Shown here: positions 1 to 64,000 of the stretch, piece by piece
Layout of the letters: each line of letters starts with the position of its first letter
Position numbering within the stretch: position 1 is the stretch's first letter
Assembly: GCF_024521635.1 (NCBI RefSeq)
Contig: NW_026250404.1
Location: 2,232,001 to 2,296,000 of the forward strand
DNA: 64,000 bases
Direction of reading: 5' to 3'
Source of the DNA: Tricharina praecox
Lineage: Eukaryota
Position numbers and translations under genes: made by a program
Notes under the pieces: generated by a model
The model's input: only the letters and a program-made list of their open reading frames with translations
Told to the model about the DNA's origin: nothing
Database searches by the model: none

Positions 1-953
1 GGACATAGATAACATTGTTGGCTTTCGTCACAGAATTGCACTCGGTGTGTTTACCTGCACTTTCGTTGCGATGGGGCACTCGGCTGTTGAGTGTGCCATA
101 GCCTGGATTGGTCGTACGTAAGGTATTTGTGAAGGGTCGGGTGTATGTAGCTGTAGGATGCGTACCGAAAAATTACTCAGTGATTATCAATGTCTCGGTT
201 GTTGTTTAACGTTACAAAGCACGGGATCAATAGATTTACCCATGGTGAATTGCAATTTCAATCTGCCAGACCATGGGCGAGTATATAAAACCTCACATAT
301 GGGGATAGAGATAAATTCTTCCGCCGACAGCCTTCTATATTGGCCAGGTGCTGTCGCAATGTACTCTAGAAAGGTAATATTGGGAGGCGGCAATACTGTC
401 CAGTACATAGTACCTAGCGTGGATTGGTTCCGAGCATTAGCTATGACTACTTAAGTACAGTAGCAAAAAGTGGGGTGCGATTACTACCTGAAAAATACCA
501 GGGTTATCGCAATACCAAAGAACTATCAGATTTTTACTTAACCCGTATTTTTTCTCTTCAAAAAGAACCAGACGGCACGTATTTTCACATAGAAAAAAGG
601 GCTGCCATCTTTCCCACACCACGTATCAAAAAAATACGTCTGCTACAGACAACGAGAGTTATACAGCGTTGCAGTACATTTGCAGTATACCACGTAGTTA
701 TAAACCCTGCATAGTTGTAGAACCATATGGTAAACAAAATTGCGTGTTGGGTTACTTCCGATGGTACTACGTGATGTTCACCAGATGTCTGCGATATATC
801 TACCAAAAGACTTCCGTGCTTGCAAAAGCCGGTGCTCACCACTACCCTTAGGGCCCGTACAATGCGATCTTCTGGAGTATCATAGGGTTGGGTATCTGCA
901 GCAGAACAACGGATTTGCAGACGGCTCCATTGCAGAGTGATGGGAGACAGGAT

Positions 954-1124
954 GGGAGAATGACTCGTCACCGAGCAGGAATGACTAGTCACCAAAGTGG
1001 GAATGACTCTAGCCACCGAATGGGAATGACTCTAGAAACCGAGTGGGAATGACTAGTCAATGAATGGGAATGACTCTAGCAACCGAGTGGGAATGACTCT
1101 AGGCACCTAGAAATGACTAGTCAT
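954..1124. repeat. Minisatellite, 8 copies of a 20-23 bp unit (consensus ~GTGGGAATGACTCTAGCCACCGA)
   Basis: AATGACT core recurs at ~959, 980, 1002, 1025, 1048, 1069, 1092 and 1112. Confidence 0.9.
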
Positions 1125-1299
1125 CGGCGCCAGTATTACCTGTATGGCCGCACGCGGAGGGTGAGGGGGGGGGGTCTCCTGGGCGACACCAGTACTGCCT
1201 CCATTGCAGTGGGAGGGGGTCGGCGGGTGAAATCGAATGTGATTAGTAGTGGGCTTCAACGTTGGCGGGCATGGCGGGGTCGACCAAGTGCGGAGAAGT

Positions 1300-1830
1300 A
1301 CTTAAGTCCGCCCCGCAACTCCTCCCCCTTCTCCCGCCGCAACTCCTCTCTCACTACAACTACTCCCCCACCACAACTTCTCCCCCACCGCAACTACTAC
1401 ATCCGCTGATACCTCCCTTCTGATATAGCTTCTACTCCTGCCGTATCTCCTGCTCTCGCCATAACTGCTACTCCCGCTGCAATTGCTATCTCCCTCCTGC
1501 CACAACTCTATTCCACTTGATAGCTCATATCTCATATAGCTTCCACTCCTGCCGCAACTACTACCCCCCGCCGACAGTTCCTCTTCATCTCGAAGACAGC
1601 TTCTCCTTCTCACTGATAGCTCCCCCTCGCTGGTAAGTCCTCCTCCCTAGCACTCCTCCTCGCTAACCACTCCTCCCCACTGACAAGTCCTCCTCACTGG
1701 CCACTCATCCTTTTCGCTAGTAGCTCTTCTCGCTGTCAACTCCTCCACCTTCTAGCCAATAGCTCCTCCTCTTGCAAACAAGTACTCCTCACTAATAACT
1801 ACTCCTCGCTAACAGTTTCTCTTTATCTTG
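1300..1830 (-). pseudogene. Decayed low-complexity E/L/R-rich (coiled-coil-like) coding relic
   Basis: Minus strand carries many variants of GAGGAGTTGCGGCGG (EELRR), broken by TAG/TGG codons and frameshifts; no intact ORF. Confidence 0.3.
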
Positions 1831-1914
1831 CCGACACCACTGCAACCTGCCCACAGACAGTGTAAGAAGGGCACCGGTGGCAGGGTGCCTGGATTGGAAG
1901 CACGAGCCGCCTAC

Positions 1915-1932
1915 AGTAGTAGTAGTAGTAGT

Positions 1933-2028
<96 letters not shown>

Positions 2029-2077
2029 TAGTAGTAGTAGTAGTAGTAGTAGTAGCAGTAGTAATAGTACTAGTAAT
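1915..2077. repeat. (AGT)n microsatellite, ~50 units
   Basis: Near-perfect AGT run that degenerates at its right end. Confidence 0.98.
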
Positions 2078-2985
2078 ACCTGAAAACTGCCAGAATGTCG
2101 TGCATTTTTGCTTGCGTACAACGTCTTACTCACAGTACGTATTTTTTTGAAGCCAGAGGGTTTCTACGCATTTCTTCCGTAGATCCCTTGTGGTTGTAGT
2201 TTTACTGCAGTCCAGAAACCATTCGATTGACATTACAACGGTGCTCTCTGCACTACGTTGTTGTGAATACAAGGTAGTTTTCTGGTATGTCTCTGGTATT
2301 CCCGACACCACGTAAGATTTTGCGTCTAGAAGAACTGCAGTGGTTCTTCCTACTCTTTGGTATGCATATCTTTACAATTCTATGTAAAGATTTTCGATAC
2401 CGTAGAGTTGGGACTATGGGAAGAAAGAAATTTCAAAATACATCTGTATTTTCGGAAAACTGCTAGGTTTCTACCTTTACGGTGGTTCTACTCATGACCT
2501 GCGGAAGGAGTCGCACCCCACTTTTTGCTACTATACCTATTCGCTCCCATATGCTACTAGCCATCGGAGAGATTCTGAGGATGAAAAGGAAAGATAAGAA
2601 TCAAGCCTTCTCGATCAATATTTGGTATGCTGCGAAGATGTTAGACATGAGCAATCACTCCCATAGCGAGTGATGAAGTGGTATGGGGTCACGTGCATCA
2701 CTCCACCCTGTATGTATCCACGAGTTTCCGCCTCTTGCGCCTTGCGCCGCGACTGCACTCGGGCCGTGCACCAACATCTTAGCGAAGCTTATCACAATTG
2801 GAAAGATTGTGACGAGTGCTGTGGGCGATTATGTACTTGTGTGGACTCGGGGTATCGGATCTGTGGATAGCGCAGGAATGGTTACTTATGCAATACTACC
2901 TATTCTAAGTGATCCGATCCGAGATGGGCCGGACGCAGGGATGCGTTTAGTTATCTAACGGTTCCGACTTTCCATCGATCGTGGT

Positions 2986-3237
2986 TCGGCTTCTTGGTTT
3001 CTCGGCTTCTTGGGATCTTGGGATCTTGGGATCTTGGGATTTTGGGTTCTTGGATTGATCTTGGATTGATCTTGGGAGGTTGGGTTCTCGCTTCTTGGAT
3101 CCTTGGGTTCTTTCGTTCTTGGATTCTTGGATTCTTGGATTAGATTCTTTCGTTCTTTCGTTCTTTGGTTCTTGGATTCCTGGCCTTTTCGTCTCCCCGA
3201 GCTTGGATGGCTTGGATGGCTTGGATGTCTTGGATGA
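2986..3237. repeat. Degenerate 8-9 bp tandem repeat (TTCTTGGA / TCTTGGGA / CTTGGATGG)
   Basis: Repeated TCTTGG cores seen directly. Confidence 0.85.
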
Positions 3238-4661
3238 CCGCTGGCACGGTAGTGTTTGCACAGCCAGCTGCAGGGAAACAACGTCTCGCAGCCTCCAAGC
3301 CTCGGCATCCGTCTTGACGATGACTAAGACCAGTTATTGGACTGGGATCATCGGATGCCATGTACTCTTCTTGATGTCCACATAGATGCTGTGGGACACA
3401 GTGGAAACGGCGGGCATGGCAGATGCACGAGCGGTGAAATTTCGCCGACCTGGCTAGACCAGATTCGGTGGGGTTAAACGTTCAGAAAGCTCTTGTATAC
3501 TTTGTCGGCCAGTCCGTCTGTCTGTTCGTCGTCTGTCTGTCTCATCGTTCTCTATCATCTGTTCGTTAGATATCGTTCTCATCAGTGTGCTTTTCGTTGT
3601 TATTTGTCCCGATCTCGCTACCTATTCAACTCGCGAGGTTCTAGGATCTCCCGAAGAACACAGGAGGCTCTCTCTCTTTACGTGGCGTTTCCTCTCTCGT
3701 GAAATACAATCGGTCCTCTCGAGCTAGCTATCACCAAAGTTGCCAAAGGGTCTCCCCGGTCCTAGTGCTTCAATGCCGAGCGGCTTGTCCATACACACCA
3801 AGAAGCAGAGTTGGCTCGTGTCTGCTGTTTCGAGGGGACGGACAAATGGGCACAACTCGGGTGTGGTGTTCTATGTACCGTATGAGGTATGTACCAGATG
3901 ACTTCCAAAGCAAAGCGTCCGGATGCAAGATCAGGTACTACATACCAGATGTGGCTGCTGTGGCTGCTGTGGAAATGAAGCTTTGGTGAGTCTGTAGTAA
4001 GCTGACCCTCATACTACATACCTCATAGACGCATCTATTCCCTTTAACTATCGCGAGTCGCGGCGGCTGGATGCCTGACACTAATCACCTACACTATGGC
4101 CGGCGCCGGGCCATGTCAGCGACTCAGCAGTCGCTGTGATCTGATCTGAGCTGACGGGGCCACGGGTCACGGGGTCGCGCCGGTGGACCGGGGGTGCGGA
4201 TCCTGCCCTGGCAGATGCACGTGTGTCGCATGCATCGCACAGAGAGAGCGCGACTTCCCTGACAGAGCTCAGCTGAACGTCAAGTGTCGAGAGTCAAAGT
4301 CAGAGTATCCGGCCAGGGTCGGGGTTGCTATTTTGGCCCCCATGCACTGTGCAGGTGCATACAACTCTAACTTAAATCCATCATCCAACGGAATCGTGCG
4401 TGCACATACATCCTCCCCCAACAGAAACCCTCCAGCCCGGCGCCGAACGACCAAGAACAAGAACAGAGGACCCGATGCTCTCACTGCTCAGGTGTGTATC
4501 GGATGCCCGCACGTGGGCGTAGAGTACTCTACACACATGCGGGGGAATCGATTATCGGAGGAGCCATGTGAGACGGAACGAATCCCTGGTCGCGCGACGT
4601 CCAATCACAGGGCGTGGAAATTCTCGTGCAGTGGCAGCCGGCGCAGACTTGTGCAGCTGAA

Positions 4662-4763
4662 CATCCAGCCCATCCAGCCCATCCAGCCCATCCAACCACC
4701 GGGTATGCAACGACAACGACGACAGCAGCGACAACAGCGACAGCAGCAGCAGCAGCAACAACA
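4662..4763. repeat. (CATCCAGCC)x3 followed by a CAG/CAA/CGA triplet tract
   Basis: Seen directly. Confidence 0.8.
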
Positions 4764-5337
4764 AAAGAGACGCAGGTACGCCACACACACACCTCCCCGA
4801 CGTATGCACCGACCGATCTCTTCATCGCCCAGCTTGCTTCGCGCGGAAACAAAACCGGCAAGAGGTTGTTGTAGTATGTTGCCATGCCATCACACAGCCG
4901 CAGATCGGCCTCGAAACCATGGCCAAAGATGCACCTAACAGCTCTAGCTGCTGGGCGGGACTCAGCCCACTCGTCATAACTAAGGTTGGCGCCTCAGCCC
5001 AGCCAGCCAGCGGCGGGCGGGCTGCCAACGGACACCAATGACGCCCGCCCGAGCGGATGCACGCGGGAAGGCGAAGGCGTATGTATCTCTGCGGGCCAAC
5101 CGCCGTGAGGAAGAAAAGCTCCGGAGACGTGCCGCTGCCTGTTGTGGTCTGGTGCCACAGCCAAAAGTACTACATATGTGCATAACCCGCACTTGCCATC
5201 GGGGACTCCTGTCGTTACCAGGGTGGGTCAGTGGTTCAGGCCAGTCAAGAACTTGTGGGCGAGGGGGGGGTGGGAGGGATGGTGTGGTATAAGACCAGGC
5301 CGGCTTCCGGCCGTGAGAAAGGCTTTTTAAATACACA

Positions 5338-7982
5338 ATGAACAAGCTGCGGTATTACTACTTCCTGATCCCGCTCGCGGTAGTCTTCTCCGTCTTGTTT
5401 GGCGTTATGTTTTGGCTGCAACCCAGAGCGATGCTTCCTGGCGGGCCGGCGGCCTATGTCAACCCTTTGTAAGTAACTTCTTCTTCTTCTTTTGCTTCGA
5501 GATAGGTACATCTCTGATACAATGCAAACTACAGTATGGGCACCGAGAATGGCGGGAACATGTTCCCCGGCGTGACCATGCCCTTCGGCGTGGTCAAGAT
5601 AGGCGTCGACTTAAGGCCTCCACCAGGCCAGGGCGACCCATACTCTGGCTACCACCCGTCAGGAAAGGTCACCGGCTTCTCGATGATGCACGAGTCCGGT
5701 AAGCATCCGCCGTCGTGAAGCACACGCATTCGATATCCATCTTCTAGCCGTCTAAACGTTTCTCACCTAGGCACTGGCGGAGCGCCAAAATACGGAGTGG
5801 TCTCACAGATGCCCGTGGCGGGCGATGTCGAGAATCCTTTGGCCGACTGGGCCTTACCGCGAGAACGCGAAGATACGGCCGCGCTGGGCTGGTACAAGTC
5901 CAGTCTGAAGGGCGGGATCACGGTGGAACTCACCGCCGGCCGGCACTCGGGCATCATGCGGCACTCGTTTCCGAACGATGCGAAGGGAAAACATGTCCTG
6001 GTCGATGTCTCGCATTTCCTGCCGTCTTCGAGGGGTATTGGCATCGAGCAGAACTATGTCGAGGGCGGGATCAAATTGCATGACGATGGGAGGTACTCGG
6101 GGTATGGAGTTTATAATGGCGGGTGGAATTATGGTATGCTCTCTAACTAGCGTCCGCTCTGCTGGACTATCGTTAATTTTTCGGGGACGGGGAAGGTATC
6201 GACTGGAAGATTTTCTTCTGCGGGAAGTTCTCGGCGCCGCACTCGGCCGCTGCCTTCGAGGGAACCGGAGAAAACCTTGAGTCCTTCGGCGAAAAGCAAG
6301 AAATCTCCGGCCGCAAAAGGGTAGGGGCCCTCTTCAGCTTCGCTCCTGGATCGTCGAGCCGAGTGATGGGCCGATCCGGTGCCAAGTTCGTGGTCGAGTC
6401 CAGAATAGGCATTTCCTGGATCTCACCCGAGAAGGCGTGCGGGTTCATCGACAGCGAGATTCCGGATAGCGAGAGCTTTGAGCAGGTCGTCGACTCCGTC
6501 CAGGAAACGTGGAATCGGGAAGTCTTCGCCAGGGTTGCGGTCAGGGAGAATGATGAGTCCAAGCTCAGGCTGCTGTACACTTCGATATATGGCATGTTCC
6601 TCATTCCGTCGGATCGCACGGGGGAAAATCCGGGGTGTAACTCGACGGAGCCTTACGTGTGTGCCCTGCACCTATTTTCTCCTCTGCACATATCCTAATG
6701 AGTGCTACAGTACGATGATATCTTTACCTTGTGGGACACATTCCGCAGCCACACCCCGCTGTTCCACATCCTGCAACCGCAGCGCTACGTCGATTTCCTG
6801 CGGTCACTCGTCGACACCTGGCGGCACGACGGCTGGCTGCCGGACGGGCGCAGCTCCAACTACAACGGGCGAGTGCAAGGCGGCAGCAACGCCGACAACG
6901 TTCTCGCCGACGCCCGAGTCAAGGGGGTGACAGGTGTCAACTGGGACGCCGCCTACGCCGCGATGCTGACCAACGCCGAGGAGGTCCCGCCCAACAACCA
7001 CGACGCACAATCCAACCGCGACAGCTCTACGCGCGAGGGCCGCGGCGCGCTCCCGGACTGGCTCGAGAGGGGCTTCATCACGCGCAAATACTCGCGGTCG
7101 GTCTCGCGCGCCGTCGAGTACGCCGCCAACGACTTCGCCGTCGCACAGGTCGCCCGCTCCCTCGGCACGCTCGACGACACAGAGAAGTACCTCAACCGCT
7201 CCCGCAACTGGCGCAACCACTGGGACGCGCGGATGAGCGTATACGGGTTTTCCGGCTTCCTGTCGCCCATCGAGCCCTCCGGCTCCTTCCCCGCGACACC
7301 GCACAACCCGCTCAGCTGCGGCGGCTGCTACTGGTCGGATCCCTACTACCAAGCGCTCCCCTTCGAGTACAGCTTCTCCGCGCACCACGACATGCGCACG
7401 CTCATCTCCCTGTGCGGCGGCGACCGCGCCTTCGTCGCCCGCCTGGACAAGCTGTTCTCCCCGGGCGCCAACCCCGCCGGCGACAAGCGCTTCGGAAAGA
7501 CTATCTTCAACCCCGGCAACGAGCCCTCCTTCGCCTCGCCGTACCTGTACAACTTCGTGCCTGGCAGCCAGTGGCGGTCAGTCGCACGGAGCCGGCAGGT
7601 CTCGCGGGACTACTTCAACTCCGGAAAAAAGGGCCTGCCCGGGAACTCCGACGCCGGCGCGATGCAGAGCTGGCTGCTGTGGGCGCTGATCGGCCTCTAT
7701 CCCATCACGGGCACGACTACGTTCCTGGTCGGGTCGCCGCAGATCAGTTATTTAGCTATTGATCTTGGACAGGGCAGGACGTTTGAGGTGAAAGCGAGAG
7801 GCGCGGATGAGGAGGGGGGAGGCTGGTTCGTGCAGTCATTGAAAGTGAATGGAAGGCTGTGGGATAGGAGCTGGGTGGAATGGGATGATGTCTTTAAACA
7901 TGGCGGGACGATGGAGTTCAGCCTGGGAAAGGAGAAGGTGGAGTGGGATACGGGGGAGAGGCCACTTTGGGGGGTTGTTTAA
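5338..7982 (+). CDS. Glycoside hydrolase family 92 alpha-1,2-mannosidase, multi-exon, with N-terminal signal or membrane anchor
   Basis: ATG 5338 then hydrophobic YYFLIPLAVVFSVLFGVMFWL. Spliced motifs VNPFMGTENGGNMFPGVTMPFGVVK, GFSMMHESGTGGAPKYG, TLWDTFRS, QGGSNAD, GNEPSF, GNSDAGAMQSW. Introns near 5469, 5699, 6134 and 6657. Stop 7980-7982. Confidence 0.93.
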
Positions 7983-8309
7983 TGGTACGGAAACGGGTGG
8001 GGGTGTATATAGACGGATGACGTGGGATGGGTTGGGTTGGGACGGCGTTGGGGTGTCTTTTTGGCGTGAGGCTGGTGTGCTCACTACATATACCTTTTGG
8101 TTGGATTGTACATATTGCGAATGATGGCGATTGAACTGACTTGAAGCTCTTTTTGAGGGTATGCTGTGCCATGTGGGCATCATGCTATCATTGCTTTCAT
8201 CATACGGAAGTAACCTAAATAACTCTTACCATTACCATCTGCCTCCCACCACCCTCTTTCCACCTCTTTCCACCTCCCCCTACACCCCCTACATACACCC
8301 CCCTACATC

Positions 8310-11300
8310 CTACATCTCCGGCCGCGGCTCATACCCCTCAACCACATCGACCCACCCCTCCGCTGGTCCCCAAGACAGCACCCCCGCCGTCCCCAGCCCC
8401 GCCCCTAGCGCAGGCTGCCCTAAACTCGCCGCCAACCCCACAACAGCCCACATCCCCTTCCCCCCCTCCCCCTCCCCCACCCCCTCCTCAGCGGGTACCT
8501 GAGCAAAAACCCTCCCCCCCAGCATCCCAAACCAGCTAAACACCTGCAACACGGCGTTGTCCGTATGTCTCCAGCTGGCGCGGTGCCATCCGAGCGAGAC
8601 GTAGCCCTCCGACGCTGACGCTGACGCCAAAGGGTCTGCAACGGTATGTACCACCCCCGGCCCGCCCCGCGTAGACAGCGTAAACTCGAGCGTCCGCGCG
8701 TTAGGCGGCGTGCCCACGGGCGCGTGGATGCTTAGTATATCCAGTCCCCCGCTGCCGCCTTCTTCACCACCTTCGCCGCCACCTTCGCCGCCACCTTCAC
8801 CTCCACCTTCACCACCTTCACCTTCATCCGGGGAAGACGAGGGGACCAGCGCGGTCAGGATATGATTCCGATCCGGCTCGGTGGCGGCGGTGGCGGCGGG
8901 TGTGACGGCGGGGGAGTACGCCAGCCCCCCATCTTGGTCACCAGTGACGGTGTATAACTGCACCCTCGCGCCGATCACGACAACGAGAATTTCTGCGCCT
9001 GTGGATAGGACGTCGCCGATAAGGATTTGCAGTGTCTGTCCCGCGACGCCCGGGAGGGCGAGGATGGTTTCGTGGACTGATAGGGTGGGTGGGGATGTGG
9101 GGGGAAAGGTGTAGTCGCGGAGGTGCAGGGATATGGCACGGTCGGGGGTTGTGACGCTGCCTGCCAGGAGCAGGCGGCCGAAGAGGAGCTTGACGGTTGA
9201 CCATGCCACCTTGGGCGCGGTGGTGTCCGTGAAGTCGAGTTTGCTGGTGAACGGGGGGGTGAGGGCGGTTGAGGTCAGCGCGGTGATGCGCGGTTGCCAG
9301 GTGGTCGGGTCGAAGGTGACGGAGATGACGTCGGGGTTTGAGGAGGGGGAGGGGTTGAGCCACGGGGCTATGAAGAAGCGGGCGCTGGAGAGGCCGTGGC
9401 CGCGGAAGTCTTGCAGCAGCGTGACGCGGGAGAAGTCGCTGCTGAGCACGAGCGGGGAGGCGTCGAGGTCGAAGAAGTCGACTAGCTGCGAGGACGTGTC
9501 GGGTTGGTGAAGCGTGAAGCTCCAGCCGTCGATTTCGACTACGCCGTCGCCCTTGAGGTTGAACCGGACGAGTGAGGTTTTCCCGCTGGTGGCGTCGAAG
9601 TGGCTGCTCCAGTGCAATGTACGGTCCGGTGGTAGGTTCTCGGTGATGTTACGGAAGCGGTTGCGCAGTGTGAAGGTGTACCGTGGGCCCAGGTTCGGGA
9701 TGTCGACGGTTATGGGGCCCCATACGTTCGCGGAAGTGACACGTCTCCCGTCTGTGTCTCCGGCATACTCCTGGATCTGGACGAATCCGCCCGAGCGCGG
9801 TTCCATGGGGATCGAGAGCGGAAATTCGCCAATAGCTTTGTACACCGATTTTTTGACCGCTGCTGCCTCCTTGGACGGCGTGAGAGGTGGCCATTGCAGC
9901 GGGATGTAGCCGGGATATGCAACCGCACGCTCGTGCTTCGAGTGGTCGTTGAGAGCTTTGCGGATGGTGAAGCGGGCGTCCTTGGGAGCGGATGGATCGT
10001 GCACCCACAGCGGCGCAAAGTTGTCGTGAGTCCAGCCTGGGCCGGAAGGTGAGACGAGTGCCATCTGTGGCTTTGGAGCCTGCTTCACTGCCGAGTAGGA
10101 TGATACCTCGGGGACGCTCTTGGAGGCGAATGCGTCATAGACTTCGTTTATACTGCTTTGGCATGCTTGTATGCTAGATGATGTTCAGCCAGGATACAAG
10201 TAGTGACAAGTGAGGAGCCCACCAGCGCACGCGATTTATACGGCAGTGTCCATCGAATAACTGCTTGTCTCCGTACGCAATCCATTCCTGTCCTTCTTCA
10301 TTCTGCACCCATAATCCGCATGCCGAGTCCTCGTCATGCATGTATCTCGACTGCGTGTCCCACACCGGCGCACCCACGATGCCAGCTGCAGAGTCATTCA
10401 TCAGTGAAGCCACACTCCCGCAGGGGGTATTCGCTCACAAGGAAACGCTGACCACGCACTACCGTCATGCAGAGCCCTTCTCGGGGCGCGCAGATGTCCA
10501 CTGCTGAAGGTATCGGTCAAGAAGTGCAGCCCGAAAGCATCCACCAGGTAGGCCGCTTTGAGAGCTTCTTCGTTGCCGTCGGCTGCCGCCGCCAGGTCGA
10601 GTGCTACCGCGTGGCAGGCCGTGTATGCTGCGCGCGCGTCGGTTCCTACATGGCGGTTGAAATCAGCATGGATGTCCCTACGCAGCTAGCCATGGGTGGG
10701 CCGAACCGAAGTGATCGAAGTTGTTCCATGCAATCCGGGGGTAGTATAGCCATGTCGCCAGGGAGTAGTCGGCATCCGTTGGTAGTCCTAGTCCACACGT
10801 CAGATTGGCGTGATGGCACAATGGCATTTAAGAACCGCCAACCCTTGATATGTTTCCCGTACTGCCATCCAATCAGCATTTCCGCATCTCCTTTCACGAG
10901 CGGACAGCAGCAGGATCATACCGCAACCGACACCGCCTCTCCCTCCTCCAACGCCTTCTTGATCGCCTCCTCCTCCTTCAAGAACAGCCCATTGATCGCC
11001 TTCAGATACCCGCCTGCATTCCCACTCAGCGTGTCTGCCGCCGCCTTCGCATTCCTCTTCACCTCCTCGAACGACGGGGTCGGCTTCCCGTAGTCGCCAG
11101 TGATCGCATGGTTCCCCGGGCCGGTATAGTAGTCCCCGGCCAACCCGATCACCTGGCCGATCGTCAACTCCACGCCCGCTACCGTCTTGAGAACGTATTT
11201 TGCCGCATCCCCGACTGCGCCCGTCGCGGCGGTGACAGTGAGCGAGTCGCCGATGGACGCGTGCTCGAGCGCTGCGCGGGAAATCAGCAAACGCAGCCCA

Positions 11301-11388
11301 TATCCACATACTGACAGGACCTGATCCACGCACTTTCGAACTTGATAGGGTTGCGCACCCCGCTGAATCTGCGCTGCGTATCTGCCAT
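8310..11388 (-). CDS. Zinc-dependent phosphatidylcholine-type phospholipase C (Legionella PlcA/PlcB / Pseudomonas fluorescens PLC family) with a long C-terminal domain, multi-exon
   Basis: Spliced translation: MADTQ...KFETLEHASIGD, LTIGQVIGLAGDYY, NNFDHFGTDARAAYTACHAVAL, AYLVDAFGLHFLTDTFSSGHLRAPR, YMHDEDSACGLWVQN, WIAYGDKQLFD. The last long exon is ORF 8310..10088. Confidence 0.82.
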
Positions 11389-11932
11389 TGTTGCTGACAG
11401 GTGAACTTCTGGCTGGCAAAAACACCCAGCTGCAAAACTTGGGCTTCGCCGCGTATTTAAGGCGACTCGGACTCGAATCTCCACTTACGATCGCGCGCGG
11501 GCGCACACACGAACACGACCCGACTCGATGTCATGCATTATATTCCTCAGCTTGATATGCAGTTGGTCCGGGTGTCCCGCCCCAGGCATCCACCCACTCA
11601 CAATAGCTGACGGGTGTGCGGCTCGAGTTCCTATGAATACCTCCAGGGGCTTGTCCGGTTTGGGGCGGATGTCGAGGATGTCGTAAGGCTGAACCGGGAA
11701 TCGACGGCGTAGAGCTCGGTAAAAAGCTTGTTGGTGTCACCGTCAGCTGAGCTGAAGTCATGGCACTCTACATGCATATCTACATACTCCAGGTGACTGG
11801 CGACTGGTTGAGGCGAAGCAAGACATGCCGCCTCGTCGATTCGTCGGCGGGACTTAAGTATCCGCGACTACCGTGCAGAACTCGAGTACCGGGCAGAACT
11901 CGAGTCCTAGCATAGGAAGGTAGGTATCCACC

Positions 11933-13391
11933 ATGGCCAACTGCACGGAGCCGAAATTCATCTGCCACGATGGCATCTGCGACACAGACCTTGTTGCGGC
12001 CACAATCCAGCACGATATCGCGCCGCGATGTCGACGACTGCTGCACCTCCTCGCGCTGGAGCCGGAGACGGTCGAGGATCCATGGGCTGCCATACCGGTA
12101 CCCATCAAGTTCCAAACGAACTCCGTAGGCATCACCACGGAGACCAGCGTCACCAGCGTCACCGAGCCAGCGCAAGCCCAACCGTCGCCGTCGCCGTCGA
12201 CAGTCATAGACCTCATCTCCGATGTGTGGAACGGCTCTGAGCCGATAAACTACGTACGCACTTTACGCACGTTGCATTTCCGTCCGCACTGCTCTAACAC
12301 ACCCACTCCCACACCAGCACGCGCAAATCCACATCGGCACGCCTCCCGTCCCGTTCACCGTAGACCTCGACACTGGCTCCTCGCTTCTCTGGCTCCAATC
12401 GGTCCTGTCGCCCATTACCGACCTCCCTCTCCCCACGCAGCCGGCCTACGACCCCACCCGCTCGCTCACCTCACTCTCACAAAACTCCCGCACAAAGGTA
12501 ACCTACGCCGACGGCAGCAGCCTAATCGCCTCGCTGTTTACAGACGTCGTGCAGGTGGGGACGCTCCGCGCGCTCTCGCAGCCCCTCGGCGCCGCGGCGA
12601 CCCACAACATCAGCGGCGCGTTCCTGGGCGGGGCGAGCCACGGGATCCTGGGGCTGGGCGACTTCGGCCGGAAAAATCTCGTGCAAACACTCAAGTCGCA
12701 GGGCCAGCTGCGGCACGCGGCGATCGCGCTCATTGGCCCGCGCAACGATCCGAAGCTCGCGGAGGTGATTGATCGTGAGCGCACGCTGCAGCCACGGGGG
12801 AGCCTTGTTCTCGGCACTGTGGAGAGGAGGTTTTATACCGGTGAGATCGCGTGGTGTCCCGTGGTGTTTCAAGGAGGCAGGGAGATGTGGCTCGTGAGGC
12901 TGGATGAGATCAGGGTTAATGGCCACACGGTCGCCACGGGGCAGCAGGCGCTCATCGATACGGGCACGGCGTATATCGTTGCCAGCCAGCCGGCGTTTAG
13001 GGCCGTCAAGGCGGCGATTCCGGGGGCTGAGGATATCGTGGAGAAGGACCTGGAGAAGCGGAAGGGGAAGCAGAAGCAGAGCGCGATGTTCTCGTTCCCC
13101 TCGGCGAGCCTGCGCAGTGTCGAGTTCGTCTTTGGCGGGCGCAGCATGCAGCTGCGGCGGCAGGACTTTGGGCTCGGACAGATCAGGGTCGGTGAGGCTG
13201 GTAATAGGATGTGCGCGAGCATTGTGCAGATCCCCGGGGATGAGGGGAGGGAGGTGTTCAGGGGGAGGGAACAGATGTGGATTGTTGGCGGGATATTTCT
13301 CGATAATATCGTCACCGTCTTTGATTTTGAGAAGAGGAGGGTCGGATTTGCGACTATCGCAACAGAGGGGGTGGGGTTGGCTAGAATTTAG
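11933..13391 (+). CDS. Pepsin-like aspartic protease (MEROPS A1), two exons
   Basis: Intron ~12254-12318 joins NY|HAQIHIGTPPVPFTVDLDTGSSLLW. Flap TYADGS, GILGLG, second catalytic ALIDTGTAYI, WIVGGIFLDNIVTVFDFEKRRVGFA. Confidence 0.92.
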
Positions 13392-13608
13392 GGGCGGCTG
13401 AATTGAGAAGGCGGAAATACCCATTTCATTCCATTTGAATCACGCTTCAAATATACACATGAGATCACTCGGAACATCATCCACACCAGTATTTTTGCAT
13501 CTTTGCATCAGTCCATTCTGTTCTGTTCTCTCCGAACCCAACTTCCAACCATCCCCACCCCCCCTCATTATGCACCACCGCACCGTCTCCCATATGTCCT
13601 TTGATGGC

Positions 13609-13948
13609 TTAGGTATAATACTTAACAGGCGGCTTATACCCCGAAGTGGGCTTGTACGGCGGCTTATACCCCCCCGAAGTTGGCTTGTACGGCGGCTTGT
13701 AGTCGCGCTCGCAGAGTCCTATTCCCACGCACCCACAGAGAGTAAGTCCAGATTCACCACGGCCCACGGGTCGGAGAGGAGGAGAGGAGGGGGGGGGATC
13801 ATGGCATACCGTCTGAGCAGCCTGGCACCGGAGCGGGGACGGCGGCGGGGACGGCGGCTGGGATGGCGGCGGGGACCGGGGCGGCCAAAGAGGCCACAGC
13901 CAAAAGCAGGGTGAGCGCGATCGTGAGGGGGAGGGTGAGGCGGGTCAT
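13609..13948 (-). CDS. Small secreted proline/tyrosine/lysine-rich peptide precursor (82 aa, two exons)
   Basis: Exon 1 13948-13810, intron GTATGC...TAG 13809-13719, exon 2 13718-13609. Translation MTRLTLPLTIALTLLLAVASLAAPVPAAIPAAVPAAVPAPVPGCSDGLCERDYKPPYKPTSGGYKPPYKPTSGYKPPVKYYT*. TATATAA upstream at ~14010-14016 on the minus strand. Confidence 0.8.
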
Positions 13949-16293
13949 TTTGTTGATGATCTGGGGGGAGGAGGATAAGGGGACGAATGGGAGCGGGTAA
14001 GAGGGGGGGTTATATACTCCCTCTCCCTATATGCCTTTATGCGGTAGATAACGCAGAACGAAGTCCCCATCGTATACGGTACGATACCAAGCAACTGTCG
14101 CGACTCGCACTTCGTATTCAGTCATAGTAGTGAATCCAAGGGTCCCTAGGTGGGTGGGTGGGAGGAGCCCATTGGACGCCACAAGAGTCTCTGTTCAGCC
14201 GCTCCACTGCCCCGCTGCCCCGCTGCTCCAACCAGTCAACTATTTCGAGCGCGAAGTCCGTGAGCCGGAGTGCAGTCCCAGTCAACTGACTGCGTAGAGT
14301 ATCTTTACCGAGCCCCCAGGCTACGAGCGAGTAAAATTGGGTGCACTGGTGCCACATGTTTCAGGCCGCGAGTGAGACTGCGTGAGCGGCGTGGATGGCG
14401 TCTTGCATCCCCCCGCAGACTCCTAGGTAAGTGACAATTGATGCAATGACAGAGCACTAGCAGTGGGGGGCCAGTGAGTGCTTTACCAGAGATATCCCCA
14501 TTCTCCAACCAAATCGTTCATGCGGTGGCAGTATTGGAAATCTAGAACCACCGTGAGAACAACGCATCATCTCTGGATGTCAGGTCAAGGGAATTCTCGG
14601 CAAACGTGAGATTCGTTAAACTACCTACCAATCCCCATGGAGGGATCATCGTGTTCCAACGACTGTGTTCGTATTCCAGCAACGACCGTGCAGATACCAG
14701 GTAGTGATAGGCACGGGCTTTGTCCCACGACCAGTGATAACTATGATAGCCAGCTCCCGGGAGGACTCACCTACTTTCGTTCACGGCGGGGAGGGGGAGA
14801 GGGCAGCAGAGCTCGGGATACGGTAGCCTGTAGATATATTGATACCTCCATCATCGTATTCCAGAATCCAGAACAGTCCTTGCTGCGCAGTAAGAAGGCA
14901 CCAGCAGTGTGCATATTCTAGTGGCGAACAGCCATAGAAGTTTAGCAAACGATGTATGGTATGTCGCCATCTACCGGTTCGCTACGAATCAGCGGGGCAC
15001 AAACCACCATCGCGTGGACAGTATGGGCCCTGAATTGCGATTTGTTCTGGCTGCCCCTCTCGATTATTTCGGACCCGCAAATCGCAAGCCAAAGAGATCC
15101 GTGTGGCTTGGATACTTGATACACGGGAATTCGGGGAACTGTGATTTGTGATTTGCCAGTATAAAAATAGGTAACCTTCGTGCTCTGGAGTCTAGAGTCT
15201 AGAGTCTCCGACTCTCCGACTCTCCGGAACCATGGCAGTGGGCACACTCCTGATTACAATTACCCCCACTAAATCGATTATCGCACTCTGCCCAACTGCA
15301 GTTCCTCCAGCTACGAAGGCCCAAACACAAGCCTATATCCTCCATTACCGTCTTTAGCCGATACCATGGACACTCTTTGGAGGGGAGTAGACAGCAATAC
15401 CACGACTAATCCCTTCGAAGCTCAGGATCGAACGTGAGGCCGGCTTCCAACAGGTATCCGGTTTAGAATATTGTAGGAACGACGACTGCTACGGAGTAAC
15501 ATGTAGGTAGGGCGTTTCTGTCGCCGAATGACGGGGGGGTTTTGGAGGGTTTTGAGGAAGAGCTCATTAGGAAGTCCGAGAACTGGGGAGACGAGACGTT
15601 CTTTTGCCGGAGGCAGAGAGGGGGGAAGAACTGGGTTGGTCGACCCCAGTTCTCCGTGATAGCAGGTATGCCGGCTTCCTGACTAGGGAATTCCATGGTC
15701 CCAGTATTTGAGACATAACGTGTGCACTGCTGTCCCGCTACCGGCCTACGGGCCGAGGTTCTGGGTGTGTGGTTTCCGTGAAACGGTCGGCACAAGTGCC
15801 CCGGCGATATGCAGGATACCCGAGATGCGCATCTTTCTTCGCATTGCGGCTGGCGCTGATGCCTGAGGTGTGGAGAGGGGAAGCCGGGCCAGCAAAGACC
15901 ACCGGTGCATCAATGACAAGCCCCTCAATGTCACGTGTGGCTTGGGTAGATCCACACACGTAGACACATGCTTATTCACATAGAGATGGATTGGACGGTG
16001 TGGGGCTTGCATCGACCATCACTCATGTCAGTACGAGTCATTACCAAAGAAATAGAGTAATCGAGCATTGAAGATCGCTCTTCGTTTACAGTGGAGTGGA
16101 TTGAATGGGTTGGATTGGAAGCTACTCATACTCTACTTGAAATGACGTTGTAGCCGACATGAATCATCATCCCTGCATTACATAGAGTGCCCCGCACTAA
16201 GCCGCAATGAAGCTCAAAGAACTTCCCGAGTGTTCACCAACACCCGTCCACCTCGTCCACCCTTCCGCGAGTACAATCACCCGCTGCCCAGCA

Positions 16294-18300
16294 ATGTCCT
16301 CCATACCTCTCGCGCCGTACCCATCCAGCGCTCTACGCGCCTCGATCCCACCGCCCGAATGGTCCGCAATCGTCAGCAGCTGGAGCGCGGCACTCTCCGT
16401 GCTCCTCCAGCTCCCAGCCAGCAAGTTTGCCGTTGCCGGCAGCTCCGAAAACACCACCAATTTCCTGCTCAGTTACCTCGCCGGCTCGGGCCTCGCCACG
16501 GACGCGCCGCAGATATCGCTGCGCAAGAATGTCTTCCTGACTATCCACCGCGTGCTGTCGGAGCACCCGAAGACGGCGCTGTTGACCACCCCCGGCTTCC
16601 TGACGGCTTTCGCCCGCGTGTACGCCCGTGTCGCGGAGGCGCAGCGGCTGCTCGACGAGCTGTGGAAGAGCCGTGAGGTGGAGATGGAGGCGGCGGTTAA
16701 GGCGCTGAAGACTACACACTTGCCGGTGTTTCAGAAGGCGGCGATCAGCTATGATGATGCGGCGGAGCTGGGAAAGCTCTTTCAAGCGTCGCCGAAGGTT
16801 GCGGCGACATTTCTTGCGGGTGATGAGTTTGTCGAGGTTGCTATGGATGGCGGTGAGGCCACAGTGAAGCTGTTTGCTAAGGCTTGGTGTGAGGCCGCGA
16901 GAGTCAATTGGAGCGTCGTTATTGATGGGATATATTCGCTCACTTCGCCAAGCGGTGGCAGCAAGGAGAAGGCGCTCCTGGAGAAGCTGATGGGATTGGG
17001 GGTAGGGGCTAAGCTCGAGCAGCTAGCAGTAGGAACGGACTATGAAGGCCGGGTTGCCGGTGCAGTGGAGAAGCTACAGCCATTCGGGAGGGCCCCAGTG
17101 AAGAGGAAGAAGAGGGACACGAAAGGTAAGGGCAAGGCGGCAGTAACTCCCCATAGCCATGAGGAGGCGGAAATTGCGAGCAAGGTAGATACCATTCGAG
17201 ATCTACTCCCAGACTTTGGCACTGGCTTCCTGCGGAAGTGCTTGAAGGCAATGGACGGAGATACGGAAGCTGTCACCATGGCCCTATTGGATGGAAACTT
17301 GCCGGCGGGGTTGGACGGCGTTGACCGGAACGAGGAATAGTATGTTCATCGATCTTCCCTCAATAGTGATCGCAGGCTAACACCAAGCAGCATCCCCAGT
17401 GAGACACAGTTCGCACGCCCCTCGGTCACTCCAGCCACCCACACTCGATCGACCACACCCCAGCCCCAACGCAAGAACATCTACGACAACGACGAATTTG
17501 ACCGTCTTAAATCCTCCACCGTCTCAAAACTCACCACCGGCCGCCGCAACAACAACACCACTGCCGACGCTCTCATCGCCAAGGGTGCGAGTGAATACAA
17601 ATCCAATATCTTGTCCGCTCTCAGCGCTTTTGATGCAGACGATGACGAGCGCGACGATACATACGATTCTGCCGATATTGGTGGCGCAGTGGATAGAGAT
17701 GCCGAAGAGATCAACACTCGGGACGAGGTAGAAAAGGAAGGCTTCTCCCGCGAGGCGAGTGGAAAGACCGGCGAGATCAACACTCGGGACGACGTGGATA
17801 TGGAAATGTGGATGGTCTACAAACGCTCTCCGGAAGTCTTCTCCCGTGAGGCGAGAGGCGGAAATGCAAGGAAGGCTCTGAAGGAGAGCACGGCGAAGAC
17901 CGACGAGGACCTGGAAGGCTGGGCGAGCATGTTGCACCGCGAACCAGATAGACAGCGCAGGCTCGAGAAGCGCTTTGTGGATCAGGAAATGGCCACGGGC
18001 CGACAGCAGGTGCAACTGGAACGGACGAGGTGGACCGCAGGAGATACGGAGACGGAACGGGGCAGAGGAAGGGGTCGGGGCCGGGGTCGGGGCCGGGGCA
18101 GGGGCGGTATGGACAGGGCTGGAGGTGCCCCGGGCACAAGTGGAACCGGAGGTGAGGGTGGCCAACAGGGTCCACCTGGTGGTGAGGGCAGAGGAAGGGC
18201 GAAGAAGGAGCATAATAAGGGAAGAGTGGGCAACCATAATAGGCGGGAGGGACACGCCAAAAAGATGGCCAGGGGCTTTGGCGGAGCTCCTCCTGCTTAG
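16294..18300 (+). CDS. CUE3: CUE-domain protein, Cue3/Rqt3/ASCC2 orthologue (ribosome quality control trigger complex)
   Basis: CUE-like IRDLLPDFGTGFLRKCLKAMDGDTEAVTMALLDGNLP. RKNIYDNDEFD and DDDERDDTYD motifs, RG repeats, C-terminal KGRVGNHNRREGHAKKMARG. Intron ~17340-17390. An alternative in-frame ATG lies at 16207. Confidence 0.85.
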
Positions 18301-18660
18301 ATGTGGTTGTGCGGGAGCATCTGGGGATTATATCGGATACAGCCATGTCGTGTAATAGCACCGGTCACGCCAATAATGTCAGATGGGCATGTCCATCACT
18401 AGCGGTCAGTGATGTGAGGCCTGTACGGCCACTATTTGCCCGTGAACTGTGTAAATATTTGCCAGACAAGTAACACTCCATGATGCCTTCTATGATACGG
18501 CTAAGGGTACTAGGTATCCCAAAATTAAAGTACAATACATCTCAAAGGACCAAAGAACCAAAGAACCAACCCCCACGCAACGCCAAAAGAATCTAAGTAT
18601 CCAAACCCTTCCAATACGATGACATCTAACAAGAGACGGTTAGTCTTGCTTCATATAGAC
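18277..18660. repeat. Left copy of a ~385-bp diverged inverted duplication (partner 22227-22614)
   Basis: e.g. TAGCACCGGTCACGCCAATAATGTCAGATGGGC here versus the reverse complement of GCCCATCTGACATGATTGGCGTGACCGGTGCTA at ~22504-22536. Confidence 0.95.
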
Positions 18661-19791
18661 CGATCCTCGCGGTCATCACGACTCTCGCTGTAAGAGCTTG
18701 TGAGGGTCCCGTGCACGCTCATCGAGGGGCATAGGCAGTGGTGGCACCATCTTCTGCCGGAGCGATTACTCCAACTGTTTAGGCGGATATATCATATACT
18801 CCGGGCCATACAGGAGATCATGTATCTATCAGTGGGATCTGACGTAGGTACGTGGGCTGGAAGCTCTCCAGAGTTACGGATATCACGGATTCACGGGAAT
18901 GACGAGTCTCGAACCGAGTGAGTTACATGATGTCAGATCGAAGAAGATCTACCGTATTGGCTGACACCTAATGTTCTCTTATTTTTCCAGTCTCTCCGGT
19001 CCGGTCCGGAGGTCCTCTATATACAGAATTTGGAATGGTGATAGAGGTGGTTATACACAATCCCATCATTGCTGCCAACCCCATAACCGCGACATAAAGC
19101 ATAAAGAAAAAACAAAGTACGTTAATCCGTCTCACATAACCCTTCAACACATAAAACCCCCAGATTAGCACATCCCAGCCCACTTGATCGGATCACCAAC
19201 GACACAACCTCCTCCTATGTACCTCACTACCCCCGAGAGAAAGTCGTTGGAAAGTCGTTGGAAACTCGAAGGAAAAGCGATAATAATGTGGGTGGATTGT
19301 AGAGAGGGAATGTCGAAGGTGGAACCTGAGCCGGCGCACTATATAAGGATCCAGCGGGCACTTAACTACCTAGCAGATGATGCACATGTGGACTATATAT
19401 TATCAGTCGTCAGTTACTACTCTATTGATCGGGACCATTGAGGGAAGGAGGGAAGGAGCGAGGAAAGGTAACCAACAGTTTTCATTTTCGTAGTTGACGG
19501 GAGTGTTGAATTCCTCGTGGGCAGCAGTGGAGGCGATCTTGATGGATGATTGCTGCATATTGACTGAGGCACCTAGGTAGGTAGGATAGCGAGGAAAGTG
19601 TTGTATGTATGTGGTTTGTATTGGTCTTGAAGGCGGATTGCTGGTTGGCTGGATGGGGATCTGGAAACCGGGAGGATACGCTCGTCCTTTATACACAACA
19701 TTCCTCTATCCAGAGTCCAGACGCATCTTCAAGTGAAGTTTCCATCGTGATTCATGGTGTTTGGGATAATCGTGGTTTCTGGGCTTGGCCA

Positions 19792-20083
19792 ACAGCTGCT
19801 CCGCCAAAGTAAATCTGGTACTTTGGGTCATCTTGCTGCGTTCTGGCTGGCTTGGACTGCGGCGGGCTTGGACTGTAGCGGGCTTGGACTGTAGCGGGCT
19901 TGCGATTATTGTCAATTGATGGTACCTACCGTTAACTTCCAAGTACCACCAGCCGCTCCGCCAAAGGAAATCCTGTACTTTGGGCCATATGACTGCGTTC
20001 TGGCGAGCTTGGACTGTGGCGAGCTTGGACTGTGGCGAGCTTGAACTGTGGTGGACTTGCGATTCTTGTCACTTGGTGGTTAC
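19792..20083. repeat. Diverged tandem duplication (~158-bp period) with internal 15-bp repeats (GCTTGGACTGTRGCG)
   Basis: CAGCTGCTCCGCCAAAGTAAATC at ~19792 versus CAGCCGCTCCGCCAAAGGAAATC at ~19950. Confidence 0.85.
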
Positions 20084-21038
20084 GTTTGTGCTGGAATGCC
20101 GGTGGTCATGCGCGATCTCCGCTTCCCAGTCGCAGTTAAGAAGAACAATAGCAAGACTTTCTATAAGCGGGATATGTATAAGTAAGGTGGCAGTCTTGCG
20201 AGCTGTCGGTCACCAGCAACTAAACATATAGTTAGGTCTGGGCGGGCTTCATATAGAGACTCGCGCGGAACACGGGGCATGAAACCTGACGATTGTCTTC
20301 TCGTGAGAATCTGGATCTCTGAAACGAGCTCCTTAAGTCGGGATTCATAGAGGTTTCAATACGTCCTCTCTAGTTAAATGGTATGAGATTCGGGGACCAG
20401 ATCCGATGCGGTCACCTCAATGTTGAGATGTTCTCTGTTGCTGCTTTTATGTTTGTCTAGTCGGCCGGTCTCTTGTTCAACACAAGAGACTTCAGACATT
20501 ATCACCACCGCAGACATTATTATCATCACCACAGATATACTTTGAGATTGTTCAGCCTGATGGACATAGGCTACCTTTCTTTTCTTGTTGCTTTCTAGTC
20601 AATTGAATTACTCTCACCAGTTGCCCGTACCCGTCGAAGGTCTCTCAATGGTATATTTTGGTTTTTGGTGGTGGCAAATCATAGTTGAGCACTCAGCTTT
20701 TTCCACAGGAAAAAATATTACCCCTCTGGGCTAGTACACAAAAGTCACAAAATGCCCGTCTAAAGCCTCCCATACTAATTAACCACGATCAATACTGTTT
20801 TTTGAGCACTGTCACGACCTACTTTAAGGGCTGCTATACCTTCCTACGTTCGCTCTTAGATTTGCATAGCTGTTGTGGTTAAGAAGAGCCCGGGGTCAAA
20901 TTGGGTCTCAAAAGTGTCTCAAAAGTGTCGGTATAAGGAGTCCCCAACCACACATGAGACTGAGAGGGCGCCCACTAAAACGCTCACTAGGGCACGTGAA
21001 CACGGCATCTCCCACCATGTAACATCAATAACCCCACG

Positions 21039-21102
21039 ACGCGACGCGTCTTCCCAACCACTTTAGAAACTCTATCCACATCACTTTGCTTTTTGGACGC
21101 GT
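21039..21102. promoter_or_regulatory. MCB-like elements (ACGCGT) upstream of ECO1
   Basis: ACGCGACGCGT at 21039-21049 and ACGCGT at 21097-21102, 70-130 bp before the ATG of an S-phase gene. Confidence 0.55.
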
Positions 21103-21168
21103 TCCTCCTGCCTCTATTCTACTATACCCCACATACCCCACTGTATCATACGAATACGGCGCTCCACA

Positions 21169-22247
21169 ATGCCGATCCAGCCCCGACGGTATGTTCCTCT
21201 TCCGAACGTCTCGGTATCACCAGCTAATCCGTCGCCAGTCGTGCGCCAACCACATACTCCCGCAAAACCACTCCGTACTCACACACTCCGAGTAAACGCC
21301 GCCGGCTTGCCTCGCCCTCTGAAGAGCCGTCCTCGGAGCCGCCGGAGTCCACGCCGCCTCCCACCGCCGCAGCCGCACATCCCGCACCTCCCCACCCCTT
21401 CGTAATAACCAGCAAGCCGACCAGCACGCAAGCCTCGCGCGCGACCAGCACCCGGCGGCGCCGCCCCGCCGCTGCCGCCCCGCCCAAAAAACTAACCCAG
21501 CTCACCCTCGACCTCGGACAGCGGCTCCGCCACACCTGCGCGCTCTGCAAGATGTCGTACCACCCGTCGTCGCCGGACGACGTGCGTGTGCACACGCGGT
21601 TCCACCGCGCGTCGCTCGCGGGCGTGGAAGCGCCAGCATCGCTGTTCTCGCGCGTGATCTGGCGGGGCGCGGCGCCGGCGGCGACGGGGGATGACTCTGT
21701 CGCGGTGGTCACGGGCGAGTCGGCGCCGGCGGAAAAGAGGAAGGTCCGTGAGATGCTGCAGATCGTGGATTCGGAGCTTGGCGCTGCGGAGATCACAGAT
21801 GACGCGCTGTGGCGCGCTGGCAGATGGAAGGCATACCTCTTTTCCTCGTCGCGTAGGGTCGTCGGGTTTCTCCTCGCGGAGAGGATCCAGCGCGGCTATG
21901 TGGCGCGCGGAGGCGCGTCCGGCGCTGTGGTCATGGGGGAGGAGAGGCCGGCGCTGCTGGGCGTATGTAGGATTTGGACTGCGGGGGAGTGGAGGAGGCG
22001 GGGCGTCGCGAGGAGGTTGCTCGAGGAGGCAAGGCAGGAGTTTGTCTATGGTTTGAAGGTGGGCCGGGAGTTGGTTGCGTTTAGCCAGCCCACTGAGAGT
22101 GGTGCGGCGTTGGCGAGGGGGTGGTGGGGGGAGTTGAGGGAGGTCCATGGGAATAAGGAGAACGGAAAGGAGAAGGCAGAGACAGACGAGACAGAGGATA
22201 AGGGAGAGAGGGGGGAGGGCTGGTTAGTCTATGTGGAGCAGGACTGA
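21169..22247 (+). CDS. ECO1: Sister-chromatid cohesion N-acetyltransferase Eco1/ESCO, two exons
   Basis: ATG 21169, intron 21189-21238. PIP-like QLTLDLG, C2H2 finger TCALCKMSYHPSSPDDVRVHTRFH, GVCRIWTAGEWRRRGVARRLL, AFSQPTESG. Confidence 0.95.
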
Positions 22248-22614
22248 CTGTCTCTTGTTGGATGTCATCGGTTTTTTGGGTTTGGAAACTTAGATTCTTT
22301 TGGCGTTGCGTAGGGGGTTGACTTTTTGGGTTTTTGGTCCTTTGGTCCTTTTGGATGTACTTTACTTTTGGGGATACCCAGTACCCTTGGTCGTATCATA
22401 GAAGGCATCATGGAATGTTACTAGTCTGGCGAATACCTACACAGTTCACGGGTAAACAGTAGCCGTATCAGGCCTCACATCACTGACCGCTGGCGATTGA
22501 AACGCCCATCTGACATGATTGGCGTGACCGGTGCTAACTATTACAATTTACACAACATATGGCTGCATCCAATATCACTCCACAACCACATCTCAGCAGT
22601 AGGAGATCCACAAA
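22227..22614. repeat. Right copy of the inverted duplication (partner 18277-18660)
   Basis: Reverse-complement alignment by eye along the full length, with small indels. Confidence 0.95.
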
Positions 22615-22866
22615 TTCGCATTCAATCAATGAATGCACAAAAAAAAAGATGAGATCCACAAAAACACTTCCAACCGCCTTCGACTACTGCATGTCCTCTC
22701 TATTCTTATCTGCAACCTGTCGATGTCCTTTACACACCTTCCGTGAGCTCTTGAGTTCCATGTACCACTCCATCCGAATCGGCCTCCAGAACCGCCTCAC
22801 CACGTTTATATTAGCGGTTTATCGCAGTGCCAACAGCATCCACCTTCAGTTCTTTCTGCTTTTGTG

Positions 22867-23145
22867 CTATCCTGCTCGATCTGCGTTTACCGGGCACCTG
22901 ATGCTGCTCCCTTTCGTCCTCCCCCCCTTCTTGACGCCATCACTCTGGCGGTGAGCACTATTCCCGGAACCCGCAAGCTGTGCCCCCTCTCCACCCTCAT
23001 TGCCAGTCCTCGCAGGTAAAGAAGCGGCCAATTTTGCGGCCTCAAGAGCAGCTCTCTTCTCTTTTAGTTCCTTCGCCCTTGCCCTCCTTGCAGCCCTTGC
23101 ACGACCAAGCTCTATCATACGCTTCAGACTCTTTGCGCGTGCCAT
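22867..23145 (-). CDS. Possible small basic (K/R/A-rich) orphan protein
   Basis: First ATG (GCAATGG) downstream of TATATATA at ~23337-23344, giving MARAKSLKRMIELGRARAARRARAKELKEKR...; no recognisable family. Confidence 0.35.
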   Translation of the reverse strand: MARAKSLKRMIELGRARAARRARAKELKEKRAALEAAKLAASLPARTGNEGGEGAQLAGSGNSAHRQSDGVKKGGRTKGSSIRCPVNADRAG

Positions 23146-23912
23146 TGCTGCAGTTGCAGTTGCAGTTTCAGATCGTGTCGGATTGCAGCGGCGATGCGAC
23201 GAGGAATGAGCTCGAGACGACGAGTTCAATAGATACCGTTTAGAGTACGGGGGCCGAGACGGCGAGTACAGGCTTTGGAACTTTGATAGAGTTAGCTACT
23301 GGTGTATCACTGGTAAGATGAGAGGATAGCTATGGATATATATACCAGGTGATGGTTGTGTGTATGTATGTAGGTAAGCGCAGGGGGATGGTTGTTCTGT
23401 CACGGACCCACGGTTGGGGAGAAGCGCTGTGGGGAAGTGCTGTGGGCTGTGGTCGCAGTCTATGTAGATAGGTAGTTCAAATGCGTATACCTATACTGAT
23501 ACACAAACACTAGCGTTGCTTTGGCCACTCAAAATGAATATCGCCCAACCATAGATAAATTATCACTGGATGACGAATTCTTCACACACGGTAGAAAGTA
23601 CCATTGCCATTGCCATTGCCATTACGACCAAAGCAGATCCCTACTATAAAAGTACACAATAATCATCAACATAATAGTACCCTACCATTCTCCAACAATT
23701 ATGATCACCCGTGATAGGTATCCGCCCATGATGTCCATCAACTCAACAAACTGAAAATGGAAAACGACAAATGGAAAAGGAAAAGGAAAAAAAATCAAGA
23801 GGATAGGGGGGAGTATGCTTTATGAAGGCTGTCTGTGATCAGTCCCTACCAGCCAACTACCCCTGGAAAATGAAAATGTACAGAAAACAATCAATCACAC
23901 ATGAAATCTATA

Positions 23913-26900
23913 TCACGCGAACATATCCGCGACGCCTCCCAAATCTGGGCTCTTCTGTCTCTCCTCGGCATACCTCTGCTGCTGCTGCTGCTGCTGAGAC
24001 CTCCTCTCCTTCTCCACCGCAGCGCGTTGTTTGCTGGCCCGAGGCAGCTTCCCCTTCTCGCTCATTGGCACACCGCGGAGGCCATCCAGTAGTTCCAAGA
24101 ATAGCGCTCGCTGGTGGCGCGTGCTCTGTGCTACCGCTAGGCGCTTAAAACAGGAGTCCACTTTAGATTCTGTGATGCCCGGGAGGGAGAGTAGGAGATT
24201 CCTGGGTGTCTGTGATGCGGGGGAGTAGAGGAGACAAATGGTGGAAATCAACTGCGCGAGGTCCTTTTGGACATCGACGAAGTAATCTTCATGGAGTGAC
24301 TATGAAACGGGGCTATTAGCTTCTGTCGAAATGCAAGGTGGGGGAAGGTGGGCTCACGTCTACAGCCGCCATCAGCACTTCACGGCAGATAAACTCTCGG
24401 ATATCCGCACGGTCCGCGCGGAATTCTGGCACGATAGACCTAAAGACGCGAATGATGATACCACAACATCTTGAATCGCGCATGCGCAGGGCGTGGGTGC
24501 AAAACAGGATGAGCGGCTCCAAGACAACATCACTGGAGAGGATGAATTCCCGCATAGTTGGTTCTCCTGACTGGCTCGCCTCCATTTCCGGTAGCGCAAG
24601 GTGGGGCAGCATATTCGCGTTTGCGAGGTTCGTTTCCCCAGGCCGCTGAGGATCCAGCAATCCTGCCACGATCAATACCGCCGTGTAGGTGAGTTGCCGC
24701 AGGATACTCTCCTCTTTCATCTCCTCGGCCAGCTGCGCCTCTCCACCTTGCGATATTTGTCCTTTCTCGATCAACTCATTCCACTCCCCGCTCACTTTTG
24801 CGTCAACTTGGGTGAAGAGACTGGCGAGTAGGGGTGTCAGGAAGTGCTGTCGATAAGGTACAGGACAGTCATCGATGATGTATCGCGTCATGTTGAGCAA
24901 AATCGACATTTGGTGCGAGCTCAGCGCATGCGCATCGGAGAATAGAGCCATAGCAAGAGGCCCGGGAAGCTCCTCCAACCCGTAGAAATGCACGTCAAGC
25001 CGCGACATACACCAGAGAATTGAGTAACACGATTCACGAACCATGCGAATGGCGCCCCTGATAGAGGACGCAAGACCTTCCATGGTTGTTTTGGTCTTTG
25101 TTACATTCTCGTAGAAGTCGTCTCTGCTGCCGGTTGAGATACCGGCTTGCCAAAACCGATCGGTAAGGATCTTCTTCACGACTGGCTGAAGTTCTAGAGG
25201 AAGGCCTTGCCAATTTTGGGGGTTATGGAATCCATGTGCATTACTGTTGCCCAAGTCAACATCGCCTCACGCAATAGGATCGAAGGAAACTAACCTCATG
25301 AAACTCAACAAGTTCGGCAAGATCATAGGGATCGCATCATGCCACAAGCTGCAAGAGATATTGTAGGCGTTTGACGGGCGTTTCAGTTTCTCCGTGGATA
25401 CAGCGATGAATGCCTTTGTAGCGCGGATCGGAAGTGTCTATCATTGTAAGCACACCAACTATTTTTGAATACATGGTGGTGAAGCCATACCTTGAACTTC
25501 TCTGTGAGCTCGTTCTGCAGTGCCTGGCCTTCAGTATCTAGTGGATGGTTCGAAAAGTCGGGAATCTCATGCACCCGCCGTGATATCAGATATTCCTGAA
25601 CTTTGTCCAACCCCAGTAGTTGACAGAACCCTTGGAAAGACCGCAAAGCCTCCGTCAAGTTAGGATCTGACCAGCCTTGTTTCACTGGCACGATGTAACT
25701 TTCGAGTCTTTGTTTCCGTATTTCCGGGTCTATGTTCTTTGTGCGATGGCTATGACTTCTGTCAGCGCGATTTCCGGCAGTGACAAAATCCCACCTACTT
25801 GATAGTGAAGAGGAATGTATGAAAAGCGATCTTCGTCCGGTCGTCGACGCCATCACCCGCAGCAATCTCGTTGATCTTGCTCTGCAGCTGATCGTAAACG
25901 ACCATGAGATGATCTGGCATCTTCATCGCTAACCGTTGAATCTCCGTCGTGCAGATGTTCATGAGTTCTTTGAGCGCATCCGTGTAACCATGGTTAGCAG
26001 GGTACTCGGCCGGTCGTGTCAGCAGAATGTGCTCAAGAATCTTCAGCATGAGATCTGGCCTGTTATCAAGGGCTGTTGTGGAAAAGGTAACCATCAATTG
26101 GATAACTCGTCGTTTTATCATTGGATCCTCAAAAATTTTGGCCAGAAGCTGTTCACACCAGGTTTCCAGGTTCCGTTCCAGGGGCTCCTTGTTGTTGTCC
26201 TATACGGCAGGTTAACCCACTAAAGTCCAAAGGAAGTACATACGTTTCGATCAAACTTACCAGTACGGGCTCGAGCGCATTATTGTCAGCCCATTTCATG
26301 TAGCCTTTGAGTGCAGCCTCAACAACAGAAAACTGAGAATCCACCCGTAGGAATTCCATAGAGTTCTTCTTGTACCGGTCAACTACATAATGAAACAGAT
26401 TAGACGACAGCCATACGTTGTAGAATTGCGTATCTTACAGGCAAACGGTGGTTCCGATGCATAAAGCGAGCCGAGAGTGTTATCGACATTGCCCATTATG
26501 AAAGGGAACGCTTCGAAGGGTCTCCGTCTAGTGATGCTCTCCACTATACTACTGCAGAAGCGTCTGTAGTTCCCTAGGAATGCATGGCGCTCCGGAATCG
26601 TGTCCAGGTCTTCATTGAGGAATACTACACTGGGAATCTTGCTGTCTTCTTCCATATTTTCGTACTGAAATGTCACCAATCAGCAATGTTGTGTTTAATA
26701 TTTTCGCGATCTTGAGGGCGAGGAATAAAATACACACCCTGATCAGCCTGGAAGTTGCCAGTTCCAATAGCTGAGCGGTGAAAGGCTGTACGACATCAAT
26801 CTGGCCTAGAGTCTCCGACCTAAGGATCTTAGTCCAGAGATTCAATGCCGGGATAGATATCGCAAGACTGTCGTGGCTGGAGATCAGGAAGGCTAAGTTG

Positions 26901-28288
26901 AGGAAACCAGGCAAATCGAGCTCATTTGGTAGCGAGTTAGCCCGATCCTCAATAAAACCCCCGAGGTTGGCAATCATCTGTGAGAAAAGTTACCAGGTCA
27001 GCTTTCTCTGGGACTTCCTCATCTGCTCTTCCACCACGACAGTCGCAATCACATGGAACTGTCTACCTCGGAAAATTTCTTCAGGAACAGATACCGTTCT
27101 TCGTCAATGTCGCTTGCATCAACTCGTACCCAATTGAAGATGTTTTTTAGAAGGTCTACAGTCTGAGAATGATACATTGGGCAGACAAGGCTCTGAAAGT
27201 CATCATCCTCGAAAAAAGGCTTTGAAAAAAGCGTGTGAAGACACTCTGTGGCGATCTGTACCATCAGCTTTTGAAGTGCGGAGGAGAAAAGGAGATGGTG
27301 GACTAGGTGAGCCGGGTATCTACCATCTGTACTGCCGTACTCTCAACCATCAGTGATCTCCCGACGGTTTCGACGACTTTAGATGCGGATACAGCCCTAG
27401 GGAAAGCAATCTCATGGTCAGCTATGGGTAAATTCACAGGAAAAGACGGTCAGGGGTGGCGCATGCGCACTTTGGTATGGACCATCCCATGCAAGCCTTC
27501 AGTACGCTCAGAATCTTGATGGAGCATGCTTCCGCCTCGGAATCCTTGTTCACACCCGCCTCGAGGGCTTCATCCAGCAGACGGACAAGTCTCACGAGCC
27601 AACCATCGTCTCCGCGGCGTGTCACGGTGCTTGGTTCTCTCTGAGGATAATAAGTATCGAAGACACTCAGAGGCGTGAAGACGTCAAAACAGGCTTTGCT
27701 CAACGGTGTATTCCTCAACCCAGCTACCGAATCCTCACGGTTGAAGACATCATCTACCAACGTTTCCAGAATGAATAGTACGAGGTCCCTCTGTGCAGCA
27801 TTTGGTTGTCTTGCGGCATTGTCCCAAAGTCTCACCAGCAACTCGTCCATATCCAGCCATTCATTATCCCACATCCGCTTGGCCACCTCCACCCAGAGTT
27901 GCGCGATCTTGTTCCTCAGGTAGACTGGGTCGTTGTTGTCGATATTCTCGGCCAGGGACAAGATCCAGTTTCTAACCGTAATGCTCTCGGTGACAGTGTA
28001 GTCAGGCCAGGAGTACCGGATCGCATTCTCCAGTAGCAGCAGGCCGAAATGTCTCACTACCGGTTCCAGGGTTTTATCGTGCGCGAGTTTGAAGCCATGG
28101 AACGGCGCTTCCTTTTCGCTCTTTGCAGCCTCTAGGAAGGCTCCAGCCTGCTTCCGGTCATCGTTGCTCGACTGCGGGCTGTAGACGATATGTAAGGCTT
28201 GCTTGAGCTGGTGTAGGGGCTGCGACTGTTGACCTCCGGCACCGTTTTCCGTCGTTGGCGCAGCAGATGCACCACCACCACCGTTCAT
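23913..28288 (-). CDS. MSN5: Karyopherin Msn5 / exportin-5 (importin-beta family), multi-exon
   Basis: IBN_N/Xpo1-like N terminus (QALHIVYSPQSSNDDRKQAGAFLE, VRHFGLLLLENAIRYSW, LRNKIAQLWVEVAKRMW). Later exons carry DRFWQAGISTGSRDDFY and EMKEESILRQLT. Confidence 0.9.
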
Positions 28289-29849
28289 GGTATCGAGAGA
28301 AGGGCGGGATTCTTTTGTGACGGAAAAAGGGTACGACGCGGAGAACGTAAAGCGACCTAGGCACGGGGCAAGATGGGGGGTTGAGTGGGGCTGGTCGAGT
28401 GGGGTTGCACTGAGCACGGCGCTGTTTATAGGTTCTAGAGCTTTGGCGGCGGCGGCTTCGGATTTCTGACGATTAATGACGGGATGCGCGGGTTCGGGGT
28501 GAATGGGTATTTTTTTTCCTTTTTGTGAAGAATCAAGGGATGAAGGAATGAAGCGCGATGGATGGCGATTGGTGATTCCAGGGGGTTCGGTTTGCGTGGG
28601 AGGCAGTTGGCGGGTTCGAGTTGGCAGCTTTCCGGGAGACGCGAGTTATGGGGGGGGTGGGGTCAGAGAAGTGGAGAAGACTTTCAAAAGCGGGACAACA
28701 CGCGTGCGGAGCCCAATAGGATGGGTTGCAGGGGTTGGCGAGCTTGAGACTTTGAGCGGAGACTATTGCGCTGCGCAAGGCCGGATCGGAGCACAAGGGA
28801 TCGCTGAGCGGGGGAGGTGTCTCTGCGGAGCTCCAGCCGACGGGATCGAGCAGGCATCTCTGCTCCCTCGGGCTGTTGATCTGGGGCGGTCACCTTTCTG
28901 CTGGACTCCGCGGCGGTGATTCTGGGCCCCGTCAAAAGCGCCGCATAGCGCCACACTGTGGCGCGGAGTTCCTCACTGCAAACAAATTAGGTACTGTACT
29001 ATGGACCATCGGATGAGAGGATACCTATGCCATTGGACGCATCCTGTCGACCGATAACTACTCTAAGTACAGTCATTCGATATTCCGCTAAGGCCGAGCG
29101 AGCGAACGACGTGATTGTCCTTATAATACCGTCGCGATCAACCGTGAAAACTGTGGCGGGAGCCATCATCGTTTCACCTGGTACAGCGAAATCCAATCAT
29201 GGTGAATGTCTACGGTATTGCGACACGACGGATGCTGGGTAGGAGCTAGTTCCAGCATGTGTCCGAGAGCCGACATCGAGATGAGCGGCCGTCGTGGGCG
29301 CCGCCGTGGTCCACAGCACTGTCCACTAGCCAGGTGATTGGATCAAAGATTAGATCCATGGCTGAAGCGCATTCACCGTGCCCTAGGTACCGTACTGCGC
29401 GGCAGCCTGCCCGGTCCGAAACACACCAACAGTATTCCGGTAACTCTAAGACGGGACAGGGGAGATATGAGTAATTCGGAGATGGAGAAAGAGTCATACA
29501 CTGAGAATCCTGGAGATATTATAACTCTATTGGTACGGTGGCCGGTTAAAGTTGAAGCCATTCGATTGGCCACAAGGAGCCAGAGACTTGAGACAGTGGC
29601 TCACTCGAGTTCGCCAGCCACACCCACCCACCAGCAACCACTGACGTTTGTGGCGCAATTTTAGAGGTATGTGCTAACCTTTGTTGTGATCGCTTCGCTT
29701 GCCCCGCGTCTGTCTGCACCGCATCAAACCGCCCAACTACAAAGAGCCACTCTGAGACCCAAACCAATCCACTTCACCTCGACCCCTCTTCTCCTCCATA
29801 CGCGTACGAACCTTCCCAGACATACAGAAAGACACCGTAAAGCGAAGCC

Positions 29850-32560
29850 ATGTTCGTCCTCAGGAATCTGGGGAAGTTCGTCTTTGGCGACTCGACGAAG
29901 CAGGATATCATACAGCTCGACCAGGGACAGCTGTATATTGTCCGGCCGCATTCCGTGAAGGGATATAGCGAGTGCATGTAAGTGGAATACAATATTCTAG
30001 TATTGGTGATGTCTCTTCCCCCAAACCCTACGTGACTGATGTGTTTTGCGCCTACGATACAGATTCAAAGATGCGCAAGCCACCATCCGACGGACGTCGA
30101 CCCAGTATCACTACCAGCTTGTCATCCAGCGCGCCTTCGAAGAGGGTGAGGAGCAGTTGATCGATGATGCCGAGGACTCGGATGACACCAGGGACGAAAA
30201 GACCTTCTTGTTGGACGAGAGTCTGCACATGAGATCGGCCGTGAGGGACGGCCACGCTGTGTTCGCATGGCGAGACTTGAGCGGTGTAAGAAAAATAGCG
30301 AGCTGATACCGGAGGCATTGGTGCTGATCGTGTCTGCAGGACCCAGGCGACGTCTACGAGTTCGTTTGCGATACGACCGTTCAGCCGAGCTCGATCCAGA
30401 CATTCGAGGTTGTTTCCATGCAGTGCCAGTTCGAGCGCAAGTACAAGCGCAGCTACGAGACCGCCACCGAGAAGGAGTTGAACCAGTTCATCTTCACGTT
30501 TGTGCTACCAACTCGAGACACTACTCGGCGTGGATGATGGGAACTGACGGTGTGGTTGATCCATTAGGGATAGTCCGATTCCCCCAGCTTCACCGGTGGC
30601 CACTCCGCCCAATACCTCAAATGCTGGGTCGCCCGTTGGTGCATCCAAAGTTCCCGCTGCCCCCGCTGCCCCCGTTGCTCCCGCTAGGAACACTAGGAGA
30701 CCGAAGCAACCGGAAACGGTGACTCCCGAGGTTGTCGCCACAGTCACCCCGAAGACAAAGTCCGCCCCTGAGGCCTTGGATGTGTTCTGTACGGAGAAGG
30801 CGGAGTTGCATCTCTTTGATCTTGCAAGCGGAACCTTCGTGCTCCAAGACTCCGAGGCTACAGCGGTTGTCAGCGAGGTGGGGAAGTGGCAGTGTAAGCT
30901 ATTCTGTCTGGAGCAAACTCGATCGTTCCAACTGACGAGTGGATTCTAGATTGGTTACAGATTGAGGGTCCTGAGCAGGCTCATGTTGGAATACCCGTGA
31001 TCGCAGACATCAACCCTGTGTTCAACTTCGAATACCTATCGTTCATCTTCAACCAGTACGACTTCGAGAATGGCTCCGCCTTCTCGTGGCTTCTCCGCTT
31101 CAAGGATTACGAGACTGAGGAGCGCTTCCAGGAGGGCTTGATGCGCGCGCTCTGGGAACAGCTGAACGAGCAGAAGTGGGCCAAATTCAAAGACCAGGAC
31201 CGCGAGTACGTCATGGATGCGTTCAACGATCTCACCATGGACGATGCGCCGCAAGAGGCCGATGAAGACGAGTTCTATGAGTATGAGAATGAGGACGAAG
31301 AGCAGCTTCAGGACGATGAAGGCAGTCGGAGCGAGGAGTACGACACTGACGAGGATGAGGACGATAAGCATGTGCGCAACATCAATGACGATGGGGACGA
31401 GAACAGCCAGTTGGCCGTCGGGTTCAAGCATGATCGGAGCTTTGTCGTCCGTGGAAACAAGATTGGCGTTTTCAAGCACGTTGGTGATAACGGTTTAGAG
31501 TTTTCCACCACCATCAACAGTGTTAAAACGCCCAAGGGCAAGGGATTTGTGCCTTCCAAGGTGAGTTCAGCAACCAGCTGTGTAGCAATAGTGATCGTCG
31601 TCTAATGCATATTTCTTTCAGGTGATGCTTCACGAGGGCGACAGCAGCATGATCATGCAGGACGAGACGAACCCTCACAATCTATACCGTATGGACCTCG
31701 AGTACGGCAAGGTCGTCGACGATTGGAAGATTCACGACGACATCCCAGTCAAAGTCTTCGCACCAGAGAAAAAGTTCTCTCAGATGACAGGTGAGAAGAC
31801 ATTCCTCGGACTATCCAACAACGCCCTCTTCCGCATCGACCCACGTCTTTCCGGCGACAAACTTGTCGATTCCGAGCTCAAGCAATACGTCACCAAGAAT
31901 GACTTCTCCGCCGCCGCCACAACCGAAAACGGCTACATCGCAGTTGCCTCCAACAAGGGTGATATCCGTCTCTTCGACCGCCTGGGCATCAACGCAAAGA
32001 CGCTCCTTCCTGCCCTCGGTGAGGCTATCGATGGCCTCGACGTCTCCAAGAACGGCCGCTACGTCCTCGCCACCTGCAAAACCTACCTCCTCCTCATCGA
32101 CACCCTCCAGACCGGTAAAAACGAGGGCAAGCTCGGCTTCCAAAAAGCCTTCCCGAAAGACGAGAAGCCCAAGCCGCGCCGCCTCACCCTCAACCCCATG
32201 CACGTGGCGCAAATGCAAGCGGAAACCAAATCGCCGCTCTCCTTCACCACCGCCAAGTTCAACACGGGCGTAGACGCCAACGAGACGGCAATCATCACCT
32301 CTACCGGGCCCTTCGTCGTCACCTGGAACCTCAAGCGCGCCCTGGCCGGAAAGCGCGATCCCTACCAGATCAAACGCTACCAGGAGGAGGTCAAGGCTGA
32401 CAACTTCCGCTTTGGCTCCGATAAGTCCGTCGTCGTCGCCTTCGCCAACGAGGTCGACATGGTCCGCAAACAGACGTTCTCAAAGCCGTCGCGCGAGAGC
32501 ATCAGCACCCCCGTAAGGCAGCTGAGGAATAGAAATGCGATCGTTGATAGTCCTTACTAA
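29850..32560 (+). CDS. VID27: Vacuolar import and degradation protein 27 (PH-like plus beta-propeller), multi-exon
   Basis: MFVLRNLGKFVFGD..IIQLDQGQLYIVRP, NSQLAVGFKHDRSFVVRGNKIGVF, LYRMDLEYGKVVDDW, GDIRLFDRLGINAKT, DNFRFGSDK. Confidence 0.95.
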
Positions 32561-32729
32561 GTAAACCAGCTACCTAGATCTGGATATGGCGTGGGCAGGG
32601 GAAGGGGAATCTGGAGGGGATTTGTGCGGGCGTTCAATTTGTGTGCTGTTTACTACTCCGCTGGCTGTGCTTTTAACGTTCGTTGAAATTGTTCTTCTTT
32701 TCCCCTTAACCGCTAGGTACTCTACTTCA

Positions 32730-32825
32730 ATGGATTGGAATGGAATGGATGGAATGGATGGGGTATGGGTATGGGTATGATGATGAATGGATAGGGTATG
32801 GGTATGGGTATGATGATGAATGGAA
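32730..32825. repeat. Short compound repeat (GGAAT/GGAT, GGGTAT, duplicated GGGTATGATGATGAATGGA)
   Basis: Seen directly in the VID27 3' region. Confidence 0.7.
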
Positions 32826-33219
32826 CGGGACCGTCCGACCGCCATACACCTAACCTACACATCTGATATGTATCCTTCAGGCATCGTGCGTGAAAACAAA
32901 TCAAAACGCAACCTTCCCCCCATCATCAACACTTCACACCACACCTAAAGTACACCTCCCCTCCCCTCCCCTCCCCTCGCCCACGCACATCTTTCTTCAC
33001 CTCATCTCATCTCATCTCATCTCAATACCATTGCCATGCTTGCCCTGTACCTATACCAAACACCGCTGGTAATACAACAACACCCAGTCGAACCCAACCG
33101 AGAACGAGAAAAAAAAAAGAAAATGCAACATAGCAAAAATCAAACCCCCTTCACCCCCCTCCTCCTTTCATTCCCCCTTCATTCCCCCCCTCCTCCCCGT
33201 CCCCTGAAGTAGAAATAAC

Positions 33220-34957
33220 TTAAACACCGAGCAACAACCGCCGGGGGTCCTCAATGTAGTTCTTGATCTTGACGAGGAACGTGACGGCCTCCTTTCCGTC
33301 GAGCAGACGGTGGTCGTAGGTAAGCGCGACAACCATGATCGGACGGATTTTGACTTCGCCGTTGATGGCTACGGGCTTCTCCTTGATCGTGTGCAGCCCC
33401 AGCACCGCCGTCTGCGGGAGGTTGATGATGGGTGTTCCGAAGAGGGAGCTGGGGTCGGTTGTTAGTGAGACTGGGGGGAGGGGGGGTGAAACTGGGGGAG
33501 GGGGGGAGGGGGGGAGGAGGCTTACCCAAAGACGCCTCCGTTGGAAATGGTAAACGTTCCGCCGGCCATGTCCTCGATGGTGAGCTTTCCTTCGCGCGCC
33601 TTCTTTCCGAGCTCGGCGATCGCCGCCTCGATGCCGATCATGTCGAGGCCCTCAGCGTTGCGGACGATGGGGGTGACGAGACCCTTCGGGGTCGCGACAG
33701 CGACGGAGATATCGACGTAGTCGCGGTAGACGATAGTGTCGCCGCCGTTAGGGCCCTCAATGGAGGCATTGACGGCGGGGACGTCCTCCATAGCCTTGAT
33801 GACGGCGCGCGAGAAGGCACTCATGAAGCCGAGCTTGACGCCGGTCTTCTCGAGGACCGCGTCCTTGTACAGTTTCCGCATCTCCATGAGCGCCGACATG
33901 TCGATCTCGTTGAAGGTGGTGAGCGACGCCGCCGTGTTCTGCGACTCCTTCAGGCGCTCGGCGATGCGCAGCCGCATGCGGTTCATCTTTACGCGGCGCT
34001 CTTCGCGGTTGCCGAAGGGCTTGTCGCCGCTGGAGGTGGGGACGGGTGCGGCGGCCTTGGGTGCCGGCGCGGCAGGCTTGGACTGCTGCTGCTGCTGCTG
34101 CTGCTGCTGCTTGGGCGCCGGGGGTGCCGATTCTTCTTTCTTGGGTGCGGGGGCAGAGTCCTTCTTGGGCTCGGCGGGTCCCTTGACCTCCTCCTTTGCC
34201 TCGACGGCGGGCTTTTCGCCTCCCTCGGGGCGGCCGCCAGGCTGGATCTTGACAAGGTCCTGCCCGACAACTACTGTGTCCTCCTCGTTCGCCAAAAACT
34301 CAAGGATGACACCGGCCTCGGGGGAGTTCACGGCGACGTCGATCTGTACCATCATCATCATCAGTTAGCGGCCACTCCGCGGGAGCAAGCAAGCAAGTAT
34401 CAAAGTTCCACAGAAAACGCACCTTGTCGGTCTCAATAGTAGCAATCTCCTCATCTTGCTCCACGAACTCTCCAACCTCTGTAGTGAAGACAAGCCCGTC
34501 AGCATAAATCCCGCATACCCACTGTCGGAACAGGGCAAAACAAACTCTTTGAGAACTGCTTCAGGGTGCCCTCCGAGATGGACTCGGCCATCTGGGGGAC
34601 CTTAACGATTGTTTCGGCTGCGTGTGCGCAAAGTGCATGTTAGCTTGGGTCGTCAGGCAGGGTTGCGGATGTTTTCGTTTTGCGTACCATACGACCGAGT
34701 CTGGACACGCAGGATCGAGGCGGCGCTGACGAAGCGTTCCGATTTCCTGTGTGAGGTGTTAGTAAATGGAAGGGAAATGAGTGAGTGATGGCGAGGGGGA
34801 TCAGCGAAAGTTACCTCGAGACCGCAGAGATCAGTGTGCTTGAAGGAGAGCGGACGGCAACATTCGAGAACGAGCGGACGGCCGGAGCTACTGCCCGCGA
34901 GCTCAGACAGCGAGTGCTGATTGTAGGAAGACGTCGCACGGCGAGTCTAGAGGCCAT
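33220..34957 (-). CDS. KGD2: Dihydrolipoyllysine succinyltransferase, E2 of mitochondrial 2-oxoglutarate dehydrogenase, multi-exon
   Basis: Presequence [10 protein letters not shown], lipoyl domain ([27 protein letters not shown]), [42 protein letters not shown]. Confidence 0.97.
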
Positions 34958-35630
34958 GATTGCTTGCGGTGTGGAGGTGGTTTTCGGGGTGGCGGTGGTG
35001 GTTTAATGGTAGGGTGTGTGGGAGGGTGGGGGATGGGGTGTTTGTATGATGCGGGAGCGAATGGCTACGGGGATACGGGAGAGGTTGAGATGAGGCTTAT
35101 AGACGCCGTTGAAACAGGCAAAGCTGGGTTGGCTGGCAGCGCTGGGTTGGCTGGCGGTGCTGGGTAGGCTGGCAGTGCTGGGTTCACCGGAAAAAATATC
35201 GCGGATCAACTACCCGATGATGCCGAGTTGCAGCCGATGATGAGGGAGACGTCAAGAAAATCAAAGAGAATGCCCCGAAGAGGGGAGCGGAACGGAAGAG
35301 CATGGCCGCTCACTCGGCTGCTGTTCTGACTTCATTCAATCTCAAAAACAGTTGTTGTTGGGCAGACTCTGTCTGCTGGATAGACATTCCGCATGACCCT
35401 GATGATCGCGGGCAGGTGGGGAGAGCTGTGCATCAAGGCATTACTCAGCCAGGCCACCCTGTGACAGCCGAGCCAAGCGTAACTAGACGAGAGAAAGAGC
35501 CGCAACAATCTCCAATCGTCACTGCTGCTAGATCCCGTCAAGAATCAAGACCCCCCTCCAACCCCCCGTCCAGCTAAAGCTATCACTCGCCACACCTACG
35601 ATCACACCTACGACCACGCCGACCCGCAAG

Positions 35631-36176
35631 ATGTCCGCTACACGATCTGCCGTGATGTATACATCGCATCCCAATCCTGCAGCCGTGCCTCCAGCGAAGC
35701 GATGCTAATCTCACGGGTGCGGGCTCGACAGGTCGCTCTACCGGCGGGCACTCAACACGTCGCTGCACTGGACCGTTCGTCGCGACCTTTGGCGTGTGCA
35801 GGCGCTGAACATCCGCGACATGTTCGAGGCCAACCGGGACGTGACCGATCCTCGCCAGCTCAGCGTAGCCCTCCCCGCCCCGTCCTCTGCGTTCCCGTCG
35901 GACATCCGTTGACACTCGACTCTGCTCCCAGAAACTCCTCCAAGAGACCGAGAAGACGCTCCAGAAGTGGAAGCACCCCGACCCCTACGTTGCCCCGACA
36001 GCTCCCGGAGGTACGCTCTCGCCATCCCTCTCCCCTCCTACTCCGCCTCCCAAACACCAACGCGCGGGGGTTCTCGATCTAACATGCATATTTGCGCCAC
36101 AGGCTCCAAGTACGAGCGAAACATGCCGGCGCCATTCTTTACCCCTCCGCCCAAGGAGATGGTCGATGCGCTCTAG
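35631..36176 (+). CDS. NDUFB9: Complex I accessory LYR protein NDUFB9 (B22), four exons
   Basis: Spliced SLYRRALNTSLHWTVRRDLWRVQALNIRDMFEANRDVTDPRQL...WKHPDPYVAPTAPGGSKYERN. Confidence 0.93.
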
Positions 36177-36553
36177 GTGAGGACTGTAGGAGAGTGGATG
36201 CGCTGGTGTATATACTACATAGCACTCGCAAACTGGTTGCCAGCAATGGAGAATTACAACCAATCTTTGATCTTGTTCTTCCTTCCTCTAGATATCGTCT
36301 TCTTCCACACGTCGAGTGAGATATGAATTTGTTGTACGTGCTCGTTCGGATCAACCCGGGGTGTATAGTAGTGTGGTGGAGGAGAGCCTCGCCCACAACC
36401 CTCGCGAGGCGCTACATACCAGAACATGCTAGCACTCTCCGCGTCGCACGACAACAGCCACGGCCAGAACGATCATAAAGAACGACGTCGCGGCACCACG
36501 ACCCCCCCTCGAAACGTTCTCCCCGCCGAGGCCTGTCGCACCCGCATCCAAGA

Positions 36554-39178
36554 ATGCCGACCCCCGCCCCCCTCCGCAGCGCCTTCGACACCCTCAGCCC
36601 ACCAATCCCGCTCGTCGGCCGCTCCTCCTCCGCATCACCATTCTCACCCAGCACCTCGACCAACTCCTCGACCTCGCACAACCCCAACAAAAACCTCTGC
36701 TCCATGCAGCCACCTCCTCGACCTCCTGGTCCCCCCGCCCCACGCTTCAAACCAAACGCCGCATTCGACAAGCTCCTGCACACCTCGCCCGTTCCGCGCA
36801 CGATCACGGCTGCTTACGAGTCTTCGCGTCCCCAGGCAAAGAAACCCGTCGGTGGGTATAGTGTGCTCTCCGGATTCGGTGCTGGGTCTACGACGACTGC
36901 GCTGCCGAGGCCGGTTCCGATACTACAGAGACATGTGCTGCTGCCGCCGAAGGTAGAGGAGAAGGGACGGGAGATGGTGAGGAAGACGTTTGTTGGCGAG
37001 CCGGCGGCTGCTCAATTGGAGAGGGAGACGGAGGAAGGAGAAGCTAGAGCTACTGCAAAACGTGCTCGTGAGGAAGAACCCATCACCGCTGCGCCCGAGA
37101 TGAAGAAGGTCGTGACAGAGAAGCTACCATCCGCTAAGAAGAGAAAGTCGCTTCTTGGGCAAGCAATGGAGCAGCATGAGAAATTGTCGTTGCCCGAGTC
37201 GTCGTCAATGGATATCGACGTGCCTCTGTCAGCAGATGCAGGTGTGCATGCGCAAATGGAGGACGTCGACGCGGCTCAACAGGAAATCCAATCAGCTCCG
37301 CCGCCAGAGAAGCGGAGAAAGACGAATGCCAACACAGCGCCGGCGGAGACTCCGAAAATCACTTCAAGAGCACCCTACCTGTCAAGAGCTACAGGATCGA
37401 GCACCACGAGAACCCCATCTGCGAGATCTGCGAGACCGACCCAAGCTACGGAAGAGACTCCTGCTACCAGGTCCGCGAAGCAAGCATCAACTACATACGA
37501 CACTCCAACGATGGGGACTGCACTGCCCGAAACACGATCATCTTCTCGACTCAAGTCGAGCTCAAGGTCCTCCCCGGTTACCACAATGAAATCTCCAGCT
37601 TCAAACTCGAAGATCCCAACGTCCACCTCGAAGACCTCCACTCAGAAGAAGCCTCCACCACCGGAGCCCGCTACATCTTCCCGGAAGAGAAACCGGGGTG
37701 AAGAGACCCTCGATGAAACAGATATCTACAACTTTGTCGATGTCGAACCCGTGTCTCCTCCGCAAAAGAAGTCGCTTCCAGTTCCCGTCACGTCCCCACG
37801 TACCACTAGGAAGACGAGGGGTGCGCCAGAGATTCCGGAAACTCCTGCCATTGCTCCCATCGCTTCTGCCGTGAAGAGCTCGACGGCCCAGAAGAAGACT
37901 CCGGCCGAGCCACGTTTGACGAAGAGTGTCAACCATGACACTCCAGTTCCTACTGCTACTAAAATCAAAGCTGCAACTTCGCGGAAGACATTGCTACCAC
38001 CGGGTAGCCCATCGTCGCTTCGTAAAGCCGGTAGGGCGGTCATCGAGACATCGGAGGCTTCGGAGGTTGAAGAGACGCCAAATTTGAAGAAGACCAGCTC
38101 CTATTCTCGTCGAATAAAGAACAAAACGGTCGAGGAGGATGAAATGCATCCAGATATCCTGGAGCCAGTAGTTTCCAAGACTCCGACTCCCAAGAAATCA
38201 CTTCCACGACGCACCAATTCGTCTCGCCGCACAGCCGTGGACAAGAACCAAGAGATACCTGAGACCCCGGGATCTCCTGGGCTGCCAGCTACCAAAACTG
38301 CAGCCACGAGGAGGTCTCCGCCACTGCCGACCACTACCTCGCCCCGGCGTAGAAAGCTCAAAGCCGTCGCCGTCGTGGGAGGGGATGAGGTGCAAGGGAC
38401 ACCCCAAAGAATAGCATCACCGGAACTACTACCTCCTCCCTCCACGATGACACCTGCTGCCAGGAAAGCGATATTACAGCGCACCACCTCCACTCGGCGT
38501 AAAGTCACCAAGGTCGAAGTTGACGCTGCCACCCCGGCCACCAGCAAACCAGCACGTCAAACCCGCTCTTCCGGCGGCAAGAAAACTGCTGTCGCTGTTG
38601 CTGAAGATGAAATCCCAGAAACTCCGGCAGCCAACACCACCACCCCCACCACCTCCAAGATCCCCACCTCCCGCTCCAGCAAGAAGACTACCGCCACCAG
38701 CAGTACGAAGCCAACAGTCGTCATCCAAAGCCCCATCCCCGCGACTGCAACTTCAACTACAACTCCCGCCGCAGGCCGTCCCCGCCGCAGCCTGGTCCTC
38801 TCGCCGCTTTCGCATCCTCCGCCGGCCGAAACCCCCCCACCCCCACCCCCACCCCCAAAAGAGAAGTCGACTAAATCTCGTATCCCGCGCAGGTCGACGG
38901 GTAGTTGGGAGGGTAAGGACGGGCTGTACAATATTCCGAGCGAGATATTGGCGTCGCATGGAAGCGTGTGGGACGGCAAGAGTGGGCGCAGGGTCAGCGG
39001 TCGGACTAACGCCATTGCCCCAAACATTGCGCCGAATGTCGTGGAGGAGCCGGTGAAGAGTGTGCAGAAGAAGACGGGGGAGAAGATGGAGACCAAGAAG
39101 GAGACCAAGACGGAGACTAAGGCGAAGGCGAAGACTAAGAAGGTGGTTAGTTATGAGTTTTCGGATGAGGAGGAGTAA
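36554..39178 (+). CDS. Hypothetical 874-aa intrinsically disordered S/T/P/K-rich protein with repeated (E)IPETP motifs
   Basis: Uninterrupted 2.6-kb ORF with many S/T-P sites and basic NLS-like clusters, ending KKVVSYEFSDEEE. Confidence 0.75.
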   Translation: MPTPAPLRSAFDTLSPPIPLVGRSSSASPFSPSTSTNSSTSHNPNKNLCSMQPPPRPPGPPAPRFKPNAAFDKLLHTSPVPRTITAAYESSRPQAKKPVGGYSVLSGFGAGSTTTALPRPVPILQRHVLLPPKVEEKGREMVRKTFVGEPAAAQLERETEEGEARATAKRAREEEPITAAPEMKKVVTEKLPSAKKRKSLLGQAMEQHEKLSLPESSSMDIDVPLSADAGVHAQMEDVDAAQQEIQSAPPPEKRRKTNANTAPAETPKITSRAPYLSRATGSSTTRTPSARSARPTQATEETPATRSAKQASTTYDTPTMGTALPETRSSSRLKSSSRSSPVTTMKSPASNSKIPTSTSKTSTQKKPPPPEPATSSRKRNRGEETLDETDIYNFVDVEPVSPPQKKSLPVPVTSPRTTRKTRGAPEIPETPAIAPIASAVKSSTAQKKTPAEPRLTKSVNHDTPVPTATKIKAATSRKTLLPPGSPSSLRKAGRAVIETSEASEVEETPNLKKTSSYSRRIKNKTVEEDEMHPDILEPVVSKTPTPKKSLPRRTNSSRRTAVDKNQEIPETPGSPGLPATKTAATRRSPPLPTTTSPRRRKLKAVAVVGGDEVQGTPQRIASPELLPPPSTMTPAARKAILQRTTSTRRKVTKVEVDAATPATSKPARQTRSSGGKKTAVAVAEDEIPETPAANTTTPTTSKIPTSRSSKKTTATSSTKPTVVIQSPIPATATSTTTPAAGRPRRSLVLSPLSHPPPAETPPPPPPPPKEKSTKSRIPRRSTGSWEGKDGLYNIPSEILASHGSVWDGKSGRRVSGRTNAIAPNIAPNVVEEPVKSVQKKTGEKMETKKETKTETKAKAKTKKVVSYEFSDEEE

Positions 39179-39303
39179 TGTGCGATTACTCTGCGGGATA
39201 GTGTGTGAGAGACACACAGAAAGAGAGAGCGCGCGCGCTGATTTCTGCTTGCATTTTGTCGATGATCAGGACAGGATGGGGTTTACCTTTCCATCCCACT
39301 TTA

Positions 39304-39429
39304 CTTTTCTTTTCTTTTCTTTTCTTTTCTTTTCTTTTCTTTTCTTTTCTTTTCTTTTCTTTTCTTTTCTTTTCTTTTCTTTTCTTTTCTTTTCTTTTCT
39401 TTTCTTTTCTTTTCTTTTCTTTTCTTTTC
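39304..39429. repeat. (TTTTC)n microsatellite, ~25 units
   Basis: Seen directly. Confidence 0.98.
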
Positions 39430-39464
39430 ACTTGAGCACTTTACTTTCTGCGTTTCTTCTGCGT

Positions 39465-39531
39465 TTACTTGTCTTTTACTTGTCTTTTACTTGTCTTTTA
39501 CTTGTCTTTTACTTGTCTTTTACTTGTCTTT
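39465..39531. repeat. 11-bp tandem repeat (CTTGTCTTTTA) x~6
   Basis: Seen directly. Confidence 0.9.
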
Positions 39532-40073
39532 TCTCTAATTGCTTGGGTTCGATACGCAGCCATGCAAGCAAGCGGGATTCGGTTCGGGAGTACCTTTAGT
39601 ACAGTACAGTGCGATTCGTTTGAGACTCGGGAGAACTACTGGGAGACTGGGCGCACAAATGTTGTTATTTAGCGGGCTGCTTTACTTACGAGAATTTACA
39701 CTGGTGGATGCAGAAGTATCTTAAGCCTTGAGGTGTTCCGTACTTGGTGACTGTGACATCGGCAATCGTACGGTATGCTGTGGCGGGCGGGCAGTAAGGT
39801 ACCGGCTTTTGGTTCATCATACCATAGGTGTAGGTATCAGGCTTGGTGATGGAGTTGAAAACTCATACGATGATGAATTTAGTTACGTGCACAATGGCAT
39901 CGACACCACCACCGCTGTGCGTCACTTTACTGGACGAAGAAGAAAAAAATGTTGTGATGGAATTGTTGCTTGCTCGTCACTCGATACATGAATGATATGC
40001 TATGAACACAGAACCTGAGCGACCTTACGATGAAAGTGATAGTAATAGTACGGTGAAACCAAGCCCCTTCTAC

Positions 40074-40081
40074 TATATAAA
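40074..40081 (+). promoter_or_regulatory. TATA-like box (TATATAAA) ~200 bp upstream of the hairpin array
   Basis: TATATAAA at 40074-40081 with no convincing downstream protein ORF. Confidence 0.4.
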
Positions 40082-40273
40082 CGTCGGCAGTGATCCTCGT
40101 TCTCGTCCTCGTGATTGAAATCGATACTGTCTCGTGCGCGGTGTTCTTTGTTTCGGCATTGCTCCCCTACAACCACCAAACACCCTCGATATTTTCCTGC
40201 ACTTAGTACGGCAAGCTCGACGTCCTGCCGTTAGCTGTTGGTGCTGAGGAACCAGACCCACCACTAACTACCA

Positions 40274-41471
40274 CTCTGTGAGGGTCGAGTGATATCTACT
40301 ATAAGCAGCGGTTGTGAGCGAACAGCCGGGGATGGGGGTAAATCGACGGGGTGGCCGTTACTTACATTCAGATCACTCGTCGCTCATAGGGTACCGCGGA
40401 GACCACAATTTCAAGTTCAGAGTACCTAACGGCTCATCCAGACATGAGCATCATCCACAGAGACGATAGGTACGCAGCCTCGTACATACATCCATCCAAG
40501 ACCCCCTTCTACTCAGTACAATCGCCGGGGTGATTAAGACCCCCTCTGCGAGGGACAAGTGACATCTACATAGAGTAAAACTCGACTGTGAGCTTGAGCA
40601 GAGTGCGAATTGGGCTGTAATGGCGTTACCTACAGATCACTCGTCGCGCATTCCGCAGAGACCGCAGGTTGAAACTCAAACTTCAAACTCCAAGTCTCCA
40701 AGCCAGGGCTGTCTTTGTACTATACATTTGAGAATATACAAAGAAACCACGCAGTCTCGAGATCGATCCCACCACACAACTATACTGTGGCTCCCCCAGC
40801 ACGCTGCTCCCAACTCCGGCGTTTCTTGATGCTCGTTATCGCCGAGGAGCCCGGAGCCAGTCCAGTCCACCACTCCTCCTCTGCGAGGGACAAGTGACGT
40901 CTAGAGTAAAACTCGACTGTAAGCTTGAGCGGAGGTGCGAATTGGGCGAGAAGGGCGTTACCTACAGATCACTCGTCGCACATTCCGCAGAGACCGCAAG
41001 TTCAAACTTTAAACTTTCAGTCTCCCAACCAGGGCCTCGTTAACTATCGCCGAGGAGCCTGGAGCCAGACGAGTCCAGTCCACAACTCCTCCTCTGCGAG
41101 GGACAAGTCTGGGTTTCGGGGGGGAAACTTCAGACTCGTCGCTCGTTCCGCAGAGACCGCAACTGCCACTGTAGACTCCCCTATATACGAAGTCCGCAGC
41201 TCCAGAAACTGTCTGTCTGCGAGCGAGGGAGGGACAAGGACACGGTAGGTCACTCGTCGCTCGTTCCGCAGAGATTGTTTCTGCGATCACCACAAAAAAT
41301 TTGAGAACTGCAACGGAATACCTGGTTAAAGGTATGGTAAGGTCAAGAGCTGCCATGGCAAGCACTGATCAAATGCAGAAATAAAAAACCCATCAGAACT
41401 GTTGAGCCCAGTCTGACGCACTCTGCAAGGGACAGGTGACACGAGAATCACCCGTCGCTCGTGCTGCAGAG
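40274..41471 (+). ncRNA. Array of six homologous stem-loops; candidate polycistronic microRNA-like / structured RNA
   Basis: Units 40274-40401, 40544-40660, 40879-40992, 41092-41155, 41215-41273 and 41421-41471. 5' arm ~CTCTGCGAGGGACAAGTGA pairs with 3' arm ~TCACTCGTCGCTCGTTCCGCAGAG, with compensatory changes between units. The repeat is certain; RNA status and strand are inferred. Confidence 0.55.
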
Positions 41472-42375
41472 ACCGCAATCTTTTCTCTATTTTCTCGAGG
41501 ATTATTTTCTCCCCCAAAAAAAAATCAAAAAAGACTCCGGTCGGTTAAAATCGAGCAAAAAAACTGCAAGTACTGGAGTAAAACGCCGAAAACGCCGAAA
41601 AGAACTCCAAACAGTGCAAGATCACCAACGCTATGTCATATTTCATTCGTAAAATAAAATAATAAACCCGCCCGAATCGCAATCCCAAGACCCCAAGAAG
41701 CAACGTCTTCATCTACCGTACTCTAGCGACTGATCGCCGCAGTAGGCACGTCAGAAGGTCAAGTCCGACCACCAACACCAACAGCACGGTAATCTCAATC
41801 GCAATCGCAATCGATAAACGAAGCGCGCGTTCACGCCGCACCATCACCGAATCAGCAAAGCATGAGCACGCGTAATCTATGTACCTGTCTGTCTTCACGC
41901 GACGCGTCGAGAAAACCCCAATGGGCATGTGTGCCGTGGTATAAAGGGCGCCTTTTTAGTAATTTATCCGATACCGACAGTATAGCGAGCGGTAGACAAA
42001 ATAATAAAGAAAAACTCCCTCAAATTCGAACCCAGCAATCCGTTATAGTACAATGAAGGAAGAACGACGTTGACCCCGTGAACAAAAAAAAAACAAAAAA
42101 AAGAGCAGGAAACCGTGAAGAAACCGGAAAAGGAACAAAAACCGCAAAAAGGTAAAGGTAAAAGAAAGGTTTTAGTTCGTTGGACACGCACACAAAAATC
42201 ATGAATGAATGCACAGCAAAACAGAAACCTCCATCCAAGACCCGAAAACATTAAAACTTTGCAGCCCAACACAACCTACTTCGTTCATTTCCCAAATCAA
42301 TACGCGATCAAACGCGTATAGAAATGTGAGAACAAAAGGCGAAAGTGCCGTACATCAGAGCGGAAAGTTGATCGT

Positions 42376-43057
<682 letters not shown>

Positions 43058-44081
43058 TTTGGTGGTGAGGATTGGGGATTGAAAGTGGGTGGTTTGCGGA
43101 GGTATTGAGGTTGGATGTGGTTGTGGTGGTGGTTGATGTGGTGGAGTGGATGGCAGAAGTTTGTGGTAGTGGAGGTGGGAGAGAAAGGGCGACGTGGGAG
43201 ACCAGTCCCTCTTATAGTGTCAACGGGCTCGGAGTCGCATCACGCAGCGCGATTGTGCGTGCTGGGAAGTGCGCAGCGTACTAGGGAGTACGCCAGCCAA
43301 GCGTCGCGGGTTTGCTGGTAGGGTTTTCTTTCGGAATTTACGTGCATTTGCCGTATTGGGGTGGTGCGGCTGGGATTCGGGGGAGGGGGCTGATAAAACA
43401 TCCGGGGTGGGTTAGCTGGGGCTGGTCGCAACGCGTTGTTGTTGTTCTCTGCTCTTCCATCCCTACAACCTCCCTCTAACTGCTCTAGCAGCCGCCATTC
43501 CCAGCCTCTTGTTGTACGCTGCTACTCCAAGTACGAACCCGCTACTCTGCTCGACGCTACACGGATCCACCGTTCCTCGCAGCAGCAAGACCTGTCGTGA
43601 TGTTGGCCATCTGTCCCTTACGCGTCGCCGCTGGGAGACCAGAGGAGTCGGGCGTGCGGCGTGCTGTCTGCTGCGTGCTGCGTATTCGCTCTGAGCCGAC
43701 GACGACGCGTGATTGCAGATGGCCAGACTGGTGGCAGCGCCTTCCTCTCGGATTCTCTGCCACTAATGGGCCTGCTAGCTGCTGCTCGGCTAGTCGTGAA
43801 AATCAAAGTGTTTTCTGTTCAACACCAGTAACCCCTAACCCTGGCTGCTGCCCCCAACGCCCTGAAAAGAAGCCAAGCCTGTTGATGCGAAGTCGCGTTC
43901 GTTACCATCGCTCGTATAAAGACCAAGCTGCTCCCACCACCCGACGCTGTTCTACCTTCTCCTCCTCTTCATCTACCAACAACCCGTCCAAACCACCACC
44001 ACCACTCTCAACCACCACAAACTCGACCCTCGCACCCCCTCACCTCTCCCACTTTTTCAACCCCCCAAACCAAATCAAACA
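43058..44081. promoter_or_regulatory. Bidirectional H2B/H2A promoter with MCB-like and AACCCT elements
   Basis: ACGCGT at 43431, 43620 and 43705; AGGGTT at 43320; CCTAACCCT at 43834-43842; TATA-like sequence near 43212 and 43915. Confidence 0.6.
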
Positions 44082-44724
44082 ATGTCTTCCGGAGGAAAGG
44101 GTGGAAAGGCTGCCAGCGGAAAGCCGTCGCAGAGGTTAGTTTGCAACTTGATTCCCCTCGTCTGTCGGTCGCGATCGAGATCCATCACCCACATCCATCA
44201 AACAATCGACTCGAATCCTGTTTTCGACTTTTGAATTTCGACTTCTTTGGTCGCATGTTTTCGGATCGCATGTTTTTGTGTTTGAAAATCTGTTTCTGAC
44301 TCTTTTCGATAGCCGTTCGTCCAAGGCCGGTCTCGCGTTCCCCGTCGGACGTGTCCACCGTCTGTTGAGAAAGGGCAACTACGCTCAGCGTGTCGGTGCC
44401 GGTGCGCCCGTCTACCTCGCCGCCGTCCTCGAGTACCTCGCCGCCGAGATCCTCGAGTTGGCTGGTAACGCCGCCCGTGACAACAAGAAGACCCGTATCA
44501 TTCCCCGTCACTTGCAGCTCGCCATCCGTAAGTTTTTCCGAATCGCATTTCACATCCAGGTTCACCGGATTCTGACTTCAATACCAGGCAACGATGAGGA
44601 ACTGAACAAGCTTCTCGGTCACGTCACCATCGCCCAGGGCGGTGTCCTGCCCAACATTCACCAGAACCTTCTGCCCAAGAAGTCTGGCAAGGCCGGAAAG
44701 GCCGGTGCTTCCCAAGAGTTGTAA
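44082..44724 (+). CDS. HTA1: Histone H2A (C-terminal SQEL, gamma-H2A type), three exons
   Basis: [10 protein letters not shown]..., [34 protein letters not shown]..., ASQEL*. Confidence 0.98.
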
Positions 44725-47463
44725 GAAAAAGGAAAAAAGTCGACAGCTGCTCAATCTTGTGGCCTCATGGCGTGTTTCGGGGCAAATGGGGTTCGAATTT
44801 GATGGTTGCTCTTTTTTCTCGCGCTTTTGTTTCTTTCGGGTTTCCTTTTAACGCAGCAACTTGGGTGATCGCGGTTTCGGTAATTTTGTTTCCGGATTGG
44901 TGACGAATTAAATGCGGTTTTCTCTTGGTCGGGGTTTCGGTTCGTTTCTGTTTGTTTTTTTGTTCTCTTCCTTTTCTTTCTTAAATGTTCTTTTTTTCTT
45001 CTTTCTGCATCATGTACAATAACTTCCCGGAGTCAGAATTTTCGCTGCCTGTTTGACAATGAGAAGTTGTCATCACCTTTTGATTGACTTGGCTTGGCTT
45101 AACTTTTTCCCCGCGGATGCGATGTGATGCGTGTCCTTGTCGTTGACGTCGAGCGCGTCTTGCACGCGACTCCCACGTGTCTGTCTAATCCCATTGCTTG
45201 TCGCATAAACGGCGTCTGCTTGTTTGCTTGCCTTACCGCCCGTTTGTCGTTTGTGGTCTGCGGAAGCGATCCTGTGGTGGGGTGGTGAACAAAACCCCCT
45301 TGCGTCGCGCCCACGGTCAAGTCATTTCTTTCAACTTCTTCAGGAAATTTGGTGATCGCGAGTGCATACAAATTTGTGTGCGAAAAGTCATTGATAACTT
45401 TGTGGATCAAGTGTTAGAATCCGAAACGTTGAAAGAGGCCTGAAGCTGGGGAAAGCGAGTGATTTGTCGTGTTGTGTTGTGCGGCCAGATGACTGCGAAT
45501 TTGGAGATCCTATCTTTGGGAATGAGGGATAAGGCCGCGCACGATAGCAGTAATCTAGACGATCAGTTTAATGAGGCGTTTAGGGGTTGAGTTCACTGAA
45601 GATATCAAGACTGCTCTCATTCATACAAATATCAGGGTTTAGTAGACATCACCAAGTCAGAACTCTGTTCTGGTTCAGATGCTGGAAGTCTACGACCCGC
45701 GCGGCTAGGATATGAAACGCTCTACAGACAAGACCAGGAAGTTGAAACAAGCCTTGTGGGGTATTATGGGATATCGGTATGCTTTGTCCCTGGGAGTGGG
45801 GACGCGGGAGTGGGGATCTGCGGTTGAGAATTCGAGTGATGAGTTGTGGTTGAACGACTATCACCATGACGCCGTACTCTGCACAGTCACGGCCTGGGTA
45901 TCGGTGCCTTTTCTTGCTGAGTCTGGGTCTATCCCGGTCTTAGTATTTACTTCTGTCAGAGAATACAGTGTAAGTTCATGGCGCTTGCATTTCCTTTTTC
46001 TCGGACTGTCTCGATCAAGGTTTGTGTCTTATTTTCACGTACATACTTTTCACTGTCAACTTGTAATCACGAGGGGACTACGGTTACAAAGTTTCGGAGT
46101 GAATGACCTGGCATTCGGTACCCTAGTAACTGTCGACGGAGCTCTTCAACATGGCCAAGCATTACCAGTTACATTCGTCGGCATTACACAGGAGATTTCA
46201 TCTCCGAGCTCCAAGAACTCGAGTGATCCCACATGTGCCACGCGAGCCAACCCAGCCCCACACGTCCGGTCGATTACTCTACCTATTCGGCACCTACTCT
46301 AACTCCTCTTGAACCCCGAAGTCCGAAATCCGACCGCCCGCCCGAACCGGCACACACGCACACGCCACAGAGCGGTGTGGTGTAACGTCGCTAGCTACCC
46401 CGCAGCACTGGAAGATATCGGCACTCTGCGTGTGGTGGTGTGGGAAAGAAAGAAAAATCCCTCACGTCATATGTTGGTAAGTTGTGTGCCTATCCCCCGC
46501 CAGCTCCTTCCCTGTCCCGGCCGTTTGAGCTGCGAGAGGAAACAGCCGGATCCGTCGCGATGGATATGGATGGGCGGTGGGTGGATGGGTCCAGCCCAGC
46601 AAAGGAAAGGAACCGGGTCGCTTATCGAACCCACCACCCATCCACCCACCACCCCATCCACACATCTACCTGCTGGAGGAAGTTGTGGGTGTGGTGTGGT
46701 GGTTGTGTGGTGCGAGGTGGGGGGGTGGGCGGGGCGGGGAGGGGTGGGTGCGTCATGGGATCGCACACGGGATTTTAGCGAGTGAGGAGCTGTGAGGATG
46801 TGATCTCAGGGTGGGGGATTTTGAGGCGTTGGGACGCGGTGGGAGGGTGGGGTTTTGTACACGAGTTGGTATGGATGCGAATGGGATGTTGTGGGTGTAG
46901 TTGGGTGGCCTGCGCTTGGGTTGAGTATTGGTGTTGCGTTTGAGGGGTGAGATGTGGATCATGTCATTGAATGGATGGTTGAGTTCTGGAGAAAGTCACT
47001 GTGGTTGACAAGATTACGTTGGGAAGCCGAGAAATGGCCGGCCATAGCCCCGGGAGCTGGCATTGTACGTCCTGCATATACTCGAGTCTTATACGTTCCA
47101 CAACTCGCTGTAAACGGCGATTTCTTCCCAATTCGTGAAAACGAGTGCATCCTCATGAATACGTAGCGCGAGACTCTAGTAGGAATCTATGGAAAATACA
47201 TAAATTTGCCCCAAAAGCGTAGCAGTTTACTTTTCTCAATGATGCAGTAGCCATTCAATGAGATCTTTACAGAAAAGTGGGAGTTTTCCAATGGTGCACT
47301 CTGATTGGCCGACGCGAATGTGAGCAGTGCACCTCACGTCGCGTCATCCCTCCATCTTTCTCGAAACCTATCATTGCCTGCAAGGAACGTTGCCGGCGAA
47401 TTCAGCACCGCAACCACAACGCCCCAAAACCCGCACGAAAAAAGCGACAAGCAAGCTCTCAAG

Positions 47464-48992
47464 ATGGGTATTAAAGGTACAGTACACTCCCCCCCCCGTT
47501 TCCTCTCCTATTCGGGGTCTCTCCTAACGCAATGTCTCCCCCGTAACCCGCAGGCCTCTTCCAGATCATCTCGGACAACGCTCCAAATGCCGTCCGCAAC
47601 AGCGACATCAAGCAGCACTTCGGCCGCAAGGTCGCCATCGACGCGTCCATGAGCATCTACCAATTCCTGATCGCTGTGCGCTCAGAGGGCCAGCAACTCA
47701 TGTCCGACAGTGGCGAGACTACCTCGCACCTCATGGGCATGTTCTATCGCACGCTCCGCATGGTCGACAATGGCATAAAGTGAGTTGTTCCTTGGGTAAT
47801 CGGGAAGGGGGCTGGGCGGGCTGATCGGTGTGTGTGTGTGTGGGAAAAAGGCCGCTGTATGTCTTCGATGGAAAGCCGCCGATGCTGAAGTCGGGGGAGC
47901 TGGCGAAGCGTGTGGCTCGGAAGGCGCAGGCCGAGGCCGGGTTCGCGGAGGCGAAGGAGTCCGGCAATGCCGAGGAAATGGAGAAGTACGCGAGACGCAC
48001 GGTTAGGGTGACCAGGGAGCAGAACGACGACTGTAAGATGCTGCTCAAGCTCATGGGCATTCCGTATGTCGAGGCGCCGTGTGAGGCTGAGGCTCAATGC
48101 GCCACGCTTGCGAGAGAGGGTTCGGTGAGTGGCCGACAGAGCGGGGGGCGGTGGGGTAGGCGCTGGTTGGCTGACGTGCGTAGGTCTTCGCTGCGGCTTC
48201 CGAGGATATGGACACGCTCTGCTTCAGGTCTCCGATTTTGTTGAGACATCTCACGTTCAGCGAGCAGAGGAAGGAACCCATCCAGGAGATCCATCTGGAC
48301 AAAGCTCTCGCCGGATTGGAGTTCACATACGACCAGGTACATACACATACATATGCCCCCGCATGGAGCGAAATCAACACGTCACGGAAGAGGAGAGCTA
48401 GACTAACATGCATCGCCAGTTCATCGACATGTGTATTCTCCTCGGCTGCGACTACTGCGACACGATCCCGAAAATCGGGCCTACAACGGCGCTGAAGATG
48501 ATACGTGAACACAAGTCGCTCGAGAAAGTCATTGAGAACCTGGGCGAGAAATACACCGTCCCCGAGAACTGGCCGTATCTCGATGCGCGTGCGCTCTTCC
48601 ACAAACCTTCCGTGACCGATCCGAAAGATCTCGACTACAAGTGGGAGGCTCCGGATATCGAGGCTCTAGTCAAGTTCTTGGTCGTAGATAAGGGCTTCAA
48701 CGAGGACCGTGTTAGGAGCGGTGCTGCAAGATTGACGAAGGGCTTGAAGACATCGACCCAGGGTGAGCAATAGTCCCACCACTCGCCGCTTTCTGTGCAA
48801 TGCTGACACGCGGGGTTCCACAAAGCTCGTCTCGGCGACTTCTTCAAACCGATCCCCAAGACTGCGGAGGAATTGGAGGCCTTGAAGAAAAAGAACGAAA
48901 CAAAGGCAGCCGAGAAAAAGAGAAAGGCCAAGTCCACAGCCGAGACGAAGAAGGGCGGTGGTGGCAAGAAACCGAAGTTGGGTGGTGCGTAG
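47464..48992 (+). CDS. FEN1: Flap endonuclease 1 (Rad27), multi-exon
   Basis: [61 protein letters not shown] box QARLGDFF, basic tail. Confidence 0.97.
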
Positions 48993-50392
48993 TTCGCAGT
49001 TGTTGCTTCACATGTAGTTTGCCTGTTTTTTCCTTTTCCTCTTCCCTTTTCGACAACGCACCGCACGCGAGAGAAGATATACGGTAGCCGCTTTACTTTA
49101 CCTGCGCATTGATGGGTTTCATTTGAATGGGATTTTTTTTGTCTTTACGCGAGAGCAAATGCGATGTAGTGAAGACTTTGTAGTGGGGAGTGAGAATCGT
49201 TTGAATCGTTTGAATAGTCGATGTGGATGGGCGGGCGGGCGGCGGGGGTACGACTGACGACGGAACGTCAAGTGATCAAATGAAAACAAACTTGAAATCA
49301 CTCACTCTCTCACTCACTCAGCGGAAGTGAAGCTCGGCTACGACTGAGAGCGAGAGAGAGCGAGAGAGAGAGCGCAATAGAACGCAAGATGAGTCCGACC
49401 ACCCGACTTGGCCGAGGAAGAGGCCTGAGATTTGCGGTTCTGTTGTGGACGGGGGGAGGTGGAAGGTGGGAAAATCAAAACAAGGCCCCGAAGCAAGAGT
49501 GAGTGAGGGGAAGGATTTCCGGGCCTGCAACACGAGCCGACAGCATGACAGAGTGAGTGATGGCTAGAGAAAACAGGCTGCGGCCATGGTCTGGTCCTTC
49601 CGGTTGCCGCCGGGAGGATATCGATTGCGATATGGTGCTGTGGTGGGGGATGGGGGAGGGCGGACGGGAGTCTGCGACCGCGACGGGTTTTGCTCTCCTC
49701 GCGTTCTTTTCTGCGCTGTAATTACGCCCACAGCGACAATAAAAATCAGAGACTTGCACGGTCAAGATGGTCTACTGCCAGCGGCCTTTCCTTCTGGCCA
49801 TGAGGAATTCGGAGAATGTGGGAAATTGTAGCGTTGCGCGGACGGCGGAGAGGAAAGAGAAGAGAAAGAGAAGTGGGCGACGGGGGGAGTTTTGTTGCTG
49901 GGTTAGGGATTCTCCAGTTGGTATGGCATCACACCATGAGATTTTGGCGCGGTGCGTTGGGTCCGCTCGCTCGCTTTTTTTTTTTGGCGCTGGGGGTGTG
50001 CTGGATTTGCGGAAGGGAGGGACGGACAGAACTCTGAAAAGACAGCCATCCGGCAGGGGTGGGGTGGCTCGGGGAGGGAGCATCAGAGTTGGGAGAGGGC
50101 GCAGAGTGAGAGGGAATGGATCGGACACCCTCCAGTGTCGACTGCCCACACACCCTGCCCACCCTGGTCGGCATGATCCACGCTTCAGACGCTGCCGCTC
50201 TAAAAGGTCGCCCTCCCCACCTCTCCCACCCTCCCGCTCTTGTTTTCCCGCTCCCTCTTCCTTATCACAACCAACCCACCTGTCCCGCACTCTTCCTCTG
50301 TTACATTCACCTTCCGGCGCTCGTTCTCCCTCGAACCAACAACTTCTCCCCACACGAAACCTTATCACCACCCAAAAAACAAAACAGCAGAA

Positions 50393-51350
50393 ATGGCCCC
50401 CAAAGCTTTCACCTCCACCCCCGTCGCCAGCAAGCCTGCTGCTGCGAAGAAGTCTTCTCCCCCGGAGCACCCTCCCTACAAGGAGATGGTCAAGGAGGCT
50501 ATTCTTTCTGTAAGCTCACTCTCTCGCTGCGTTTCTATCACCGAGGGAATTGTGTCTAATTGTTCTGCGCAATATAGTTGAAGGATCGCAATGGTTCCAG
50601 GTACGATAGCATCGCTACCGTGCGCGCCGCGTCCAAGCTCGGTCGCGCACAATACCCCCCAGCCCCCAACCACCCTTTCTGCCCGATCAACTGCCACTTG
50701 GATTCGCAGCTAACGTTCTTCCTTTAGCCGTCCCGCTTTGAAGAAATACATCAAGGCCAACTACAAGGGTGTCGATGGCGCTCAGTTCGACCGTCTTTTC
50801 AACGCTGCGATCAAGAAGGGTGGAGAGCTTAAGGAGTTCTCTTTCCCTAAGGGACCTTCGGGAACCGTCAAGCTCGTCAAGAAGGAGCCTGCGCCCAAGC
50901 CGGCTACCGCTAAGGTACGCGACTATTTTTTCTTTCACCCTCGCGAGTCGCGCAGATGTCTAACATGGCGCACAGAAGCCTGTCGCCAAGAAGGAGACCG
51001 CTGCTAAGAAGGAGACCACCACCAAGAAGGCCGCTCCCAAGAAGGCCGCAGCTAAGCCCAAGGCTGCTGCAGCTGCCGAGAAAGCCGAGAAGCCCGTGCC
51101 CAAGAAGGCCGCCGCCGCGAAGCCAAAGGCCAACGCCAAGAAGCCCCGCAAGGAGCCCGCTGCCGCTCCTGCTGTCGTCGAGAAGGCTACTGTCCTCACC
51201 AAGACCAAGTCCGGACGTGTGACCAAGGCGCCGGCCCCCAAGCCCGCTAAGGCCGCTGCCCCCAAGAAGGCGAAGGCTGCTGCCGCTCCTAAGAAGAAGG
51301 CCACCCCCAAGAAGGCGAAGAAGGAGGAGGCTGCAGCTACCTCTGCTTAA
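50393..51350 (+). CDS. HHO1: Linker histone H1, multi-exon
   Basis: [35 protein letters not shown]...[10 protein letters not shown] globular domain followed by a long K/A/P tail. Confidence 0.95.
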
Positions 51351-54300
51351 GCTCATCGTTAATCACCTCCTCGCTGGTTCTTCTGTACAGCGCGGCGATT
51401 TGGAGCTCTTGTTTTCTACGAGGTTTACGTACTGGGTTGCATTTCTTTAAACGGGTTGGTTCTAAGTTCACATTTTTTCCTCCTCTTTCTCTTGGTTAAT
51501 TGGAAGTTTGGTTCACTCTGTCCTGAATTACCTGTCTCACCATCTTCCATGCCACCCAGACACACGCGCGCGAGAGAGGCACAATATCTTTTTCTATTGT
51601 TTGGGAGTTTTTCTTCGGGTCTATGGGGTTTCATTTTTTCTTCTTTTCAATGTTTTGCTGGGTGTTTTGTTTTCCTCTTTAAGTGGGTGTTATTTTTTCA
51701 TCAACGCGTAGGGTCTACTGTCTTTTTTTCTTCGTTGTATTGTTTCTTTGCTACAGGTCGGCGGTTCAATTGTAGGTTTTTTTCACTATTGCGAAAAGTT
51801 GACTCGATATTCGCGTGATGCGCTGTGACTGGTGATCTCATAAATCGTGAGGTGAGGTTGCTCCTGAGGCTGGAACCGGGAGGAGAAGTGGGAGCAACGT
51901 TACCCTAGGTACGGCACGGTACGCGGGAACTGGAGCTGGAACAGAGCGGTGCTCGCTTGCGAAGGTAGGCAGGGGAAAGCGAACGTGAACGTGACAACCA
52001 AGCTATGCATACGGTAGGTACTAGCTCTGACGTACCATACTCCGATTGGAACGTTATTGGTGGGGGAGGGGGAAGCAGAGTGCTCTGCAATTGATGGGGA
52101 AGTGCGATTGATGGCCGAAGCGAGCAAATGGGGTAAGAGTACGAGGTCCGGGGATGAGCTGGCGGATTCTGCTGGCGTGTGTGCTGGAGACTTCGGAGGG
52201 CTGGCCATGCACCGACACGGAGGGGCTCATCGCTACAACACAGTGGCGATTCGGGATCGGGATCGGAATCGGAGGGGGGCGGGGGTGTGGAATCGGCCAG
52301 CAGCGAACGGCGAACGCCAATGCAACACTGATATCCGCATCTCCCATCTCGCGGATCGTGGCGATATCTTCCACCAGCAGCCGGCTTCTCGAGGAATTCG
52401 TGCACTCTAGCCTGCCACTCGCTGTCCGCTGCGATGGCTGGGATTCCTTCCATGCACTCCGTGGCGGATATTGTTCGCTTCTTGTCGGACTCGGGCTTGC
52501 GTGTCCTCCTCCGGTGACTGCGGTGCGGATGGCTTCGCGGTGTGCTGGCGACGGGCGTATCGGCGTGCTCGCTCCAAGTTCCTGCGCCGAGGCCGTGGCA
52601 TGGCGGGTTGGCCCGGTTGGGCGCAGAGGCTCTGCGCCGAGGGTATCCGGCGGCGGTTTCGGCGCCGGGCGGTGGTTGTTTCGGCGGTGGAGCCGGAGAG
52701 TGCCGGACCGGCGATTGGATTCGGTAGGCATCACGGCAAACTCAGCAGCAGCAGCGTGCGATGATACCATACCTAGAGTATCTCGGTGGTTATGTGCTGC
52801 GTTCTTTCCCACAAAACATATATCCTACATCAGCCTGCAGGAGATGGCGACGGCTATGTAGAGTAGGTATGTACCTAGGTAGGCTGTTTGGCTCTTTGCG
52901 GTTGGAGGCTTTGGTAGGATCCATGTATGATACGGCCATTGGTAGACGTGGGATGGCCTGCCGCGCGGGCTGCTCACGGCTTTGATCGGGTTCCGCCGGT
53001 TCGTTGGATGGAAGGAGAAGTGAGAGAGTCGGGATGCTCGGGATACTCGTGGAAGGCGAGAACTCCGGCCTGCCGTCGCACTCACACTCAACTCCTTTCC
53101 GATAAGGAGGCACTCTATTAAACTAGACTACGGATACATACCAGTATCTGAGCAGGTGAGCTACTGGTAAGGCTTCGGAGCTCTCCCTTGTACCTATTTT
53201 TCAATGCAGGGCTGTCGGCATGTATCAACGTTTACTAGTACTTACTCCGTTTCCGAAACGATGTTAGCTCGAGTGCTGCGTTATCAAGCGAAGATACTCT
53301 ATGCACTCCACGTTCATCACGAGCTATGCATGGGAAGTGCAAAGTCGTGACCATATATATAGGGCGCATGTCGCATGTCGCATGTCGCATGTCGCGCTCA
53401 GGAGTCGGGATGCTCGGGAACGCTAAGCATAGATACTTCAGTACCGTAGCCTGTAGGTATCCGACACCTCCTCATTGCTCAAAGCTCGACACGGTCGACG
53501 CCAAATTCCAATATTTTGCAACCAGCAGCCCTCTCCTCCCCCTCTCCTCCGCCGGATCAGTCGTGAACAAACAGGCACCTGGCAGGGCGAACAGCAGCCC
53601 AAAACCCGCCACCCTACACGGTTCATGAATCCGGCGATGACATCACCTAAGTAAGTATGGAAACAATGTCCTGGGTTTAAGGTTACACTACCACGGTACT
53701 ATGGTAAGTACTTCTTGGTATGTAGGGACCTGGGGGCCGACGGATCAGACTTGGATCACGCGGTACGGTGGGCAGGTGCAAATCGATGACCGAACTCGAT
53801 GGCAATGACTTGGAGTCAGGTTGGGTGCCGTAGGTACTGTGGGTATCTGCCGATTGGTCTTTCGGTGGCCTGGGAGCGTTCCATTGCCCGGCCCTGTGTG
53901 AATCTTGCCGTAAAGACTAAGTGGAGCCTTGGAGACGCCATTTCCACTCATAAGTACGGTATGTACATTCATACCTTCTCACTCTTCGCCACAAAGACTC
54001 CCCCACTTTAGAACTCTCAGTGAACTCTGCGGCCTGTCAGCTGACCCCATGACTGTTCGGTCCGATACCAAGAGTCCCGTATGTACACAAGCCGGGCGCT
54101 CTCAGCCACGACTAACGAGTGCTTGCCCATGATAGACCATGGGTGTGTGTTGCAAAGGTTGTAGCCTGTAGCCTGTAAGTATTCGATTGCCGTTTCCGGG
54201 TTAACGGCCGTTGAAGTGCCGGTGGGTAAGTAAGTACTTGCCTATTTCATACATCATACATGAAACGCATCCATCCAAGCGGGTGACTGTGCTGTACATA

Positions 54301-57300
54301 CCGGTATCAGCGTTGATGGATGAGAATATACGTGAGATCGTCAATCCCGCTGACTTGACTTGACTTGAATTTCCTTTCCTCGGGCTCAGTTGCTAGTAGG
54401 TGGTTACCTCCCATGCTCAAAGTCTCAGAGGGCATAGACGGCGCAAGGGTGAACCTCAGAGTGGGAAACAGCGCCATCTACACGGTGCATTAATTGCCAG
54501 TGCCGCAGCGGCAGCAGCGGCAGTATGAACGTACAGAAACGAGAAGGGAGCCGTTCATATGTAAGCGGGAAAGCGTTCATATCCTTGGACTGCGAGATGG
54601 AAGGGCTTGACTCGATGATGGAGCTTGAAGTTGACTTTTCCTCAGCTTCAGCCTTGGGCTTCAGGAATCAGGAGTTCAAGTTATGTACCCTGGGAGGAAT
54701 TCTAGTAAACAATGCACATCAAGTACGGTATGTACCTAGGAGTGGGCTTGCTGAGGAACTGAGAGAAACGTCGAGTTTGGACCTTTCATGGTCGTCTCCG
54801 GGCGGTGAGGAGGAGGAGATGCTGCAAAGCGAAGTATCGCGACAAAATATCGTATGCAAAAAGAAGACGCCATTATTGTTCGTAGTAGGTAACTCGTATT
54901 ATATATCCGTACTAGGGATTGCAATCGGGGTACACAGGAAGTAGGTGCATATCAACACCACCGTGTGCAAATCGTGCAAATCCGAACAAGTAGAAGCAGT
55001 CGTCGACAACGCCGCGACAGAAGCCCACCGTAACTGCATCTTTGGAGCCGTGATCTTCTCCATGATTATCTTGATCGCCCGCGCATTGGTACATATGAGT
55101 ACATACCGGTACCTATCCGGCGGGTTTGCTACCATCGCGAAGAACAGTGCAATGCTCTCGCCAGCGAGGTTTTGGTGGGAGCAGGTGGGCCTTCATGGCC
55201 ATACATACCAAAACTTGGGATCGGAAGCGGGCCTGAATACCTACCTCATGCCTAAGTGTCTATTTCATACCGGTATCCTCAGTGCTCACAAACTATATAG
55301 TAGTAATCCTCACAACTGACTCATGTCGCCATACTGTAGTACCGTAGTAGGTAGTATTTTCGGGGAAATCACTTCAGGAGGATCAGTCGCAGTCGCAGAC
55401 CTGTAGTGCACGCGAGTGTGCGCCGGACAATCGGTGCTTGCTTACTCTACTTACATCTGCCTAGAGTAGGTAGCTGCTCTCGTGCCGACGTCCGTGTAAA
55501 TAGGGAAGCCTGGAAGGGGTACTAGGTATACCTACCGTATGCGTGCAGAAATACCGGGTTCCATGTTGGTAGGGTACGGTAGGTACGGTCCAGCAGCGGA
55601 CCACCAGCTTCCGGAGCGCCCCGGCGCGGCGCGGCGGCTGCGACCCTGTATGTATGTAGAGTAATGGGTGGAGCCAAACAGATCTACTCTCTACTTTTAG
55701 AGTAGAGTACTGGCGGTCTGTCGCCTTTCGGAGGAAAATTCAGCGACTCGGCTCGGGCGGGGTGGGAGACTCCTGTTTCCTGTACGATACCGTCCTAATA
55801 TGATACCTAGTACGACGTCAGCGAACCATGGCAATCCGGCACGCCGAGTTTCTGTCAGCACGTGCGGGATGTCTCACATTGCGGGCTGTGCTGGAGTTAG
55901 AGCTGGAGCCTGCGGCAACCGTCATCGAATCATCGACAGGCAGGTACTGGTACATAGAGTTGGCAAGTACTCGGATTCGCGGCTCCCCAGTAAGATCCGG
56001 GACCGAACAATCGGGGGGATCTGTTACGGGTAGGCAAGTATGCCTATCCCTATGCCCATCCCTATGCCTATCCCCTATCCCTTGAGCCCGGAGGTCTTCC
56101 CGCCCCACACGAGTACGGTAGGCAGGTAGGTGCTTAGGTAGGTGCTTAGGTGCTTAGGTAGCGGTGGATCGTCTCGTGATCCGGTACATATGATGTGTAC
56201 ATGTACATATTCTGCTTGGCTGGGTTGCTTCCGGCGACGGCAGCGGCGGCGGATCGGTGCAGGGTTGCGGTACGGCGGTACATACCTACCTACTATGATG
56301 TACCCATCTTCTCCTGCGATGTCTGCGACGTCTGAAGGGCTTGTCTGCCGGTTGTCAGATTCGAAAAGCGGGGGGGATTGTCTGCAGCCAACGCCGACGA
56401 TCTTCGATCGGTTCGGAGCAAAGCCGATGGATTCTGGATGGGGATGGAGTCGGCATCTTGACCACCGGTCGTTTCTTCGAGGCTGGACGCTACGAAGGCC
56501 GCAACTAGTGATGGAGAGCATCTCCGCTGGCACCACCCATGTTACTTCGTCTTGAAGTTGATTGTCGCGCGAATTGTACCGGTAACAGCACCGACGAACG
56601 AGCGATCGGAGGCAGCATCACCGCATATCACGCGCCATAGCCAAGCCAACTCCCGCACCCGCTCCACGAGACATCCATAACTCAGAATAGTTACTCTACT
56701 CTAGGCTCTACAGTAGCTGGCCCTGTCCGCGCTAGACGTGGAGAGCTTCGAACGTTGTTCCCCTTCTGCAGGGAACGGAAGCTGGCTGATGATTCCAAGA
56801 CTCCCACAATCTTGGTACGCAGTAGAGTAGGTACTTGGCTATTTGCTGCGCCTCAGAGGATCACGGTTGCTGTGCGGAAGAGGTGAACATCCGCCCCGGC
56901 CCTGGCCTGCCCTCCCCTCCCCTGAATATTATAGTACCGCATGTACCCAGAGTGTCCTCAATGCTCAACCCCCTTTGTGTTGCGATTGTTGCTCGATGCT
57001 GCTGATGCCGCGAATAGCTGTAAGAATACCGTAATCGCAAGCGTCGACAATGATAATAATAAAATAAACCCGTCCCGAATACCGTAATCGTCTCTCCGCG
57101 GACTGCAGCTGAATGAATGGTGAATGGATGAACGGGACGGCTGATTCTTTGTAACCGCAACTCTGGCTGAGCGCCTTGGCCACTGTCTGTCGCCCTCCCT
57201 CTCTCCTTCTCCGCGTCCAACACCACCACCACCACCACCAACTTCCAACTACCTCCCAACTACATCACTACACCCTCCCAACCGCCGTCGCTCTCTACCA

Positions 57301-57573
57301 ATTCCCTCTTCCCTCCGATCCTCCCCACCACCACCTCCCCCACTCCCCCAACACTCGTTTGTCCTTTTCTTCGCAGGCCGAAACATAGCTGAGTCGAAGC
57401 ACAAGATTTCCACGCTTACACGCCTAATTGCTGGCTGCTCCCCTTCCTCCCAAGCCTACCCGCCCAGTCGTCGTCGTCAGTCCCCAACAGCAGCCGAGCA
57501 CGAGCCAGCCCCCCTCACGCACACTCTACTCTACTCACCTCACACCGCTCAGCACCCCCCATCCTAATCTCCA

Positions 57574-57598
57574 CCCCCCCCCCCCCCCCCCCCCCCCC
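57574..57598. repeat. Poly(C) tract (~25 nt) in the MSS4 upstream/leader region
   Basis: Seen directly. Confidence 0.9.
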
Positions 57599-58198
57599 GC
57601 GAATTCCTCCTCCGCACACCATCCTACCTCACTCTAGCACATACTCATAGCACATACATACATCCACTTACCTACATACCGACTCACGTACTTACTCACT
57701 TACATACACGTACCTACTGCGCTCGTACATCTCCTTCTCCTCCTCCTCCTCCTCCTTCGCTACGGTGTCTGCCGATATCACGCATACTTTACCGCCCACC
57801 ACCACCGCCGTCGCCGCCTGCGCCGCCGCCGAGCCCACCGCCGAGAAATCTGCAGGCTGAAAAGCGAAAAAAAACAAGCTCCCATAGAAGAAGAAGAAGG
57901 GGGGTGTTGTCAGAAACTCATTTGTTGTCCGGGTTGCTCAAATTCAAGGTACTTTGGAAAAGAGAGAGTGAGAGAAGGAAGAAAAAAAAAGGGCTGAGCA
58001 CACCGCCCCATTATTTCCCGTCTCTGCACTAAACCCGCGTCGTCGCCGTCGCCCTTGGGCCAAATCTACCACCCAAACCTCCCCCCCCCCCCCCCTCCTC
58101 ACCCTCACGATCGGAGACCGACGCTCGCTCAGAGAGAGAAAAAAAAAGAAAGAGATAGTGGACGGAAAAGTGTGCGGATAAATACTACACACGCATAC

Positions 58199-61071
58199 AT
58201 GTTGCGATCTTCTGGTGGTACCGCTGTTATGACCCTGCCCCCCGTTAGAGACGACTCCACTACCTCCACCGGCTCGCCGCATTACCAACCCGCTCCCGCC
58301 GCCGCCGCCGCGACTCCGTCCGCCCCCTACAATTTCTCGAGACCGCATCCCCCGCCCGGTTCCGCGTCGTCCATGCATAGTAGCCATACGCTGTCGAACG
58401 GGCTATCGAACGGAAGTGGCGGAGGTGGCTTTGTCGGTGGACACATCGGGCCCAACGGTGTACTGCAGGGACCAAAGGCTGCTGACGGCGCGAACGGGGG
58501 AAGACCACCAGTGCCGCCAAAGCTGAAGAGAAGTCTGAACACGCCCTCTCCCGATCGGGACATCCGGCCGAGTGCAAAGGAAGCGATGTACCAGGCGCAG
58601 CCGCAGGATGACGGGTCCTATTTCCCTCCATACTCGAACGGCTCGACCACTACCTCCACTACCACTACTAACAACAACAATAACAACAACTTCAACAACG
58701 CTCCAAGCATCGTGAAACCCTCGTCGATTCCAGTGTCCGTTACATCGACGAAACCCGCCGAACATACTCCTATACCTACATTGTCCTCATCCTCGCCGCG
58801 TCTATCGCCCCGTATGGCACCTCAAACAACAACAGGGGCTGGGCCCGGTTCGCAGCTTCTACCACCACCAAATCTATCACCACCACAACCGGGGTCTCTG
58901 CGACAACGGCATACACTGCAGGTTCCAAAGGGGTCACAAGGAAGTAGAACTTCAACGGCGACAAGTGGTTCCGAAGTGGTCGCGAGTGGTCGGTTCTCAC
59001 CGACGTCGTCGTCGACGACGCCACGGCGCCACTCCATATCTATGGGCCGACGGCCGACGCGTTCGATACATTCAGATAACCACATGGAAGAAGTGCCTCC
59101 GGATGAGGATGCTGCGAGGTGGACGGAGGCTATCAAGGCGAAGAGGGCGGTTAAGAAACGGAAGGAAGAGGAGATTGATGACGATAAGGTGGTGGTGGGC
59201 ACCAAAGTCGATCACAACCACGCCAACTGGGTCACCGCCTACAACATGCTTACTGGAATTCGCTTCTGTGTGTCCCGGATCAATGCAAAGATGGATCGGC
59301 CCTTGACGGATGCCGACTTTGATGCGAAGCACAAGTTTTCGTTTGACATGTGAGTTGTGTTGCAGTGGCGGTAGAAGTGAAGTGAAGTGGAACGTTCGTC
59401 TGACGGCGCATACGTATAGTACCGGCAATGAGCTCACACCTTCGGCAAAATACGATTTCAAGTTTAAGGACTATTCGCCCTGGGTGTTTCGACATTTGCG
59501 GACAAAGTTCGGATTGGATCCGGCCGACTACCTGATGTCGTTGACGAGCAAGTACATCTTGTCGGAGCTGGGGTCGCCTGGAAAGAGTGGCAGTTTCTTC
59601 TATTTTTCGAGGGACTACAAGTACATCATCAAGACCATTCACCATGGCGAGCACCGTTTTCTGAGGCACATATTGCGAGATTACTACAAGCACATTGAGG
59701 ACAACCCCAACACACTGATCTCGCAGTTCTATGGCCTCCACCGCGTCAAGACCCCGTTCGGCAGGAAGATTCACTTTGTGGTCATGAACAACCTGTTCCC
59801 ACCGCACCGCGATATCCACCAGACTTTCGATCTAAAGGGGTCAACTATCGGTCGCGATTACAAGGAAGACAACCTCAGCGAGAACCCGCGGGCCACACTG
59901 AAGGATCTGAACTGGCTGCGGAGGGATATGCACCTTCACTTTGGCCCACACAAGAAGAATCTGTTCATACAACAGGTGGAACGGGATGTGGCTCTGCTCC
60001 AGAGGCTGGAGATTATGGATTACTCGCTGCTGTTGGGAATTCACGATCTGACACGAGGGAATCGCGACGACATTCGGAATAGTGCGCTGAAAGTGTTCCA
60101 ACCTGGGGGTACCGAAAGCGACGACATACACGGCCATGCGCTGCAGCGGACGCCGAGTAAGATGGAGAAGGCACGGCAAGCGAGGGAGCTGAGGCGGGTC
60201 ATCAACAACGAGGTTCCGATATCATTGGATCGTAGTGTTGCGAACAGATTACCGGAAGAGTTCTTAGAGTACTTATTCCTCACAACTTGCTATTACACGA
60301 GGCATTCGGTGCTAACCTTTAATAGACAAAAGAATACCATCTTCTACGGTGACGATGGGGGGTTCCGGGCTACTCATGAGACCGATGAGCCTGGCGAAGT
60401 GATCTATTATCTAGGGATAATAGATTGCTTGACTCACGTAGGTGTACCTCTTCCGAGTGATAGGTAGTGCGCTAACATCATGATAGTACGGCTTCATCAA
60501 ACGTCTGGAACATTTCTGGCGAGGTCTCTCGCATCCTAAAGACCAGGTGTCCGCGATCCCACCGCACGGTTACGGCGAACGGTTCCGCACCTTCATCACG
60601 AGCATCGTCAAATCGCCCGAAGAAGCGGCAAGGGACAAGGAGACACGAAACCAAGGCACAGGAGTGTCTGACGCGGCCGTAGCCGGCGAGGCCGAGCGGA
60701 CCGATCGAACAGCCCGAGGCGAAGATCAACTTCCCAACCGAACCATCGCCGCCGTACGATCTCCCAGCGCCGAGCGCACCGGTGGTGCCACAGGAACTAT
60801 CCTGCCCGTCGTCGAGGAGGCGGGCGAGGGCAGTAGTCGCAACGGTAGTGCCCGCAGCGTCGAGAGCTACCGTGGTGGCGCACCGATGGTGAAGAACGAC
60901 TCTGGCCTGGGCGGGAGAGAAGGAAGCAGCAGCAGCGATGAGAGCCATGGCGGTAACGGTGGCCACGGCGGGGACGAACGCGCGGGGATGTTTCAAAAGA
61001 GGAATACTGCAGTCAGGAAGCGGACGGACACCGAGGAGATGGCAATCAGGGTGACGACAGTTAGTGGGTAG
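58199..61071 (+). CDS. MSS4: Phosphatidylinositol-4-phosphate 5-kinase Mss4/Its3, multi-exon
   Basis: [76 protein letters not shown]. The start codon (58199 or 58229) is uncertain. Confidence 0.96.
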
Positions 61072-62203
61072 TGCGGCTGTGGCGGCGGCGTGTGGTTTGT
61101 AGTTGGGGGGGTGCTGTTTGTGTGTGTCTTTTCTTAACTTCTTCTTCTCATTCCTGTCTTTCCGTCTTTGTTGCGTTTTTTTTTATATCATAGCTAACAA
61201 TCATTACCGGATATTTTCCTATTTTCTTTTCTCCCCCCCCTCTTTACTTTATTATTCTTCCTTTTTTTTTCCTTTATTTCTTGCTCTTGCTCCCAACCGA
61301 GCTCAACAACAACCCCAAACACGGGATTGAAAAACTCTCTTATGTCCTGTTTTTTCCAAAGTCATCCTCACTTCTTCTCTCAATTCTTCTCAATGCATCC
61401 CATTTTTGGCATACTTTGGCATACTATACCCTCTCCCGTTCTTTCCTTGTACTTCCCCCCCGAATTGTATCTTGGCTGGAACATCTTTTTCTTTTCTTTC
61501 GTTTTTCTTCGTTTTCTCTTCATATGGTTTGGAATTTTGCTTTCTTGTGTTCTTGTGTTCTTGTGTTTTGATTTCATTGCTGTACTGTTCTTCTTCTTCG
61601 AATTGTTGTATCTTTGTATGTATGATAGTGCCGTTTGCTGCGCTGCTGCTTGCTCGTGTTGTGTTATTGTACTTTTTTTCCTACTCGCTGCTTTACTTTA
61701 CTCTAGTTTCTGTGCTGTGCTGCTACTTGATACTTGTTACTTGCTACTTAGAAGAAATGATCATTCGATATGGACTGGACTTGATCGTGGCTGGACTGGG
61801 TGTCTACGGTAGTTGGGTGTGATTGGATTGATTTACTACAAAAGCCTACTATGTATCTATGTGAACTACCTAGAAGTAGTAGATGTAGGAGTTACCACCA
61901 AACCCATCCAAACCACTCGAACCCAACCTACTCCAACCCAAAACCCAGAATGACGCAAAAAGCGAAAAGCACAGACGTCCCTCCCCTCCCCTCCCCATCG
62001 TACACAGACAGAGACACTATTCACCAAAAGCGCTGCCAATCACCATCCTCACATCACATCAACGCCTGCCAGCGATAGTCGTAGTCGTATCCATATCCAT
62101 ATCCGTAGCCGTAAGGATATCCGTAGGGATATCCATAAGCGTAGCCGTAGTGATAGGGATAGTAGCGGTAATCAACAGCCAGCAATTGTGGGGGTGCGTT
62201 CTC

Positions 62204-64000
62204 CTAAGCGGCACCCTGATGCATCATTCCGGCGGCGCCACCACCGCCAATACCACCAATGAAGCCACCCAGGCGCGTGCGCAGCTCGCGCTCGTTCTCG
62301 TCCTCGCCCTGCTGCGAGTGTGCGTGCGCGTGCATAGCGGTGGAGTGCGCGATCGCCTCGCCCGCCATCTTTTGCAGCTCCTCGTCCATGCCCTGGCCCA
62401 TCAGCTCGGGGTCGACCATGGCGTTGCTAGCGGCAGCGGCGGCGGCGTTGACGGCGTTGTTGTGGCTGGGAGTGGGTGCTGGCGGCTGCACGGAGAGCTG
62501 CGCGGCCATCGGGATTGGGCCCATGCTCGCGATGGGCGCGATGGGCAGCGACGGGTCCGGCGTGAGCGTGTACAGGTGGTGCACGAATTCCTGGGGTGGC
62601 GGGTGTTGTTGTTGTTGTTGTTGTTGGGGCTGCTGGGCGTGGGGCGCGGCGGGGGAGTGCGTGCTGATGGTGTTGTGCGAGGCGATTGAGGCGGCGTCGA
62701 TCGGCTGGCCGTCGGCGTTTTGGCTCGGGATGAAACGTATGCTGCGTTGCTCGACCGTGTACTTCTCTTGGATCTCTATGAGGAGCTGCTTTATGATCTC
62801 GCGGAGCGGGCGCCGCTTGTGCGGTATGTGCTTGCGGAACTCTTTGTAGGCGCTCTTGAGATCCTTGTGGGTCCTGGTGACGGGTCAGTATGTGTCGTGC
62901 TGGGTGATGCGCGGAGAACTTACCAGATTCCAACGTCCTTATCGTTTTTGGCGAACTGGTCCCACGGTATCTCATTCTCCTGGGTAGCACCGCAGTCACG
63001 AATCCTGTTCATCGGCATTAGTGTCGGCCTCCAACGTCGACCGGGGCGATTACGAAAGGACTCACAAGAAAAGTAGCCACTGCTCATCACCAGGCAGCAT
63101 ATCCTTGATGTCGAAACTGATACGCTTCTTCTTTCCGCCCACATACGTAACTCCAATCGGGGCCTGCTTGACCTTCTCCTTCTGGGCCAACATCTTCTTC
63201 CACTTGTATCGGCACTGAATCCGCGACCGTCTATTCTCCATCTGCTCCGAAACCGTGGTCCAGTTGATGAGGATGTTGTCTTCCTCTTCTGGCGCAGGAT
63301 TCGGCTTGCCCTGCTGGAGGATAAGCTGTCTGTTCTGCTCCTTGTGCTCCCGAACCGTCCTCTTGAGCAACTCCTCCTCCTCTTCGGTCCAACGATCGGT
63401 TCCACGACTATCGCCACATTTGACGTAGTTGCGGTAACGGTCACGACAGTCTTCGCCCATCCTCCCCATAGCTTCTCCTATGTCCTTCCACTTGTTGCCC
63501 TTGGACTTGACCAGTTCCGCCAATTCCGCATCCTCCTCGGCAGTCCACTTGGCGCGCTGCTGGAAGATGTGGCAGGATCGTCGAACATGCTTGTAGACAG
63601 AGGCGCGACTGCGGTTCGGAACAGCACTGCAGATGGAATCCCAGAACTCATCTTTGCGGCGGTTATTACCCCACACGCGATCCTTGAGCTCCTCCATCGT
63701 CATGCTCTGAACCCGGCAATAGTCTTGAAGAGCCTTATCGATGGCGAAGCGCTCATCGAGTGAAAAAGTGCCTCCGTTAATGGACTCACCCATGCCAGAG
63801 ACTGGCGTGGTTCCCCAACTCATCTTCTGTTCGCGGCGGACTACGGACTGCTGCTGCTTCCCTTCGGATTCGTCGATGGGGATCTCTTCTGCTTCGGGAA
63901 TATTCGGATTCGGTACGCGGCGGCGCTTCTTGGACTTCATGCTCTGATCTCCCCCAACTTCTCCGGCGATCTGAGCTGCGGCTTCGTCGAGCTGCATTAG
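62204..64000 (-). CDS. Myb-repeat DNA-binding protein of the Reb1/Nsi1/TTF-I/DMTF1 type; the 5' end probably lies beyond the window
   Basis: FWDSICSAVPNRSRASVYKHVRR, KWTAEEDAELAELVKSKGNKWKDIGEAMGRMGEDCRDRYRNY, RWTEEEE, INWTTVSEQMENRRSRIQCRYKW. Introns near 63066 and 62922. Confidence 0.88.

Follow-up and report, generated by a model that had tools for sequence, protein, structure and literature searches.

A locus-specific array of six imperfect hairpin units with conserved arms and variable loops in a non-coding gap between convergent genes: possible RNA hairpins

Polycistronic microRNA clusters of animals and plants, such as miR-17~92 and the MIR395 arrays, arise by tandem duplication. In Neurospora, the short-stem hairpin milR-2 is processed by Argonaute instead of Dicer, and the roX RNA of Drosophila is an example of repeated protein-binding stem-loops carried by one long non-coding RNA. 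A Dicer-independent, Argonaute-based route for short-stem hairpins of the miR-451 type is described in sections of two papers (PMC3616727, PMC5737282). Fungi have few microRNA-like (milRNA) loci; most of these occur singly, their conservation is poor, and basic tests are failed by many of those published, according to the parts of Johnson et al. (2022, PMC9757828) drawn on here: upon re-analysis of 1727 reported hairpin loci, 25 were conserved across species and less than half passed basic standards. The shape rules given there ask for a duplex without secondary stem and with at most 20 unpaired bases, and confirmation needs abundance, strandedness and replication in small-RNA sequencing (Johnson et al., 2022). 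The words 'tandem' and 'cluster' have 0 occurrences in the main text of that paper, the relevant part of a 2024 review of fungal milRNAs describes single loci (PMC11413187), and a tandem or polycistronic milRNA cluster in fungi was not found described in the literature searched.

The locus considered here lies in a window, the term used for the whole stretch of DNA analysed, of 64,000 nucleotides (64 kb), and is a real, unusual and locus-specific family of imperfect hairpin units arranged head to tail on the same strand. Six inverted-repeat units, all on the plus strand, occupy 40274-41477, that is 1204 nt (Table 1), each made of a 5' arm of 19 nt that approximates CTCTGCGAGGGACAAGTGA and a 3' arm of 24 nt that approximates TCACTCGTCGCTCGTTCCGCAGAG. 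An initial annotation had described six homologous units in a non-coding gap, and every one of them was recovered at its place, with arms unique to the array in the 64 kb. At a tolerance of three mismatches, the 3' arm pattern gave five matches in the 64 kb, all on the plus strand and all in the array (expected 0.00), and the 5' arm pattern likewise gave five, on the plus strand and in the array only (expected 0.02); the 3' arm of unit 1 and the 5' arm of unit 5 escaped these cut-offs because each has an insertion. A covariance model built from units 4 to 6 and run without filters on both strands of the window (cut-off E<=10) returned 17 matches. Of these, six are the units, three are units read on the reverse strand and eight, all of at most 11 bits, are unrelated. 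The E values were 7e-21 for unit 6, 4.5e-18 for unit 4, 3.4e-15 for unit 5, 3.3e-11 for unit 2 and at most 3.3e-11 for unit 3, and unit 1 was found with 13 bits (E 0.22). One weak model match, at 884-928 on the minus strand, is a trivial small hairpin unrelated to the array. Self-comparison of the 64-kb window revealed no further copies outside 39900-41800, and dispersed copies with target-site duplications, the mark of a MITE family, were absent from the window.

Table 1. Positions of the array units, the neighbouring genes and the sequence signals in the window
Feature	Position	Strand	Remarks
Left neighbour	36554-39178	+	874-aa ORF without Pfam domain; ends 1.1 kb before unit 1
Microsatellites, (CTTTT)n and 11-nt	39299-39534		Between left gene and array
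TATATAAA, candidate TATA box	40073-40080	+	About 195 nt upstream of unit 1; putative promoter role
Unit 1	40274-40407	+	Most diverged long unit; 80-nt loop; tail ACCACA
Unit 2	40544-40666	+	Long unit; 74-nt loop; tail ACCGCA
Unit 3	40879-40998	+	Long unit; 71-nt loop; recent duplicate of unit 2
Unit 4	41092-41161	+	Short unit; 21-nt loop; new inner palindrome GUUUC/GAAAC
Unit 5	41215-41273	+	Short unit; 8-nt loop; ATTGTT in place of tail
Unit 6	41421-41477	+	Short unit; 8-nt loop; two compensatory pair changes; flanks unalignable
AATAAA, candidate poly(A) signals	41380, 41653, 41661 (41380-41666)	+	One inside the array, two after it; putative role
Right neighbour	42376-43057	-	Histone H2B (Pfam Histone); stop codon 42376-42378; convergent with the 874-aa ORF
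Histone H2A	~44150-44724	+	Divergent from H2B

Comparison of the units with each other supports the view that they are paralogues from local segmental duplication, in agreement with the growth by tandem duplication proposed at the outset, and shows arms that are better kept than loops and flanks. Units 2 and 3 are identical at 19/19 positions of the 5' arm and 29/30 of the 3' arm plus tail (48/49 in all), while their loops match in 63 of 75 columns (84%) and their downstream flanks at 64%; units 4 and 6 agree at 16/19 and 20/24 arm positions with flanks that are unalignable (about 45%). Units 1 and 6, too, have flanks that do not align with those of the remaining units (about 45%), with the arms still recognisable. 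Flank sharing is mosaic, as units 2 and 3 have the downstream flank in common and units 3 and 4 the upstream flank (42 matches over 55 alignment columns), and the tail ACCRCA directly follows 5/6 units; the flank common to units 3 and 4 and the tail had been noted before, as had the shortening of the loops along the array (Table 1). Both the length and the sequence of the loops vary freely, which makes the stem the conserved object. Either purifying selection acts on the arms or conversion has homogenised them, all comparisons being between paralogues of one locus, copies that gene conversion can homogenise.

A near-equal rival to a transcript that yields small RNAs, in itself a tentative possibility, is a palindromic repeat at the DNA level that has no RNA role, a foldback or MITE-like unit amplified locally by replication slippage or unequal crossing-over, in which gene conversion keeps the arms alike and template switching at the quasi-palindromes makes the complementary changes. 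Terminal inverted repeats (TIRs) are present, the arms matching at 17/19 positions with a 5-nt indel, and inverted ends kept around a middle deleted from 80 to 8 nt are the usual pattern of a non-autonomous TIR element. The mosaic flanks, downstream in units 2 and 3 and upstream in units 3 and 4, fit unequal exchange, and the 3' arms of units 4 and 5 are the same over 23 nt despite different 5' arms. The target-site duplications expected of such an element are, however, absent: the left flanks (CCA, CCC, CTC, CTC, CTG and GCA) are never repeated on the right, where five units have ACC and unit 5 has ATT, and none is visible beside any unit, as the initial annotation had already observed. Nor would such an element be expected to confine its six copies to 1.2 kb of one strand and to be missing from the other 62.8 kb, and co-oriented, adjacent units with flanks common to neighbours point to segmental duplication rather than transposition.

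The anatomy of the stem bears on the same question. About 17 pairs are formed over arms of 19 and 24 nt, beginning with a lower stem of 7 pairs (CUCUGCG/CGCAGAG), next to which a bulge on the 3' side occurs in 6/6 units, 5 nt long except for unit 1, where a 5-nt extra insert brings it to 10 nt, and varying in sequence at 4/6 positions. Above the bulge, two pairs are followed by a G-G mismatch in 6/6 units, then by GAC/GUC, an A-C mismatch in 5/6 units (unit 1 has G-C) and the upper stem AGUGA/UCACU, so the mismatches and the bulge recur just as first reported. Unit 6 carries two clean compensatory changes, GC>AU at pair 7-18' and AU>GC at pair 15-5', and 4/5 of its arm substitutions form these two complementary pairs. 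Upon random placement of three changes in the 24-nt arm, both partner positions are met in 22/2024 ways, and the chance that the right bases are found there as well is about 0.1-0.4%. In unit 4 the top two pairs are swapped (GC>CG, AU>UA) and an inner GUUUC/GAAAC stem is gained; these changes, too, are as originally described. In unit 4 the swapped pairs sit next to the new palindromic insert and may have arisen together in one event, which leaves two pairs of a single unit, unit 6, as independent covariation.

Other changes are of mixed effect. Unit 1 possesses two pairs that are G-U on the plus and A-C on the minus strand, has the A-C mismatch repaired to G-C and one pair broken, and single changes that break a pair are A12U in unit 1, position 12' in units 2 and 3, and four at the stem ends of unit 5. 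The 5' arm of unit 5 bears an 8-nt insert able to pair with the 3' bulge in the centroid fold. Putative seed positions differ between units. In an alignment of units 2 to 6, from which unit 1 was left out because its model score falls below that of a reverse-strand match, 92.9% of 85 cells pair as opposed to 27-49% with the partners slid, and three pairs are changed on both sides, a count reached by 6/500 shuffles, figures that are generous as the alignment was fitted to the structure and its rows are paralogues. The stems seem to be kept paired, and the internal evidence for selection on pairing is modest. As both arms are kept, pairing is restored after change and the loops are free, the pattern fits recognition of a double-stranded stem.

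The palindromic DNA repeat accounts for part of these changes as well. The swapped pairs of unit 4 adjoin a new perfect palindrome, as would result from template switching, and the insert of unit 5 resembles two 4-nt slippage duplications. On the other hand, template switching should erase mismatches, whereas the G-G mismatch (6/6), the A-C mismatch (5/6) and the bulge (6/6) persist, even in unit 6 with its two compensated pairs. The two G-U-type changes of unit 1 make sense only in RNA, although this unit may simply be decaying.

With respect to folding, for which the initial annotation had assumed six hairpins, prediction on both strands agrees for units 4 to 6 and, on the plus strand only, for unit 1, but does not favour the arm-arm stem in units 2 and 3. 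Compared with shuffled sequences, the folding z scores are -2.6 to -3.7 for units 4 to 6 on both strands, -2.9 on the plus and -1.25 on the minus strand for unit 1, and a non-significant -0.3 to -1.2 for units 2 and 3, whose minimum-energy folds on the plus strand pair the 3' arm with a loop segment and not with the 5' arm. The mean probability of arm-arm pairs within 30-nt flanks amounts to 0.82-1.00 for unit 4 and 0.86-1.00 for unit 6 on both strands and to 0.29-0.84 for unit 5, and drops to 0.00-0.38 for unit 2 and 0.00 on both strands for unit 3. A consensus fold of units 1 to 3 recovers the arm stem on both strands, together with an inner conserved stem GUGAGC/GCGUUAC. In the minimum-energy fold of the whole array, which is uninformative for co-transcriptional folding, arms pair across units, with unit 6 alone forming its own stem on either strand. 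On these predictions the hairpin shape is firm for the three short units and hinges on the model for the long units 1 to 3. Held against the milRNA shape rule, units 4, 5 and 6 have 9 unpaired bases and no secondary stems, and unit 1 folds in this way on the plus strand only. That units 2 and 3 fold no better than shuffles, with arm-stem probabilities of 0.00-0.38, speaks against arm-stem hairpins in these units and, as they are not predicted to fold as hairpins, for the palindromic DNA repeat.

Sequence conservation within the 3' arm might alternatively reflect binding of a protein to DNA. The end of the arm, CCGCA-GAGA-CCGCA, can be read as a pair of direct CCGCA half-sites like those of zinc-cluster factors such as AlcR, so that the units would form a cis-regulatory array, which is very unlikely. 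Although CCGCAGAGACCGCA is intact in units 2, 3 and 4, both half-sites are found in 3/6 units only, with CTGCA in unit 6, no second half-site in unit 5, and CCGCG and CCACA in unit 1. The change in the first half-site of unit 6 is complemented in the other arm, which argues for pairing and not for protein-DNA contact, and the gap, located between two 3' ends, offers no known gene to regulate.

Convergent genes bound the non-coding gap of 3.2 kb in which the array is situated, about midway and some 1 kb from the stop codon on each side. The gap is long for one between two 3' ends and, bordered as it is by convergent stop codons, leaves room for an unannotated gene. Among named relatives, the left-hand 874-aa ORF is closest to a hypothetical protein from Sphaerosporella brunnea, at 39% identity across 28% of the query, and the 874-aa protein has a single close relative, at 57% identity. 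A conserved VID27-domain protein of the window has its best named relatives in the Pezizales, namely in Sphaerosporella, Geopyxis and Trichophaea (81-82%) and in Pyronema (80%), so that the host belongs to this order. The array region itself is non-coding, as the arms fall in all three frames and an ATG-started ORF of at least 80 aa is absent from it. Two ORFs, at 40925-41248 on the plus and 41009-41365 on the minus strand, have neither an ATG start nor a Pfam match.

Signals that might delimit a transcription unit are found on the plus strand (Table 1). The candidate TATA box TATATAAA, previously noted about 200 bp upstream, was located as described, TATAAA being present on the plus strand at 40076 and 41940 and TTTATA nowhere in 39200-42500. 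AATAAA is additionally found on the plus strand at 42003, and the sole AATAAA of the minus strand overlaps the H2B stop codon. Estimated from base composition, about two AATAAA are expected by chance in the A-rich gap, and the TATA and poly(A) hexamers are close to chance level in this A-rich DNA and thus weak evidence. The inner spacers are poor in G on the plus strand (G 0.19, C 0.31). As to the strand, left unsettled at first, the plus strand is favoured by TATAAA and AATAAA, which occur on this strand only within the array span, and by three independent plus-specific G-U pairs, two in unit 1 and one in unit 4. The G-U pairs thus side with the plus strand as had been suggested, but the A-C mismatch of five units, which becomes G-U on the minus strand, counts against it.

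Sequence runs cover the locus to a varying extent, and a look-up of RNA runs recorded as carrying the stretch listed none. Two soil-metagenome DNA runs carry it almost unchanged; among the differences listed for the second, five are in the array span (40725, 40945, 41016, 41017 and 41029), all outside the arms and too few to carry meaning. One metatranscriptome run gave nothing on the array. A run of guessed RNA type yielded one 298-nt contig at 41033-41330, covering units 4 and 5 with 0 differences, which is either RNA or low-coverage DNA, the two being indistinguishable; bar a 65-nt low-complexity contig at 42111-42150, it left H2B and the remaining array uncovered. The search for relatives retrieved 113 metagenome loci with one 3' arm-pattern match each, none of which resembles 39600-42000 by blastn; judged by their sequence, these matches are chance hits. 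The 3' arm sequence was not found in the literature searched.

Assignment to a described RNA class was sought without success. Rfam gave no match at E<=10 in 38000-44000 and none at gathering score in the whole window, a match being one of the findings that the initial annotation had named as a refutation, and no tRNA was found in the gap. snoRNAs are marked either by boxes C (RUGAUGA) and D beside a terminal stem or, in the H/ACA class, by a pocket and an ACA box. A box C/D or H/ACA snoRNA cluster was rejected, as RTGATGA is absent from both strands of 40000-42500, the internal loop is one-sided and Rfam has no match. Telomerase RNA, which came into view because of the long gap without genes, needs a template complementary to TTAGGG and was dismissed, as neither CCCTAA nor TTAGGG occurs in 39200-42500. 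The loops of units 1 to 3 run from GT to CAG as introns might, a reading that was rejected: they start with GTGAYR and have no G at +5, whereas the true H2B intron of this region has GTACGT and ACTAAT. Pol III units were set aside, T-runs not being consistently located 3' of the units. An AGNN tetraloop caps the stem of Rnt1p-type RNase III substrates, and the loops of the array, 8-80 nt long and unconserved, are without it.

A further alternative is a structured non-coding RNA, or a read-through region of a neighbouring gene, in which the repeated hairpins act without RNAi, either as a multivalent platform for a stem-binding protein or as RNase III-type cleavage or termination sites that separate the convergent genes. 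This alternative is considered improbable; it draws on the same structural evidence as the small-RNA reading. Every or almost every unit retains the mismatches and the bulge, as irregular helices recognised by proteins do; the variable seed-like positions fit selection on structure and not on target pairing; and the array is placed midway between convergent genes. The bulge sequence, however, is variable at 4/6 positions, the loops are unconserved and therefore leave no obvious sequence-specific contact site but the helix, and the AGNN tetraloop of the yeast Rnt1p type is missing. The usual 3' UTRs of fungi are much shorter than 1 kb, and an array about 1 kb from either stop codon lies far past them.

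Whether the units act as RNA hairpins at all is evenly balanced. The RNA-hairpin reading is based on arms that are unique to the array, far above chance, and on pairing that is kept through change, as in the compensated pairs of unit 6 and the insert of unit 5 that pairs with the bulge. The form of it that is favoured, though put forward with reserve, is a plus-strand non-coding Pol II transcript, the hairpins of which would be recognised as double-stranded RNA and probably yield small RNAs. The array would represent a lineage-specific family of imperfect RNA hairpins that has expanded through local segmental duplications within a so far unannotated, non-coding transcription unit, of which transcription, strand, processing and any target are features that we infer. 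Transcription by Pol II would start downstream of TATATAAA at 40073 on the plus strand and end at the AATAAA at 41380 or at 41653/41661, to give an RNA of about 1.3-1.6 kb. In each unit, a local fold would produce a stem of about 17 pairs, and the loop, of 8 to 80 nt, would be free to vary; the stem, and not the loop, would be recognised by a double-strand-specific factor, Dicer/RNase III or Argonaute, and the arms would be released as small RNAs of about 19-24 nt.

That the units are small-RNA precursors is, taken on its own, possible but doubtful. With about 17 pairs and an asymmetric bulge of 5 nt, the stem is shorter and less regular than a Dicer duplex should be, and the variable seed positions and the missing basal stem also speak against a canonical microRNA. 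The initial interpretation as a polycistronic microRNA-like locus is supported with regard to the non-coding nature of the region, local duplication, arm conservation, some compensation and the absence of an Rfam match, of target-site duplications and of further copies in the 64 kb, and finds no support in the short irregular stem, the differing seeds and the folds of units 2 and 3; the microRNA-like label is an unproven hypothesis drawn from predicted shape alone. It is rather unlikely that the array represents the first tandemly duplicated polycistronic cluster of hairpin small RNAs in a fungus, which would be a Pezizales-specific gene with short bulged stems processed perhaps by Argonaute and not Dicer, and evolving by duplication, loop loss and compensatory change. 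A six-member hairpin family with internal signs of selection on pairing would be an unusually clean case for the origin and processing of fungal hairpin RNAs. If the array is only a palindromic DNA repeat, it demonstrates that 'covariation' among paralogues within one locus can mimic RNA structure.

Among the systems that resemble the array, MITEs and foldbacks are like it in their imperfect terminal inverted repeats, in an interior that varies and is often deleted, and in the unit size of 57-134 bp, but the array is without target-site duplication and without a dispersed copy in the 64 kb, and its units are co-oriented and adjacent. Several copies of a conserved stem with variable spacers in one RNA, here presumed to be non-coding, are also found in the Drosophila roX RNA, to which there is no relation in sequence or taxonomy and for which, unlike for the array, a binding protein is known. 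With the miR-451 type and Neurospora milR-2 the array shares a stem of less than about 19 pairs, too short for Dicer measuring, and, in units 5 and 6, a small loop; the loops of 71-80 nt in units 1 to 3 differ, and the likeness is one of shape only. The fungal milRNAs, as far as the loci treated in the pertinent part of PMC9757828 are concerned, are similar in being intergenic hairpins of animal-like size, outside CDS and without Rfam match, and are single loci, whereas the array is a tandem family. From the miR-17~92 and MIR395 clusters the array, known from the DNA sequence alone, is set apart by its fungal host, by differing seeds and by a stem that has only about 17 pairs and an asymmetric 5-nt bulge. 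It has the layout of such clusters, in which several hairpins share one strand over a few kb: paralogous hairpins (six units on the plus strand, within about 1.2 kb) with conserved arms and free loops, grown by local duplication and bearing some compensatory changes in the stem.

Long inverted repeats, matching one another in several blocks with 84-95% complementarity, enclose about 3.7 kb including an acetyltransferase reading frame (table below). No transposase was matched among the six open reading frames tested in this interval, and the repeats have the appearance not of a transposon but of an inverted segmental duplication flanking a host gene. A direct duplication of 135 nt with 84% identity (19789-19923 and 19946-20080; family D7) is also located within the bounded interval.

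Long inverted repeats and the gene between them (window coordinates)
Feature	Position	Remark
Inverted repeat, left arm	18278-18608	~330 nt
Inverted repeat, right arm	22278-22614	~330 nt
ESCO/Eco1-type acetyltransferase ORF	21228-22247	inside the ~3.7-kb interval

Shorter inverted repeats of 37 nt, 86% complementary and 2 kb apart (452-488 and 2503-2539), lie near the start of the window, with a long (AGT)n microsatellite between them (1906-2093). A tandem array at 947-1110 repeats about every 22 nt, the unit TGGGAATGACTCTAG..ACCGAG being present in four to seven copies (families D8 and D13). Just downstream of the 874-aa gene, the left neighbour of the hairpin array, the motif CTTTT forms a long microsatellite, (CTTTT)n, with about 45 copies; after it comes an 11-nt repeat present six times, both within 39299-39534.

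Within the hairpin array, TTCTGCGATCACCACAA (41276-41293) lies just after the fifth unit and consists of the start of a 5' arm followed by TCAC and then an ACCACA tail; it has the look of a collapsed seventh unit. The covariance model built from units four to six, run over both strands of the window, gave no match at 41276-41293.

The H2B gene, the right neighbour of the array, carries on the minus strand (42379-42530 region) an intron immediately ahead of its final ten codons, with the signals GTACGT ... ACTAAT ... ATAG. Unlike this intron-containing gene, contigs of other organisms from the sequencing runs compared with the locus continue uninterrupted at 42529.
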